Assembly: GCA_019637585.1 (NCBI GenBank) | Contig: JAHBVL010000009.1 | Location: 1,222-65,221, forward strand | Source: Thermomicrobiales bacterium | Lineage (GTDB): Bacteria > Chloroflexota > Chloroflexia > Thermomicrobiales > UBA6265 | DNA: 64,000 bases | Direction of reading: 5' to 3' | Shown here: in pieces, positions 1 through 64,000 of the stretch | How positions within the stretch are numbered: the first letter of the stretch is position 1 | Layout: each line of letters begins with the position of its first letter | Made by a program: the position numbers and the translations under genes | The notes under the pieces: generated by a model | What the model was told of the DNA's origin: nothing | The model's database searches: none | The model's input: only the letters and a program-made list of their open reading frames with translations

Positions 1-1125
1 GGTTCCCTGTGAATAGACCTTGGCGACGACGAGTACCCCATTGCTGGTCGAAGGACCGCTACGGACGTTCAACGCCGTTTTGACGACGATCTTCTCGCCA
101 ACCCGGTAGTCGCCGGCGGTGACGGTTCCGGATGGCGTCGTTGTCTGCGTTGGGGTGTAGGTCAACGTCGCCGTCATCGTTGCCGACGCGCTGGGATCGA
201 TGGTCGGCGTCTGTGTCGGCGTCATCGTCTGGGTTGGCGTTCTCGACGGTGTCGACGTTGCCGCCGGAGAGACAACGACCACATATTCAGCCGCCAGCCA
301 TCGCTGGCCGCCCGCAGACGAACCCATATCGATGCGGATCCAGTTGTACCCATTGCGGAGCACCGGACCCTCGAGCACGCTATACCGCTCGTCTCGTTTG
401 ACGACGGCCACGATGGTGCCGCTCGTCGAGCCGCTGCTGCGAACATTCACCGCGGATGCGTTGATGCGAATCGTATCGCCCGGCTTGATGTTCTTGTAGG
501 TGCTGGGTGTGCTCGTGATGGTCGGCGTCAGCGTCGGCGGTGTTGGGCCGTCGATCCGCAGAACATAGTTGGCCGCAATCCAGCGCGGGTCAGTGTCCGG
601 GGTTCCCATATCGATGCGAACCCACCAGTAACCCTCGGCTGAAATCGGTCCTTCCAGAACCTGGAACTCCTGATTTCGGTTGACCACACCGGCCAGGGCG
701 CCATTCGCTTGCGGCGTGCGCCGAACGTTGAGGGCCGCCGTATTGATCTTGACCCAGTCGCCAACCAGAATGTTCTTGTAGATCGGCGTGGCCGTTGCTG
801 TCGCAGTCTCGGTCGGATCATCAGCAGCGGGCTGCACGGCATTACTTGTTGCAGAGGCTGCCGCGGTGAGCTGGGCCGAAACTTCAGCTTCCTGCTCGGC
901 AACCGTGGTCTGGTTGACCGAGATGGCAGTCTGTTCCGCGTCGATTGCGGCTTGCGTCTGTTGCGCCGCCGCGGTTTCTGTTTCCTGCTGAGACGCGGCA
1001 AGCGCCGCCTCGGCGGTCTGCGTAGCCGCAACCTCATCCTGAGCGAATGCGATCTCCGGAGCCAGCCAGACCGACTGACTGGCAATCAGACTCGCCAGGA
1101 GCAAAAGCAATCCGAAACGTTTCAC
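1..1125 (-). CDS. Secreted multi-SH3b-domain protein with Thr/Pro-rich linkers (3' end runs off the window)
   Basis: Not in the ORF track; translated by hand. GGGGAGG RBS, then GTG at 1125: MKRFGLLLLLASLIASQSVWLAPEIAFAQ (signal peptide), followed by repeats ALNVRRTP..VLEGP..GYWWVRI, AVNVRSSGS..VLEGP..GYNWIRI and ALNVRSGPS, separated by TPT-rich linkers. No stop codon before position 1. Confidence 0.85.
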   Translation of the reverse strand, partial: MKRFGLLLLLASLIASQSVWLAPEIAFAQDEVAATQTAEAALAASQQETETAAAQQTQAAIDAEQTAISVNQTTVAEQEAEVSAQLTAAASATSNAVQPAADDPTETATATATPIYKNILVGDWVKINTAALNVRRTPQANGALAGVVNRNQEFQVLEGPISAEGYWWVRIDMGTPDTDPRWIAANYVLRIDGPTPPTLTPTITSTPSTYKNIKPGDTIRINASAVNVRSSGSTSGTIVAVVKRDERYSVLEGPVLRNGYNWIRIDMGSSAGGQRWLAAEYVVVVSPAATSTPSRTPTQTMTPTQTPTIDPSASATMTATLTYTPTQTTTPSGTVTAGDYRVGEKIVVKTALNVRSGPSTSNGVLVVAKVYSQGT

Positions 1126-1263
1126 CCGAACCTCCCCTGGTCCGCGCGACCCAGAGGTCACACCCTTTTAATTCCCAATGACTATTCTACAAGGTGTCGC
1201 CCGGGACGGAAACCCGCCTGTTTGTCAAAGAAGGTTTTGTTGAGAGCAAATCAGAAGATCGGA

Positions 1264-3990
1264 TCACCCGGTGTTTTTCAGGGCGCCTGCAATGCCATTG
1301 ATGCTCAGCAGCACAGGCCGCAGCAACTCGTCCGGGTTGCCGCCATTGCGCAACCGCTTCAACAGTTCGACCTGGATAAACGACAGCGGATCGACGTAGG
1401 GGTTGCGCCGGTCGATCGACGTCTGAATGACCGCTTCCCGGTCGAGGAGGCGGTGTTGTCCCGTGACCGCGAGAAGGGTCTGGCAGGTTCGGTCATATTC
1501 ATCCTGGATGCGCGACCAGACTCGTTCACGCAGCTCCACGGGTTCGACCAGCTGGACATAGCGTTCAGCAACGGGCAGGTCGGCTTTGGCCAGCGCCAGC
1601 TCGGCGTTTGCCAGAACAGCGCCGAAGAAGGGCCAGTCCCGTTCCATGTCCTGCAAGTGATCCAGACCAAACTGGGTGGTCGCCCGTTCGAGAGCGGCCC
1701 CCAGACCATACCAACCCGGCAGCAGAATGCGTGACTGCGTCCATGAGAAGACCCAGGGAATGGCCCTCAGGTCCTCGATGCGGCGCGATTGCGTCCGGCG
1801 GGCCGGTCTCGAGCCGATTTTCAGCTCGCCCAGTTCGCGAATGGGTGTCGCCTGCTCGAAGAATGGGACCAGATCGTCATCGCCATAGATGAGATCACGA
1901 TAGGTTTCAGCCGACCAGGTGGCCATCTGCGACATGGTCGATTCATAGACCGCGAGTCGATCGGGCGCGGGCATAGGGAAAGCCCCAACGGTGCTGACCA
2001 GAACAGCCCCGGTCACCAGCTCCAGCTCACGAGTGGCGATTTCCGCGATGCCGTATCGCCCGGCGACCACCTCTCCCTGTTCGGTGAGCTTGATTCGTCC
2101 CTGAACGGTGCCGGCTGGTTGGGCAAGGATGGCGATGTTGGTTGGCCCGCCACCCCGGCCGATCGATCCTCCCCGGCCGTGGAAGTAGGTGAATGGGATA
2201 TTGCGCTCGTCAAAGAGGCGAGTCAAACCCACTTGCGCGTCATAGAGCGACCAGGAGGACGCGAGGTAGCCGATTTCCTTGTTCGAGTCGGAGTAACCGA
2301 GCATGACCTCCTGATCGCCACCCCATGATTTCTGTGCGGCGCGGTAGACGGGCTCGTCCAGCAGTGTCTCGAAGAGGACCGGACCAGCGGCCAGTGAAGC
2401 GCCCTGTTCCAGGAGTGGGGCGATCTTCAGCATGGCGCCACCGCCGCCAGTTTCCGCCAGCCGGTTCTCCTTCATCAGGAGCAGCACAGCCAGAACATCG
2501 GATGGCTGCTCCGCGCCGGAGATGATGTAGGTCTGCAGCGCGTCCCGGTGTCCCGAATTCATCAGTTCGCGAGCTACCCGAAATGTGCCGATGACATCCT
2601 GGGTCGACTCAGAAAAGTGGCTGATATCGTGAGGCGTGAGTGGTCGCGGATTGCCGATCTCCCGGACCAGAAGAGTCCGCTTCAGCTCTTCGGGCAGATC
2701 GGCGTATCCGCTGACGACTCCAACCGCGTCGAAGATCTCGTCGATCGCTTTGGCGTGCCGGAGGGCGTGATCCCTGAGATCGAGTTTGGCGAAATGGAAT
2801 CCGAAAACCTCGACCAGCCGGATCAGGTCGTGAATGTCTCCGCCCAGAATCAGGGGCTCACCCTGGTCGATCAGCGCGGTTTCGATCGTTCGCAGCTCGC
2901 CAAGCAGATCCCCCGGACCCCGATAGCCGTCAGGTGATCCGATCCGGGTTTCGCGCAATCGCTCCCGCATCAGGGTGAGCAGCTGGCGATAGGGTTCGTC
3001 GGGATTCCGGGCGTCGAGGTCGGCGGCGACGTCCGGATAGCGCTCCCGGTAGCTGGTCAGAAGCGGGTCGAGCTCTGGGCTGATCCCGACAACGGTCTCC
3101 GATACGGATAGGCGCCCCGCCACCTGTCCCAGCACCCCGTCGATCGCGCTCAGGCACGATTCCCGCATCAGTGTCAACGTCTGCCGGGTCACGTCGGGCG
3201 TGACAAACGGGTTGCCGTCTCTGTCGCCCCCCACCCAGGATCCGAAGGTCAGAAATGGCGGAACCCTGATCTTCTCCTGTGGGTAGTACTCGGCGACTGC
3301 TTCCTCGATGTCCCGGTAGATCTCCGGGAGAACATCGAAGATCGTGGTCCGGAAGTGAATGAGGATCGCCTGCAGCTCGTCGAGCACAGTGAGGCGAAAC
3401 GAGCGAACGTCGTTCGAGCTCCAGAGCTCGGCAATCGTGGCCGACAGCCGCTCCCGCACGCGCTCGGCGGCATCAGGGCGGGTGGCTCGCTCGTCGAGAT
3501 CGCGCAGCACGCGGAAAATCCGGGCCTGTTTCTCCAGGACGGTTCGCCGCCGCGCTTCCGTCGGATGGGCTGTCATCACCAGTCGCACTTCGGCGCGGTC
3601 GAACAGCGTTTGAATATCGTCCGCCGTCAATCCGGCGTCCCGCAGCATGCGGATCGCTTCCCGGATCGACCCACGACGGGCTTGTGGGTAAGTGGAGAGC
3701 TCCCGGCGCCGGATGCGGCGGATGCGCTCGTTGTCTTCCGACAGGTTGATCAGATTGAAGTAGCTGGTGAATGCCCGGATGAGGAGGCTGGCGTCGTCGA
3801 TGGACAAACCCGCCACCATCTGCTCCAGCGCTTCGCCGGCGGTGTTGTCTTCCTGACGGTGGTTTTTGGCCAGGGAACGAACTTCCTCCTCGAGCGCAAA
3901 AGCACCCTCGCCGGCCTGACTGCGGATGACGTCACCGAGCAGATCGCCGAGCAGGTAGATATCGTCAGAAATCGAACGCTGTTGCATCAT
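1264..3990 (-). CDS. ppc: Phosphoenolpyruvate carboxylase (bacterial type)
   Basis: Motifs VMTAHPTE, GSWVGGDRDGNP, QEVMLGYSDSNK, FHGRGGSIGRGGGP, LRAIPWVFSWTQ and C-terminal KNTG. Confidence 0.97.
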   Translation of the reverse strand: MMQQRSISDDIYLLGDLLGDVIRSQAGEGAFALEEEVRSLAKNHRQEDNTAGEALEQMVAGLSIDDASLLIRAFTSYFNLINLSEDNERIRRIRRRELSTYPQARRGSIREAIRMLRDAGLTADDIQTLFDRAEVRLVMTAHPTEARRRTVLEKQARIFRVLRDLDERATRPDAAERVRERLSATIAELWSSNDVRSFRLTVLDELQAILIHFRTTIFDVLPEIYRDIEEAVAEYYPQEKIRVPPFLTFGSWVGGDRDGNPFVTPDVTRQTLTLMRESCLSAIDGVLGQVAGRLSVSETVVGISPELDPLLTSYRERYPDVAADLDARNPDEPYRQLLTLMRERLRETRIGSPDGYRGPGDLLGELRTIETALIDQGEPLILGGDIHDLIRLVEVFGFHFAKLDLRDHALRHAKAIDEIFDAVGVVSGYADLPEELKRTLLVREIGNPRPLTPHDISHFSESTQDVIGTFRVARELMNSGHRDALQTYIISGAEQPSDVLAVLLLMKENRLAETGGGGAMLKIAPLLEQGASLAAGPVLFETLLDEPVYRAAQKSWGGDQEVMLGYSDSNKEIGYLASSWSLYDAQVGLTRLFDERNIPFTYFHGRGGSIGRGGGPTNIAILAQPAGTVQGRIKLTEQGEVVAGRYGIAEIATRELELVTGAVLVSTVGAFPMPAPDRLAVYESTMSQMATWSAETYRDLIYGDDDLVPFFEQATPIRELGELKIGSRPARRTQSRRIEDLRAIPWVFSWTQSRILLPGWYGLGAALERATTQFGLDHLQDMERDWPFFGAVLANAELALAKADLPVAERYVQLVEPVELRERVWSRIQDEYDRTCQTLLAVTGQHRLLDREAVIQTSIDRRNPYVDPLSFIQVELLKRLRNGGNPDELLRPVLLSINGIAGALKNTG

Positions 3991-4353
3991 GCCTTGTGCA
4001 CCGTTTGGCCAATCGGTCGGCGCGCCGCCCCCGGAGTACGCTGATAGTAGCGGCTCGGCTCCGGTGCGGATTCCCGCGCCGACTGGAGCATGTCACCTCG
4101 CCCCAAAAAACGGGCTTGCGAGTGAGCGGAACAATACAAGGAATCGCTCATCGGACCGAAAGCGGTGGTGCTTGACCGGCGTTTCGGCAGTGGCGGCGCG
4201 ATCGGAGAAGGGGTGCGAGACTGCGGGTCGTGCGTCCACGCCGATGCACTGACTTGTAGCGACGAATGCCGCATCACGTATGGATCGTCGTTGGTGGAGA
4301 GAGATCGCCACCGGCGAGGCTGAAGGTCCCGTTCATGGCAGGGGAGAGTGATC

Positions 4354-5442
4354 ATGGTTCAGAAGACATATCGCATCGCAGTCGTTCCCGGTGACGGCAT
4401 CGGCATGGAAGTCACCCCTGAGGCGATCAAGGTGCTCGACCGCGTTGCCGAGCTGAGTGGCGGCGCGTTCGGTTTTTCGTATACCTCGTTTCCCTGGGGA
4501 TCGCACTACTACCTCGAAACCGGCACGGTCATGGACGAGGGTGGGCTGGAGACGTTGCGATCGTTCGATGCCATTCTCTTTGGAGCAACCGGCTGGCCGA
4601 CCGTGCCCGACCACGTCAGCTTGTATGGATTCAGGCTCGTCGTTTGCAAAGGGTTCGATCTTTTTGCCAGCGTGCGGCCGGTCCGCCTCTTTCGCGGCAT
4701 CCACAGTCCGTTGCGAAACGGCACCCCGGAAACGATCGACTGGATCATGGTCCGGGAGAACTCGGAAGGGGAGTATTCCGGAATCGGCGGACGCAACCTC
4801 GGCAGCCGTGGAGATGGCAAAGAGCTGGCGATCGAGTCGGCGCTCTTTACGGCCGAAGGATGCGAGCGGATCATCCGCTATGCGTTCGAAATCGCCGCCA
4901 CCCGTCCCCGGAAACATGTGACCAGTGTGACCAAGAGCAACGCCCAGCAGTACGGCATGACCCTCTGGGACGATTGCTTCGCCCGCATTCGGGCGGAATT
5001 CCCGGAGATCGGCGCCGATCAGGTGCTCGTCGATGCCTGTGCCGCCCGCATGGTGCTTCATCCCGAGTCGTTCGATGTCGTGGTGGCGTCGAATCTGTTC
5101 GGCGACATCCTCTCCGACCTGGGTGGCGCGATTGGCGGCAGTCTCGGTATCGCAGCCAGCGGCAATATCGATCCGCTGCGCCGCAATCCCAGCATGTTCG
5201 AACCGGTCCATGGATCGGCTCCCGACATCGCCGGACAGGGGATCGCCAATCCGATCGCGACGATCTGGTCGGCGGCGATGATGCTCGAACATCTCGGAGA
5301 ATCGGCGGCCGCGAATCAGATCATGAACGCAATCGAGCGTGCCACAGCCAGCGGCATGGTAACGAGAGATCTCGGCGGATCCGCCACAACAGCCGATGCT
5401 GGAGACGCAATTCTCCATGCACTCGAGGGAAATGACGGATAA
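4354..5442 (+). CDS. Tartrate/D-malate dehydrogenase (decarboxylating), isocitrate/isopropylmalate dehydrogenase family
   Basis: [69 protein letters not shown] upstream. Confidence 0.85.
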
Positions 5443-5452
5443 CGCAGGGGTC

Positions 5453-5508
5453 TTGACGGCTCCGATTGACCTGACATAGTCTAATTCTGACTTGATGAGT
5501 CAGAATTA
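5453..5508 (+). promoter_or_regulatory. Probable promoter (TTGACG...CATAGT) with a palindromic operator TAATTCTGACT-N5-AGTCAGAATTA
   Basis: Perfect 11-bp inverted repeat at 5482-5492/5498-5508 in an AT-rich patch directly upstream of the iron ABC operon. Confidence 0.7.
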
Positions 5509-5541
5509 TTCGTATTCATCGTGAGACTGGAGAAATCAGGC

Positions 5542-6603
5542 ATGAGTTATCGCGTACACGGCGCCATCCAGGATGTGGGCGCTGCCTCTCTGACCCGCCG
5601 TTCGGTGCTCACCGGGGCTGTCGCTGCCGCTGGAGTGGTTGCCGCAGGGCGATTGCCGGTGCTGGCACAGGATGGTGGGGAGATCACTGTCTACTCGGGC
5701 CGCAACGAGAATCTGATCGGCCCGATTCTGACGCAGTTCCAGGAAGCGACTGGCATCACCGTCAATGCCCGCTATGGGAGCACCTCCGAGATCGCCGCGA
5801 CGATTCTCGAAGAGGGCGCCAACAGCCCGGCCGATGTGTTTCTTTCGCAGGACGCTGGCGCGCTCGGCGCGGTTCAGGCCGAAGGGCTCTTCACCCAGCT
5901 TCCTGAGGCGACCCTGGGTCTCGTCGACCCGCGCTACAACTCGGCCGATGGTCTCTGGGTGGGACTGACCGCCCGAGCTCGCGTTCTCGCGTACAACACC
6001 GAAGAGTTGACGGAAGCCGATCTGCCGGCGTCGGTCAACGATCTCACCGATGCAAGCTGGAACGGCCGGATCGGCTGGGCGCCGACCAACGCCTCGTTCC
6101 AGTCATTCATCACCGCCTACCGGGTGCTCGAGGGCGAGGACGCGGCAAAGGCATGGCTGGAGGCAATGTCCGCCAATGGCACGGTGACGTTCGACGGCAA
6201 CGGTGCGATCCTTCAGGCGGTCGCCGATGGCGAGCTTTCCGGTGGTCTGATCAACCACTACTACCTGTATGGCGCTGTCGCCGAAGCCGGCGGTCCGATC
6301 GGTGCGGCGAATTACTACTTCCCCGGCGGGGATATCGGCAGTCTCGTCAACGTCACCGGGATCGGCATCCTGCAGACGGCGCCGAATGCCGCCAATGCGC
6401 AGACGCTGATCGACTATCTCCTGGGCGAGGAAGGTCAGACCTACTTCGCGCTGGAGACGTCGGAATACCCGGTTGTGGCCGGGATCGAGACGGTGGAGGG
6501 TCTCCCGGCGCTCGAGGAGATCGAGGCCCCAGACATCGACCTGAGCGATCTGGCCGATCTGCAGGGGACACTCGAACTGCTGGCGGAGGTTGGGCTGGTC
6601 TAA
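5542..6603 (+). CDS. Fe(III) ABC transporter substrate-binding protein (FbpA/FutA type), Tat-like signal
   Basis: TRRSVL twin-arginine leader; VYSGR, SPADVF, WVGLTARARV, NHYYLY (tandem Tyr iron ligands), EYP motifs. Confidence 0.9.
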   Translation: MSYRVHGAIQDVGAASLTRRSVLTGAVAAAGVVAAGRLPVLAQDGGEITVYSGRNENLIGPILTQFQEATGITVNARYGSTSEIAATILEEGANSPADVFLSQDAGALGAVQAEGLFTQLPEATLGLVDPRYNSADGLWVGLTARARVLAYNTEELTEADLPASVNDLTDASWNGRIGWAPTNASFQSFITAYRVLEGEDAAKAWLEAMSANGTVTFDGNGAILQAVADGELSGGLINHYYLYGAVAEAGGPIGAANYYFPGGDIGSLVNVTGIGILQTAPNAANAQTLIDYLLGEEGQTYFALETSEYPVVAGIETVEGLPALEEIEAPDIDLSDLADLQGTLELLAEVGLV

Positions 6604-6680
6604 CCGCTCGTTTGAACGGAAGCTGACGATCGCGCCAGGGCAGAATCTGCCCTGGCGCGCCGCGCGCTCACAGGAGATCG

Positions 6681-8333
6681 ATGTCCCTGGCGGCTGGAAC
6701 ACGGAAGCATGCGTTGGACGGGCCGCGATGGCCCGCCCGGGCCGCCGGTGTGCGCCAGCCTCCTCTGGTGCTTGTCGCCCTGGCCCTGGCGGTCGCGGCG
6801 CTCGTCCTTTTGCCACTCATCTACCTCATCATTCGGGCGTCGGAAGCGGGGGAGAAGTTCCGCACGCTTCTCCTGCGGGACCGCACCCTCGAGATTCTGA
6901 TCAACACCATCCTGCTGTCGGTTTCGGTGGCGATAACGGCCGCGGTGATCGCCGTGCCGGCTGCCTGGCTGGTCGCCCGAACCGACATGCCAGGCGGGCG
7001 CTGGCTCTCCCCGCTTTTCGCGCTGCCGCTGGTCATTCCGTCGTACATCGGCGCACTCACCTTCATCGTCATTCTTGGTCCGCGTGGTGAGCTGAGCCGC
7101 TGGCTGGAAAAGAGCGCCGGAATCGAGGCATTTCCGTCGATCTATGGCTTCTGGGGATCGTGGCTGGCGCTTTCCCTCTTCACCGCTCCCTATGTCTTCC
7201 TGACAGTGAGTGCCGCGTTGCAGGGTATCGACCCGGTCCACGAGGAAGCGGCCCGGTCGCTGGGCAAGGGATCGATCGAGTCGTTCATGAGAACGACTCT
7301 GCGGCAGCTCAGACCGGCGATCTTCTCCGGCATGCTCCTCTCCGCACTCTATGCGGTTAGTGATTTCGGCGTCGTCAGTCTGATGCGCTACGACTCCCTG
7401 ACCAGGGCCATCTTCGTCCAGTACCAGGCTTCTTTCGATCGCTCCTATGCGGCCCTGCTCGGGTTGGTGCTGGTGGCATTTGCATTGCTGCTGGTTGGCG
7501 CGGAATCGATGCTACGGGACAAGGCGGTCTACTACCGGATTGGATCGGGTGTGGCCCGGCAGCGGCAGCCTCGTCAGCTTGGCTGGAAGAAGGCGCCGGC
7601 GCTGCTCTTTGCCGGGGTGGTGCTGCTTTTGTCACTCGCCTTGCCGCTGATCGTGCTGGTGCGCTGGCTGGTGCGGGCGCTCAGGAGGGGGGAGTCGTTC
7701 GACCAGCTCCTGACCGTGACAGGCAACACCCTCGTTCTGGGAATCGCCGCGGCACTGATCACCACAGCCGCCGCTCTGCCGGTGGCACTGCTCGCTGGCC
7801 GATACCGAAGCCGGATCGGCGCCGTCATCGAGCGAACGACCTACATCGGGTATGGACTGCCGGGCATCGTCATCGGGTTGTCGTTCGTGTTTCTCGGCGC
7901 CAACTATCTCATTCAGCTCTATCAAACAGTGCCGCTGCTGCTGCTGGCCTACATGGTACGGTTCATTCCGCAGGCGGTCGGATCGACCAAATCCTCTCTG
8001 ATGCAGGTCAATCCCCGCATGGAAGATGCTTCCCGCGGTCTGGGCCGGAGCTGGACAGCAACCATGGCGCGGATCACGATGCCGATCGCCATGCCCGGTG
8101 TGCTGGCCGGCGCTGCGCTTGTCTTTCTCACCGTCGTCAAAGAGCTCCCGATGACTATTCTGTTGCGGCCAACCGGGATGGACACGCTTGCCACCGAAGT
8201 GTGGACCGCGTCCAGTGACCTGCGATATGGCGAAGCTTCGGGGCCGGCTCTGATGCTGATTCTCGTGTCGGCGATTCCTTCGGCTGTCATCTTCGCCCGG
8301 GCGCGGCAGACAGCGATGCGAGGTGACGCCTGA
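6681..8333 (+). CDS. Fe(III) ABC transporter permease (FbpB type, two TM modules)
   Basis: Hydrophobic 550 aa with two EAA loops (EEAARSLG, EDASRGLG) and KELP.T.LLRP. Confidence 0.9.
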   Translation: MSLAAGTRKHALDGPRWPARAAGVRQPPLVLVALALAVAALVLLPLIYLIIRASEAGEKFRTLLLRDRTLEILINTILLSVSVAITAAVIAVPAAWLVARTDMPGGRWLSPLFALPLVIPSYIGALTFIVILGPRGELSRWLEKSAGIEAFPSIYGFWGSWLALSLFTAPYVFLTVSAALQGIDPVHEEAARSLGKGSIESFMRTTLRQLRPAIFSGMLLSALYAVSDFGVVSLMRYDSLTRAIFVQYQASFDRSYAALLGLVLVAFALLLVGAESMLRDKAVYYRIGSGVARQRQPRQLGWKKAPALLFAGVVLLLSLALPLIVLVRWLVRALRRGESFDQLLTVTGNTLVLGIAAALITTAAALPVALLAGRYRSRIGAVIERTTYIGYGLPGIVIGLSFVFLGANYLIQLYQTVPLLLLAYMVRFIPQAVGSTKSSLMQVNPRMEDASRGLGRSWTATMARITMPIAMPGVLAGAALVFLTVVKELPMTILLRPTGMDTLATEVWTASSDLRYGEASGPALMLILVSAIPSAVIFARARQTAMRGDA

Positions 8334-9421
8334 TGGTCCAGACCATCGAATCGCCGCCGACCGATGAACAGACGGCGCTGCGTCCGCCAGTGCTTCAGAT
8401 CACGGGATTGGAAAAGCGCTACCGGAATGTGCCGGTTGTCGACACCATCGATCTCGCGGTGCATCAGGGCGAGGTGCTCTCGATTCTGGGACCGAGCGGC
8501 TGCGGCAAGACCACGACACTCCGGCTCATCGCCGGTTTCGAAGAACCAGATCGCGGTTCGATTGAAATCGGTGGGCAGTTGATGTCCCGGCCAGGCCGAT
8601 GCGAACCGCCCGAAAAGCGGCGGGTCGGCATGGTCTTCCAGGACGGCGTGCTCTTTCCTCATATGAGCGTTGGTGACAACGTCGGTTTTGGCGTGGAATC
8701 GAGTCAACGCCGGGAACGCGTCGCCTGGGCGCTCGAGGTTGTGGGGCTCGGCGGGTTGGCCTCTCGCATGCCCTACGAGCTCTCAGGGGGGCAGCAACAG
8801 CGCGTTTCGCTGGCACGGGCGCTCGCCCCCAACCCGAGCATCATTTTGCTCGACGAGCCGTTTGCCAGTCTCGATGCCGCGCTCCGAACCCGTCTGCGAA
8901 CCGATGTGCGCCAGATCCTGGCAGCCGTCAGCGCCACCGTGATCTGGGTCACCCACGATCAGGAGGAAGCGCTCTCCCTTTCCGACCGGGTGGCGGTGAT
9001 GTTCAATGGCGTGATCGTGCAGGATGCGGCTCCGGAGGAGCTCTACCATCGCCCTGTTTCGCGCGACGTGGGGATGTTCGTCGGCGATGCCCAATTTCTG
9101 CCGGGGAGCGCGTCGGGACGCCGGGTGACCTGCGAACTCGGCGATCTGCCGACCTATACCGCGGCCGAAGGCGAAGTCGATGTGATGATTCGGCCAGAGG
9201 CCCTTCGGCTGACGCCGGCAGGCCCGGATGTCGTCCCCAATGCTGTGGTGACCGACCGCCTCTTCTTCGGGCACGATCAGCTGTTGCGCATCGAGTTGGC
9301 CAGCGGGACCACGCTCAATGCCCGGCTGGGCTCGTATGGCGGTATCCGGCCCGGAGACCGGGTTCGTGTATCGCTGCGCGGCGCCGTGCTGACCTTGCAG
9401 ACCGACCGGGAAAGCGTGTGA
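8333..9421 (+). CDS. Fe(III) ABC transporter ATP-binding protein (FbpC type, C-terminal TOBE)
   Basis: [25 protein letters not shown]; TGATG overlap with the permease. Confidence 0.92.
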
Positions 9422-9927
9422 ACGCGGCATCGACCATCCGGACCACCAGCGCTAACGAAACGCGTGCCGCTGGCGCCTCGCTCGCCGCGCAGCTTGTGCC
9501 AGGGGATGTTCTCCTCCTGCATGGCGATCTCGGAGCGGGAAAAACCACCCTCATACAGGGGCTTCTGGCGGGATTGGGAGTCGACGCTCCGGTCAACAGC
9601 CCGACCTTTGTGCTCGTTTCGGACTATGCCGGACATGTGGCGTCGGGCCAACCCGTTGCAATCCACCATGTCGATCTCTACCGGTTGAACGATCCGTCTG
9701 AACTCGATTCGACCGGCTATTTCGATCTGATCGACGATTCCAGCGGGCTCCTCATCGTCGAATGGCCCGAACGCGCGGCGTCCTGCCTTCCTGAACGCTA
9801 CGTGCTGGTGACGATCGACTTCGCTGGTGAGGAAGCCAGAACGATCACGATCGACGACCGTTCGGGCCGCGATCGTCTACTGGCCATCGTGGGTGATCGA
9901 AACCACCGGTTGAAAACCGGTGGCTAA
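9418..9927 (+). CDS. tsaE: tRNA t6A biosynthesis ATPase TsaE
   Basis: [30 protein letters not shown]; GTGA overlap with the upstream ATPase. Confidence 0.95.
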
Positions 9928-10009
9928 AACGTCTGGTGCGTCCCGGTGGGCGTGCTGTCCAGATTGGACTTGTCGATAGGATGATGAAGCCAGATTCCCC
10001 CTCATTTGC

Positions 10010-10088
10010 GTCGCCTCGCCATACATGGCGCTGGTCCGCGATGAACACCGGCGCTGTGGCTGCGGGGATGCGCCATAAATGGCGAGGC
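10010..10088. repeat. Inverted pair of REP-like palindromes (family D, GTAGCCTCGCCATTTATGGCGC-like)
   Basis: GTCGCCTCGCCATACATGGCGC at 10010-10031 and GCGCCATAAATGGCGAGGC at 10070-10088; another copy at 35970-35991. Confidence 0.7.
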
Positions 10089-10247
10089 TGAGAGTGGTGT
10101 GAAGCGATGTGAATGGCGGGGTCGCGGAGTAGCGTGAAGCACCATGTGGGATGGCGACTCCGGTAGACTTCGATGCTGGCAGCTGCGTCTCGGCTGCTGC
10201 CAGTTGGTAATCAGTCTGTGAACGCTCTGCAAAGCGCTGGCGACATC

Positions 10248-10934
10248 GTGTCCGACCCGACGACTCTTCTCCTGGCCATCGATACCTCGACCGAGCTCAC
10301 GGGCATTGCACTGTACGACGGGTGCTGCCTCGATGATGTGTCGTGGTCGTCGTGCCGGGATCACACGGTCATGTTGCTCGACGAAATCGACCACCAGGTC
10401 AAGCGGCGTGGACGGACGGTGCGAGAGATCGGGGCCATAGGGGTGGCCATGGGCCCCGGACGGTTCAACGCTCTTCGCGTCGGCATGAGCATCGCCAAGG
10501 GACTGGCGTTCAGTCTGGAAGCGCCGCTGATCGGCATTCCGACCCTTGAGGCCGCAGCTCACCCGTTCCGGCAGGGGACTCAGCCTGTGGCGGCGGTCAT
10601 CGGCGCGGGCCGGGAAAGAGTCGCCTGGCGGGTGTTCGATTGCGAACCAGCTGAATACTGGGCTGAAACCCGCAATACGTCGGCCGGCGAATTCGTCTCG
10701 TCGATCGCCACGATCGCTGCTGATGTATGCGTGACGGGTGAGGTACAACCGGCTCTTCGCGAGGCATTGACCAGCCTGACAGGCGTCACCGTGCCGCCGC
10801 TGTCCGGGCGTCTGGGGCGCGCCGCTGCAGTGGCGGAACTGGCGTATCACCGGATGGAGCGTGGCGAGACCGACGATCTGGCAATGCTCGAACCGGTCTA
10901 TCTGCATGGCGCCCGGACGCCCCAACCCCGCTAG
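10248..10934 (+). CDS. tsaB: tRNA t6A biosynthesis protein TsaB
   Basis: LLAIDTS, GPGRFNALRVG, AKGLA, PTLEA, C-terminal LEPVYL; lies between tsaE and rimI. Start codon uncertain. Confidence 0.9.
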   Translation: MSDPTTLLLAIDTSTELTGIALYDGCCLDDVSWSSCRDHTVMLLDEIDHQVKRRGRTVREIGAIGVAMGPGRFNALRVGMSIAKGLAFSLEAPLIGIPTLEAAAHPFRQGTQPVAAVIGAGRERVAWRVFDCEPAEYWAETRNTSAGEFVSSIATIAADVCVTGEVQPALREALTSLTGVTVPPLSGRLGRAAAVAELAYHRMERGETDDLAMLEPVYLHGARTPQPR

Positions 10935-10990
10935 ACTTGCGTCATGGTCTCGATCATGCCGTTCTGCATTCGATAAACGGATTCGTCATT

Positions 10991-11674
10991 GTGTATTTCA
11001 TCGAAGCCATGACCGAATCCGACGTTCCTGAGGTGAGCCGTCTGGAACGGCGGTGCTTCACGAACCCCTGGCCCCAGTCCGCCTATCGACGTGAGCTGCG
11101 CAAACCCCACCAGAACTGTTATCTCGTGCTGCGTGGCAGTAGTGCTGATGACTCGGAGAACGGCCGGGAGGGATTGGTTCTCTCGTTGGGAGGCCGCCTG
11201 GGTCGCCTTGGCCGCGTCCGGCGGTCCGACCGGGGGGCGGCTGGCCAGCCGCCGATCGTCGGTTTTGCCGGATTCTGGCATGTCTTCGATGAAGCGCACA
11301 TCACGACGATTGGCATCGACCCCGGGCTGCGTGGACGCGCTCTGGGGGAGCTGATGCTGGTCGCGCTCATCGAGGAAGCGCTGGGCCGGGGAGCGGGGTA
11401 CCTGTCACTGGAAGTTCGCGTGAGCAATCACGTAGCCATGCGCCTCTACGAGAAGTACGGGTTTCAGATCAAAGGGACGCGGCCTCGCTACTATGTCGAC
11501 GATGGCGAAGATGCCTACGTGATGTGGTCTCCGCCGATCCGAACCGAGTCGTTCCGTGCGCTGTTGGATGCGCGCCGGGAGACGTTGCAGACCAGAATCG
11601 GGGCGGATACGCCGTTGCCGGCTCGCGGCGGCTCCGGTCGAGTTGCGGCTCCCGTCGCCGGAGCGAGTCAGTGA
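10991..11674 (+). CDS. rimI: Ribosomal protein S18 alanine N-acetyltransferase
   Basis: CFTNPW, EAHITTIGIDP..RGRALG, LEVRVSN, LYEKYGF, RPRYY..GEDAYVM; tsaB-rimI-tsaD synteny. Start codon uncertain. Confidence 0.92.
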   Translation: MYFIEAMTESDVPEVSRLERRCFTNPWPQSAYRRELRKPHQNCYLVLRGSSADDSENGREGLVLSLGGRLGRLGRVRRSDRGAAGQPPIVGFAGFWHVFDEAHITTIGIDPGLRGRALGELMLVALIEEALGRGAGYLSLEVRVSNHVAMRLYEKYGFQIKGTRPRYYVDDGEDAYVMWSPPIRTESFRALLDARRETLQTRIGADTPLPARGGSGRVAAPVAGASQ

Positions 11675-12765
11675 TTATTCTGGGAATCGAAACCTCCTGC
11701 GACGAAACCGCCGCGGCGGTCGTGGTCGATGGCCGGGAACTCCGGTCGAATGTCATCGCCTCGCAGCTCGAGCTCCATGCTCCCTACGGTGGGGTGGTGC
11801 CCGAGCTTGCGGCGCGGGGCCAGCTCCAGGCGATCGTGCCGGTCATCCAGGCTGCGCTCGATGACGCGGTGATGTCCTGGTCCGATATCGATGCCATCGC
11901 CGTCACGCAGGGGCCGGGCCTAGCGGGATCGCTGCTGGTCGGCGTGAATATGGCCAAAACCCTTGCCTATACGCTGGACAAGCCGCTGGTGCCGGTCAAC
12001 CACCTCGAATCCCACATTTACGCCAACTGGATCTCGAATCGCGGCGAACGCTGGAAGCGTCCGGCTTTTCCTGCCGTCGTGCTTCTCGTTTCCGGCGGGC
12101 ATACTGAGCTGATCCTGGTCAGGGATCATGGCGACTATACGCACCTCGGCCGAACACTCGACGACGCCGCCGGAGAGGCATTCGACAAGGGCGCCCGGCT
12201 GCTCGGTCTGGGCTATCCGGGTGGACCGGCGATCCAGCGTGCCGCCCAGGAAGGAAACCCGGCGAACTATCCCTTGCCCCGAGCCTGGCTTGGCGACAGC
12301 TGGGATTTCAGCTTCTCCGGGTTGAAAACGGCTCTTCTGCGACAGGTCGAGCCCTATCGCATCCCGGCCGAGCGAATCGTACCGTCCCCCGATCTGCCGT
12401 TTGTGCCGCACCGGCCGCCCGTCTATCGCGACGATCTGCCCCTTGCCGACCTGGCTGCGGCGTTCCAGGATGCAGTCATCGAGGTGCTGGCGAGCAAAGC
12501 GGTCCGCGCCGCGGTGGCACACGATGCCCGCACCTTGCTCCTGGCGGGTGGGGTGGCGGCCAACGCGCTCTTGCGCGGCCGGATCACCGCCGGGATCGAA
12601 GCGCTTGCATCCGAAACGAAACCAGTTTTCGAGTTTCCCCCCATCGACCTTTGCACCGACAATGCCGCTATGGTGGCCGCAGCCGGGTATTTCGGTCTGC
12701 GCCGTGGCATGCAGGCAGGGTGGGAGTTTGATGTAGACGCGCGCCTGTCGCTCGTTGGAAACTGA
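11671..12765 (+). CDS. tsaD: tRNA N6-adenosine threonylcarbamoyltransferase TsaD
   Basis: ILGIETSCDET, GGVVPELA, VNHLESH, LVSGGHT, DDAAGEAFDK, FSFSGLKT, CTDNAAM; GTGA overlap with rimI. Confidence 0.97.
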   Translation: MIILGIETSCDETAAAVVVDGRELRSNVIASQLELHAPYGGVVPELAARGQLQAIVPVIQAALDDAVMSWSDIDAIAVTQGPGLAGSLLVGVNMAKTLAYTLDKPLVPVNHLESHIYANWISNRGERWKRPAFPAVVLLVSGGHTELILVRDHGDYTHLGRTLDDAAGEAFDKGARLLGLGYPGGPAIQRAAQEGNPANYPLPRAWLGDSWDFSFSGLKTALLRQVEPYRIPAERIVPSPDLPFVPHRPPVYRDDLPLADLAAAFQDAVIEVLASKAVRAAVAHDARTLLLAGGVAANALLRGRITAGIEALASETKPVFEFPPIDLCTDNAAMVAAAGYFGLRRGMQAGWEFDVDARLSLVGN

Positions 12766-12776
12766 GGGAACATTCC

Positions 12777-13592
12777 GTGATCAATGAAGCAGATCTGCCG
12801 GTTCCGCCCAGCGCGCTGGAAGTCGCCATCACTGCTGCGACCGGCGCCGGCGCGATTCTTCGCGAGCGACTGGCCAACCAGCGGCAGATCACCTACAAGG
12901 GTGTGGTGGATCTCGTCACTGATGCCGATCAGGCATCGGAAGAGCATGTGCTCTCGGTCATTCAGCACGCGTTCCCGGCCCACCGGTTCATCGGAGAAGA
13001 AGGGGTGCATGCGTCGAAAGGCGCGGTCGAAGCCGCGGGGGGATTCAGCTGGATCTGCGACCCGCTCGACGGCACCACCAACTACTCGCACCGCTATCCC
13101 CATTTCGCCGTGTCGATCGCGCTGGCCCAGGAGAAAACGATCCTGATCGGAGTGATCTACGATCCGATGCGGGATGAGTTGTTCGTCGCCGAGCGGGGTC
13201 GGGGCGCCACGCTCAATGGCCAGCCGATGCGAGTGTCCGCTACTGAGGAGCTGGTTCGGTCGTTGCTGGCCACGGGGTTTGCTTATGACGATGATGAACG
13301 GGACGAGAACAGCGCGCTCTGGCAGGCATTCATGCCGCTTTGCCAGGGGGTGCGACGAGACGGTTCGGCGGCGCTCGATGCGGCGTATGTCGCGGCTGGG
13401 CGCCTCGATGGTTTCTGGGAAAAGCCGATCAATGCCTGGGATATCGCCGCCGGCGCTCTCCTGATCGAAGAAGCGGGCGGGCAGGTGTCGTGCTATGGCC
13501 GGCCCTTCGATCCGTTCGCCCGGGAGATTCTCTCGTCCAACGGTTTGCTCCACAGTGCGATGGAAGAGGTTATCCTCAGCATCGTTCAATAG
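12777..13592 (+). CDS. suhB: Inositol monophosphatase family protein (SuhB-like)
   Basis: DLVTDAD, GEE, WICDPLDGTTNY, GSAALD, WDIAAGALLIEEAGG. Confidence 0.85.
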   Translation: MINEADLPVPPSALEVAITAATGAGAILRERLANQRQITYKGVVDLVTDADQASEEHVLSVIQHAFPAHRFIGEEGVHASKGAVEAAGGFSWICDPLDGTTNYSHRYPHFAVSIALAQEKTILIGVIYDPMRDELFVAERGRGATLNGQPMRVSATEELVRSLLATGFAYDDDERDENSALWQAFMPLCQGVRRDGSAALDAAYVAAGRLDGFWEKPINAWDIAAGALLIEEAGGQVSCYGRPFDPFAREILSSNGLLHSAMEEVILSIVQ

Positions 13593-13706
13593 CGGGAATA
13601 TTCTACGGATTGTCCCTGGGGCACGAACATTGCATGCGCCCATACACTACATCACGCGCAGCTCGGGAATGCTGCGTGGCTTGTCGACACAACTCGGAAC
13701 TCCGCG

Positions 13707-14150
13707 ATGGACCCAGAAACCGACGATTTCACCGAACGCCTCAAAGCGGCCATCGAGAGCGCTGATGTCATCAGCGTCTTTTTCGTTCGTGTCGGGCATT
13801 CGCTGATTATGGACCTGCGGCCGGATGTGCAATCCGACCCTGTCGTCGCGGTCGATCCGATGGCCGACTCTCCCTATCAGCGGTTGTTGTCGTTCAGCGC
13901 CCTTCGCCCGACGCTGACACTGCCGGATGAAATCACGCTCGCGCCATGGACCGACCAGGTTTCCGCGTTTCAGGACGCCGGCCTGCTGGAAACCTGCATC
14001 GACCGCTGCCGGATGGTGGGCGGCGAGCCACTGGCCAGCGAAGCGGCCGGCTGCTATCGCCGCCTCATCGCGCTCGAACGGAATGCGCTGCGAGATATGA
14101 TTCGTGGCATTGGGATGCACACACTCTGGCAGCTGGATGCGAACGGATAG
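13707..14150 (+). CDS. Hypothetical protein, 147 aa
   Basis: Fills the gap on the operon strand with normal codon and amino-acid usage; no motif recognised. Confidence 0.7.
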   Translation: MDPETDDFTERLKAAIESADVISVFFVRVGHSLIMDLRPDVQSDPVVAVDPMADSPYQRLLSFSALRPTLTLPDEITLAPWTDQVSAFQDAGLLETCIDRCRMVGGEPLASEAAGCYRRLIALERNALRDMIRGIGMHTLWQLDANG

Positions 14151-14243
14151 GCAAAGGGACGAGAACGAGGCGGGTGGGGAAACAGGCACGCGGACGTGAT
14201 GCCCGTTCTCCGTGGCAGGTTTCACACGACACGAGGTGAAGAG

Positions 14244-14480
14244 ATGAAGGCATATGTCTTATTGACCGTGCGAGTTGGGACTTCACCTGCCATTCAGGAC
14301 GCTATCAGATCATGGGGTCCTGAAGCCGGGATCATCGACTGCGATGCCGTAGCCGGGACGCACGATGTGGTGGCGGTTGTCGATGCCGCCGATCCCAAAG
14401 CAATCGGGGATATCGTCATGACTCGCATTCAATCGCTGGATGGCGTATTGAGCACGTCGACCCTCCTGGCCATCGGGTAG
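14244..14480 (+). CDS. Stand-alone Lrp/AsnC ligand-binding (RAM) domain protein
   Basis: GAGGTG RBS; MKAYVLL..VAGTHDVVAVV..IQSLDGVLSTSTL; no HTH. Confidence 0.85.
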   Translation: MKAYVLLTVRVGTSPAIQDAIRSWGPEAGIIDCDAVAGTHDVVAVVDAADPKAIGDIVMTRIQSLDGVLSTSTLLAIG

Positions 14481-14618
14481 GGCGACCTGGAACCGCGAAC
14501 GCATCTGCTACACTGCAAACGCCCGGTTCCTAACTCGACATCCACCTGAAAGGGCATGCAGCGTCGTGCGCCGGGCGAAGACACGCACAGTGTCGTGCGC
14601 AGGAAAGGAGCTTCCATA

Positions 14619-14948
14619 ATGAAGCTGGTCATCGCAATCGTTCAGGATGAAGATATCGAAGCATTGACCACGGCGCTGGTCGAGGCTGATTTTCGGTTTA
14701 CAAAAGTCAGCACGTCAGGATCCTTTCTTCGTCTCGGCAATTCGAGTCTCCTGATCGGCGTCGAAGACGAACGAGTGCCGAAGGTCATGGAGGTTCTGGA
14801 GCGAACCTGCCACCGGCGCAAGCAGATCGCCGTTCCCTATTCGCCGGCGCTCGAACCGGGACTGCTCTATATGCCTGAGAATTTCGAAGTCGAAGTTGGC
14901 GGCGCCATCGTGTTCGTCGCCAATGTCGAGCGGTTCGAAAGGCTCTAG
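14619..14948 (+). CDS. darA: PII-like cyclic-di-AMP receptor (DarA/PstA, DUF970 family)
   Basis: AAGGAG RBS; MKLVIAIVQDED, STSGSFLRLGNSSLLIGVE, VEVGGAIVFV. Confidence 0.85.
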   Translation: MKLVIAIVQDEDIEALTTALVEADFRFTKVSTSGSFLRLGNSSLLIGVEDERVPKVMEVLERTCHRRKQIAVPYSPALEPGLLYMPENFEVEVGGAIVFVANVERFERL

Positions 14949-14960
14949 GCTTTCCCAGCA

Positions 14961-14984
14961 GTAGCGGCAGACCCCCGTGTCTGC
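14961..14984 (+). repeat. REP-like palindrome family C (GTAG..GCAGACCCCCGTGTCTGC) followed by a T-tract
   Basis: Same core as the array at 52302-52544; might double as a terminator. Confidence 0.7.
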
Positions 14985-15102
14985 TTTTCTTTGTCGCCGC
15001 GAACAGATGGAGCAGACCGAACACGGGATCAGTTCCCCTGCCAGTCACTGATGTCTGGCGACGAATCCGGTTGAGTTGTTGTTTCCAGAGAAGGAGTTCC
15101 GC

Positions 15103-16287
15103 GTGTCTTTGAGTGCCTGGACGAAGCAGGTCGATCGTGCTGCCATTCTGGCGCTTTCCGGTGAGCTCATCGCCATTCCCAGTGTCAGCGGAGAAGAAGC
15201 CGCCGTCATGGCGTTCGTCGAAGAGTGGGCCAGAGCGCGAGGGATTCGGTTCGAAGTCTTTTCCCGTGATCCTACCCGCCCGAATGTGGTCCTGACCGCC
15301 GGTGACCCGGCGTCCGGTCCCCGCATCGCCATGAATGGGCATCTCGACACCGTTCCCGTTTCCGACCCTGATGCCTGGAACACCCCACCCCTCGAACCGG
15401 TGCTGAGCGATGACGGAGCGCTGCTCTTCGGCAGGGGATCGGCCGACATGAAGTCGGCGGTGGCTGTGATGATGACGATCGTCGACGCGTTCAAGAGCGC
15501 CAGCCTCAAGGGTTGCCTGCAGGCGCACATCGTTTCGGATGAGGAGACGAGTGGCGCGTTCGGCACCCTCCATCTGATCGACGAGATCACCGCGGGCCGG
15601 CTCAACCGTCCGGATTACGTGCTCATTGGCGAGAAAAGCGACCTCAAGGTCCGCAACGCCGAGCGAGGCATTTTCAACTTCGAAGTGACCTTCCATGGCC
15701 GGGCCAGCCATACCGCATCGGCCCGGGCAACCGGCATCAACGCCATCGCCAAAGCGGCGAAAGGGGTGCTGGCCCTGGAAAAAGACATCGACCGCTTCCA
15801 CCCCGCCGTCGGCAAACCGGTGATCAGCGTCAACACCATCCAGGCGGGAGTGGCGCACAACGTCGTTCCGGGGGAGTGCACGATCAGCGTCGACCGGCGG
15901 CTCGTCCCCGGGGAAACCCGGGAGACCGCGATGGCCGAAGTGCTGACCGCGTTCGAGGAGATCGCGGCGACCGACCCCGATTTCAAATACACCATCACGG
16001 AAATGACCGAGAACTACATTCCGGCCAACATTACCGAGGATTCCTCACCGATCGTCCAGGCGGTCCAGGGCAGCGTTCGGGATGTGACCGGCAAAGAGCC
16101 CGAGTATTTCGTCGCCTGGGCGGGAGCGACCGACGGCCGCTTCTATCGCCAGGCCGGCATCGACACCGTCGGATTCGGCCCGGGCGGCCAGTTCCTGCAC
16201 GGCGCCAACGAAGCTGTTGTCGTCGACCAGCTCATCACCCAGGCGGAAGTTTTCACGGAAACAGCGGCGCGATTGTTAGTCGGCTAG
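15103..16287 (+). CDS. M20/ArgE/DapE family metallo-deacylase
   Basis: NGHLDTVP, GRGSADMK, SDEE, IGE, GRASH, DRRLVPGE, GATDG, FGPG, HGANE. AAGGAG RBS before GTG. Confidence 0.9.
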   Translation: MSLSAWTKQVDRAAILALSGELIAIPSVSGEEAAVMAFVEEWARARGIRFEVFSRDPTRPNVVLTAGDPASGPRIAMNGHLDTVPVSDPDAWNTPPLEPVLSDDGALLFGRGSADMKSAVAVMMTIVDAFKSASLKGCLQAHIVSDEETSGAFGTLHLIDEITAGRLNRPDYVLIGEKSDLKVRNAERGIFNFEVTFHGRASHTASARATGINAIAKAAKGVLALEKDIDRFHPAVGKPVISVNTIQAGVAHNVVPGECTISVDRRLVPGETRETAMAEVLTAFEEIAATDPDFKYTITEMTENYIPANITEDSSPIVQAVQGSVRDVTGKEPEYFVAWAGATDGRFYRQAGIDTVGFGPGGQFLHGANEAVVVDQLITQAEVFTETAARLLVG

Positions 16288-16331
16288 GCGGCAAGACGGC
16301 AGTCAGCAAGTAGAAACCCGTCGCAACTGGT

Positions 16332-16740
16332 GTGGCGGCAGGACCTTCCTTACCCAACCCGGTGTAGCGGCAAGGCCTGCCTTGCCAACCGCATTGCCAG
16401 CGATTGACGGGCGAGGCAGGCCTCGCCGCTACACACGACAGCGTCTGTTCCCCTACCCAAACTGGTCTAGCGGCAAGGCCCGCCTTGCCAGCCGCATGCC
16501 AGCGACGGACAGGCGAGGCAGGCCCCGCCGCTACACACGACAGCGTCTGCTCCCTTGCCCAACCTGGTGTAGCGGCAAGGCCTGCCTTGCTAGCCGCATT
16601 GCCAGCGCCCGACGGGCGAGGCGGGCCTCGCCGCTACACACGACAGCGTCTGCTCCCTTGCCCAACCTGGTGTAGCGGCAAGGCCCGCCTTGCTAGCCGC
16701 ATTGCCGGCGACCGACGGGCGAGGCGGGCCACGCCGCTAC
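16332..16740. repeat. BIME-like tandem array: 4 units of about 103 bp, each an inverted pair of family A REPs
   Basis: GTAGCGGCAAGGCCYGCCTTGC ... GGCGAGGCRGGCCTCGCCGCTAC starting at 16364, 16467, 16569 and 16672; lies between convergent genes. Confidence 0.92.
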
Positions 16741-16759
16741 AGATGGCAGCGTTTCTGTC

Positions 16760-18421
16760 TTACCGCGGTGCTACGCCCTCGACACCGGTCAGGGTGACAC
16801 CCGGCGCGATGGTGTCCCGATCGACCATGACCTCGATCAGCGAGATGCCATCGTGCCCCAATGCCTGCCGCACGGCGTCCTCGGCGTCGGCGTTCTGTTC
16901 AACGCGGATACCCTGACCGCCGAACGCCTCGGCGAACTTGACCAGATCGGGTGTCCAGAGTTCGGTTCCAGCTGTGCGGGTTGGGTACTCCCGTGCCTGA
17001 TGGAGGCGAATCGTGCCGTACTGCCGGTTGTTGAACACCAGGCAGATCACCGGCAGACCCAGCTGCGCCGCAACCGCCAACTCGTTTGCCGTCATCAGAA
17101 AACCGCCGTCGCCAGCGGTCGCCACCACCGGCACCTGTCCCTTGTGGACGATCGTTGCGGCCACGGCACTGGGGACGGCGTAGCCCATAGCGCCCGATGT
17201 CGGGCCGAGAAAGGTTCCTGGCCGCAAAAAGCGGCTGTAACGCTGCACCCAGCTGTAGAAATTCCCCGCGTCGGTGGTGATGATCCCGTTATCCGGGAGA
17301 TGCCTGGCCATGGCTTTGACAACGACTGCCGGATCGACGCCGTTCGCCACATTCCCCGGCGACTCGACGGCTGCAACGAAAGCCGCACGGTCCTCGGCAT
17401 TCTGCGCGGCACGGTCGGGCGCCGGATTCGCCTGGCTGGCGTTCAGCAGCGCGTCGATGGTGGTCTTCGCTGTCGCGGCGATCGCCACGGTTGCGGGGTA
17501 GGTGGCGCTGATGACCTGCGGGTCGATATCGACCTGGATCAACGTCGCGCCGGACGCCGGAATCTGATAACCGAGCGTCGTCAACTCGCTCAATCGGGTG
17601 CCAATCGCCAGGACGACGTCAGCATCCGTGCAGCGTTTGCGCACGGGCGCTGTGGTGCCGAACGACAGCGACCCGAGCGACAGCGGATGATCGGTCGGAA
17701 ACGCATCGAGCCGCCGAAATGCAGTTGCGACAGGGACCTGCAGTGACTCCGCCAGCGAGACCAATCCGGCTGTCGCGCCGTCGCGCAGCACGCCACCGCC
17801 GGCCACGATCAACGGCCGTTGGGCGCTATTGAGCAGCTCGATCGCTTTGGCTACGGCATCGGCCGGCGGGTCGGCAACGGGAGTCGCACCCTGGGAAAAT
17901 GCCTCATCCTCGACCAGCTCATCGAGGATGTCTCCCCGCAGCGCGATGGCCACGGGACCGGGCCGGCCACTGGTCGCGACTCGATAGGCCTCTGCGGTGA
18001 TGCGGGGGAGGGTCGATGCCGATGGCGGTTCGACCGCCCATTTGGTGATCGGAGCGAGCATCTGATCGAGCTCGGTTTCCTGCAGCGCTTCTCGATGGCG
18101 GAACGGCGTTTCCACCTGACCGACCATCGCCAGCATCGGCGTCGAGTCCTGCTGCGCCGTGTGGATGCCGATCGCCAGATTTGCCGTACCGACTCCCCGG
18201 GTGCCCATGCAGATAGCAGGCTGGCCGGTCAGCTTGCCCACGGCGTCGGCCATGAAGGCCGCGCCCCCCTCATGCCGGCTGCTGATCAGCTCGATTGAGC
18301 TGGTCGAGAGCGCGTCGAGGAGACCGAGAAAGCTCTCGCCCGGAACACCGAATGCGTACCTCACGCCGCGCTCCTCCAGAACGCGGACTGCGGCGTCGAC
18401 GGATCGAATCTGCTTGGTCAA
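16760..18421 (-). CDS. Thiamine pyrophosphate-dependent enzyme (acetolactate synthase-like)
   Basis: FGVPGES, RHEGGAAFMA, SGRPGPV, SGAMGY, GDGGFLM..NNRQYG. TTG start inferred from the GGGAGA RBS. Confidence 0.88.
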   Translation of the reverse strand: MTKQIRSVDAAVRVLEERGVRYAFGVPGESFLGLLDALSTSSIELISSRHEGGAAFMADAVGKLTGQPAICMGTRGVGTANLAIGIHTAQQDSTPMLAMVGQVETPFRHREALQETELDQMLAPITKWAVEPPSASTLPRITAEAYRVATSGRPGPVAIALRGDILDELVEDEAFSQGATPVADPPADAVAKAIELLNSAQRPLIVAGGGVLRDGATAGLVSLAESLQVPVATAFRRLDAFPTDHPLSLGSLSFGTTAPVRKRCTDADVVLAIGTRLSELTTLGYQIPASGATLIQVDIDPQVISATYPATVAIAATAKTTIDALLNASQANPAPDRAAQNAEDRAAFVAAVESPGNVANGVDPAVVVKAMARHLPDNGIITTDAGNFYSWVQRYSRFLRPGTFLGPTSGAMGYAVPSAVAATIVHKGQVPVVATAGDGGFLMTANELAVAAQLGLPVICLVFNNRQYGTIRLHQAREYPTRTAGTELWTPDLVKFAEAFGGQGIRVEQNADAEDAVRQALGHDGISLIEVMVDRDTIAPGVTLTGVEGVAPR

Positions 18422-18553
18422 TGGATCTCTCCCGTTGGCAACCTGCACGGCAATTCATCTGAAACATGATCGCATGGACTGGGCCACCATTGACCACCGC
18501 ATGCTTCGCCGCATAGCATGCAGGGAACATTCGAAGCGCGAAAGGGGTGACGT

Positions 18554-19327
18554 ATGCCCAAATTTGCTGCCAACCTGACCATGTTGTTTACCGAATATCC
18601 GATGGTGGACCGGATCGGTCACGCCGCGCGAGCGGGATTTCGTGGTGTGGAGATTCTGCTGCCCTACGATGAGGATATCGACGGCATTCAGGCCGGCCTC
18701 GAGCGAAACGGGCTCGAGCTGATCAACTTCAATCTTCCCCTTGGCAATATGGCGGCGGGCGATCGCGGTTTTGCCAACGATCCTCGCCGGACGACGGAGT
18801 TCGAAGCCGGCGTGGAGCGTGCGGTCGGACTGGCCGAGCGCCTTGGCGTCAAGCGGGTCAACTGCATTGCCGGCAAGATGCTGCCCGACGTCGCCGTTTC
18901 GGAACAGTGGGATACGTTGCGCCAGAATCTCGGGTTTGCGGCGGCTAGAACGGCAGAGCGTGGGATCGTCCAGCTCGTCGAGCCGCTCAACACGATCGAT
19001 AATCCCGGTTACATCATCTGTTCTCCCCACCGGGCGTTCAGCCTGGTGGAAGAGGTCGGTCACCCGAATCTGAAGGTCGAGTACGACCTCTATCACGCCC
19101 AGAAAATGGAAGGAAACCTGGCCACCACCATTCGCGATCACATTGGCCAGATTGGCCACGTGCAAATCGCAGACAACCCTGGCCGCCACGAACCAGGCAC
19201 CGGAGAGATCAATTTCCCCTTCATGTTCCAGGTACTCGACGATGCCGGATACGACGGTTGGGTCAGCCTGGAATACAACCCGTCCGGGCGCACAGAGGAC
19301 TCGTTTGGGTGGATGCGGGGGGTGTAG
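18554..19327 (+). CDS. hyi: Hydroxypyruvate isomerase
   Basis: MPKFAANLTMLF, VEPLN, YDLYHAQ, HVQIADNPGRHEPGTGEIN, GWVSLEY. Confidence 0.93.
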   Translation: MPKFAANLTMLFTEYPMVDRIGHAARAGFRGVEILLPYDEDIDGIQAGLERNGLELINFNLPLGNMAAGDRGFANDPRRTTEFEAGVERAVGLAERLGVKRVNCIAGKMLPDVAVSEQWDTLRQNLGFAAARTAERGIVQLVEPLNTIDNPGYIICSPHRAFSLVEEVGHPNLKVEYDLYHAQKMEGNLATTIRDHIGQIGHVQIADNPGRHEPGTGEINFPFMFQVLDDAGYDGWVSLEYNPSGRTEDSFGWMRGV

Positions 19328-19483
19328 CAGTCAGCAGTCGGCAGTCGGCAGTCAGTGAGAACGGCGCTCGGGCATCGCGAGTGAAAAGTGCAGTTCGGCA
19401 CCTGTGGCCCGATAAGTTGGAAATGTAGTTCGGGCACCTGTGGCCCGGTGAGTTGGAAATGTCGTTCGGGCGCCCGTGGCCCG
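19328..19483 (+). repeat. Heptamer array (CAGTCRG)x4 followed by three 35-36 bp units carrying REP family B (GTAGTTCGGGCACCTGTGGCCCG)
   Basis: Array starts right after the hyi TAG; REP copies at 19390, 19425 and 19461. Confidence 0.85.
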
Positions 19484-19511
19484 ATGAGTAGTCGCGAAAG
19501 AGGATCAGGAC

Positions 19512-20423
19512 ATGGCGGAGCGGGTTGGATTCATCGGTTTGGGCATTATGGGCAAGCCGATGGCTGGTCATTTGCTGAGCGCCGGATACGAGGTCGTTGC
19601 GCATAGCCGGACTCGGTCGAAAGTCGACGATCTCTGCGCGGCCTATCCCGCTGCGACTGCCGCCAGCTCCCCGCGGGAGGTTGCCGAACAGTCGACGATC
19701 GTCATCACCATGCTTCCCGATACGCCTGACGTGCAATCGGTGATGTTCGGCGGCGATGGTCTGGCCGGATCGCTGCAGCCGGGTTCGCTCTATATCGACA
19801 TGAGCACAATCAGCCCGGCGGCGGCGGCCGATATCGCCGGACAGCTCAGCGAGCGAGGCGTCGCCTCGCTCGATGCGCCGGTCAGCGGTGGCGAAGCGGG
19901 AGCGATCAACGCCGCGCTCAGCATCATGGTCGGTGGATCGCAGGAATCGTTCGATCGGGCCATGCCATTGTTCGAAGTCATGGGCAAGACGATCGTCCTG
20001 ATGGGTGGCCCCGGCGCGGGGCAAACGACCAAGGCCTGCAATCAGATCATGGTGGCACTGCACTACGCGGCGGCCAGCGAAGCGCTGGTTCTGGGCGCCA
20101 AAGCTGGTGTCGACCCGGCCAAGATGGTCCAGGTGCTGGGTGGCGGCCTGGCAGCCAGCCGGGTATTGGAGCTGAAGGGTCAGAAGATGATCGACCACGA
20201 CTTCCAGCCCGGTTTCCGTATCGACCTGCATCGCAAAGACCTGGCCATCGCGCTCGCCGCCGGCAAAACCGAGGGCGTGCCCTTGCTGGCGACGGCCGTC
20301 GTCGATCAGCTCTTCCAGGCCGCGGCCGCCGCAGGTCGCGGCAGCCTCGATCATTCGGCGTTGATGTCGGTCTATGAGGACATGGCCCGCTTCGCGGTAA
20401 GTCGCATAGAGGTTGAGGAATAG
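19512..20423 (+). CDS. garR: 2-hydroxy-3-oxopropionate (tartronate semialdehyde) reductase, GarR/GlxR family
   Basis: GFIGLGIMGKPMA, DMSTISP, DAPVSGG, GQTTKACNQ, PGFRIDLHRKDL; next to hyi. Confidence 0.85.
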   Translation: MAERVGFIGLGIMGKPMAGHLLSAGYEVVAHSRTRSKVDDLCAAYPAATAASSPREVAEQSTIVITMLPDTPDVQSVMFGGDGLAGSLQPGSLYIDMSTISPAAAADIAGQLSERGVASLDAPVSGGEAGAINAALSIMVGGSQESFDRAMPLFEVMGKTIVLMGGPGAGQTTKACNQIMVALHYAAASEALVLGAKAGVDPAKMVQVLGGGLAASRVLELKGQKMIDHDFQPGFRIDLHRKDLAIALAAGKTEGVPLLATAVVDQLFQAAAAAGRGSLDHSALMSVYEDMARFAVSRIEVEE

Positions 20424-20451
20424 CAGTCAGCAGTCGGTAGTCAGCCGTCAG
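20424..20451 (+). repeat. Heptamer array (CAGTCRG-like)x4 starting at the stop codon
   Basis: TAG CAGTCAG CAGTCGG TAGTCAG CCGTCAG. Confidence 0.75.
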
Positions 20452-20487
20452 ATGGACCGTACTTGGGGTATCTTGCCGACTGGCCGT

Positions 20488-21210
20488 CTAGCCGACTCGT
20501 CCTTTCTTCCATTCGTCGAACGCGGCACGCGTCTCGTCATTCGGTGGATAGGTGCCGGGTAGAGCGGCGCCATCCTGGACTCGCTCGATGATGAAACGCT
20601 CCATCTCTTCCTGATCGGCTGCGGGCTGGGCGATTTCGGCCGCCAGATGACGGGGGATCACGACGACGCCTTCTTCGTCGCCCACCAGGATGTCTCCCGG
20701 GAAGACCGCGACGCCGGCGCAAGCGATCGGCACATTGACCGCTACCGCGTGATGAACCGCCAGACTGATCGTGGCCGAGCGTCCGGCGACGAATACCGGA
20801 AAGGGCATCTGTTCGATATCGGGTGAGTCGCGGATCGCTCCGTCGCTGACCAGCGCCACCGCGCCCCGCTTGCAAGCCCGCGTCACCAGGATGCCTCCTG
20901 CGTTGGCGGCGCGTAGCTCACCGCGACACTCGAACACCAGCACCTGACCCGGTCCGACCGATTCGATCGCTTGTCGCTGCGGATGATTGGGGTCCTTGAA
21001 CGCGTCGACGACATCCAGGTCCTCGCGAGCGGGGATGTTGCGCAGCGTCAGCGCTTCACCGACGAATCGCGCATGTTCAGGATTGAGCGGCCGCAATCCG
21101 TTCAGAAATGTGTTGCGCAAACCCCGCTGAAAGAGCTGGGTTGTGATGGTCGCGGTGCTGGCCCGGGCCAGGGTGTCGAGTGTCGACTGTTCGATCGTGA
21201 TCTCCGTCAT
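20488..21210 (-). CDS. RraA/HMG-aldolase family protein
   Basis: STATITTQL, GEALTLR, GGIL, DGAIRD, VFPGDILVGDEEGVVVIP. GGAGGAG RBS. Confidence 0.85.
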   Translation of the reverse strand: MTEITIEQSTLDTLARASTATITTQLFQRGLRNTFLNGLRPLNPEHARFVGEALTLRNIPAREDLDVVDAFKDPNHPQRQAIESVGPGQVLVFECRGELRAANAGGILVTRACKRGAVALVSDGAIRDSPDIEQMPFPVFVAGRSATISLAVHHAVAVNVPIACAGVAVFPGDILVGDEEGVVVIPRHLAAEIAQPAADQEEMERFIIERVQDGAALPGTYPPNDETRAAFDEWKKGRVG

Positions 21211-21302
21211 GAGCGTTCTCCTCCAAAATCGCAACGACGCAATTCCCGGCATTGTCTGTCACAATCGCCACATTGTCAGCGCCTGCGCGGAGGAGCCAGA
21301 GG

Positions 21303-22079
21303 GTGAACACGAATCCCGTCAAAGCAAAACTCAAAGCCGGAGAATGGGTGAGCGGCCCCATCATCGAAGAGATCTTTTCGGTCGGCGGGGTTCGCATGCT
21401 GGCGAATGCCGGTCACGATTTTCTCTGGTTCGATACCGAACATAACATGTACAACTGGGAAACGCTTCTGACGGTCGTGCAGTTTTCACGGGCTATCGGC
21501 ATCACTCCGTTGGTGCGGGTGACCGATCTCTCGTACGCCAACATCGCTCGAGCGCTCGATACCGGTGCGCTGGGGGTGATCGTGCCGCGGGTCGACACCC
21601 GCGAGCAGGTCGAGGCGGCGGTCAGCTATGCGAAATACCCCCCCGTGGGACGGCGCGGCGCCGGCGGTATGGCGCGCAACGCCTATCTGCCGAAGAGCGC
21701 CGGAGAAGCCGTGGAGTGGGGCAACGCGGAAACGATGGTCGTTGTGCAGATCGAATCACCCGAAGGAGCGGAGCGAGCCGAGGAGTTCGCCCAGGTGCCG
21801 GGTGTCGATGTCCTTTGCATCGGTCCGCAGGATCTTTCGATCAACATGGGGATACCGGGCAAATTTGATGATCCAGGCTTTATCGACACCATCGCCGGTG
21901 TGGCCAAAGCGGCGGAAAAGCACGGTCTCGCCTGTGGGATGGTCAACCGGGACGCATCGACGTTCAAGCTCTGGCACTCGATCGGATGTCGCTTCCTCGT
22001 CTGCAACAGCGATCTGAGTCTGATCGCGCAGCAGGCCACGAGGGATAGAGCGACGTTGAACGAAGCGCTGCCGAAGTAG
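21303..22079 (+). CDS. HpcH/HpaI aldolase family protein (GarL-like)
   Basis: FDTEH, PLVRV, LDTGALGVIVPRV, YPPVGRRG, VQIES, GVDVLCIGPQDLS. Confidence 0.88.
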   Translation: MNTNPVKAKLKAGEWVSGPIIEEIFSVGGVRMLANAGHDFLWFDTEHNMYNWETLLTVVQFSRAIGITPLVRVTDLSYANIARALDTGALGVIVPRVDTREQVEAAVSYAKYPPVGRRGAGGMARNAYLPKSAGEAVEWGNAETMVVVQIESPEGAERAEEFAQVPGVDVLCIGPQDLSINMGIPGKFDDPGFIDTIAGVAKAAEKHGLACGMVNRDASTFKLWHSIGCRFLVCNSDLSLIAQQATRDRATLNEALPK

Positions 22080-22282
22080 TCCGGAGTCCGAGGTCCGAAG
22101 ATTCTCCCTCTCCCGCGGTCGGGAGAGGGTCGGGGTGAGGGATATGCCCGCGGTCGGGAGAGGGTCGGGGTGAGGGATATCCCCGCGGTCGGGAGAGGGG
22201 TCGCGTCGGGCCACAGGTGCCCGAACTACGCTTTTCCGGCCCCCGGCCCCCGGCCCCCGGCCCCCGGCCCCCGGCCCCCGGC
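22080..22282. repeat. Composite intergenic repeat: heptamers, three 35-bp family E units (CCCGCGGTCGGGAGAGGGTCGGGGTGAGGG), an inverted REP-B and (CCGGCCC)x6
   Basis: E units at 22112, 22147 and 22182; REP-B reverse complement at 22207-22229; heptamer run 22236-22282. Confidence 0.9.
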
Positions 22283-24226
22283 CTACGAACAACAATGATG
22301 CCCATTCTTGTGCGCGACGGGCTCCGGCAGATCGAGCGCCGGGTTCTGATCGAAGAAACCGGACGGCATGAGCATGAAGCGGGCATAGGCCACCGGCATG
22401 ACCGGCCAGTCTTCCGGTCGTGGCTGATGATGCGACCCGAGCGTGTACCAGACCACGATGTCGGTATCCTCGATCGAGCGATTCTGTGCGGTGTAGGCCG
22501 GCAGACCGCCGCCGCCCGGGTGCTGGTTGGGGTAGTCCCCGGCCGCGAAGATCTCGCCGTCGGTTTGCGGGGTGACCCAGAGATGCTTCGTGATGAAGGT
22601 GGCGCGCCGGGCGATGCTCGAATCGGCTCCTGAGAACGAACCGACATTCCCCGATGGCACCAGGCGGTAACCAACTGGCTCGCCAATCCCGTTTGTCACA
22701 TCCGGATTGATGACTTTCCAGGTCCGGCCACGCAGCGGGTCGACGAGCTGTTGCGCTTCGTGTTCCGTTTTCAGCACGGTTTTGACATTCCGGAATGCTG
22801 ACCTGACCGGGTTGCCCGGTCCTGGTGGATCGGCTTCGCCATGCTCCTCGATGATCGAATTGGTCAACCCATCGATATCCAGATCGAGCCGGAAATTGAA
22901 GAAGTGCTGATGGATCGGGCCATAGAGTCCGGTTTCGTTCAGAAGCTGGCCGTGCACCGGCGTCTGGCCGGGTTCGATGGCGCCGGTGGAGAGAATGCCG
23001 GTCAGCTTGACCTCGCACTCGATGTTGCCGTCCTGGTAGAAGTACCAGAAAAAGCCGTAGTCATAGTTGCCGATGGTCGAAAAGGATGAGACGACCAGAC
23101 GCCGCGAACGACGGATCTCGGTTTTGCCGGTCCGCCAGTTGAAGTGCCGCCAGAGCACGCCGAAGTCCTCCTCGTGCATGCAGATGGCGTTTTTCAGTAC
23201 GTAGGGGTCGCCGTGGGCATCGACCAGCGCCGCATCGAAGTAGTAGATCTCGCCCAGGCAGTCGCACCCGAGTGTCAGTGAGTTGGCCAGCGCTCCGAGA
23301 TTGAGCTCGCCGACATCGAAGGTGTTCTTGCGGGCATGGATCAGCGCGGGATCGCCATAGGGCACGACCATCTCGGACAGAGCGCCGCGATAGAGGATCG
23401 ATCGCACCCGCTGACCGTCGTCCCAGCCAACGGTGCGCAGCACCAATCCCTCCCGTGGCGAGAACGCGACACGAAGCCGCCAGTTCTGCCAGGTCACGAG
23501 ACTGCCATCGACCTCGAACGAGGCGCCCTCGGGCTGTGTGATGTCGAGCGGCCGGAGATCGGTTCGCAGTTCGCCGACATCCTCTGGCCGGTAGTTGCCC
23601 CGTTTCTGCGGAACCGGCACGACCGGGTCGAAATCGTCGATGCGCAGAATTTCCTGAGTGTTCAGGTCGAACAGAACAGCCAGATTCTCGACCGGGTGCG
23701 CGTAGCCATTGTCGTCACCGGCGCCGTCCATGACCCAGACCAGACCGCGGACATAGCGTCGCCCGGCATACTCCGTTTCATCCCCGTAGTCGCCCGTCGA
23801 CCATGGATCGACCCAGATCAGGCTCATATCGGTGACGCCACGCCGGGCCATGGCCGCCTGGAAGCGCGGATCGTCGCGCAGGACGCTTTCGATACTGAAG
23901 ATCTCCGGCATGGTGAAGGTCGGCTGTCCGGTCTCGATTCTCTTCCGGTCGATCACAGTCCCTTCGTCGAGCGAAACGAAGTACTCGTCGCTGCGATGCT
24001 CGACGCGATCGATGATCACCGCTTTGGCGACGCGTGGCAGACCCGCGGACGAACCATTCTCGACAGCCAGCACAGCGGCTTTTGGCGGTTCGGCCAGCTC
24101 CACCTGCGTGAAGAGGTAGCGATCCTTGCCGATGCCGTCCTCCCGCAGGATGCGGACAGCTTCGGTGAGCTCGTCGATGGAGAGAGGGTCCAGTACGTAG
24201 GTGGTTTGGTTCAGGACATCGACCAT
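22283..24226 (-). CDS. tynA: Copper-containing primary amine oxidase (TPQ)
   Basis: TIGNYDY (TPQ consensus), HQH copper ligands, LGCDCLG, HHQPRPEDWPVMP, GFFDQNPALD. Start inferred from the GGAGAG RBS. Confidence 0.93.
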   Translation of the reverse strand: MVDVLNQTTYVLDPLSIDELTEAVRILREDGIGKDRYLFTQVELAEPPKAAVLAVENGSSAGLPRVAKAVIIDRVEHRSDEYFVSLDEGTVIDRKRIETGQPTFTMPEIFSIESVLRDDPRFQAAMARRGVTDMSLIWVDPWSTGDYGDETEYAGRRYVRGLVWVMDGAGDDNGYAHPVENLAVLFDLNTQEILRIDDFDPVVPVPQKRGNYRPEDVGELRTDLRPLDITQPEGASFEVDGSLVTWQNWRLRVAFSPREGLVLRTVGWDDGQRVRSILYRGALSEMVVPYGDPALIHARKNTFDVGELNLGALANSLTLGCDCLGEIYYFDAALVDAHGDPYVLKNAICMHEEDFGVLWRHFNWRTGKTEIRRSRRLVVSSFSTIGNYDYGFFWYFYQDGNIECEVKLTGILSTGAIEPGQTPVHGQLLNETGLYGPIHQHFFNFRLDLDIDGLTNSIIEEHGEADPPGPGNPVRSAFRNVKTVLKTEHEAQQLVDPLRGRTWKVINPDVTNGIGEPVGYRLVPSGNVGSFSGADSSIARRATFITKHLWVTPQTDGEIFAAGDYPNQHPGGGGLPAYTAQNRSIEDTDIVVWYTLGSHHQPRPEDWPVMPVAYARFMLMPSGFFDQNPALDLPEPVAHKNGHHCCS

Positions 24227-24436
24227 CGGTTCTTCTCTCTCCTGGTGCATTGAGCTCGTCCGGCGAGGCGATACCGCGTCGCCGCACTATGATGATATCT
24301 GCGCACCGGAAATCGGTCTTCCTACGGTGAGCGTTCGTTCCGACGATTGCTGATGCTTGGGGAGTGATGTCGACGTGGATGGGGCAGCGGCCGGCACATG
24401 TCCGGCATGGTCGCCCAGGAAAGCAACAAGCGTGCC

Positions 24437-26290
24437 TCAGCCGGGCTTGCAGGCGTTGGCGTGAGCAGGATTCTCGCTGTAGCAGAAGGCGCAGGTTCCC
24501 TCCGCTGCGTCGCTCCGGCACACCGCCGTACTGAAAGTGGTGCCGGGCGCACTGAAACCGCAGACGAGACCCTGCTGACACTGGCAGCCGAATCGACAGC
24601 TCCCGCCCTGACCGACCGCGCCCGTCGCAAACGGACCGCAGTCGGTTTCTCGCAGGCACGAACCGTCGGGCTGGCATGTGGCCGTCTGGCACTGTGGATT
24701 CGGCGCATCGCAGTCAGATCGCAAGGTGCAGACGAAGCCGTTGCACGCGCCGGTTTCACACGGGCCAAACAATGGGCGGCAGTCGTCGAAGGAGCAACAA
24801 TTGCCTCCCTGTCGAAAGACTCCGTTGCAGCAAATGCCGCCCTGAACCGGCTGATTCTGCAGGGTTGTGTATTCGCAGCTTCCCGTTGACGCATTGCAGA
24901 TGGCGGATTCACAGGGGTATCGAGGCTGGCACGCTGAAGCAGGGCAATGGTTGCCTGAACAGGTACCGCCTGTCGAACAGCTATCTACCGCCGGACAGGC
25001 AGTTCCGTTGCAGCACACGCCGCCTTGAACGAACTCTCCGTTGTTGCAACACACGCCACCGGTGACGATCGTTCCGTTCGCTCGCGGCGTATCGCCGCAG
25101 CCAGTGGCAGCATTGCAGCTGGGTTCGCGGCAGGGGTTGTTGGTTGTGCACTCGATATTCTCCGCGACGCCACACACGCCGGAAGGTGGGCATACGCCAA
25201 CATCGAAATAGAGCAGACCCCCGGACCTGATGCACCGGTTGCACGCAATGGAGGTTGCGCAACAGGTGTCCTGCGCCTCGGCACAGGTGACGCCACAGCA
25301 CTTCCCGAAGCAGCACGTGCCGCCGCAGGGAACGCTGCCGCCAGAACATGTTACCGGCGGGACAGTCGTGCTGGTCGTCGTGGTCGTCGTGGTCGTCGTG
25401 GTTGTCGTGGTTGTCGTGGAGGTCGTCGTTGTGGGGCAGTCGCACATGCCCGCGCTGCAGATGCAGTCGTCGAATGGACAGTCGTCATCGCTGCAGCATC
25501 CTTCGGTCGGGTCGAAACAGCTGAAGGTACGTCCCTCACTTGTCGTTTGCTCGCAACACTGGAGGCCATCGGGGCAGCAGTGATTATCGCTGCCGGAGCA
25601 GCATGAGGCTCCCGGCTCGCACGTCGAACCGGGCACGCAATCGAATCCGCGACACACGCCAACCCGGCACTGGGAAGGATTGGTATCGTGGTTGCACTCA
25701 TCGTCGGTGCAACATTGCGTCTCGGTCAGGCAGATGGGGCTCCCGTCATCGAGATGGCAGCAGGCCGGAGTCGCGCCGGCGCAACAGAGCCCGCGCGTGT
25801 AGTCATTGCGGTCCGGGCAATAGGTCGCGGTCGGTGGACAGCAGGTCCGATCGAAACCAATGGCCGTCCCGCCATGGGGCGTGAAGCAGACCCCACCGCA
25901 ACAGCCGCCGTCACAGGTCAACCCAGCAGGACAGCACGCTTCTTCCGCGGCGCCCGAATAGACCCGCGAAAGACACACCGCGCCGTGAACGCAACATTCG
26001 CGGTCGCAGCATTGCAACTCGCCTTCGTGGCAGCATTCTCGCCCGCACCGAGCGAATGGCGATGGGCAGGGTTCAACGGTGGTCGTCGTTGGGGCGGGTG
26101 TCGTCGCAGGAGGCGGGGACGGGGGATCGGGTGGTGGGGGAATGACCGGGCGAGTTCTCACGGTGCGAGCGTCGGCCTGTTCAAGCGATGCCGCAGCTGC
26201 GCCAAGACCGAACAACCCCTTCAGGATGGTGCGGCGAGAAGCTCCATTGGCGACGAGCTGAGCGAGATGGTCGAACCGCTTCTGGTCCAT
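24437..26290 (-). CDS. Very Cys-rich secreted protein with an MDxxRFD..SRR (Tat-like) leader, Pro-rich and poly-Thr linkers
   Basis: MDQKRFDHLAQLVANGASRRTILKGLFGLGAAA; about 94 Cys by hand count, many as CC; central run of about 22 Thr. Confidence 0.85.
   Translation of the reverse strand: MDQKRFDHLAQLVANGASRRTILKGLFGLGAAAASLEQADARTVRTRPVIPPPPDPPSPPPATTPAPTTTTVEPCPSPFARCGRECCHEGELQCCDRECCVHGAVCLSRVYSGAAEEACCPAGLTCDGGCCGGVCFTPHGGTAIGFDRTCCPPTATYCPDRNDYTRGLCCAGATPACCHLDDGSPICLTETQCCTDDECNHDTNPSQCRVGVCRGFDCVPGSTCEPGASCCSGSDNHCCPDGLQCCEQTTSEGRTFSCFDPTEGCCSDDDCPFDDCICSAGMCDCPTTTTSTTTTTTTTTTTTTTTSTTVPPVTCSGGSVPCGGTCCFGKCCGVTCAEAQDTCCATSIACNRCIRSGGLLYFDVGVCPPSGVCGVAENIECTTNNPCREPSCNAATGCGDTPRANGTIVTGGVCCNNGEFVQGGVCCNGTACPAVDSCSTGGTCSGNHCPASACQPRYPCESAICNASTGSCEYTTLQNQPVQGGICCNGVFRQGGNCCSFDDCRPLFGPCETGACNGFVCTLRSDCDAPNPQCQTATCQPDGSCLRETDCGPFATGAVGQGGSCRFGCQCQQGLVCGFSAPGTTFSTAVCRSDAAEGTCAFCYSENPAHANACKPG
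25365..25432 (-). repeat. Coding low-complexity repeat (9-bp period) encoding poly-Thr
   Basis: GTGGTYGTC repeats on the + strand. Confidence 0.85.
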
Positions 26291-26509
26291 AACGGCTAAG
26301 CCCCCGAACGAGTAGGTTTTCCGCGAGCGGGCGATCGCAATGTTCACCCGGATTGTCTGGACTGCACCTGCAACCTTCACCCGAGACCCACAAAAAGTCA
26401 ACTCGGAGCCGTCGCGAGGTGGTCTCTATCCCGTTTTCTCGGGACTGGCAGGGTGGTTCAACCGCGGTGGCAAACGGAGGGGGGAGATGTGCTGACACCG
26501 GGCAGACGA

Positions 26510-28693
26510 TCAGTGAACGATAGCCGCGATCTCGATTCGCAGCCGGATGGTGAACGATGCCGGCGCCCGAACGGGCAGGGTCAGCGTCCCCTCTTCGTTC
26601 GTTCGCGTTGTGTACTGCTCGTCGATGCCGCCGCTCATCCTCACCCGATAGCACTGCTCCGCGACGAGGTGTTCGATGGTCAGATAGCTGTAGGCAACGG
26701 CTCTGAGCTCCACCGCGATGTCGCCGTTGTCGTGCGCTTGCACGGCGTCCAGAATGGTCAATTCTCTGCTGTTCGATTGTGAGATCAGGGGACAGCTGCT
26801 GGCGTCGCTCGACGGGCGCAGAGCGACGACCGCACCGGCTGGCAACGAGGGCAGGGTGAAGGTCGACTCGTCGACGATGTGAATGCAGGAGAAACCCTCT
26901 CCGTCGACTCGTCCCACGGGACCGGGCAAGGTCGCCATGAGCCCGGTGATGGCGTCCTCGCCGGTGTTGCCGGCAAGGATCGATGTGCCGTCCGCTCCCA
27001 CCCGGAATCGAGCGGCTTCGTACGCATTCAACGTCTCATAGACTGCCTGTTTGGTGGCCACGCCGTAGCCATGCCGGTCGGCCGACAGGGCGAGGTACTG
27101 GACGTGCGGCAGTGAGCCGCGAGGCCTCTCCTGGCTCGCCTTTATGGCGTCCTGCGGATGATATTGAACGGTGAAGACCCCATTCGGCAGTGTGGTCTTC
27201 CGGAAGAGATCGTCGATGCGGTCGAAATCGCATTCACTCTCTTTGGTCGAGTCCCAGCCTCGCAGAGTCCGGTGCTGGGTCGTCGTCGTGACCACTGGAT
27301 GAAATGGGAACCACCATCCTGGCACCGCGCCGCTGGTCCAGTTTTCGGCTCGATAGCGGGTGGAATAGGTGACCGGCTGCCCGAGCCAGCTCGCCCCGGT
27401 GTCCGTTTCGCCATATTCGATCACTTGTAGCACGCTGAATGTGCAGAGCCCCAGCAAAGCTGGGAAGTGGTCGTAGAGATAGTCCATGGCATCGAGCGTT
27501 TCTGGATGGCGGTGGAATCCGTAGTGGCGGCCCGCCGTGAGCGATTCGATGCCGAGGCGCTGATCCCCCTCACGGAAATGCTCGTACATCTCCCGCCCGG
27601 CAACGTAGATCGGCGGCTGGCCGGTGAATCCGTCGTTGTGCAGTCCGACTTCGATCAGATTCGACTGCCGGCAGGCCGCGATCCAGGTCTGGCTCGCCGA
27701 TTCGGTCGTGTGTTCCGGTGAGACGACCGGATCGAGCACAACATAGGTCGCCGGGACATGGTTCGCGAGCTGCCAATCGAGCATGGAGAGATCGACGGCA
27801 TCGCCCGGACTGACATCGGTGTCGTGCCGAAAGACCACCATGCCCCGGTAGGTTCCGAAACTCCTGAGCTGGTGGGAGAAGAGTCGCCCGGCAGTCCCTT
27901 CGTCGAGCGCCCAGCGGACTGCCGCGCCTACCTCGTCGAGCAAATGGGAGGGATCGACCCGGTCACGCAGCGTGTCGACGTTCATCTGTGCCTGAATGCC
28001 GCCGCCGATGAACTCGAACACCGGGTTGGCGAACAAGAGGGTGCGGTCGGTCAGAACGATGCCGTCTCCAAGCTGGGTATCCCCGCGCTCGTGTCCGTCC
28101 GCCGATTCGCCAGTCTGCCAGAGACGGCCGAGAACGCGAGAGGATGCCGCCGCCGTTCCCCGCAGGACAGGATGCCCGTGGTAACCGGATACGAGAATCT
28201 GATCGCTCCACCGGCGCACAGACGAGTCGGCGACATCAGTGGCAACCGTCCATCCGGTGTGCCCGCTGGGGACGATCGTCTCGCAGTCCGCCATGCCGAT
28301 CAGGGCAGGGGGGAGATTCGTCGGTCCAGAGATGACGAGAAATCGATCTGTGCCCGGTTCACTCAGCCAGGACGTGATGTGTTGTATCGCCTCCTCGTTC
28401 ACCGACCCGCAGCTGGAGAGAAAGAGCGTCTGGTACTCGGGCAGACATCCCTCACAGATGTCGCGCTCGCTGATGACATCATGTTTGATGTTGCAGCGAT
28501 TGAGAAAGGTCGATGTCCCGGCCGGCGCCAGATAGGCGTACCAGCTCTTCAGCCATTCATGTGCTTCTCCGCTCGCGCCCTGAAAGGTATAGATCGCTCC
28601 GGTCTTCCTCGCTTCCTCGCGATTCGCGGCCAGTGTCGACTCGCTGAAGAGCACGGCAACGTTCTGCCGTAGGGAATGGGCCGGGCTTGCCAT
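26510..28693 (-). CDS. Uncharacterised 727-aa protein with a probable polysaccharide-deacetylase-like barrel
   Basis: Long ORF with AGGA RBS; VFRHDTD, EVGLH and GRHYG spaced like CE4/NodB-related metal motifs (inference). Confidence 0.7.
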   Translation of the reverse strand: MASPAHSLRQNVAVLFSESTLAANREEARKTGAIYTFQGASGEAHEWLKSWYAYLAPAGTSTFLNRCNIKHDVISERDICEGCLPEYQTLFLSSCGSVNEEAIQHITSWLSEPGTDRFLVISGPTNLPPALIGMADCETIVPSGHTGWTVATDVADSSVRRWSDQILVSGYHGHPVLRGTAAASSRVLGRLWQTGESADGHERGDTQLGDGIVLTDRTLLFANPVFEFIGGGIQAQMNVDTLRDRVDPSHLLDEVGAAVRWALDEGTAGRLFSHQLRSFGTYRGMVVFRHDTDVSPGDAVDLSMLDWQLANHVPATYVVLDPVVSPEHTTESASQTWIAACRQSNLIEVGLHNDGFTGQPPIYVAGREMYEHFREGDQRLGIESLTAGRHYGFHRHPETLDAMDYLYDHFPALLGLCTFSVLQVIEYGETDTGASWLGQPVTYSTRYRAENWTSGAVPGWWFPFHPVVTTTTQHRTLRGWDSTKESECDFDRIDDLFRKTTLPNGVFTVQYHPQDAIKASQERPRGSLPHVQYLALSADRHGYGVATKQAVYETLNAYEAARFRVGADGTSILAGNTGEDAITGLMATLPGPVGRVDGEGFSCIHIVDESTFTLPSLPAGAVVALRPSSDASSCPLISQSNSRELTILDAVQAHDNGDIAVELRAVAYSYLTIEHLVAEQCYRVRMSGGIDEQYTTRTNEEGTLTLPVRAPASFTIRLRIEIAAIVH

Positions 28694-28767
28694 AGGGTTT
28701 CCTGCTCCTGGGGTCAGTGTTTGACAGCCACGTCGATCACCGGGGTTTGACGAAAGTCCTGCGATCG

Positions 28768-28793
28768 AATATTGTATCAAATATTTGTAATAA
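28768..28793. promoter_or_regulatory. AT-rich imperfect palindrome between divergent genes (candidate operator)
   Basis: AATATT-GTATCA-AATATT-TGTAATAA in an otherwise GC-rich background. Confidence 0.45.
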
Positions 28794-28875
28794 CCCGATC
28801 GATTGGAGAAGAGTTTTCCTGGGTCGTGAGTGGTATCTGTGGAGTTCCGCTGAACAGCGGGAGAGGAGCAGTATC

Positions 28876-30558
28876 GTGGGAAACCGACTGGACGCTTCGG
28901 AGCGGGATTTCGATCGGAGGCAACTGCTCAAGGGCGGCATCGCACTTTCCGCGGGTGGCCTCATCGCGGCTGCAGCGGTACAGAGCGATGCGCTGGCTGC
29001 TCCCTCGTCGGGCCGGGCTGCGGCGCTCGGCTCCCTTCAGGATGAGGAGCCACAGCAAGGAGGCGAGTTGATCATCGGCTACACCGGCGATGATCCCGAT
29101 AGCCTCGATCCCCAGATCAGCGCCTGGAACGGCACCTCCTCACTGGCGAACAACATCTTCGATTCGCTCATCCTGGCCGACGCCGAAACCAACTCCTACC
29201 ATCCCGCCCTGGCGGAAAGCTGGGAGATCAACGAAGACGCCACGCAGTTCACCTTCCAGATCCGGCAGGGGGTCACATTCTCCGACGGAACACCGCTCAA
29301 TGCGGAAGCAGTGAAGTTCTCGTTCGACAGGATTGCCGATCCGGCCACGGCGTCCAAGCTGGCCGCATCGTTGCTCGGACCGTACACCGGATCCGAAGTG
29401 CTCGATGAGTACACCGTTCAGGCGAATTTCTCGGAGCCGAATGCCGCCCTTCTCGACTCGCTCAGCCGGGCCAATCTCGGTATCGTCTCTCCATCGGCGG
29501 TCCAGGAAATGGGTCCTGATTTCGAGCGCAATCCGGTGGGATCCGGCTACTTCATCTTCGAGGAGTGGGTGGCCAATCAGCACATCAAGCTGGTCAGAAA
29601 CCCGGACTACGCCTGGGCATCCTCGATGTTCACCCATGACGGTCCCGCTCATCTGGATGGTCTCCTCTACCAGGCGGTTCCCGACCTGACGGCGGCACTG
29701 GCCGCACTCGACCAGGAAGAGATTCATGTGCTCGGCGTGGCGGACTATCGCCAGCTGAAGACACTGCAGGAATCCGAGCGGTACAACATCCTCACCTACG
29801 ACTATCGCGGATTCCCGTCCAGTTACCTGATGAACACGGAGAAAGCTCCAACCAACGACATCGCGGTGCGACAGGCAATCCTGCACGCGATCAATCCGGA
29901 CGTGGTGGTTCAGATCTCCTTCGCGGGAGTGCCTGGAGCCGCCAGTGCGCCGTTGACCAGCAAGAGTCTCGGTTTCGATCCCGGGGTCGCGGAGATGTAC
30001 CCGTACGACCCGGACAAAGCCCGGCAAATTCTCGACGACGCTGGCTGGCTCGTCGGGGATGGTGGTGTCCGGGAGAAGGATGGCGAGCGGCTCTCAGTGA
30101 TCTTTATCGGATCGGCTGGCTGGGAGCCCTACGCCATTCCGGTGCAGCCGCTCTTGTCGGAAGTCGGCATCGAAATGGAGATTCGCATTCTGACCTCCGC
30201 TGCCCGAGCAGCTGCGAACATCGCCGGCGAGCACAATCTGGCGGGATTGGGGTTCTCCAGCAGCGATCCGTCGGTGCTGACCAATCTCTTCCATTCGAAG
30301 AACATCGAGAATGGTTTCGCCTGGAGCCGGTTCAACGACCCGACGCTCGACGACTTGCTGGTTGCCGCGCAGGGAGAGCCCGATATCGACGCGCGAGTCG
30401 AGCTCTATCGCCAGATTCAGACGATCATCATGGAGAACGCGCTCTGCGTGCCGCTGGTCGAAGGGCTTTCGGCGACGGTGATGCAGCCCAACGTGCAGGG
30501 GGTGACACTGGACACCCGTGGCTTCCCGTACTTTTTCGACGCCTGGATGAAGAGCTAG
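28876..30558 (+). CDS. ABC transporter substrate-binding protein, family 5 (Opp/Dpp), Tat signal
   Basis: DRRQLLK leader; SLDP, LAESWE, FSDGTPLNAEAVKFS, PVGSG, VRQAI, YDPDKARQILDDAGW. Confidence 0.92.
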   Translation: MGNRLDASERDFDRRQLLKGGIALSAGGLIAAAAVQSDALAAPSSGRAAALGSLQDEEPQQGGELIIGYTGDDPDSLDPQISAWNGTSSLANNIFDSLILADAETNSYHPALAESWEINEDATQFTFQIRQGVTFSDGTPLNAEAVKFSFDRIADPATASKLAASLLGPYTGSEVLDEYTVQANFSEPNAALLDSLSRANLGIVSPSAVQEMGPDFERNPVGSGYFIFEEWVANQHIKLVRNPDYAWASSMFTHDGPAHLDGLLYQAVPDLTAALAALDQEEIHVLGVADYRQLKTLQESERYNILTYDYRGFPSSYLMNTEKAPTNDIAVRQAILHAINPDVVVQISFAGVPGAASAPLTSKSLGFDPGVAEMYPYDPDKARQILDDAGWLVGDGGVREKDGERLSVIFIGSAGWEPYAIPVQPLLSEVGIEMEIRILTSAARAAANIAGEHNLAGLGFSSSDPSVLTNLFHSKNIENGFAWSRFNDPTLDDLLVAAQGEPDIDARVELYRQIQTIIMENALCVPLVEGLSATVMQPNVQGVTLDTRGFPYFFDAWMKS

Positions 30559-30565
30559 GCGGGCA

Positions 30566-31489
30566 ATGGGCGCATATCTCGCCCGGAGACTTCTGCGGAC
30601 GGTTTTCGTCCTCGTCGGCGTCTCCGTGCTGGTCTTTTCGATGACCTATCTCGTCCCCGGTGATCCTGTTCTGGCCATGCTCGGCGAACAGGTGACCTCC
30701 GGGGAGTCGATCGAGAACGTGCGCCGCGATCTGGGTCTGGACCGGTCCCCCCTGGAGCAATATGTCAGGTTCCTGGGGGACGCGGTTCAGGGCGATCTGG
30801 GACGCTCCTGGAGATCGAAGCAGCCGGTGACGGAGATCATCATGGAGCAGCTGCCGGCGACGTTGCAGCTGACCATGGCCGGTCTCGGCTTCGCCGTGGT
30901 GTTTGGCGTCACCATCGGCATGATCGCCGGTGTCCACCGCAACTCCTGGGTCGACCAGCTGAGCATGTTCATCGCGCTCATCGGTGTGTCGATGCCCGCT
31001 TTCTGGCTCGGCCTGCTGCTGATTCTCGTCTTCTCGGTCCATCTGGGATGGGTGCCGATCGTCGGATATGGCGGTCTGAACCGGTTGATTCTGCCGGCGC
31101 TCACTCTCGGACTGCAGGCGTCGGCCATCATCGCCCGCATCGTGCGGGCCAGCATCCTCGAAGAGCTGCGCCGGGACTATGTGACCACGGCGCGGGCCAA
31201 GGGGTTGTCCGAATCCCGTGTGTTGACCTTTCACGCCCTGCGCAATGCGCTGATCCCGGTCGTCACCGTGGTCGGGTTGCAGTTCGGCAGTCTGCTCGGC
31301 GGCGCCGTGGTGATCGAAACGGTCTTTGCCCGGCAGGGGATTGGGAGGGTCGCGGTGACCGCGATCACCGGCAGGGACTTCCCCCTCATCCAGGGAATCG
31401 TGCTCTTCGCCGCCGTTGTCTACGTTCTCGTGAATCTGGGAGTTGACATCATCTACGCGCGTCTCAACCCCCAGATCTCGGTTTACTGA
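30566..31489 (+). CDS. Peptide-type ABC transporter permease (DppB-like)
   Basis: PGDP, GDLGRS, LPATL, SMPAFW, YVTTARAKGL, HALRNALIP, VIETVF. Confidence 0.92.
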   Translation: MGAYLARRLLRTVFVLVGVSVLVFSMTYLVPGDPVLAMLGEQVTSGESIENVRRDLGLDRSPLEQYVRFLGDAVQGDLGRSWRSKQPVTEIIMEQLPATLQLTMAGLGFAVVFGVTIGMIAGVHRNSWVDQLSMFIALIGVSMPAFWLGLLLILVFSVHLGWVPIVGYGGLNRLILPALTLGLQASAIIARIVRASILEELRRDYVTTARAKGLSESRVLTFHALRNALIPVVTVVGLQFGSLLGGAVVIETVFARQGIGRVAVTAITGRDFPLIQGIVLFAAVVYVLVNLGVDIIYARLNPQISVY

Positions 31490-31500
31490 GCAGGTCTGCC

Positions 31501-32409
31501 GTGGAGTCAGTTGCGTCGGTCATCGGACAGAGCAGGGGAGGCTCGATGCGTCAGATGACTGCCCCGCTCAGTCGTTTGACCTCCTTTTTTCGCGAGCTGG
31601 GCAAGCGACGGGGCGCGATGGTTGGCCTCGCGGTCTTTCTTATGCTCGTGGCCATGGCGGTCCTGGCGCCGCGAGTCGCCCCATACAGCCCGAACGCGCA
31701 ATCGATGGAGCGCATTCTGAGTGCACCGAACCGGGACAATCTCTTCGGGACCGATCAGTATGGCCGCGACATCTTCAGCCGGGTGATCTGGGGAGCGCGA
31801 TTGTCGCTGCGAGTTGGCTTTGTCTCTGTGGCGATTGCCGCCTGCGTGGGCACGCTGGTGGGTTTGCTCGCTGGATACTACGGTTCTCGGGTCGATGCGG
31901 TCATCATGGCGCTGACCGATATCCTGCTCGCGTTTCCGAGCATTCTGCTGGCGATGGCCATTGTTGCGGTGCTCGGACCCAGTCTGGTCAACCTGATGAT
32001 CGCCGTCGGGATCGGCGCGATTCCGACCTATGCCCGGGTGGTGCGAGCCTCGACGCTTTCCGCGAAAGAGCTGCAGTATGTCGAAGCGGCGCGTGCGATG
32101 GGGTGCAGCAATGCGCGGGTGATGATTCGCCATGTGCTGCCGAACGTCGTCGCTCCGGTTATCGTGCTGTCGACGCTGGGCGTCGCCGGCGCCATCCTGA
32201 CGGCATCGGGTCTGAGTTTCATCGGACTGGGCGCGCAACCGCCGACACCCGAGTGGGGGGCCATGCTGGCCGAAGGCCGAACCTACATCCAGGACGGCTG
32301 GTGGATCACGACCTTCCCCGGTGTGGCGATCATGCTGGCGGTGCTGTCGGTCAATATGTTTGGTGATGGACTGCGGGATGCCCTGGATCCGCGCCTGCGG
32401 ACCAGGTGA
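31501..32409 (+). CDS. Peptide-type ABC transporter permease (DppC-like)
   Basis: FGTDQYGRDIFSR, YVEAARAMG, HVLPN, LSFIGLG, PEWG, GDGLRDALDPR. Confidence 0.92.
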   Translation: MESVASVIGQSRGGSMRQMTAPLSRLTSFFRELGKRRGAMVGLAVFLMLVAMAVLAPRVAPYSPNAQSMERILSAPNRDNLFGTDQYGRDIFSRVIWGARLSLRVGFVSVAIAACVGTLVGLLAGYYGSRVDAVIMALTDILLAFPSILLAMAIVAVLGPSLVNLMIAVGIGAIPTYARVVRASTLSAKELQYVEAARAMGCSNARVMIRHVLPNVVAPVIVLSTLGVAGAILTASGLSFIGLGAQPPTPEWGAMLAEGRTYIQDGWWITTFPGVAIMLAVLSVNMFGDGLRDALDPRLRTR

Positions 32410-32459
32410 CCTGATACGGAACGTTCGCTGGGAAGCGTCAGAGTCGAAAGGGATCGTCG

Positions 32460-33758
32460 TTGATCGAGATAGAGGGCGCCGCCGGACAGACGGCAGAGAT
32501 TCGGGTCATTCATTCCGGCAATCTGGTCGACGGATCAGGTGCGCCGCCGGTTCCCGATGCGGTGGTGATCATCGAGGGGCGACGAATCGCCTACGCCGGT
32601 CCGCGCGCTCAGGCGCCGGCATTTGACGATGTGCCCACCGAGTCTCGTCTCGATGCGGCCGGCGGAACGATTCTCCCCGGTCTCATCGACAGTCATGTCC
32701 ATCTGACGTTCAACGCGCGCACGGAAGCCAATTCCCCGGCGGTGATCCGGCAAATCGAGACTGATGATGAGTTCCAGATCGCCATCCGAGCGGTGCAGGG
32801 GGCGCAGGCCTGTCTCTCCGCTGGCGTCACGACGATTCGTGACTGTGGCGCCAAGGGATTGGTCACGTTGCGGTTGCGCGATCTGATCGAATCGGCATTC
32901 ATCAACGGTCCGAGAATTCTCGCCTGCGGCATGCCGATCACCACGACCGCCGGTCACTGCCACTGGCTGGGACTGCAGGCGGATACGGAAGAGGAAGTCA
33001 TCCGCGCGGCAAGGTCGATGGCCAAAGAAGGAGCCGATTTCATCAAGGTCATGGCCACTGGTGGTGGCATGACCGACAACAGCAACATCTTCGAACCGCA
33101 ATACACCGTCTCCCAACTCTCCTCGATCGTGCAGGAAGCGCACCGCCTTGGCCGCAGAGCGACGGCGCATTCTCACTCCGGCAAGGGACAGCGCGCCTGT
33201 CTCGAGGCCAGATTCGACATGATCGAACACTGCAACTGGCACTCCCCGGAGGGATGGTCGTTCGATGAGTCGCTGATGAGCGACATCATCCAGGCGGGCA
33301 TGTATGTCGGGATCACTCTTTCAGGTCCCCAGCAGACCGCCGCGAAGCGGGAGACGTCGTTCGACGAGCTGGACGCCGCCCAACAGGATCGCTACCAATC
33401 GCTCCAGGAAATGCGGCACATGGGGGCGAAGATCGTGCTGCACAGTGACGCCATCGCGCCGATCACCTGCTACGAGGACTTCCCGTTCAGTCTGGTCGCC
33501 GCGGTTCGCTACGGCGGATACACCGTCGTCGATGCGATCCATGCGGTCACCGGGTTGGCGGCGGAAGCGATTGGCATCGAAGAGGAAACCGGCGTCCTCG
33601 CCGAAGGCAAAGCGGCCGATGTCCTCGTTCTCGATGGGGATGTGTTCGCCGATGTGCGGGCCATCGGCGCGCCGAAGTGGGTGCTCAGGAATGGGCGCGT
33701 GGTCGCGTCGCAGGGCTACGTCGCCGCGACGACATCCGGCGTCCCGCTGAACGCCTGA
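32460..33758 (+). CDS. Metal-dependent amidohydrolase (Xaa-Pro dipeptidase-like subgroup)
   Basis: PGLIDSHVH, GVTTIRD, GADFIKVMATGG, AHSH, IEH, HSD, GKAADVLV. Confidence 0.88.
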   Translation: MIEIEGAAGQTAEIRVIHSGNLVDGSGAPPVPDAVVIIEGRRIAYAGPRAQAPAFDDVPTESRLDAAGGTILPGLIDSHVHLTFNARTEANSPAVIRQIETDDEFQIAIRAVQGAQACLSAGVTTIRDCGAKGLVTLRLRDLIESAFINGPRILACGMPITTTAGHCHWLGLQADTEEEVIRAARSMAKEGADFIKVMATGGGMTDNSNIFEPQYTVSQLSSIVQEAHRLGRRATAHSHSGKGQRACLEARFDMIEHCNWHSPEGWSFDESLMSDIIQAGMYVGITLSGPQQTAAKRETSFDELDAAQQDRYQSLQEMRHMGAKIVLHSDAIAPITCYEDFPFSLVAAVRYGGYTVVDAIHAVTGLAAEAIGIEEETGVLAEGKAADVLVLDGDVFADVRAIGAPKWVLRNGRVVASQGYVAATTSGVPLNA

Positions 33759-33801
33759 TGGTCCGAGCCGGGCGATGCCGCGCTGTTGACGATGCGTCGT
33801 C

Positions 33802-34827
33802 TCAGAAATGCGTGAACGCCCCGGTTGTGTGCGGAACCTGGTTGCCTGATTCATCGAACATGCGGAGCGAAGCACCGCTGGTGTCCGCTTCGACAACCCG
33901 GCCGATCACCGTGACCATTTGATGGAAGTCATTTGCCGGACCGCTGATCGCGTCGTATGCCTCCTGGGATGCAGTGAACACCAGTTCGTAGTCCTCGCCG
34001 CCGCTCAGCGCCATGGACAGCCAGTCGTGGGGAAAGAGAGCGCGGACAGAGGACGCGACCGGCAGATCGGCGATCTGGAGCTCCGCGGAAACCTGGCTCG
34101 CTGAGAGGATCTTGGGCAAGTCGCCGAGCAGGCCGTCGCTCAGGTCCATCGCAGCGCTCGCGCCCGACGCCAGCAGGAGTTCCCCCAGTTCGACGCGGGG
34201 TTGTGGTTCGAGGAGTGCGTCGATCAGAGCGGGTGCGGTCGCGGCATGGCGGCGAGGGTCATCATCGGGGAGTTGGAGCAGTTTCAATCCGGCCGCGGCA
34301 GCGCCGATCGTGCCACTGACGGCGATGAGATCGCCCACCTGGGCGCCCGACCGGCTGAGAAAGCGACCGTCGCGCGTTTCGCCGACGACTGTGACGCCAA
34401 TCGAGAGGCACTCAGGCGAGCGGACGATGTCCCCGCCGGCAATCAACATGCCGCTCGCTTCAGCCAACCGGGCGGCGCCTCGATAGAAGGCCAGGATGTC
34501 GTCGACAGCAACCTCGGCCTGCAAACCGAGCGTGAATGTGGCCAGCGCGGGCCGGCCGCCCATCGCCGCGATGTCCGAGACATTCACGGCCAGCGACTTC
34601 CACCCGAGCGATTCCCAATCCTGCCAGTCGAGATCGAAGTGAATGCGTTCCACCAGGGCATCGGTGGTGACCAGCAACTGTTCACCGGGGGTGGGTTGCC
34701 AGACTGCGGTGTCGTCGCCGATTCCGACCCGCATCGATGGATGGGAGCGCACCTTGGAAGGAAGTGACTTGGTGATTCGGTCGATCAGCCCGAATTCGCC
34801 GACAGATCCGACAGTCTCGCGGGTCAC
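33802..34827 (-). CDS. thiL: Thiamine-monophosphate kinase
   Basis: GEFGLI, GIGDDTAV, AVNVSDIAAMGG, GGD, MDLSDGL, GGEDYEL; GTG start overlaps the upstream TGA. Confidence 0.95.
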   Translation of the reverse strand: MTRETVGSVGEFGLIDRITKSLPSKVRSHPSMRVGIGDDTAVWQPTPGEQLLVTTDALVERIHFDLDWQDWESLGWKSLAVNVSDIAAMGGRPALATFTLGLQAEVAVDDILAFYRGAARLAEASGMLIAGGDIVRSPECLSIGVTVVGETRDGRFLSRSGAQVGDLIAVSGTIGAAAAGLKLLQLPDDDPRRHAATAPALIDALLEPQPRVELGELLLASGASAAMDLSDGLLGDLPKILSASQVSAELQIADLPVASSVRALFPHDWLSMALSGGEDYELVFTASQEAYDAISGPANDFHQMVTVIGRVVEADTSGASLRMFDESGNQVPHTTGAFTHF

Positions 34828-35942
34828 GTCAATGCCTTTCGATAGGTCTGCACCGTTAGTTCGGCGGTGCGCTGCCAGGTGAACATGGCGGCCCGGAGTT
34901 GGCCTTCCTCCTGCAGACTGCGGCGCAGTCCAGGGCTGTGCAGGAGCCGGAGGAGCGCATTGGCCAGTGCCTCGTCCTCCGGTTCGGTCAACAGCGCGGC
35001 ATGTCCAGCAACCTCCGGCAATGCGCCCCGATTGGCCGCCAGCGCCGGCGCGCCGCAGGCCATCGCTTCCACCAGCGTCAATCCAAACCCTTCGTCGATC
35101 GAGGGGATGACGAACGCGTCGCAGGAGGAGTACCAGAGCGGCAGGGCGTCCTGTGGGATGAATCCCGGCAACCTGATGCGGTCGCGATGCTGGCTGGCGG
35201 CGATCGCTTCCTTCAGTCTGCCAGACTTCCACCCCTCGGCTCCGGCCAGCACCAGATCGTGCGGGATCTCCGGAGCGATCGCATCGAATGCCCGAATCAG
35301 TGCATCCAGATTCTTGCGCGGTTCCAGATTGCCGACTGCCAGAATGAAGGGAGGTCTGAGCCCCTGTTCTGTCCGGAAGCGGTCGATCTCGGCATCGCTG
35401 GAACGTCTGAAAACAGGATCGACCCCCAGAGGGGTGACATCGATGAGATCGGGATCGACATCCAGCAGCTCCACCGTCTCTCGCTTCGTATGCTCGGACA
35501 CGGCGATGATCCGTGCCGCCTGCCCCACAGCCTGACGCACCTGTTCGGTGAGGTACCGGCTGCGGCGTCTGGTGGTCTGTTCCGGCCAGCGCAAAAAAGC
35601 GAGATCGTGGATCGTGACGACCGTGGGAACGCGGGCCAGCTTCGGCAAAACAAACGCAGGTCCGTGATAGAGATCGATCCGGTCTTTGCGCAGTTGAACC
35701 GGCAACACGGTCTGTTCCCAGGCAGTGCGCACCGCAGGATTTTCCAGGGCGATGAACGGCCGGTAGTGTGTGACCGACCGATGACTGCCGCTGTGTCCCT
35801 GAAGAGAGGAGTAGACGACCAGCTCGTCCGGGTCGAGGGCGGCCGGCAGATGGGCAACGAGATGCGCCGAGTAGTGATGAACACCCGACTGCCGCACGCC
35901 GGCTTTCGCAGACATCGTCAGTGCGCCGAAGCCAACCTTCAT
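34824..35942 (-). CDS. Glycosyltransferase family 4 (GT-B)
   Basis: VVTIHDL, AVSEHT, VGNLEPRKN, PSIDEGFGLTLVEAMACG, FTW. Confidence 0.92.
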   Translation of the reverse strand: MKVGFGALTMSAKAGVRQSGVHHYSAHLVAHLPAALDPDELVVYSSLQGHSGSHRSVTHYRPFIALENPAVRTAWEQTVLPVQLRKDRIDLYHGPAFVLPKLARVPTVVTIHDLAFLRWPEQTTRRRSRYLTEQVRQAVGQAARIIAVSEHTKRETVELLDVDPDLIDVTPLGVDPVFRRSSDAEIDRFRTEQGLRPPFILAVGNLEPRKNLDALIRAFDAIAPEIPHDLVLAGAEGWKSGRLKEAIAASQHRDRIRLPGFIPQDALPLWYSSCDAFVIPSIDEGFGLTLVEAMACGAPALAANRGALPEVAGHAALLTEPEDEALANALLRLLHSPGLRRSLQEEGQLRAAMFTWQRTAELTVQTYRKALT

Positions 35943-35969
35943 GCCGCGTTTCCCCGGTGGGAAGTGAAA

Positions 35970-35991
35970 GCGCCATAAATGGCGAGGCTAC
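35970..35991 (-). repeat. REP family D single copy
   Basis: Reverse complement reads GTAGCCTCGCCATTTATGGCGC. Confidence 0.7.
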
Positions 35992-36098
35992 GCATGGTGT
36001 TCATATTGCATGAGAATCGGGATGCCGCGCAGCGCATGGTATTCTCGCCCTCTGGACGGAATACTCCGTGAGACGCCGGCGCACACGCCGCATTCTGA

Positions 36099-39050
36099 AT
36101 GCCTTTGACTTCGACCAACGCGAATCCTGCATCCCTGATCTCCGGCAACGACGCGCCAGTCGCATCGGGCGGAGACGTATCGTCCGTGGCCACAGACTCG
36201 CTCACCGAGTCTCAGATCGACCAGTTCGCGACCCTCTATCCTTTCCCGCTCGATGGTTTTCAGCGGGATGCGATCGCCACCCTGATCGGCGACCGGTCGG
36301 TGATGGTGGCAGCGCCAACCGGCACCGGCAAGACCATTGTCGCCGAGTATGGCGTCTATAAGGCATTCGAGCGGACTGGCCGGGTCTTCTACACGACCCC
36401 GATCAAAGCGCTGTCCAACCAGAAATTCCGCGATTTGCGAGCCACGTATGGCGATCAGGTTGGGTTGCTGACGGGCGATGTCTCAGAAAACCGGGATGCC
36501 CGCGTGGTGGTGATGACGACCGAGGTGCTGCGGAACATGCTGCTGCAGTCCCCCTGGGATGTCGACGATGTCGATATCGTCATTTTCGACGAGATCCATT
36601 TTCTTGCCGATCCGGAGCGGGGAACGACCTGGGAAGAGTCGATCATCCTCTGCCCTGACCACGTTCAGCTGATCTGCCTCTCGGCCACCGTGACCAATGC
36701 CGACGAGATCGCCTCCTGGATCAGCCGCACTCACCGGCCGATTCGCCTGATTACCCATCTCGAACGGGCGGTGCCGCTGGCCCTCTACTACTTCATCGAC
36801 AAAGAGCTGCACATGGTCATCGACCACACTGGCAGCCTGATTCGCGACTTTCCCCGCACCGGCGGCGAAGCGCGGCGGCAGGTTGGGCGAGGTTCGGGTC
36901 GGCGTCGTGCCGATGCCGGCGCCGAGGGGCCGGACGAACCACAGCCGCACGAGATCATCGACTCCCTGATTGCCGGCAACATGCTCCCGGCGATCTTCTT
37001 TCTGTTCAGCCGCAATGACTGTCAGGTCTTTGCCGAGCGCTTGGCCATGATGCGGCCGAATCTGGTTTCGCCGCAGCAAGAGCGGCTCATCGACGCCACG
37101 TTGAACACCTATCTGGCGTCGCTCCGGCCGGAGGACCGCGAACTGGAGCAGGTTCAGCTGGTGACAGCTCTGGCCCGCAAGGGAATCGGTTTCCATCATG
37201 CTGGTTTGCTGCCGGTGCTCAAACAGCTGGTCGAGCTCCTCTTCTCCCGGGGGCTGATGCAGGTCGTCTTTGCCACCGATACGCTGGCCCTCGGCGTGAA
37301 TATGCCGGCCCGGACAGTGGTCATTGGCCGGATGAGCAAATGGGATGGCCGCCGGCGCCGGGTGCTGATCCCCAATGAATTCCAGCAGATGGCTGGGCGA
37401 GCGGGCCGGCGTGGGATGGACGCGTTCGGGCATGTCGTTGTGCCTTATTCGCCCTGGTTGCCCTTCCGGGAGATGCTGGAGATCGCCACCGGGCCCCTCG
37501 AACCGGTGCGTTCGGCGTTTGCCGTTCGCTACAACACTGTGCTCAATCTGTGGGATCCGCCCGACGGTGAACGGGTCCGCTCGATGCTGGAGCAGAGTCT
37601 TGCCCAGTTCCAGACCAGCCAGCGCATTCGGCTGCTGGAGGACGACGTCATCGAAATCGGCGGCGACATCGCCGGCATTCCCAAAGGTTGCCTGATCGGT
37701 CTCGATGGGGGGGACGAGCTCCTCGAAGACTATCGGATGCTGATATCGACGCTGCAGACCTCGGAGCAGAAGCTGCGGAGGCTGGAGGAAGATCGCGTTC
37801 GTGTCGAAAGCGCACTGGAGGCGGCGCCCTGGCCCGAACCGGGCCGCCAAACGCTGCGCCGCGTACTGCGCGCCGCGCCGGTGGGGTTGGTCGTTCACGA
37901 GCGCGCTCTCGGCTGGGGCATCTTCATGGGGAAGGCGCTTTCCGGCGTTGGCACGTTCCTTTTCGGTCGTGACCTCCATGTCATTGCCGAGTACCGGCAG
38001 ATCGACTACGTCACCGATGGCAAGGTTGTCGATCTGGCCTCCGCGCTCACCGAGTTGACCGCCAACGAAGACAAGGAAAAGCGCCTCTCGCTGAAGGAGT
38101 CGCGGAAGATCGCCAAACAGCTCAAGGAGATGGAGCTGCCCGATCTCGATGCGATGCGGGCAGAACACCAGGAGCGGGAGGCCGAACGGGTTGCCGCTGA
38201 GCTGGCGCGTCTCGATGAGGTTGTCGGCGAAGCGAGCAGCCAGCGGGAATCACTGATCGCCACCCGCGATCATCACCCCTGTCACCGCTGCCCGGTCCGC
38301 AAGGAGCATCGCGCGCATCTCAACCGAATCGACAAACTGGAAAAAGAGCGCAATCTCCTGCGCGACATCCTCGAGCGGGAGCAAGAAGCCGAGGATGCCC
38401 GCATCCGGGGCGTGATTCGGGGTATTCGCGAGGTGCTCGACCGGTTTGGTTACATGCATCGCGGTTACCCGACGGCCAAGGCCGATATGCTTGCCGCCGT
38501 TTTCGACAACGACGCGCTGATTCTTTGCGAGCTCGTCGATCGAGGTCTCCTCGACCGTCTGGCGCCGGAGGATCTGGCCGAAGTCTTCTCCTGGTTCAGT
38601 TTCGACCGCGACTTCCGCTATGCCAATCATCTCGTGCTCCCGAACGAGCTGCTGACCATTCGCCGCCGTCTGGAAGACATCGAGCACACGATTCTGGGTG
38701 AAGAGCGAGATCATGGGCTCTTCATCAGTGAGGGACACAATCCCAGTTTCTATGGCGCTGCCCGGGCCTGGGCCATGGGACAGACGATGATCGGCATCAC
38801 CGAGCAGATCCAGCTCTCCGAAGGTGATCTGGTGCTCACCTTCAACAAAACCATCGACCTCCTGCGGCAGGTTCGTGAGATGCTCGAAGACGTCCTCCCC
38901 GACCACCCCCTCCGCTATACCCTCCGCGAAGCCGAGCGCTTGCTGCGTCGCGACATTGTGGAGCAGTCGCTGACGCTGGGGTTTGCGCCGATTGTGGATG
39001 GGGACGAGGACTTGGGGAAGGCGGAGCAGGAAATAGGAGATGGGAGATAG
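36099..39050 (+). CDS. Ski2/HelY-like DExH RNA helicase
   Basis: APTGTGKT, PIKALSNQK, DEIH, LSAT, HHAGLLP, TDTLALGVNMPA, QMAGRAGRRG; DSHCT-like C-terminus. Confidence 0.92.
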   Translation: MPLTSTNANPASLISGNDAPVASGGDVSSVATDSLTESQIDQFATLYPFPLDGFQRDAIATLIGDRSVMVAAPTGTGKTIVAEYGVYKAFERTGRVFYTTPIKALSNQKFRDLRATYGDQVGLLTGDVSENRDARVVVMTTEVLRNMLLQSPWDVDDVDIVIFDEIHFLADPERGTTWEESIILCPDHVQLICLSATVTNADEIASWISRTHRPIRLITHLERAVPLALYYFIDKELHMVIDHTGSLIRDFPRTGGEARRQVGRGSGRRRADAGAEGPDEPQPHEIIDSLIAGNMLPAIFFLFSRNDCQVFAERLAMMRPNLVSPQQERLIDATLNTYLASLRPEDRELEQVQLVTALARKGIGFHHAGLLPVLKQLVELLFSRGLMQVVFATDTLALGVNMPARTVVIGRMSKWDGRRRRVLIPNEFQQMAGRAGRRGMDAFGHVVVPYSPWLPFREMLEIATGPLEPVRSAFAVRYNTVLNLWDPPDGERVRSMLEQSLAQFQTSQRIRLLEDDVIEIGGDIAGIPKGCLIGLDGGDELLEDYRMLISTLQTSEQKLRRLEEDRVRVESALEAAPWPEPGRQTLRRVLRAAPVGLVVHERALGWGIFMGKALSGVGTFLFGRDLHVIAEYRQIDYVTDGKVVDLASALTELTANEDKEKRLSLKESRKIAKQLKEMELPDLDAMRAEHQEREAERVAAELARLDEVVGEASSQRESLIATRDHHPCHRCPVRKEHRAHLNRIDKLEKERNLLRDILEREQEAEDARIRGVIRGIREVLDRFGYMHRGYPTAKADMLAAVFDNDALILCELVDRGLLDRLAPEDLAEVFSWFSFDRDFRYANHLVLPNELLTIRRRLEDIEHTILGEERDHGLFISEGHNPSFYGAARAWAMGQTMIGITEQIQLSEGDLVLTFNKTIDLLRQVREMLEDVLPDHPLRYTLREAERLLRRDIVEQSLTLGFAPIVDGDEDLGKAEQEIGDGR

Positions 39051-39122
39051 GAAGGGGTTGGTGGACAGCCCACACGAAACACTATTTCCTGTTCCCTATT
39101 TCCCCATTCCCCACGCCCCATT
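39031..39122. repeat. Facing degenerate heptamer arrays (ARATRGG / CCYCATT-like)
   Basis: AAATAGG AGATGGG AGATAGG (contains the helicase stop) and ACTATTT CCTGTTC CCTATTT CCCCATT CCCCACG CCCCATT. Confidence 0.65.
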
Positions 39123-39177
39123 CGTACTACCATAGTGGCAGTTCCTGGCGCGTCGTTCATGCTTTCCGGAAGCGGTC

Positions 39178-39480
39178 ATGATGCATCCGTCAATCGAAGC
39201 CCATCGCGATGAGATCATCCTGCTCTGCGAGGAGTATGGTGTGGCGCGGCTGGAAGTCTTCGGCTCGGCGGTGAGCGGTAAGTTCGATCCGGATCGGAGC
39301 GACGTCGACTTCCTGGTCGAGTTCGGTGACCACTTCAGGTATGGAGGACTCCTCGACTTCAAGGAAGCCCTGGAGTCGTTGCTCGGGAGAGAAGTGCAGC
39401 TCGTCTCCCGAAAATACCTTCGCAATCCCTATTTCATACGTGCTGTCGAAACGACCAAAGTTCCCCTCTATGCTGCCTAG
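39178..39480 (+). CDS. Minimal nucleotidyltransferase (MntA-type antitoxin)
   Basis: LEVFGS..SDVDFLVEF nucleotidyltransferase motif, 100 aa, LRNPYF. Confidence 0.9.
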   Translation: MMHPSIEAHRDEIILLCEEYGVARLEVFGSAVSGKFDPDRSDVDFLVEFGDHFRYGGLLDFKEALESLLGREVQLVSRKYLRNPYFIRAVETTKVPLYAA

Positions 39481-39817
39481 AAGCCCGAAGCTGCTCTGGG
39501 ATATCCACAATGCCGCAGAGTGGATCCTTGAGTGGGCCGAAGGGAAATCCGTTGCCGAGCTCTTGAACGACGACTGGTCGCGACTCAGTGTGGAGCGGCT
39601 TCTTGAAATCCTCGGTGAGGCTGCACGCAGGCTGCGAGACTACGATCCCGAAACGGCCGACAGACTGGACAGTCTCAACCAGGCGATCGCGCTGCGAAAC
39701 ATCATTGCCCACCAGTATGACGGTATCGATTACGAGCGAATCTGGGAGATCATCCAGCAGCATCTCCCTGGACTTCGGGACGAAGCTCTGGCACTCCTTG
39801 AAGAGGCGGATGTGTGA
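39470..39817 (+). CDS. HEPN/DUF86 ribonuclease toxin (HepT-type)
   Basis: VERLLEILGEAA, RNIIAHQY (RX4HXY); overlaps the MNT stop by 11 nt. Confidence 0.9.
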   Translation: MLPRSPKLLWDIHNAAEWILEWAEGKSVAELLNDDWSRLSVERLLEILGEAARRLRDYDPETADRLDSLNQAIALRNIIAHQYDGIDYERIWEIIQQHLPGLRDEALALLEEADV

Positions 39818-39867
39818 AGTGAGTGTGTGTGATCGGTGTGTCACGCGATCATAGGGAGACTCCGCAA

Positions 39868-39896
39868 TTGACAGATTTCGTTCTCGCTGATAGCGT
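39868..39896 (+). promoter_or_regulatory. Sigma70-type promoter of the T-box/dap transcript
   Basis: TTGACA-17 bp-TAGCGT, about 20 nt before T-box stem I. Confidence 0.75.
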
Positions 39897-39914
39897 ACCT
39901 ACTCAGAAGACCGC

Positions 39915-40218
39915 AAAGGCTTCGACGAGGACGAGTAACCGGCGCGAGCGGTGCAGAGAACCGCGGTAGCTGCGAAGCGGGATCGGGACCGCCGGTGAAT
40001 AAGACCTCCGAGCTTCGCTCCGAACCGTGGCGTGCCACGCAGTAGGCGGCGACGGGGGTGGGCAACCACCAATCAGCTCCCGTTACAGGGCTGCCGGATC
40101 GCGACAATGACCACAACGCCGTCCGGAAAGCGCGTGGCGATGCCAGTCGCCGCGAATTGGGGTGGTACCACGGGCCTGACGCCGCTCGTCCCCACAAGGG
40201 GAGAGCGGTTTGTGTTTT
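39915..40218 (+). ncRNA. T-box riboswitch, transcriptional, Lys specifier (AAG)
   Basis: Stem I GAGG/CCTC and ACCGGCG/CGCCGGT; AGTA/GAA loop-E; AGAGA and GCTGCGA distal motifs; specifier loop GAA-T-AAG-A (AAG at 40001-40003); stem II GAA/AGTA; CCGTTA box; T-box AATTGGGGTGGTACCACG; antiterminator TGGGG/CCCCA plus ACGGGC/GCTCGT. Confidence 0.93.
40182..40218 (+). terminator. Intrinsic terminator of the T-box leader
   Basis: CCGCTC.TCCCC-ACAA-GGGGA-GAGCGG followed by TTTGTGTTTT; overlaps the antiterminator. Confidence 0.85.
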
Positions 40219-40267
40219 CTCCGGGTTGGGCGTCACGTTCCGTTTGCTCGTAGCGCGGGAGGTGACC

Positions 40268-40327
40268 ATGGTCAGGCACGAACACCCCAATCTGGTTCCT
40301 GTGCCCGATTTCGACATCAAGCGATAG
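40268..40327 (+). CDS. Putative 19-aa small ORF (MVRHEHPNLVPVPDFDIKR)
   Basis: GGGAGGTGA Shine-Dalgarno just upstream of the ATG; between the T-box terminator and dapA. Confidence 0.4.
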   Translation: MVRHEHPNLVPVPDFDIKR

Positions 40328-40424
40328 GCGCCGCGGCATCTGCCGCCGGCGCCGGAACAGACCGGCTCGTTCCACCGGGGAACGAGCTGCCCACGTCGTT
40401 TGACCGAAATCGGAGCTCAGAATC

Positions 40425-41351
40425 ATGATCCATATCACTCCTCCATCGACCCCATTCCTCTCGGGCGCCTACACCGCGATGATCACGCCGCTGCGCGGCG
40501 ATGAGGTCGACATCCCGGCTCTGCGCCAGATGACCGACTTCCAGATCGAGCAGGGGATCAGCGGACTCGTTCCCTGCGGCACGACCGGCGAATCGGTCAC
40601 GCTCACCGACCGTGAGTACGATCTGGTCATCGCTACGGTGATCGAGGCAGCCGGAGAGCGAGTGCCGGTGATCGCAGGTACCGGCACCAATGACACGCGG
40701 CGGACCATCGAACAGACCCGGCGGGCAGAAGAGGCCGGCGCAACGGCGGCTCTCGTAGTGGTTCCCTATTACAACAAGCCGACGCAGGAGGGGATGTTCC
40801 GGCACTTCACTGCCGTCGCTGACGCCACCGATTTGCCGATCGTCCTTTACAACGTTCCCGGCCGCACCGGGGTCAATATGAGCGCGGAGACCACTTTGCG
40901 CCTGGCCGAGCACCCGAACATCGTGGCGGTGAAGGAAGCGTCGGGCAACCTGGAGCAGATCAGCGAGATCGTGATTGGCGCACCCGAGGGATTTGCCGTC
41001 CTGTCCGGGGACGACGCGTTGACACTTCCTGTCCTGAGCGTCGGCGGTCATGGCGTCATTTCGGTGACGTCGAACATCGCGCCACGAGCCGTATCGGAGC
41101 TGGTGGAACTTGGTCTGAGCGGTGACTTCGCCGCAGCCCGGACGCGCCATCAGCATCTTTTCGGGCTGAATCGAGCCATGTTCTTCGACAACAATCCGAC
41201 GGCAGTCAAGACGGCCGCGTCGATGCTGGGGCTCTGTTCGGCGGAGCTCAGGCTGCCGCAAGTCGAGATGTCGGCCGGGAACCATGCACGGCTCGGCGAG
41301 GCGATGACCGCTTTCGGACTAATGAGCGTGCAGGCGTTGGCAGCGGACTAA
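40425..41351 (+). CDS. dapA: 4-hydroxy-tetrahydrodipicolinate synthase
   Basis: CGTTGES, PYYNKP, LYNVPGRTG, AVKEASG, LSGDD, GVISVTSN. Confidence 0.96.
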   Translation: MIHITPPSTPFLSGAYTAMITPLRGDEVDIPALRQMTDFQIEQGISGLVPCGTTGESVTLTDREYDLVIATVIEAAGERVPVIAGTGTNDTRRTIEQTRRAEEAGATAALVVVPYYNKPTQEGMFRHFTAVADATDLPIVLYNVPGRTGVNMSAETTLRLAEHPNIVAVKEASGNLEQISEIVIGAPEGFAVLSGDDALTLPVLSVGGHGVISVTSNIAPRAVSELVELGLSGDFAAARTRHQHLFGLNRAMFFDNNPTAVKTAASMLGLCSAELRLPQVEMSAGNHARLGEAMTAFGLMSVQALAAD

Positions 41352-41353
41352 TC

Positions 41354-42124
41354 ATGATCAGACTTGGCATCGGTGGTGTTCAGGGACGGATGGGGCAGGC
41401 GATCTGCGCGTCGGTGGCGTCGGTGGAGGGGATCGTTGTCACGGGCGGGGTCGTGCGGGAGGCGATCGCCGCCCATGCCGGTGACGTTCTTATCTCGGAT
41501 GATCCGGCGGAGCTGGTCGGAACGATCGATGTTCTTGTCGATGTGTCGACTCCGGACGGGGTACTGCGCAACCTGGTTGCCATGCGACAGGCATCGGTGC
41601 CCTATGTCTGTGGCGTGACTGGTTTGTCCGATGAGCACCAGGACGCGCTCATGGCCGCTGCCGTTGACATCCCGGTGCTTCTCGCTCCGAACTTCAGCGT
41701 TGGTGTTGCGGCGGTGACCCGGATACTCGAGCTTGCCGCGACGCTTCTCGCCGATGCCGATGTGGAGATCGTCGAAACCCACCATCGCCGTAAACAGGAC
41801 GCGCCGTCCGGCACCGCTTTGCTCTTTGCCGATGCGATCGAACGAGCCCGTTGTGCAGCAGCACAGCGAGTGCATGGCCGAGAGGGCGTCGGTCCTCGCC
41901 AGCTAGGTGAAATGGGTATTCATTCAGTGCGTGGCGGAGGCAACTCCGGCGAGCATCGCATCCTCTTCGCCATGGATGGAGAGGAAGTCGCCATCGAGCA
42001 TCGGGCGCTGGCCCGTTCCACGTTTGCCGACGGCGCCGTCCACGCGGCCCGGTGGATCGCCGGAAAACCACCCGGCCGCTATACGATGCAGGACGTGATC
42101 GAGCTCACCGTGCCGGAGATGTAG
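41354..42124 (+). CDS. dapB: 4-hydroxy-tetrahydrodipicolinate reductase
   Basis: GRMG, APNFSVG, ETHHRRKQDAPSGTA, HSVRGG, GEH, FADGA. Confidence 0.96.
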   Translation: MIRLGIGGVQGRMGQAICASVASVEGIVVTGGVVREAIAAHAGDVLISDDPAELVGTIDVLVDVSTPDGVLRNLVAMRQASVPYVCGVTGLSDEHQDALMAAAVDIPVLLAPNFSVGVAAVTRILELAATLLADADVEIVETHHRRKQDAPSGTALLFADAIERARCAAAQRVHGREGVGPRQLGEMGIHSVRGGGNSGEHRILFAMDGEEVAIEHRALARSTFADGAVHAARWIAGKPPGRYTMQDVIELTVPEM

Positions 42125-42180
42125 CGGCAACGCCTGCGTTGCTCGTCGTCAGAGACGAGCGAGGCAGGCCTCGCCGCTAC
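42121..42180. repeat. REP family A inverted pair; its GTAG supplies the dapB stop codon
   Basis: GTAGCGGCAACGCCTGCGTTGC ... GCGAGGCAGGCCTCGCCGCTAC. Confidence 0.88.
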
Positions 42181-42201
42181 CTCCTGACGAGAGCCAGGCC
42201 C

Positions 42202-43398
42202 TCACGGAGTCAGCACTAGGTCTGCTGATCGGCCGGCAACGCGCCGAAAGACGGGCAGGGCCCGTTCGACCATCGCGTCATTCGCGGTCAGGGAAAAGCG
42301 CACCCATCCCGGCATTTCGAAGAAGCTGCCGGGCATGACGAACACGTCCTCCGCGGCGAGTTGCTCGGTGAACGCCAGATCGTCGTCGTTCGGAGCCCGG
42401 CAGAGCACGTAGAACGTCGCGGCTGGCATCGTTGCGGTGAATCCCGCGTTGCGCAGTCCGCCGACCAGGAGATCGCGTCGCCGTTGCAGCTGATCGATGT
42501 CGATCGACAGGCTTTCCAGTTCCGCCAGACTGTGATGGAGCAGCGTGTTGGGCATCGCCCAGCCGGTCATCATCTGACTCATCACCAGGGCATCGCGCAG
42601 ATCTTCGCGACCGTGCATGCCAGGCGGCATGGCGATGTATCCCAGCCGCTCTCCGGGGATCAGCAGCGTCTTGCCGTAGGTGTAGATGAGAAACGTATGC
42701 GGATAGAACGCCGCGGGAGAGGGAGCCGACCCGCCGTCGAAAACGATCCTCCGGTATGCCTCGTCGGAAAGAAGGTAGATCGGTTTGTCGCGACCAGCCG
42801 ACGCGCGGGTCAGCACCGACGCAACGTCCTTCAGCCGCGATGGAGAGGCGATCGTCCCGGTTGGATTGTGCGGCGAGTTGAGAATCACCGCCTGCGTGCG
42901 AGGCGTGATGGCCGCTTCGATCGCCGCTGGATCGATCTCCAGTGTCTCCGGATTCACATCCACGCGAACCGGCATCGCCCCCGCTGCCTGGATCAGTGCG
43001 CGATAGAAGAACCAGGGAGGGCTGATGTAGATGACCTCGCTGCCCGGCTCGATCGCCGCTCGCATCGTCACGGACAGTCCCGCGAACGCGCCATTCGTCA
43101 GGACGATGTCCTCCGGTTCGAATACGACGCCGGTTTGATCGCCGATCGATTGCGCCACGACAGCCTGGGAAGCGGGAACGGCGATCTTGTAGGCGTGCCA
43201 ATCGGGAGATTGGGGCGGCACTGCTCTGCTGAGCGCCTGAGTCACGCCAGGGAGGACCCCGTCGTGAGGATTGCCCAGGACGAAATCGGAGATGCCCGGC
43301 TGGCCGGCTCGTTGCGACCACCGTGATGTCGACATGAAATCGAGGAGACCGTGAAACTCGGCAAGCGCAGTGCTTGCCAGATGCGACATCGTATTCAT
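42202..43398 (-). CDS. PLP-dependent aminotransferase class I/II
   Basis: LNSPHNPTG, SDEAY, YTYGKTLLIPGERLGY, WVRFSL; GGAGG RBS. Confidence 0.9.
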   Translation of the reverse strand: MNTMSHLASTALAEFHGLLDFMSTSRWSQRAGQPGISDFVLGNPHDGVLPGVTQALSRAVPPQSPDWHAYKIAVPASQAVVAQSIGDQTGVVFEPEDIVLTNGAFAGLSVTMRAAIEPGSEVIYISPPWFFYRALIQAAGAMPVRVDVNPETLEIDPAAIEAAITPRTQAVILNSPHNPTGTIASPSRLKDVASVLTRASAGRDKPIYLLSDEAYRRIVFDGGSAPSPAAFYPHTFLIYTYGKTLLIPGERLGYIAMPPGMHGREDLRDALVMSQMMTGWAMPNTLLHHSLAELESLSIDIDQLQRRRDLLVGGLRNAGFTATMPAATFYVLCRAPNDDDLAFTEQLAAEDVFVMPGSFFEMPGWVRFSLTANDAMVERALPVFRRVAGRSADLVLTP

Positions 43399-43452
43399 TT
43401 TTGCCTCCAGTACCAGAATGATGTGCTACGACGCTGGAGAGCGATGGTCCTC

Positions 43453-45923
<2,471 letters not shown>

Positions 45924-46038
45924 TGCCTTCCGGTCTTGCTGAGCGCTGAACTGTGACAGTGCCGCGCGTCCCGGCTATGCCGGTGCGCGTAATCTGTCGA
46001 TGGTAGCACGGACAGGGGAGTTGGATGGCGTTTGAGTG

Positions 46039-46183
46039 CATAGTAGATAGTAGAAGGTGGATGGGAGATAGCTTGGTGTGCGGAGTGCTCGAGAGTAAGA
46101 GGGGCTAGGGCCGATCCGTGTCCCCGGCCTTCCATGAACTACGCGAAATCAACTATCAACTATGCACTATCTACTATGAACTA
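46039..46183. repeat. Facing heptamer arrays with a 13-bp perfect inverted repeat
   Basis: CATAGTAGATAGT (46039-46051) versus ACTATCTACTATG (46166-46178); the (NACTATS)x4 array ends in the L,D-transpeptidase stop. Confidence 0.75.
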
Positions 46184-47446
46184 CTCGGTAACAATCACCT
46201 CAGTCCCCAACGGAGCCCAGCCGTAGAGGAACTCCGCCATCTGCAGCGGCAGATTGACGCAGCCGTGACTCATGGGGTTGCCGAAGTTGTTATGCCAGTA
46301 GGCGCCATGGAGGGCTTCCGCGTCATAGTTGAAGTACATGACGTTGGGGACGTCTTTGACCACGTAGGCTTCCTCGTTCGCCCGGGCCCCTGAACCGGCT
46401 TCGTTCGCCGCTTCTTCGCCCATCGCCACCACGGCGCCGCTCGAATCGACCGTTCCCGCCATATCCTGCTTTTTCAGCTTGTAGCGGACGTGGAAATGAC
46501 CCCGCTCCGTATTGTTTGGCGCCAGACCGGTGCTCACCAGCGTCTGGGTGACGATCGTGTCCCCCTGGTAGGCCGTCAGCAGTTGCTGACTGATGCTGAT
46601 GTGAATCGATCGCTTGCCGGGTGCATAGAGATCGCCGAGTGGGTTGGGATTGGCCACGGTGTAGAACAGGGACTCATCGTAAACAGGAAGTCCGGAACTC
46701 GATGCCGGCGTCAGGTCGATCCCCAGATGCCCGGCCATCTCGGAGCCAAGCGGCGCCAGCCGCACACCCGTTTCCGGATGCTCCATCAGGATCGCTCCCT
46801 GGAAATACTGGATCGTCAAACCGCGCTCGCGCACCGGCTGGCTGATCGGTTCGCCGAGGTAGTAGTAGCCCTCGTGGGTCACGTACCAGTCGTAGAACGC
46901 GCCGGAGATGGTGTGTCCGGTTGTCTCGGACCATGTTCCGCCGGCGTTGATCGCCGCTGATGCCGTCACGCCCGAAGGATCAACTGATTTCCAGGCGGCG
47001 GATCGACGATCGCCACCACCATTGCCGCGGCGGCCATCTTCCCGGAAGGCGCCCGCCCGGTCATCGAGAATGCGCTGGCCGACGGGCATCAGCGTGACCG
47101 ATGGCAGATCGGTCCAGACCATTTCTAAAACGAACTGGAAGATGCCGTTTTCGAACGCCTGGCTATAGAGGCCATTCCCCGCGGCAAATGGTTCCGAAAT
47201 CGGCAGACCATACACGGATTCCCCGCCATTGGCGCGCCAGTAGTCGAGGAAATAGCCGCGGAGGGTGTGCTCGGTCTGTGGGAAATAGACCTGCAGGGAG
47301 GTCTGCCCCAGATCGCCCGGCAGATTGACGTTGGCGAACTGTTCCAGATTCGCGTTGGCCGCCGCGACCGGAGCAGATTGGAGAGGCAGAGCCGCCGGGC
47401 CGAAAAGCGACAGCGCGAAGAGCAGCGCAACCAGTCGAGTTTTCAT
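46181..47446 (-). CDS. Secreted L,D-transpeptidase (YkuD domain) with N-terminal YFPxTxH repeats
   Basis: Signal peptide; YFPQTEHTL..GLPISE and TGHTISGAF..GEPISQ repeats; HGAYWHNNFGNPMSHGCVNL. Confidence 0.92.
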   Translation of the reverse strand: MKTRLVALLFALSLFGPAALPLQSAPVAAANANLEQFANVNLPGDLGQTSLQVYFPQTEHTLRGYFLDYWRANGGESVYGLPISEPFAAGNGLYSQAFENGIFQFVLEMVWTDLPSVTLMPVGQRILDDRAGAFREDGRRGNGGGDRRSAAWKSVDPSGVTASAAINAGGTWSETTGHTISGAFYDWYVTHEGYYYLGEPISQPVRERGLTIQYFQGAILMEHPETGVRLAPLGSEMAGHLGIDLTPASSSGLPVYDESLFYTVANPNPLGDLYAPGKRSIHISISQQLLTAYQGDTIVTQTLVSTGLAPNNTERGHFHVRYKLKKQDMAGTVDSSGAVVAMGEEAANEAGSGARANEEAYVVKDVPNVMYFNYDAEALHGAYWHNNFGNPMSHGCVNLPLQMAEFLYGWAPLGTEVIVTE

Positions 47447-47607
47447 CGTTGAACAATCCCTCTGAATTCGTCGTCCGCCGGGTGTCGCTGGCGACTGGCC
47501 CGAGTCCTATCTCTGTGTCATCGAAACCGAATTCAGGAAGGGTTTTCGATGACGCTGCGGTCTCACTAGACTAGCACGGAGACAGCCAACTGACTACCTT
47601 GAGAAGA

Positions 47608-47630
47608 TATACGTACACAATGTACGTATA
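47608..47630. promoter_or_regulatory. Perfect AT-rich palindrome TATACGTACA-CAA-TGTACGTATA (candidate operator)
   Basis: 10-3-10 inverted repeat about 160 bp upstream of the L,D-transpeptidase gene. Confidence 0.55.
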
Positions 47631-47671
47631 GATCCGAGGGAGAGAAGGAAATCGCCGAGTGTTGGGACTCC

Positions 47672-48508
47672 CTATGCTCCCCGGACCTCGTTGATCGCTT
47701 TCCTGATCTGCTCGGCCGCGCTCCTCGCCGCCGACGCGAAGTCACGATCCTTGCTCACATAGGTCACGCTGCGAGAAGCGTTAGGAATCAGTCCCAAACC
47801 GTTGGCATCGACGCCGACTTCCACCGTCGCCCGGAGATCCCCCTGCTGCTGACCGATACCGGGCATCAGAATGAGCTGGTCGGGGCAGATCTCCCGGACG
47901 CGCCGCAGGTGATCGGGATAGGTGGCGCCGACGACCAGACCCACGCTGGCCGGGTTGGTGTCGTTCCAGACCCGCGATCGGGCTGCGACCCGTTCGAAGA
48001 GAGCCTCCCCAGGACCTTCTCCAGCAACGGGGACATCCTGGAATTCGCCGCTGCCAGGGTTGCTCGTTTTGCAGAGCACGAACACGCCCCGGCGCTCATC
48101 CGCCATGAACGGGGCGAGACCATCTTCTCCCATATAGGGAGCGATCGTGACGGCATCGAAATCCCACGCGCCGAAGAGCCCCGTGACATAGCTGGCTGAT
48201 GTATTGAAGAAATCGCCCAGTTTGCAGTCGAGGATCACCGGAATCGATGGATCGATCAGCTTGCGTGTCTCCACAAGGGCGTGAAGGCCAGGCAATCCGT
48301 ACGCCACATAGAACCCGAGATTGGGTTTGTAGGCGCAGACGAGGTCCGACGTCGCATTGATGATCTCGCGATTGAAGTCGACGATCGTCTTCGCAATGTC
48401 ATCGGAGACAAGGTGCCCCGGGTAGCTCTCGATTGCGGGATCAAGCCCGATGCAGAGGAGCGAATTCGCCCTTGTCGCAGCCGCGTCGATCTTCTTCCGG
48501 AACGTCAT
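47672..48508 (-). CDS. pyrF: Orotidine-5'-phosphate decarboxylase (subfamily 2)
   Basis: LCIGLDP, YKPN, LDCKLGD, KTSNPGS, GLVVGAT, LMPGIGQQQGD, NASRS. Confidence 0.95.
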   Translation of the reverse strand: MTFRKKIDAAATRANSLLCIGLDPAIESYPGHLVSDDIAKTIVDFNREIINATSDLVCAYKPNLGFYVAYGLPGLHALVETRKLIDPSIPVILDCKLGDFFNTSASYVTGLFGAWDFDAVTIAPYMGEDGLAPFMADERRGVFVLCKTSNPGSGEFQDVPVAGEGPGEALFERVAARSRVWNDTNPASVGLVVGATYPDHLRRVREICPDQLILMPGIGQQQGDLRATVEVGVDANGLGLIPNASRSVTYVSKDRDFASAARSAAEQIRKAINEVRGA

Positions 48509-48604
48509 TCGTGCCTCCCGCGCTCACGCCAATCAGCCGCAGCGCACATAGCGCTGGCGACAGACATGCGTCACATACCGTCCGGAGAGAGAAGTGTAGC
48601 GTAT

Positions 48605-48784
48605 TGGGAAATGGGAAATGGGAAATGGGAAATGGTTGATGGGCAAAGGGCAAAGGGCAAAGGGCAAAGGGCAAACGGCAAAGGGCAAAGGGCAAGAGAC
48701 AAGAGACAAAGGGAGGGAAGAGAGCAAAGGGGAAGAGAACGAGAACCCTCTCCCGCGGTCGGGAGAGGGCAGGGTGAGGGATAT
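48605..48784 (+). repeat. Long heptamer-period array (TGGGAAA)x4, (GGGCAAA)x~8 and degenerate units, followed by a family E palindrome
   Basis: 7-bp periodicity over about 48605-48735; CCCTCTCCCGCGGTCGGGAGAGGGCAGGGTGAGGGATAT at 48746-48784. Confidence 0.9.
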
Positions 48785-49044
48785 TCGTCTTGCCGTCTTG
48801 CCGCCTCCCCGTGCTACACTGACCGGGCTTTCGCGGGAGGGTGGAGTTGCGGGTTCCTTGTGCACATTGGGGGACCGCATGACGAATCTCTGGCCGCTCG
48901 CGTACACTGCGTTCCCCGGCGCATTTTTCTCTTGTTGAACCGATACCCCGCACAATCCGGTGGCTCGCCGCCGCGTGGTGGATGCGACGAATGACAGATA
49001 CTGCTTCAGTCGGGGGACGAGGGAACGAACGCATCGACGATCCG

Positions 49045-50016
49045 ATGCGCATCCCCACGCTCAAGGATGTCTACAAGGCTCGGCAAATCGTCGATCGCTA
49101 CTTGCCGCGCACACCACTGATTCCCTCCCCGGTCCTCTCAGAAAAGCTCGGTTGCGAGCTCTACCTCAAGTGCGAGAATCTGCAGCCGATCGGCGCATTC
49201 AAGATTCGCGGCGGTATCAATCTCCTCGCCAATTTGCCGGAATCGATTCGCCAGCGTGGCGTTGTCGGATGCTCGACCGGAAATCACGGACAGTCGATCG
49301 CCTGGGCGGCCCGGCAATTCAACACCCGCGCTGTCATCTATATGCCGGAAATCAGCAACCCGGTGAAGGTCGAGTCGATGCTTCGCCTGGGAGCCGAAGT
49401 GGTTTTCGAGGGGCATGACTTCGACGCGGCAAGACTTGCCGCCGAGGCTCGCGCTGAAGCGGAAGGTCTCTACTACGTTCACTCGGCGAACGAGGCTCGT
49501 CTCATCGAAGGCGTCGGAACCTACGCACTCGAAATCCTGGAAACGGTTCCCGATCTCGACTATCTCTTCGTGCCGATCGGCGCAGGGAGCGGCGCTTGCG
49601 GATCGGTGATCGCCGGCAAGGGGATCAATCCCGATCTCAAGGTGATTGGCGTGCAAGCCGCCGGCGCTCCGGTGGTGCACGATTCGGTCAAAGCCGGACA
49701 ACTGCTTTCCTATGACACTATGGCAACCTTCGCCGAAGGGCTGGCGACTCGGGTAGCATTCGAGTTGCCGGTGCGAATCATGCGAGAAGGCATTGACGAT
49801 ATCGTGCTGGTGACGGATGCTGAAATGCGTCAGGCACTCGTGACGTTGTTGTTCTCACACCGTCTGCTCGCTGAAGGGGCTGGTGCAGCATCCCTGGCGG
49901 CGGCAAGGAATCTGGCGGATACCTTACGGGGGAAGAAGGTGGCGGCAGTCATCAGCGGCGGAAATTTCCCACAGGATGCGTTGCGTCAGGCGCTGGATGA
50001 GGAGCGACCCTGGTGA
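49045..50016 (+). CDS. Threonine/serine dehydratase-racemase family (PLP fold II, no ACT domain)
   Basis: KCENLQPIGAFKIRG, STGNHGQ, PIGAGSG, AEGAGAA, ISGGN. Start may be 48991. Confidence 0.88.
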   Translation: MRIPTLKDVYKARQIVDRYLPRTPLIPSPVLSEKLGCELYLKCENLQPIGAFKIRGGINLLANLPESIRQRGVVGCSTGNHGQSIAWAARQFNTRAVIYMPEISNPVKVESMLRLGAEVVFEGHDFDAARLAAEARAEAEGLYYVHSANEARLIEGVGTYALEILETVPDLDYLFVPIGAGSGACGSVIAGKGINPDLKVIGVQAAGAPVVHDSVKAGQLLSYDTMATFAEGLATRVAFELPVRIMREGIDDIVLVTDAEMRQALVTLLFSHRLLAEGAGAASLAAARNLADTLRGKKVAAVISGGNFPQDALRQALDEERPW

Positions 50017-52148
50017 CACGCCTCAAGTCGATGTTCTCCGCGCGCGGTCGCGACGAAGCAAATTGCGAAGCGATCTTCCAGATCGCCCGGGAGGTTATCG
50101 AGAACCGCCGGTCGATGCAGGGTGCGCTCAATGAAGTGCGCCATCCGGCGCTCCTGGACAGTCTCTCCGATGCCGATTTTCGAATGCTGGATGAGGCGAT
50201 CGTCGAGAGCGCCGACGAGTATCGCGAATATGCGCTGGTGCTCGCTCGGTTGACGCACGCCGCGGCCCGGGCCAAGGGGTTCGATCGGCAGATCGTCGAC
50301 GCCGCGCTGCGGCTCGATGCCTTCCTGCCGCTCGACGATCCAAGCCGCGAACGGGAACAGCTGCTGCGCGATGCCTACGTCATCGCCCAGCGGGCCGGTT
50401 ACGCCAAAGGAGGACGGGCCACGCTCTTCCGCCTCGGCGAACGGGCGCTCGCCGCGGATGAATATGACCGGGCGAGGGGAATGTTCCTCCAGCAGCTCGA
50501 TATCGGCGACGAATCGACCGACACCGCCGCCGATGTCGATGCGGCAATCATGCTCGGCGATCTCTTCCGGCGGGAGGGGGACATCGTCACCGCGCAGAGC
50601 TACTACCGGCGCGCCGCACGGTCGGCCCCCAAGACTGACTATCAGCGAGGCGTTGCCGAAGCCCTCATTCGGCAGATCGAGCTTTTCAACAATTCCGGTG
50701 ATGACGAAACGGTCATCCAGCTTCAGAAGCAGGCCTTGGACGCCGCTCAGCAGACATCGGATATCGGGTTGCAGTCGCGCCTGGTCCTCTCGCTGGCGGA
50801 ATCGCTGGCCAGAGCCGGTCGTCTCGATGAGGTGATCGACCAGCTGGAGGACGGCGTGGAGCTGGCCCGCGCAATTGGCGACCTGAGCGTCGAAGGCGAG
50901 TGCCTGCAGGCGCTGGTCGAAGCCTATGGGCAGCAGGGCAATCTCGTTGGTGTCGCCAGGCGGCAAAGCGAGCTCTTGCAGCTCGAGGAGCGGCTCGGCA
51001 ACCGGGCCGATGCGGCCAAATGGGCGGCCCGGCTCGGCGTCACCCTGATGGAGCTCGACCGTCCACAGCGGGCGGTGGAAGCCTATGCCCGGGCTCATCA
51101 GCACGCCCGGTCGCTCAACGATCCACGCATCGAGCAACGCGCTCTCGGCGGGATGGGTGTGGCCTATACCGCGCTCGACCGTCCGGCCGACGCGCTGGAA
51201 AACCTGATGCAGGCGCTCGAAATCGCTCGGCAGACCGGCGACATGCCGCGGCAGGCCCAGTGGTTGGCCAGCATCGGTCAGGCGCTCTGGAACTTCGATC
51301 AGCCGGAGGATGCGCTCAACGCCCTCAATGAGAGCCTGGCGATCGCCCGGCGTATCGACAATGTACCGCTGCAGTGCGAGCTGTTGACGACGCTGGGCGA
51401 GGTGTTCGATGCCACGGGGCAGGTGCCGCGGGCTCGCGAGTGCTACCACCGGGCGCTCGATCTGGCCCGTCGTTTGGGCGACAAAGATCGCCAGATCGAG
51501 CTGATGACCGCGCTTGGCACGATCGCAGCCCGGTCGAAGCAGTCGTCGCAGGCCAATGCCCTCTATACCCAAGCTCTGCAGCTGGCTATCGAAGTCGGCG
51601 ACCGTGCGGCGGGCGCTCGATTGCAGGGGAGGCTTGGCCGGCTGGCGCAACAGCAGCGAGACTGGCCGAAGTCGCTCGACCATTTCCGGCGGGCGGTTGA
51701 TATCGCCGAATCGATCGATCAACCCACGTTGACGAGTCAGCTGCTGCTTCACCTGGCTGGTGCGCAGCATGCGGTTGGTGATCCGGCCGCTGCCAGCTCG
51801 TATCGGAGAGCGCTGGCGCTCTCCCAGCAGATCGGCGATCTCCATCGGGAAGCGCTGGTCCGTCTCAATCTTGGCATTCTGCTCGGCACCGATGGCCACC
51901 GAAACGAAGGTCTCGACCATCTCTATCAGGCAGCCGATCTTGTGGCCGAGCTTGGTCCTGGCGGAGCCGATCTGGCCACGCAGATCGAGGAAGCGATCGT
52001 CCGGCTGGGCGGCAATCTCGTCGCGCAACCGAGCGAGTTCCATCTGCCGCCAGAGCGATCATTCCATTTCGGATCGGTGGGCGATCAATCCTTCGCCCCT
52101 ACCCGGGATGATGAGTTCTACGCCGAGGCAACGCTGCCACCACGGTAG
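50013..52148 (+). CDS. Tetratricopeptide repeat protein
   Basis: Many roughly 40-aa helical repeats (ALxLARxxGD pattern); GTGA overlap with the dehydratase. Confidence 0.88.
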   Translation: MTRLKSMFSARGRDEANCEAIFQIAREVIENRRSMQGALNEVRHPALLDSLSDADFRMLDEAIVESADEYREYALVLARLTHAAARAKGFDRQIVDAALRLDAFLPLDDPSREREQLLRDAYVIAQRAGYAKGGRATLFRLGERALAADEYDRARGMFLQQLDIGDESTDTAADVDAAIMLGDLFRREGDIVTAQSYYRRAARSAPKTDYQRGVAEALIRQIELFNNSGDDETVIQLQKQALDAAQQTSDIGLQSRLVLSLAESLARAGRLDEVIDQLEDGVELARAIGDLSVEGECLQALVEAYGQQGNLVGVARRQSELLQLEERLGNRADAAKWAARLGVTLMELDRPQRAVEAYARAHQHARSLNDPRIEQRALGGMGVAYTALDRPADALENLMQALEIARQTGDMPRQAQWLASIGQALWNFDQPEDALNALNESLAIARRIDNVPLQCELLTTLGEVFDATGQVPRARECYHRALDLARRLGDKDRQIELMTALGTIAARSKQSSQANALYTQALQLAIEVGDRAAGARLQGRLGRLAQQQRDWPKSLDHFRRAVDIAESIDQPTLTSQLLLHLAGAQHAVGDPAAASSYRRALALSQQIGDLHREALVRLNLGILLGTDGHRNEGLDHLYQAADLVAELGPGGADLATQIEEAIVRLGGNLVAQPSEFHLPPERSFHFGSVGDQSFAPTRDDEFYAEATLPPR

Positions 52149-52301
52149 CGCATCGCATTGCACTGCGGTCCGGCTGCCGCTTCGGCGACACGGGGCCTTT
52201 CTCGTTGTCATGGAGTCTCATGAATCCATGGCCGACGCCGACACTACCTCGCACTTCGCACCGAATGACGCGAATCCTTAGCCGATGCTGCTATCCCCCT
52301 T

Positions 52302-52586
52302 GTAGTTGCAGACCCCCGTGTCTGCCTTCCTCTGGGAGATGGCGGCAATGCATCACCTCGTTTCCCATGGAAAAAGCAGACACGGGGGTCTGCAACTACA
52401 GGGTGAGCAACGGCGCTGCGAAGAATGTCATCGTTTCCCATGGAAAACGCAGACACGGGGGTCTGCAACTACTGGGTGATCAACGGCACAGCGAAGAATA
52501 TCATCGTTTCCCATGAGAAAGCAGACACGGGGGTCTGCAACTACTGGGGGATCAACGACGCCGCGAAGAATGTCATCGTTTCCCAT
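52302..52586. repeat. REP family C array: one forward copy and three reverse copies in 72-73 bp tandem units
   Basis: GTAGTTGCAGACCCCCGTGTCTGC at 52302; reverse complement at 52376, 52449 and 52521; the unit includes TCATCGTTTCCCAT, the 3' end of the adjacent gene. Confidence 0.92.
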
Positions 52587-53751
52587 CGGATTGCAGGGTG
52601 GACGAGACTATCGTCTCGATCGCTGCCTGGGATTTCAGTCCGGATCCGGTCAACACCATGACCGTGCCGGTGCTGGCCGGAACACGTCCTGATTCGACCA
52701 ATCGCTCCGCCGCAGCCACGGCCAGCGCCGACGTCGGCTCGATGAAGAGTCCCTGGCTTGCCGCCAATCGCGTCGCTGCGGCGATCTCCGATTCGGAGAG
52801 CGCGACTGCTCCCCCGCCACTGGCGCGCAATGCGGCCAGCACCTCTCTGCCCCGAACTGGTTTGGCGATCGACGCACCTTCTGCAAGCGTCGGCTGGTGA
52901 GGAAACGTTTCGACGTCGATCGCGTCTTTCTCTAGAGCCGACACCAGAGGGCTGCATGCCGCGGGTTGCGCGGCATAGATCCGGGGCATCCGGTCGATCT
53001 CTCCCGCGGCATGAAGCATGGAGAATGCCGAGAACGCGCCAAGAATGATGCTTCCCGAACCGGCGGGAGCGATCAGCGCTTCCGGGGCATTGTGACCAAG
53101 CTGCTCCCAGAGCTCGAACCCGATTGTCGACACTCCCGCGATGAACCAGGGGTGCCAGTTGTGGGACGCATAGACGACGCCCCTCTCCGGGTCATGCGCT
53201 CCCTCGGCCGCGCTGGCGACATCGGCTCTCGATCCCTCGACCCGCACCACGGTTGCTCCGTAGGCGGTCGCCTGGATCAGTTTGCCGGACGAGGCATGGG
53301 CGGGAGCGTAGATCGTGCAGGGAATACCCGCCCGGGCCGCATAGCCGGCCAGTGACGCCGCGGCGTTGCCGGACGAGTCCTCGACCAGCCGCGCGACGCC
53401 AGCTTCGGCAAAGGCATTGACCAGCAGTGCGCATCCCCGGTCCTTGAATGAGGCAGTCGGGTGGCTCGATTCGAGTTTGGCGCCGATGGTCGCGCCACCG
53501 AGGTCGAGGCTGGTCAGCGGAGTCGGTTCTTCCCCAAACGTGATGCGCGGTTCGATGGAAGGAAGTGCAGCACGGTACCGCCAGATGAAGGATGTCGATC
53601 GGTCCAGATCGGCAACGCCGAAACGGGTTGGCGCGCGCCAGGAGACGGGTCCCAGACAGTCCGGGCATCGCCAGGCAGTGACCGGGAGGAGGCGTGAGTC
53701 GTCACACCGCTCACAGAAAAGGCAATTCGGCTGGGTAGCTGACGAATTCAT
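52573..53751 (-). CDS. thrC: Threonine synthase-like PLP enzyme with N-terminal zinc ribbon
   Basis: CERC..CPDC, PTASFKDRG, EDSSGNAAASLA, PAGSGS, IEPTSA, LTGSGLK. Confidence 0.8.
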   Translation of the reverse strand: MNSSATQPNCLFCERCDDSRLLPVTAWRCPDCLGPVSWRAPTRFGVADLDRSTSFIWRYRAALPSIEPRITFGEEPTPLTSLDLGGATIGAKLESSHPTASFKDRGCALLVNAFAEAGVARLVEDSSGNAAASLAGYAARAGIPCTIYAPAHASSGKLIQATAYGATVVRVEGSRADVASAAEGAHDPERGVVYASHNWHPWFIAGVSTIGFELWEQLGHNAPEALIAPAGSGSIILGAFSAFSMLHAAGEIDRMPRIYAAQPAACSPLVSALEKDAIDVETFPHQPTLAEGASIAKPVRGREVLAALRASGGGAVALSESEIAAATRLAASQGLFIEPTSALAVAAAERLVESGRVPASTGTVMVLTGSGLKSQAAIETIVSSTLQSDGKR

Positions 53752-53940
53752 GGCAATTGTGTCGATTCGACAAGTCGAACAGGTTCGCTTCGTGCCCGGA
53801 ATCAGATTCCCGGCACAGGTGGCCGATTGTATACTTGACGCTATCCGCAAGTTCGTCACCGACGAGCGCCGTTGCACACGTGAGCGGATCCAGAGCACCG
53901 CTACATCGATACTCTCCATCCCGGAGAGGGAGGTTGTCCG

Positions 53941-54183
53941 ATGACATACGTCATCACCCAGCCGTGCATTGGAACCAAAGACGCGTCCTGCGTCGAAGTT
54001 TGCCCGGTTGACTGTATTCACTCGACGGACGATGCCGAGCAGTACTTCATCGATCCGAGCGAATGCATCGATTGCGGCGTTTGCGCCGAAGTCTGCCCCG
54101 TTGAGGCGATCTTCTTCGAGGACGATGTTCCCGAGCAGTGGAACGCGTTCATCGAGCTCAACAAGCTCTTTTACGCGCGCTAG
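53941..54183 (+). CDS. fdxA: Ferredoxin, FdxA (7Fe) type
   Basis: MTYVITQPC..CVEVCPVDCI..CIDCGVCAEVCPVEAI; GGAGG RBS. Confidence 0.92.
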   Translation: MTYVITQPCIGTKDASCVEVCPVDCIHSTDDAEQYFIDPSECIDCGVCAEVCPVEAIFFEDDVPEQWNAFIELNKLFYAR

Positions 54184-56222
54184 GTATCCTCGGCTTCCGG
54201 CGTGGCGGCGTTGTTCGCCGCCGCGTCGGCAATTGCGCCAAATGGCATGACCGGCAGCTCGGCTTGCCAGATTCCATCGTTCGCAATCCAGTAGACCACC
54301 CCCTGCGCCTCGCTGACGAGCAGGTCGGTCATCTCCACGAATCCCTCATGCGCTTCGCTATCCAGCCGGCCATGCTCGTCGGGGCCGAGCAGGTATGTCG
54401 CAACCTCGTCATCCTGGTTTTCCCAGGCGATCAACCGTCCTTCGGCAACGCCCGCATCGGCGATGAAGACGAGCTCGTTGGAGGTGTCGTAGGCAATTGC
54501 CCTGGGGTCGGTGAGGGGAGTTGTCAGGGGGAGGTTGGTCTTGCCCACCACGTAGCCCTCCTTGAGCGCATAGAGATCGCCATTGGCGTAGAGGACATGA
54601 ATCTCGCCGTCGATGGCGATGCCGATGGGACCCTCGGGGAGAATCTCGCTGTCCCGCTGCAGCCAGAGCGATGTCTGACCCGATTCGGGGTCGATGAGCA
54701 CGATTTCGGCGCTATCCAGGTCGATGACATACAGGCGACTGCGGAAAACGGAAGCGTCGTTGTCGGCCATCCCAAACCCGGATGGCCAGCTGGGAAAGAC
54801 CGAGGCGAACCCGCCAACTGGATCGCCATAGAAGTAGGAGGCGCCCGGCGAGGTCATCGCCAGCGTGGTGATGTCGCCACCACCGGCAAAGAGCGAACCG
54901 CTCGATTCGGATGGCACCAGGTCCGGCAGCGCGACCAGGCGCCGTTCGTCGACGTCGATCGTGAAAATGTCGCCGGCCAGGAGATAGATCACGCCGGCGG
55001 CCTGAATGAGCGACAGATCGGCATCCCGCAACGACTCCGGAATGATGCCGATGCGGCGAGGATTCTCCAACCGGACGATCGAGTTCAGGTAGTCGTTTGC
55101 CGCGATGATCTGGAGCCGGAGACTGACCGCTTCCGGTGACTCCGCATCGTCGCCCCCTTCCCGGTCGAGCAGGGTGTGGGCGCCGGGAAGAAGCGCGTTG
55201 ACCAGGTCGGTGTCTTCCGCGGCAATCGCATCGGCAATGGCCAGACTGTATTCACCGGGCGACGCGCTCTCGGGATAGATCCGCTCCGGCCGGTTGGTGA
55301 TGGCGAAATAGGCGCCGACCGCAAAGAGCAGCAATGCCGCAACGAGCAATGCCAGCATCCGTGCTGGCGGCACGCCGCGAGGGAGTCTCGATCGCAGTGC
55401 GCTGGGCGTACCGCCGCGGCTGGTCGACCGATACCGGTGCAGCGCGTCCGAACCGGGTGGACGCTGCAGGAGTTTGGGGCCTCCCGAGGACTGGCTGGTC
55501 CACGAACTCTGCACCCGGGTCTGCATTTGAGCAGCGGCTTGTACCTGCTCTGCCGGCACTGGTGGAAGAGGCTGGGACGGATCGAGCGCGATTTCAGGAT
55601 CGGGCGGAGGTGGTTCGTCGGTCACCTCCAGCCAGATGAACGATCCCGATGGTCCCGCCGCCTGTTCCAGCGACTCAGCGCTGTCGAAATCGGCGTCCGC
55701 CGATTCCCCGACTGCGGCCAGCAGCGCGAGGCGATCCCCTGGACCGAGTGTCGATTCCATGATGCGCGGACCAGTCTCGGTCGCCGTGGATTCGGAGGGG
55801 GGAAGATGTGTGGCCTCCCCATCCTGGTAGAGCATGGCTCGGCATGGGTCGGTGACGGCCAGGAAGAGGTGGTCGTCGTCGAGAACGGCCGCCGCGATGC
55901 CAATCGACGCCCCACCTGATCTGGCGCCGGTATCTTCCTCGATCTTCGTCCGAATGGCGTCGATGGCTTGCATGAGCGCCTGCGCCGGCTCGGCCAGCGA
56001 CGCGCGGAAAAAGGTCGCAGCCAGCTCTTCGAGGAGGGCATCGGCGTTGATGTGCTGGTGATTGTGAGATGCGCTGATGGCGGTCACCCCCATCATGCGC
56101 CGGTTGCCCCATCCCTCCTGGCGGTCGACCATGCCGGAGGTGAATACGGGCGGCATGTCACGACGCTCGCTCTCGGGCGTCGATGACGGTGATGGCGTTT
56201 GCGGGGAATCGTCCGCCTGCAT
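54180..56222 (-). CDS. Single-pass membrane protein: degenerate PP2C/SpoIIE-like N-terminus and probable beta-propeller C-terminus
   Basis: 680-aa ORF with one hydrophobic span (MLALLVAALLLFAVGAYFAI). AAAVLDDDHLFLA and LGPGDRLAL resemble the PP2C fold; PIGIAIDG, PRAIAYD and VFIADA resemble NHL repeats. Confidence 0.7.
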   Translation of the reverse strand: MQADDSPQTPSPSSTPESERRDMPPVFTSGMVDRQEGWGNRRMMGVTAISASHNHQHINADALLEELAATFFRASLAEPAQALMQAIDAIRTKIEEDTGARSGGASIGIAAAVLDDDHLFLAVTDPCRAMLYQDGEATHLPPSESTATETGPRIMESTLGPGDRLALLAAVGESADADFDSAESLEQAAGPSGSFIWLEVTDEPPPPDPEIALDPSQPLPPVPAEQVQAAAQMQTRVQSSWTSQSSGGPKLLQRPPGSDALHRYRSTSRGGTPSALRSRLPRGVPPARMLALLVAALLLFAVGAYFAITNRPERIYPESASPGEYSLAIADAIAAEDTDLVNALLPGAHTLLDREGGDDAESPEAVSLRLQIIAANDYLNSIVRLENPRRIGIIPESLRDADLSLIQAAGVIYLLAGDIFTIDVDERRLVALPDLVPSESSGSLFAGGGDITTLAMTSPGASYFYGDPVGGFASVFPSWPSGFGMADNDASVFRSRLYVIDLDSAEIVLIDPESGQTSLWLQRDSEILPEGPIGIAIDGEIHVLYANGDLYALKEGYVVGKTNLPLTTPLTDPRAIAYDTSNELVFIADAGVAEGRLIAWENQDDEVATYLLGPDEHGRLDSEAHEGFVEMTDLLVSEAQGVVYWIANDGIWQAELPVMPFGAIADAAANNAATPEAEDT

Positions 56223-56377
56223 CTGCTGAACCGGGCGAAGGAGGAAAGGGACTGTTGACTGCCGTCATCGCGAGCACCGGCAGTAGTTGAGCAAGCTCAC
56301 TGGCAGTATAGCCGCCCCCGGAGAGGGGAGTCACTTCGATGCGGACCGAACCGGGCCCGGCATGCGAAACTGACGGC

Positions 56378-57040
56378 ATGATCGATCAGTCGTCTGCATC
56401 ACCAACACCTGAAATCTCCGGCAACTGGGCGCGTGTGGCCAGAGTCGCTGTGCTCCTCTCCGGTTCGGGGCGGACGCTGGAGAATCTCCTCGGCGCCGCT
56501 CATCGGGGCATCCTTGACTGCGAGTTCGTCGCGGTCGTCAGCTCGAAACCCGACGTGCGTGGGCTGGCGATTGCCCAGGACGCGGAGATCCCGGCATTTG
56601 TCGTCCAGCGCCGTGACTTTCTCTCGGATGAGGCATACACCGAAGAGGTCGAAGCGGTGCTGGCCCCGTTTTCACCCGATCTGATTCTGCTCGCCGGTTT
56701 TCTGCGCAAGCTGGTGATTGGCGACAAATGGGCGGGACGCGTTCTGAACATTCATCCGGCGCTGCTGCCGGAGATGGCGGCTGCGGCTGGCAAGGGATTC
56801 TACGGGGACAAAGTCCATGCCGAGGTGCTGCGTCGCGGCGTGTCGGAATCGGGAGCCACGGTCCACGTTGTGGACAACGGCTACGATACCGGCCCGGTGG
56901 TTGACCGGGTTGCCGTGCCGGTGCTGGGAGGGGATACGGTGAGGTCACTTGCCGACCGCGTGTTCGCCGCGGAATGCGATCTCTACCCCCGTGCCGTCAA
57001 CGAATACATCAGAAAACACTGCGATTGGCTGCTGGTTTGA
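56378..57040 (+). CDS. purN: Phosphoribosylglycinamide formyltransferase
   Basis: VAVLLSGSGRTL, LAGFL, LNIHPALLP, SGATVHVVDNGYDTGP. Confidence 0.94.
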   Translation: MIDQSSASPTPEISGNWARVARVAVLLSGSGRTLENLLGAAHRGILDCEFVAVVSSKPDVRGLAIAQDAEIPAFVVQRRDFLSDEAYTEEVEAVLAPFSPDLILLAGFLRKLVIGDKWAGRVLNIHPALLPEMAAAAGKGFYGDKVHAEVLRRGVSESGATVHVVDNGYDTGPVVDRVAVPVLGGDTVRSLADRVFAAECDLYPRAVNEYIRKHCDWLLV

Positions 57041-57273
57041 CAGAAATCGCGTACATACGCAGAAAAATCACCGGTCAAAGCGTCTTGACACCTTGACACC
57101 ATACGCTGTGCAGGATGATGATACAAGCGAGTTTGACTCGCTAAGTACTGACACTGTTTGCCCGGCGGGCCGGGGTGCCAGTTCTCGCGAGCAGGCTGGT
57201 GACCGTAATGCTGACGGCGGACGGCGCCAAATGCAGGTCGGTGTGGGCAGGCGTGGGGAGTGGAGGTTCGTCT

Positions 57274-57915
57274 ATGGATATTCTCGTTGGTCTTCTGATG
57301 CTCTTGGCAGGAGCGACGCTCCTGCTGTCGGGGCTGAGGGTTTTTGCCATCATGCTCCCGATTCTCGGGTTCATGGCCGGTATCTCGCTCGGTCTGGCCA
57401 TCATGTACTGGGCGTTCGATGAGGGCATTCTGTCGACGGCCGCGGGGCTCGTCGTCGGCATCATCCTCGGCATCGTCTTTGCCGTGCTGTCGTATCTCTT
57501 CTGGTATGTCGCGGTGGTGATGGGCGGCGCGATGATCGGCGCCTCACTGGGCGCTGGTTTGATGAACCTGTTCGGTGTCAACACGAACTGGGTCATCGCC
57601 GTCGCGGCGATCGTTGGCGGCATCCTGGCGGCGTTCCTCACGATCGCGCTCGATCTTCCCATCTACTGGGTTGTCGTCGTGACCGCGTTCAACGGCGCTG
57701 CATGGGTTATCGCCGGCGTGCTGTTGATCTTCGACAAGCTCGAGCGCAGCGAGCTCGGTTATGGCACTGTCTGGGCCATCATCGACGAGAGCCCGTGGTG
57801 GCTGATCGCATGGGCCGTGCTGGCAGCGGTTGGTGTTGGCGCTCAGCTCACGCAGATTGCCCGCGTGGTTCTGCCCTCTGATCCGTGGACGAAGACCCCG
57901 GCGCCGCAGATGTAG
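57274..57915 (+). CDS. Multi-pass membrane protein (DUF4203/TMEM198-like)
   Basis: GGAGG RBS; about 7 Gly-rich TM spans, GLRVF..LPILGF, TAFNGA, W..LA..G...Q. Confidence 0.75.
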   Translation: MDILVGLLMLLAGATLLLSGLRVFAIMLPILGFMAGISLGLAIMYWAFDEGILSTAAGLVVGIILGIVFAVLSYLFWYVAVVMGGAMIGASLGAGLMNLFGVNTNWVIAVAAIVGGILAAFLTIALDLPIYWVVVVTAFNGAAWVIAGVLLIFDKLERSELGYGTVWAIIDESPWWLIAWAVLAAVGVGAQLTQIARVVLPSDPWTKTPAPQM

Positions 57916-57956
57916 GCAGGGGCCTTTGGCAAAGGGTAAAAGGCAATAGGCAAAGG

Positions 57957-57989
57957 AATGAGGGCTGTCGCATGACAGCCCTCATTTTC
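57957..57989 (+). terminator. Hairpin between convergent genes (probable terminator)
   Basis: AATGAGGGCTGTC-GCAT-GACAGCCCTCATT, a 13-bp perfect stem ending in a short T run. Confidence 0.7.
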
Positions 57990-58003
57990 GTCGATAGTTG
58001 GGG

Positions 58004-58073
58004 CGGGCCACAGGTGCCCGAACTACGTTTCCCAGTGCCCAGTGCCCAGTGCCCAGTGCCCAGTGCCCTTTTC
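58004..58073 (-). repeat. REP family B plus (CCCAGTG)x5 heptamer array next to a stop codon
   Basis: CGGGCCACAGGTGCCCGAACTAC at 58004-58026; heptamers at 58031-58068. Confidence 0.9.
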
Positions 58074-59432
58074 CTACGACACCCAATACCAATTGGCAAA
58101 CTGGGCCGTCAGGAGAATGAGAAAGACCGTCGAAATCGCCAGAACGGGTAGGCGCAACCATCTCGGTTTGAGCAGGAGGGCAATCACCACGAAGAGGGGG
58201 AAGAGAGTCAATCCGAAACGGGGCATGCTCATCAGTGGATGCACGGTCGAGGGGCTGAAGAGCGGGATGACTAATCCGGGAATCAGATACGCGGACTGAT
58301 AGAGGGGCAGCATTCGGAGTCCGACGACCGCCAGACCGATGAAGAGAACGGTCATCGCCAGCTCGAGCGTATCACTGTTGGCCGCTGCCAACCGGAACGC
58401 CGGATCGCTCAGCGTTTCCCAACGAGGATTCTCGTTGAGCTGCCGCAGCCAGCTCCAGTCAGCGCCATCCACCTGCCACACATTCGTTTGCCCATACTGG
58501 GTCAATGTCAGCTCGCAGCCGCTCACGGCGCACTTCATCGTTTCCCAGGGCCAGGCAAATGTACGGTTCCATTGATTCTGCACGTCGATGAACTGGCGCC
58601 ACGACCCTTGCTTGTCCTCCAGGTGCCAGCCAAAAAAGAGTGGCCCCAGCGCGGGCATGCCCACGGCGATGATCTTCGGAAAGAGATTGCGGAGGTAGAA
58701 GCCATACTGCTGGATGAAGAGCACCAGGAGCGGCAATCCCAGAAACACGCCATATGACCGGGTCAGCGATGCCAGCAGACCAAGGACTCCGGCGATCCAC
58801 CATCGTTGGATCCTTGCCGCGTAGAGCGAACCAGCGGCGAACATCAGAAAGACCGACTCGGTGTAGACCGCCGAAAAGAAAAGGGCTGTGGGGAAGAGCG
58901 CCAGCACCCAAAGCGACCGCCGGGCGATAGTCTGTCCGAAGTCGAGACTCAGCAAGCGATAGAGAACGATCAGGGCAACGGCGAACGCCAGATTGGCGAT
59001 CAGATACCCGGACGTTTCTTCTGGCAAGCCGGTGATTCGGGAAAGTCCGCGCATCGACACCGGCAATGCCGGCCAGAAGGCCGCCACGGCATCGTCATAG
59101 GCATAGCCTTCGATGGCGATCAGCCGGTACCAGAGTCCGTCCCAGAGGCGTAGCGGTTCGACAATCTGCGCCTGCCACCCTGAGAGGGGTGGCGCATCGG
59201 TGCCATATGGCGGCGAACCGCTGTTCATCGTGCCGTAACGGTAGGCGAGGAATGCCGCGGCATTGACGATGACGAAGTGTACGAGCCAGACGAAGAGCGG
59301 AAAGCCCCACGGCTTGGCCAGCTTCGTTCTCGCTGTCGCCGCGGCTCGTGGTGTGGACCGCGGCTGGGTCGAGATCGGGAGCGTGTCGTCGGCGTCGAAT
59401 GATGCTGAAATGGGTCGTACAGAAGCAGACAT
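58074..59432 (-). CDS. GT-C membrane mannosyltransferase (PIG-V/Mannosyl_trans2-like)
   Basis: WDGLWYRLIAIEGY, AFWP, FPTALFFSAVYTESVF, TRSYG, SMPRF; many TM spans. Confidence 0.85.
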   Translation of the reverse strand: MSASVRPISASFDADDTLPISTQPRSTPRAAATARTKLAKPWGFPLFVWLVHFVIVNAAAFLAYRYGTMNSGSPPYGTDAPPLSGWQAQIVEPLRLWDGLWYRLIAIEGYAYDDAVAAFWPALPVSMRGLSRITGLPEETSGYLIANLAFAVALIVLYRLLSLDFGQTIARRSLWVLALFPTALFFSAVYTESVFLMFAAGSLYAARIQRWWIAGVLGLLASLTRSYGVFLGLPLLVLFIQQYGFYLRNLFPKIIAVGMPALGPLFFGWHLEDKQGSWRQFIDVQNQWNRTFAWPWETMKCAVSGCELTLTQYGQTNVWQVDGADWSWLRQLNENPRWETLSDPAFRLAAANSDTLELAMTVLFIGLAVVGLRMLPLYQSAYLIPGLVIPLFSPSTVHPLMSMPRFGLTLFPLFVVIALLLKPRWLRLPVLAISTVFLILLTAQFANWYWVS

Positions 59433-59585
59433 GGGCTAAAGCATAGGTTGGTCAGTGGGCAATTGCGAAACCGGATGGTGATTGTGAACGGCGGGTGATG
59501 CGAGTCTGGTCGATCGATCATCGATGTTAGGATGATCGCAGGAATTCTGATCCCTGACAGGTATACGACGAACAAGGAGAAGCCG

Positions 59586-60212
59586 ATGAGCAGTCATCAG
59601 ATTTCGATTGGCGCCGATGTTCGCACATCCGATGGTGAATCGATCGGCAAGGTGACGAGACTGGTGGTCACGCCGGACGATCACAAGCTGACCGGATTCG
59701 TCGCGGACCGGGGAATCATGGATAGCGGCCGTGTCGTCGATCTGACCGAAGTGGCGACGGCGAGCGAGCATCTCATCACGCTCACGATCTCCAGTGCCGA
59801 CGCCGAGGACCTGGCCGGTTTCGCCGAACACTCGTTTATCAATGTCACCGGCTCGCAGGATTCCTGGATCAAGCTGGGGCCGTCCACGGGAGATGTTCCC
59901 GGGACGGGTGGGGGATCGATCTTCCAGACACCGTTGCCGGTCAATGCCGAAATGCGATCGATCGGCGCGCTCGAAGGTTCCGAGGTGGCGCTGGGTCATG
60001 GCACCGACGTCGTCGACAAGATCGGCAAGAAGATCGGCGAAGTCGACGAGGTCCGCATCGGAGAGGACGGCAGCATCGCCGGATTCGTCGTCCGGCAGGG
60101 GCTGGTCTTTCATCACGATGTCTACGTGCCGATTGGGTGGGTGGCCGGCGTCACCCACGAGCATGTGCGCCTTAACGTCCTGAAGGACGAAGTCGAGGCA
60201 TCCAAAGCATAG
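59586..60212 (+). CDS. Tandem PRC-barrel domain protein
   Basis: GADVRTSDGESIGKV and GTDVVDKIGKKIGEV..GFVV..G....DVYVP; AAGGAG RBS. Confidence 0.85.
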   Translation: MSSHQISIGADVRTSDGESIGKVTRLVVTPDDHKLTGFVADRGIMDSGRVVDLTEVATASEHLITLTISSADAEDLAGFAEHSFINVTGSQDSWIKLGPSTGDVPGTGGGSIFQTPLPVNAEMRSIGALEGSEVALGHGTDVVDKIGKKIGEVDEVRIGEDGSIAGFVVRQGLVFHHDVYVPIGWVAGVTHEHVRLNVLKDEVEASKA

Positions 60213-60236
60213 GCGTGTATCCACGCCGCGATCGGT

Positions 60237-60361
60237 GTCGCGGCAACGCAGGCGTTGCCCCGGCGGCGTGGACGGGCGAGGCAGGCCTCGCCGCTACACA
60301 TGCCGCGATCGGCGCAACGGCCAACGCCGCCGTAGATGTAGCGGCAACGCCTGCGTTGCCC
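60237..60361. repeat. REP family A cluster (3 copies)
   Basis: GTCGCGGCAACGCAGGCGTTGCCC, GGGCGAGGCAGGCCTCGCCGCTAC, GTAGCGGCAACGCCTGCGTTGCCC. Confidence 0.85.
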
Positions 60362-60398
60362 AATCGTCGCCGGCAGACCGACAGGAGATGAGGAAACC

Positions 60399-61760
60399 GT
60401 GACACGAACAGGACTCTCGACCGAACAGCTCGTTCAGACAGCGATGGATCACTGCATCTTTCCGCTGGCTCAGATGGAGGAGGTTCGGGCGAAGGGGCCG
60501 ACGATCTTCGTCGAAGCCGAAGGAGCGCACGTGACCGATGTGCGAGGGCGGACCTATCTCGACATGATGGGCACGCATACCCGGGCGAATTCACTGGGAT
60601 ACGGAAACCAGGAGATCGCCCAGGCCATCTACGAACAGCTCGCGACGCTCCACTATGTCGGTACCGCGGACAATCTCTCCGAACCGGTGATCGAGCTGTC
60701 GGCGAAGATCGCGTCGCTGGCGCCGGGTGATCTCTCCCGGGTGACCTATGTCAGTGGTGGGTCGGAAGCGGTGGAAACCGCGATCAAGATCGCCAGGCAA
60801 TATCACCTCAACGCTGGCCGCAAACCGCGCGCATACAAGATCATTTCGCGCTGGAATGCCTATCACGGCGCCACGATGGGCGCGCTTGCCGCCACCGACT
60901 GGCTCGGCACCCGGCATGTTTCCGAACCAGGGATGACGGGCTATTCCTTCATTCCCGCGCCGACGCACTATCGCAATCCATTCGGGATGGATGACGCCAC
61001 GTATGAGGCATTCTGCGCCGACTATCTGGAGCAGCAGATTCTGCACGAGGGGCCGGAGTTGGTGGCCGCGTTCATCGCCGAGCCGATCATGCAGCAGCAT
61101 GGCGTCCAGATGCCCTCGCCGTCGTATTTCAAACGGGTTCGGGAGATTTGCACGAAGTACGACGTGCTGCTCATCGCCGATGAGGTGATTACCGGGTTCG
61201 GGCGGACTGGCGCCTGGTTTGCGTCCTATCACCTCGATCTCGAACCAGACATCATGACCATGGCCAAAGCGTTGACCGCCGGCTATATGCCGATGGGCGG
61301 GGTGATCACGACTGCGGCAATTGCCGACGCCATGCCGGTCTTCCGCCACGTCCATACCTTCAGTGGACATGCGGCGGCCGCAGCGGCGGCATTGACGGTC
61401 ATCGGCATCAAAGAGCGGGATGGGCTGGTCGACAAAGCCAAGCGGGACGGGGAGTACCTGCATGCCGCGCTGCGGGAAGTGCTGATCGACAAGCCGATCG
61501 TCGGCGATGTGCGTGGCATCGGCATGTGGCACGCCGTCGACTTCACGGGGGACAAGGAGTCAAGGGAGCGATTGCCAGTCGATCGGACGAAAGCCATCGT
61601 CGCCAAGATGCGGGAGAAGGGCGTCATCGTTTCGGCTATCGGAACGACCGCGTTCGAAATGGCTCCGCCCCTGATCTGCACGCGGCCCGATTTCGACCGG
61701 ACGGTTCAGGTCGCGGCCGAAGCAATCGACGAAGTTGCTGCCGAGATGGGACTGGCATAG
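60399..61760 (+). CDS. Class III (omega-amino acid) aminotransferase
   Basis: GGSEAVETAIK, AYHGAT, FIAEP, LIADEVITGFGRTG, PDIMTMAKALTAGYMP, HTFSGH. Confidence 0.92.
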   Translation: MTRTGLSTEQLVQTAMDHCIFPLAQMEEVRAKGPTIFVEAEGAHVTDVRGRTYLDMMGTHTRANSLGYGNQEIAQAIYEQLATLHYVGTADNLSEPVIELSAKIASLAPGDLSRVTYVSGGSEAVETAIKIARQYHLNAGRKPRAYKIISRWNAYHGATMGALAATDWLGTRHVSEPGMTGYSFIPAPTHYRNPFGMDDATYEAFCADYLEQQILHEGPELVAAFIAEPIMQQHGVQMPSPSYFKRVREICTKYDVLLIADEVITGFGRTGAWFASYHLDLEPDIMTMAKALTAGYMPMGGVITTAAIADAMPVFRHVHTFSGHAAAAAAALTVIGIKERDGLVDKAKRDGEYLHAALREVLIDKPIVGDVRGIGMWHAVDFTGDKESRERLPVDRTKAIVAKMREKGVIVSAIGTTAFEMAPPLICTRPDFDRTVQVAAEAIDEVAAEMGLA

Positions 61761-61769
61761 CGCGACAGC

Positions 61770-61876
61770 GTCATTCCGAGCGGGGCCGAGGAATCTCTCC
61801 GTGATCGCACGCGTGATTGTCCAGCACAACCAGCGCGGTGGTCGACGAGAGATGTCTCCGCTTCGGTCGACATGAC
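61770..61876. repeat. Family F short palindromic elements (GTCATTCCGAGC..GAGGAATCTC / GAGATGTCTCCGCTTCGGTCGACATGAC)
   Basis: Two related elements with GTCAT/ATGAC ends between convergent genes. Confidence 0.6.
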
Positions 61877-61880
61877 GCGG

Positions 61881-64000
61881 TCACAACTCCTCGGGAAGCG
61901 AGACACCGGTCAGCTGCTCCAGCTGGCTGATGCCTTCCGCAGTCTCCCGAACGCGCCAGACTTCGTCCACGGCGGCGCTGGTTTGCACGTCTTCGACGTG
62001 GCTGATGACGAAGAGCTGCTTGAATACGCCTGACTCCGCGATCAGTTTCTGCAGGGTCTCCATCAGGTTTTCGCGGCGCACCCTGTCCAGAGAACCGAAG
62101 ACTTCGTCGAGCACGACAAACTGGGGCGGCGTGGCCGACTGCCCACCGATGAACTGGGAAAGCGCCAGCCGGGCGCAAAGCGCGATGACATCCCTTTCGC
62201 CTCCCGAGAACTGGCTCAGTGGGAAGGAATCGTCCTCGCCATCGAAGACCTCGATGCCGAAGTCTTCGGTGAATTCGATCCGGTCGTACTTGCCTTCGGT
62301 GACCGACGCCACCAACTGACTGGTGATCTCGGCGATGGCCGGCGTCACCGTCCGGGCGACGTATTGCTCGAACCGGGAGAACTCCCGGTACATCCGGTCG
62401 AATTCGTCGGCAAGACGCTGGGAGTCGATCGACGCCGACAGCAACCGCTGCAATCGCTTCTCTTCCTGCTCGATGCTCGCCAGAGAGTTTTCCGCCCGGG
62501 CCAGCTCCCGCTCCGCCTGGTTGAGCTCAGCCAGCCCCGATTCATAGCTCGATTGCAGCAACCGTTGCTCGGCGCGAGCCGCCGCCAGCGCATCCGGCTG
62601 GAAGGCCAGCACTTCGATCGCCGCGCGAACGGTCACGATCTGTGCCTCGGTCGACCGAGACTGATTTTCGGCGGTCGCCAGCGACGCCTCGATCGTCTCC
62701 CGTGACGCAACCGTTTTTAGCAGGACATCGATCTTGGCCACCGCATCGCTGGCGATCCGCCACTCGCCGATATCCATCTGGTGCCGTGACTGGTCGTAGT
62801 CGAACGGCCCGATCGACGCCAGATCCCGCTCGACCTGGGTGTGATCTGCCTGGTTGGTTTCGTAGTCGCGTTTCAGCTGGCGAAGGAGCGGCGCTTCCTG
62901 TTCGCGGTCTCTTGCGGTCTGGAGCGACGCTCGAGCCGCGGCGATATCACCCTCGCTCGGCGCTTCAGCGCGATCGAGCGCCGCCAGCAGCTCCTCGAAT
63001 TGGGCTCGGGTTCGTTCGAGCTGCGCTTTCGCTTCGGCAATTGGTTCCTCGCTGCTGGCCAGGCGGGAGCGCTGCCGTTCCAGCTCGGCCAGACGCGACC
63101 GCGCTTGATCGATGCGAGCTGCGCTTTCGGCGACCCGCTTTTCGGCTTCGGCGGCTCGTGCGTTCAGCTCCCCTATCTGCAGGTCGAGGCTTTCGACCTG
63201 CGACTGCAGCGCGGCGACATCCCGCTCCAGGTCTTCAGCGAGATAGGGGCGACCGCAGGTTGGGCATGGTTCGTCGAATCGCCCGCTCTCCAGCCGTGCT
63301 CGCAACCCTTCGAGCGTCGCGCGTTGTGTGGTCAGCGTTCCGACAGTGGCCATTGCCGCTGTGCGGTCGCTCGCTGCGGCATTCCGGTCCTGCTCGGCCT
63401 GATTCAGCGATTCCTGGGGGGGGTCCGCGCTGATGGCCGCGATCGCGGCCGCAATGCCGGCGACTTCGTTGTCATAGCGAGCAGCGCGACTCTGCTGCTC
63501 GTCGAGGGAGCGGGCCAGGGCGGAACACCGTTCGAGCTGGCTCAGCCTCTCCTGCAATGCCGATGATTGAATGGCTGAGGCTGCTTCGATCAACTGGTCG
63601 ATACCGGCGGCGATCTGGTCAGCCGCCAGGTCGCCGATCGCTCGCCTCGGCTCTGGTTCGAGGCGAGCCGCAACCGTGTCGATCGTTCCGAAGATCGACT
63701 GGGCCGACTGATCGAGCGCCAGGAGCCTCCGTTTCAGTTCTCCGGCCCGTTCGGTGAGGGTGCGTTGATGCTCGTGCTCGGCCACCGCTGCCGCCAACGA
63801 CTCGGCGCGCGCCGCGAGAGGCTGCAGTTCGTCGATCTGCTTGTCCGCCAGGTCGATCTCGATGACCGTTTTGCGATTTCCTTCGATTTCGACCGCAGTC
63901 CGGGCAAGCCTTCCGGTCAGCTCGGTTTCTTCCAGACGGAGGGCATTGAACCGGTTCGCCCGCTCTTCTTCCGATTGCGCAACCGTTCTGGCAGCTTCGA
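61881..64000 (-). CDS. sbcC: SbcC/Rad50 SMC-family ATPase, C-terminal part (5' end outside the window)
   Basis: Coiled coil, zinc hook CPTCG, signature FSGGE, Walker B VVLDEVFGSLD, VISH. Confidence 0.9.
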   Translation of the reverse strand, partial: EAARTVAQSEEERANRFNALRLEETELTGRLARTAVEIEGNRKTVIEIDLADKQIDELQPLAARAESLAAAVAEHEHQRTLTERAGELKRRLLALDQSAQSIFGTIDTVAARLEPEPRRAIGDLAADQIAAGIDQLIEAASAIQSSALQERLSQLERCSALARSLDEQQSRAARYDNEVAGIAAAIAAISADPPQESLNQAEQDRNAAASDRTAAMATVGTLTTQRATLEGLRARLESGRFDEPCPTCGRPYLAEDLERDVAALQSQVESLDLQIGELNARAAEAEKRVAESAARIDQARSRLAELERQRSRLASSEEPIAEAKAQLERTRAQFEELLAALDRAEAPSEGDIAAARASLQTARDREQEAPLLRQLKRDYETNQADHTQVERDLASIGPFDYDQSRHQMDIGEWRIASDAVAKIDVLLKTVASRETIEASLATAENQSRSTEAQIVTVRAAIEVLAFQPDALAAARAEQRLLQSSYESGLAELNQAERELARAENSLASIEQEEKRLQRLLSASIDSQRLADEFDRMYREFSRFEQYVARTVTPAIAEITSQLVASVTEGKYDRIEFTEDFGIEVFDGEDDSFPLSQFSGGERDVIALCARLALSQFIGGQSATPPQFVVLDEVFGSLDRVRRENLMETLQKLIAESGVFKQLFVISHVEDVQTSAAVDEVWRVRETAEGISQLEQLTGVSLPEEL

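Follow-up and report, generated by a model that had tools for sequence, protein, structure and literature searches.

Lysine biosynthesis is the standard example of genes regulated by a riboswitch that binds the metabolite. T-boxes sense uncharged tRNA. The long structured leader upstream of dapA and dapB, the first two lysine-synthesis genes of this Chloroflexota bacterium, raises the question of which of these signals its operon follows. In the window, meaning the whole stretch of 64,000 nucleotides that was analysed, the leader is a real Lys T-box, of a kind that is known and with a target that is unusual. Judged from its sequence features, it is very probable that a transcriptional T-box leader specific for tRNA-Lys controls the dapA-dapB operon. 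The coordinates of its parts are given in Table 1.

The genes downstream of the leader had been read as dapA and dapB from the sequence alone, and these identities are confirmed by models scoring above their cut-offs. The dapA product matches Pfam DHDPS with an E value of 1.9e-87 and TIGR00674 with 339.5 bits (cut-off 206), and the dapB product matches TIGR00036 with 213.9 bits (cut-off 122). In the species collection, the DapA proteins nearest to this one share just ~55% identity with it and are scattered over various phyla. Elsewhere in the genome, lysA (439.6 bits) and dapF (212.6 bits) are found. The plant-type DapL model, examined for the middle DAP steps, stays below threshold in the genome (114 bits vs a cut-off of 365), as does the homocitrate synthase model for the upstream aminoadipate steps (292 bits vs 414). 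A search of the dapA leader (39800-40450) with the lysine riboswitch model (L-box, RF00168) returned nothing at E up to 10. The best match to this model in the whole genome, 16.2 bits vs a cut-off of 30, lies outside the dapA leader and is not credible.

Table 1. Features of the dapA-dapB locus, in positions of the window
Feature	Position	Strand	Basis
-35 box TTGACA	39868..39873	+	read directly
-10 box TAGCGT, 17 nt past the -35 box	39891..39896	+	read directly, 3/6 consensus positions
T-box leader, RF00230 match	39913..40196	+	80.2 bits, E 9.4e-18
Stem I with K-turn, specifier loop, AGAGA bulge and distal loop	39913..40013	+	covariance-model alignment
Specifier AAG (Lys), followed by purine A 40004 and stem strand CCUC	40001..40003	+	covariance-model register
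Stem II and IIA/B region ending CCGUUA	40014..40085	+	covariance-model alignment, 22-nt insertion
Stem III (CGUGGCG ... CGCCGCG)	40133..40154	+	covariance-model alignment
Antiterminator helix with 7-nt bulge UGGUACC; UGGU at 40163-40166	40158..40194	+	fold and model alignment
Intrinsic terminator: 12-pair stem, one bulged G, loop ACAA, then UUUGUGUUUUC	40181..40219	+	fold
Hairpin pairing GUCACGUUCCG with CGGGAGGUGAC, sequesters the short-ORF Shine-Dalgarno	40232..40266	+	fold
Short ORF, 19 codons and TAG (MVRHEHPNLVPVPDFDIKR)	40268..40327	+	SD-preceded start in frame with AAG
In-frame Lys codon AAG, two codons before the stop	40319..40321	+	conserved
GC-rich hairpin; first base is the G of the stop codon	40327..40353	+	fold
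Third hairpin, variable part of the leader	40363..40389	+	fold
dapA, 4-hydroxy-tetrahydrodipicolinate synthase	40425..41351	+	Pfam DHDPS, TIGR00674
dapB, 4-hydroxy-tetrahydrodipicolinate reductase	41354..42124	+	Pfam DapB_N and DapB_C, TIGR00036

The RF00230 match, obtained with permissive filters in a search of 39800-40450, covers model positions 1-219 of 219, and this end-to-end alignment bears out the complete stems I-III that had been proposed. The covariance-model check thus returned a match, though one below the curated gathering cut-off of 93 bits. The sole other Rfam row in the same region is a chance SNORD94 match (E 0.59). At gathering thresholds, Rfam gives no rows for the whole 64-kb window; this is an effect of the threshold and not the absence of a T-box, and default annotation misses the dapA T-box because its score falls below the cut-off. 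There are seven T-box matches in the genome, six of them below the cut-off and only that of thrS above it. Five of the six precede genes cognate to their specifiers, namely the dapA leader itself and the leaders of trpE, ileS, argF and pheST. All 14 related dapA leaders likewise score below the cut-off, which, together with the T-boxes at cognate genes, indicates that it is too strict for this lineage.

In stem I, the AGAGA and the distal loop of the model are matched by AGAGA and GGUAGCUGCGAA, which are conserved in relatives; the AG bulge and the distal loop are predicted to provide the platform for the tRNA elbow. Compensatory double changes are found in 8 of the 19 predicted pairs of this stem (25-sequence alignment). 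The specifier loop reads GAA-U-AAG-A before CCUC, with GA motifs at its base. Read in the canonical register, which leaves a single purine between codon and stem, the specifier of the dapA leader is AAG. Five control leaders read in this way each yield the codon cognate to their genes (thrS ACC, trpE UGG, ileS AUC, pheST UUC and argF CGC), in support of the AAG specifier followed by A, as first read, over AGA. AAG is invariant in the aligned leaders (25/25), the preceding base being U, A, C or G; it is also present in all 12 covariance-model alignments listed for related dapA leaders, and in 28/28 loci retrieved by a pattern that does not contain the specifier. AAG is the commoner Lys codon in the genome, at about 60%.

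The T-box sequence AAUUGGGGUGGUACCACG aligns to the RF00230 model and contains UGGU. Genes for tRNA-Lys(CUU) and tRNA-Lys(UUU) are both found in the genome, and both have discriminator A (A-CCA end), which matches UGGU in the way the sequence-only reading had supposed. It should be mentioned that A also precedes the CCA end in each of the five tRNA-Arg genes, so that the discriminator cannot separate Lys from Arg in this genome.

The UGGU antiterminator bulge and the competing terminator, both claimed before, are recovered in folds that share one strand, GCUCGUCCCC. The antiterminator has a folding energy of -14.3 kcal/mol (fold of 40155-40196) with UGGUACC in its bulge. The terminator reaches -22.7 kcal/mol (fold of 40174-40222; z -3.6, 1 of 200 shuffles as stable), with UUUGUGUUUUC as the U-tract after its stem. 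A consensus scan missed this terminator, perhaps because the bulged G is not tolerated by the scan. A consensus promoter scan did not list the TTGACA/TAGCGT pair either, having rejected it on the -10 hexamer, which matches just three of six positions. The proposed promoter is nevertheless present with this weak -10 box, and the form TTGAC[A/G/T], 17-18 nt, TAnnnT is kept in 13/13 related leaders at a similar upstream distance (within about 10 nt).

From these parts we infer, as follows, how the leader would bind tRNA and bring about antitermination, which isoacceptor it would use and what the physiological response would be. A sigma-70-type promoter would start transcription near 39903, and the AAG of stem I would pair with a tRNA-Lys anticodon, either CUU in a perfect match or UUU through wobble. 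When the tRNA-Lys is uncharged, its free ACCA end would pair with UGGU in the bulge and hold the antiterminator, which would block the more stable terminator and allow RNA polymerase to read into dapA-dapB. With charged tRNA-Lys, the terminator would form and transcription would stop at the U-tract near 40219. The net effect would be that falling lysyl-tRNA charging raises entry into the diaminopimelate/lysine branch.

The conservation of the leader was evaluated in related dapA loci. Of 15 orthologous dapA loci in the same family, 14 have a T-box upstream of the gene and the remaining one is cut by its contig edge; among 13 dapA loci from four sister families there is none. These counts overstate the support, since the relatives are not independent. 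Every named relative that carries this leader belongs to the Chloroflexota, with genus labels such as Nitrolancea among them. Among 15 dapA loci outside the order, no T-box or lysine riboswitch was detected at E up to 0.001, and no L-box was detected in the 29 related dapA loci scanned. The tree of T-box leaders cannot be trusted at its root and deep forks: its outgroup branches are long, and the key grouping has an SH-aLRT of 81. No public run contained as much as half of the sequence words sampled, and in the four runs examined DNA and RNA pieces alike end at 40224-40227, near the terminator, and an RNA contig of one relative bridges it (40147-40280); these pieces are short contigs, from which transcript ends and habitat cannot be read.

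AAG-reading T-boxes also precede lysX of the LysW pathway. They are found in seven named loci, where the leaders share the stem I distal motif of the dapA leaders, and in 17 further loci, including that of this genome, with A, C or G as the next base; near-complete genomes bearing the lysX T-box are available in family f4. The lysX T-box of this genome has a UGGC bulge that mismatches A73, from which it follows that such leaders can drift.

Two other readings bear on this T-box, one of them concerning its register and the other its function. If the specifier were read in the +1 frame, the codon would be AGA and the leader would answer tRNA-Arg(UCU) rather than tRNA-Lys. AGA is indeed present in the dapA leader and in 24 of the 25 aligned leaders, it makes up 0.24 of the Arg specifiers in TBDB, and a tRNA-Arg(UCU) with a UGGU-compatible discriminator A is encoded in the genome. 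The canonical register gives AAG, however, and is right in the five control leaders. Where the two codons come apart, it is AGA that is lost and AAG that is kept, as in the public loci L146, L149 and L152 (AAG-C), in L159 (AAG-C) and in three lysX leaders of family f4 (AAG-G). Both targets, dapA-dapB and lysX, belong to lysine pathways, the Arg T-box of this genome before argF uses CGC, and AGA accounts for just ~4% of the Arg codons of the genome. We therefore regard the arginine reading as extremely improbable. Only a very small probability is likewise given to the view that the leader is a relic that no longer switches, with dapA-dapB expressed constitutively or from another promoter. The low model score, a promoter-like match at 40400-40429 overlapping the dapA start, and the drift seen in the lysX bulge could be taken in this sense. 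Against it, every functional part is intact in the dapA leader, and the leader has been kept with compensatory changes in a family in which DapA identity is no higher than 53-75%; the site at 40400 is a single match of the sort that shuffled sequence also yields (mean 0.2 per region). The preferred reading remains a working T-box specific for tRNA-Lys.

The T-box had been placed directly upstream of dapA, and this did not hold: about 205 nt lie between the U-tract of the terminator and the dapA ATG. Because this stretch contains further conserved structure, the T-box may not be the sole control of dapA, or the decisive one. The first hairpin of the stretch has a folding energy of -18.7 kcal/mol (0 of 200 shuffles as stable) and sequesters the Shine-Dalgarno sequence of the short ORF; for 20 of 22 related leaders, the minimum-energy fold has this SD region paired to 6/10 or more. 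The short ORF that follows is conserved and apparently translated. All 22 leaders bearing the end motif have an SD-preceded start in frame with the conserved AAG, which supports translation of the ORF; depending on the leader, the start lies 15 to 29 codons before the AAG, and the encoded peptides show no relationship to one another. AAGC is invariant in 20/20 aligned short-ORF sequences, this is the only Lys codon conserved in the ORF, and its spacing to the hairpin base is fixed at exactly 6 nt. The hairpin at the stop codon (-24.2 kcal/mol, 1 of 200 shuffles as stable) has compensatory double changes in 7 of its 11 predicted pairs (20 sequences). Six of the 22 leaders have a different codon in place of the stop, and their reading frame continues into the hairpin or past it. 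The third hairpin is also stable (-19.0 kcal/mol, 0 of 200 shuffles), and its sequence is not conserved in relatives. Within the genome, the short-ORF and hairpin motifs occur in the dapA leader only. In the sister families that have no T-box, leader ORFs containing Lys-Arg are found upstream of dapA.

Several roles for the stop-codon hairpin were considered and rejected. As an intrinsic terminator it would need a U-tract, which is absent in 20/20 aligned leaders. A Rho loading site after it finds no C-rich tract, with a mean C/(C+G) of 0.57 after vs 0.56 before the hairpin. The hairpin spacing also raised programmed frameshifting at the AAG, and the codons before the AAG form no slippery heptamer. 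No conserved pairing alternative to the hairpin was found. In classical leader-peptide attenuators such as trpL and hisL, biosynthesis genes are preceded by a short translated ORF that contains codons for the amino acid under control, and by hairpins downstream of this ORF. By analogy, this stretch would resemble them in having a short ORF with a Lys codon and then hairpins before dapA. It differs from them in that the ORF has one conserved codon and not a run, that its SD is sequestered and that a T-box lies upstream; switching hairpins with a U-tract terminator, as in a leader-peptide attenuator, are not found here.

It is conceivable, though we think it unlikely, that the T-box is the first of two lysine-dependent steps, with the short ORF and its hairpin as a second, ribosome-dependent checkpoint holding a substantial part of dapA control. 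The in-frame start with its invariant AAG (22/22) despite varying length and unrelated peptides, the fixed 6-nt spacing, the covarying hairpin pairs (7/11), the paired SD region (at least 6/10 in 20/22 leaders) and the Lys-Arg leader ORFs of the sister families without a T-box are all consistent with such a checkpoint. Weighing against it, only one Lys codon is conserved, the hairpin lacks a U-tract and so is no obvious terminator, and no C-rich, G-poor tract follows it that would give a compositional hint of Rho loading. The stop is replaced in 6/22 leaders, so that translation enters or crosses the hairpin; moreover, the conservation could reflect an RNA motif instead of decoding, and no mechanism was found that joins the hairpin to dapA expression. 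A fuller form of this proposal, which we hold only tentatively, is that the leader is a two-stage sensor querying the same tRNA species twice, the ribosome sensor being older and the RNA sensor stacked on it. The T-box would read uncharged tRNA-Lys through its AAG specifier; on readthrough transcripts, a ribosome in the structurally gated short ORF would then reach the invariant AAG, and its dwell time there, set by charged Lys-tRNA, would fix the second decision. It is a speculative part of that same proposal, taken jointly with it, that the Arg(CGC) and Lys(AAG) T-boxes of the order split a single LysW cluster between arginine and lysine control. What we consider very probable is the control by the tRNA-Lys T-box itself.

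We have compared this leader with T-boxes described previously. In the accessible part of Table S2 of PMC3766115, T-boxes of Bacillota precede the biosynthesis operons trpEGDCFBA, ilv-leu, proBA and hom-thrCB. The dapA leader has the same build, with a stem I specifier, stems II, IIA/B and III, a UGGN bulge and a competing terminator and antiterminator, and it likewise precedes the biosynthesis operon of its cognate amino acid. It differs in its amino acid and target, in its sub-Rfam score and in its long insertions. The statement that Lys T-boxes are uncommon and mostly linked to lysS agrees with the accessible parts of the surveys examined, in which they are rare and belong mostly to LysRS genes or a permease. 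As far as the 255-genome survey is available (PMC3766115), the 'lys' rows of its Lys column hold lysX, lysS and lysU only, with no biosynthesis gene, the lysX of that survey being a lysine permease (PMC2494555). Its summary, in the same partial text, adds one further Lys T-box in Lactobacillaceae, and the portion on the five Chloroflexi genomes surveyed gives 25 T-boxes, none of them Lys (PMC3766115).

Experimental proof that tRNA-Lys can drive a T-box comes from the lysK/lysS T-box of Bacillus cereus and three other species. According to the accessible part of Foy et al. 2010 (PMC2916919), this T-box is induced by lysine starvation and LysRS depletion, and it is partly cross-induced by uncharged tRNA-Asn. 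That T-box controls a lysyl-tRNA synthetase, in Bacillota, whereas the target of the dapA leader is biosynthesis. The same operon is elsewhere preceded by the lysine riboswitch (L-box, RF00168), for example in Clostridium cellulolyticum, as listed in the available parts of PMC5584792 (Table 1) and PMC3766115 (Table S1). Both leaders have a terminator that shuts, or in the case of the T-box would shut, dapA-dapB when lysine is plentiful; however, the L-box senses free lysine directly, the T-box would sense tRNA-Lys charging, and the RNAs themselves have no relationship to each other.

Few T-box specificities are rarer than Lys in the surveys, as far as their accessible parts show. The leaders described here suggest that this lineage ties lysine biosynthesis to tRNA-Lys charging, both at the entry to the DAP branch and at the lysX step of the LysW carrier-protein pathway. 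Since the sister families use leader ORFs without a T-box, two answers to the same regulatory problem can be compared within this group, and the dapA leader is a candidate case of an RNA-based and a ribosome-based sensor arranged in series on a single operon.

At Rfam curated thresholds, no RNA family was matched in the 64-kb window. When the region 39800-40450 was scanned with permissive filters, a full-length match to the T-box model (RF00230, model positions 1-219 of 219) was found at 39913-40196 of the forward strand, with 80.2 bits and an E-value of 9.4e-18, though this is under the T-box gathering score of 93. In folds of the 3' part, the antiterminator (-14.3 kcal/mol) leaves UGGUACC in a bulge, and the strand GCUCGUCCCC is common to its helix and that of the competing terminator (-22.7 kcal/mol; 1 of 200 shuffles as stable), which is followed by UUUGUGUUUUC. 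The observation in the sequence-only reading of a lysine T-box before dapA-dapB, with a UGGU-bulged antiterminator and a competing terminator, is thereby confirmed.

The genome itself provides internal controls. At E up to 0.01 the T-box model matches it seven times, and a single match is above the Rfam cut-off. Besides the leader in the window, five of the other six give a codon cognate to the next gene in the model-alignment register: thrS (ACC), trpE-trpG-trpD (UGG), ileS (AUC), pheS-pheT (UUC) and argF (CGC). The low-scoring matches in this genome are therefore taken as real, and the register that reads AAG in the window is supported.

The alternative to a lysine specifier is the reading shifted by one position, AGA, which would make this an arginine T-box. 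The genes for tRNA-Lys(CUU) and tRNA-Lys(UUU) both end in A-CCA, fitting UGGU as had been expected, but the discriminator alone cannot separate Lys from Arg because all five tRNA-Arg genes share this A. The register decides for Lys, since AAG is set off from the stem by a single purine. AAG is present in 12 of 12 printed alignments of the relatives' leaders, at all 28 loci of named species genomes (found with a stem I pattern that omitted the specifier), and in all 25 aligned stem I sequences, 19 before dapA and 6 before lysX. In the same alignment all four bases occur 5' of AAG, and compensatory double changes are seen at 8 of the 19 predicted stem I pairs. Three public loci (L146, L149 and L152) keep AAG and have lost the +1 AGA, which is also absent from several lysX leaders, where AAG is followed by C or G. 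AGA is rare, at about 4% of the Arg codons in the genome, and the genome's own Arg T-box reads CGC; AAG is the commoner Lys codon (about 60%). The canonical register thus gives AAG followed by A, as first read, and the predicted control of dapA-dapB by tRNA-Lys is supported.

Features of the dapA-dapB leader and operon (window coordinates; leader elements without their own coordinates come from the covariance-model alignment)
Feature	Position	Strand	Detail
Promoter (sequence-only call)	39868-39873 (TTGACA)	+	TTGACA, 17 nt, TAGCGT
Stem I		+	AGAGA bulge and distal loop present
Specifier loop		+	GAA-U-AAG-A, then stem strand CCUC
Stem II	within 39913-40196	+	
IIA/B region		+	ends CCGUUA; carries 22-nt insertion
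Stem III	within 39913-40196	+	
T-box sequence		+	AAUUGGGGUGGUACCACG
SD-pairing hairpin	40232-40266	+	-18.7 kcal/mol; 0 of 200 shuffles as stable
Short ORF	40268-40327	+	Shine-Dalgarno-preceded, in frame with conserved AAG
GC-rich hairpin	40327-40353	+	-24.2 kcal/mol; first base is G of the stop codon
dapA	40425-41351	+	TIGR00674, 339.5 bits (cut-off 206)
dapB	41354-42124	+	TIGR00036, 213.9 bits (cut-off 122)

The proposed promoter is not listed by a consensus promoter scan because its second hexamer fits at only three of six positions. Since the form TTGAC[A/G/T], 17-18 nt, TAnnnT recurs in 13 of 13 related leaders at a similar upstream distance (within about 10 nt), we accept it as the likely promoter of the leader. 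The T-box had also been placed directly upstream of dapA-dapB; these genes do come next, but the dapA ATG is about 205 nt (160-360 nt in relatives) beyond the terminator. The gene after dapB, an aminotransferase, is on the opposite strand. A gene pair at 39178-39817, close upstream of the promoter, encodes a nucleotidyltransferase (NTP_transf_2) and a HepT-like ribonuclease and resembles an MNT/HepT-type toxin-antitoxin module. A DEAD/DSHCT (Ski2/Mtr4-like) helicase gene of 983 residues (36099-39050) also lies upstream, on the same strand as the leader.

When 40 relatives were searched for DapA, 15 orthologous loci were identified in the genome's own family within Thermomicrobiales. A T-box of 37-90 bits is found upstream of dapA on the same strand in 14 of the 15; at the fifteenth (L097) the contig end falls inside dapA. 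Two of the 14 loci, L098 and L105, are from genomes marked unpublished, and the public loci L147 and L146 are apparently the same sequences. Neither a T-box nor a lysine riboswitch was found at 13 dapA loci of four sister families of the order (E up to 0.01) or at 15 dapA loci of other lineages (E up to 0.001). All but one of the 28 named matches are labelled Chloroflexota, Chloroflexia, Thermomicrobiales, Sphaerobacteraceae or Nitrolancea, the remaining one being labelled only 'uncultured bacterium'.

The same specifier is found before a second gene. At the 28 named loci, the T-box is followed by dapA in 19 and by LysX in 7 (307-346 bits against an equivalog cut-off of 275.6), with too little downstream DNA in 2. 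The lowest-scoring T-box of the window's genome (39 bits; L014:101-361) stands directly before lysX-argC/lysY. It belongs to a LysW-type cluster on contig C23, at about 308072-314971 (loci L012, L014, L155 and L156), in the order Arg(CGC) T-box, argF, lysW (68 bits), ATP-grasp, lysK, second ATP-grasp paralog, Lys(AAG) T-box, lysX, argC/lysY. The two T-box specifiers seem to assign one ATP-grasp ligase to arginine and the other to lysine. Among relatives, a T-box precedes lysX at 12 of 18 loci in the own family and 4 of 11 in sister families (f3 and f4). With the own genome included, all 17 lysX T-boxes have AAG in the canonical register, and the bulge is UGGU in 13 and UGGC in 4. The UGGC carriers (L014:101-361 of the own genome, L157, L158 and L163) have a mismatch to A73 of the tRNA-Lys genes; such T-boxes could be a tuned-down or decaying switch. 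In a maximum-likelihood tree of 42 leaders, the 13 dapA leaders form one clade (SH-aLRT 95) and the own family's lysX leaders a separate one (98). The dapA-leader clade joins, weakly (81), the lysX leaders of other families and not those of its own. The tree gives no direction for any recruitment because the outgroups sit on long branches. Seven lysX loci (L125, L127, L129, L131, L138, L144 and L148) have a spacer of 260-400 nt between the T-box terminator and lysX, holding ORFs of 55-85 codons (by eye) that are conserved within subgroups, extend to the lysX start and bear KK, SKR or RKR motifs, with no likeness to LysW.

The stretch between the terminator and dapA (40221-40424) holds a module shared by 22 of 25 distinct leaders; a search across the rest of the genome found no second copy. 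In the minimum-energy folds of 20 of the 22, at least 6 of 10 positions of the Shine-Dalgarno (SD) region are paired, with several z-scores weak. In L099, L101, L139 and L140 the loop of the SD-pairing hairpin is enlarged by short direct repeats of the form CGAGCTTCGAGC, and the stem is kept. The peptides of the short ORF are unrelated across genomes except for a C-terminal [S/A]-K-[R/P/Q/L]. The ORF ends AAG-CNN-TAG; its in-frame AAG, placed two codons ahead of the stop, is invariant, and all 20 aligned sequences have AAGC. An SD-preceded start is in frame with this AAG in 22 of 22 leaders at distances varying from 15 to 29 codons, which fits a translated frame and not a purely structural RNA. 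From these sequence patterns, the short ORF is apparently translated. CNN is followed by TAG in 16 of the 22 leaders. The other 6 have CAG, CTG, CGG or AAG there, and their frame runs on to a stop within or beyond the hairpin, except in L102, where no stop precedes the dapA start. The stop-codon hairpin has compensatory double changes in 7 of 11 predicted pairs, with no U-tract and no C-rich tract downstream. The simplest proposal would be a step that depends on the ribosome and responds to the Lys codon also used as the T-box specifier. In sister families that lack the dapA T-box, dapA is preceded by different leader ORFs, all with Lys-Arg: in f4 (L109-L112) a promoter and an ORF encoding a conserved (V/A)PRRVYPLKR peptide, and in f2 (L115-L117) five-codon ORFs (MKRPY, MKRPR, MKRTR) after a Shine-Dalgarno sequence.

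DapA and DapB feed lysine in this genome, which also has lysA (439.6 bits) and dapF (212.6 bits), both above their cut-offs. The single model tried for the step from tetrahydrodipicolinate to LL-diaminopimelate gave no assignment, the match to a homocitrate synthase model is under cut-off, and no match to the lysine riboswitch model anywhere in the genome scores above 16.2 bits (cut-off 30).

The published record agrees with the sequence-only reading that Lys T-boxes are uncommon and that lysine biosynthesis is classically under the lysine riboswitch. A survey of 891 genomes reported LysRS under T-box control in just 4 species, and the Bacillus cereus lysK T-box responds to lysine starvation with partial cross-induction by tRNA-Asn (Foy et al. 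2010, PMC2916919). Lys, Glu and Gln are the least common specifiers in TBDB, where Lys specifiers are AAA (0.87) and AAG (0.13) (PMC7778990). Wels et al. (2008, PMC2494555) describe a permease preceded by a Lys T-box and, for their pair of Dehalococcoides (Chloroflexi) genomes, a total of six T-boxes, located at ileS and tryptophan genes. The entries found in the Lys T-box column of Sun et al. (2013, PMC3766115) are lysX, lysS and lysU only; that survey lists 25 T-boxes in five Chloroflexi genomes, 0 of them Lys, and assigns dapA and dapB to the lysine riboswitch. Many dapA-dapB operons are under the L-box in a 2017 lysine riboswitch survey (PMC5584792), the main text of which does not contain the word Chloroflexi. 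Full-text searches of the accessible literature, which may have missed an earlier description, found no T-box paired with dapA, dihydrodipicolinate, lysX/aminoadipate or Thermomicrobium, and for Lys-codon leader peptides with diaminopimelate nothing evidently relevant by title or abstract.

The element joins the well-known T-box family. It is notable for its rare Lys specificity, for a target usually under the lysine riboswitch, and for scores missed by default annotation; the most interesting point of the leader is the conserved pair of short ORF and hairpin beyond the T-box.
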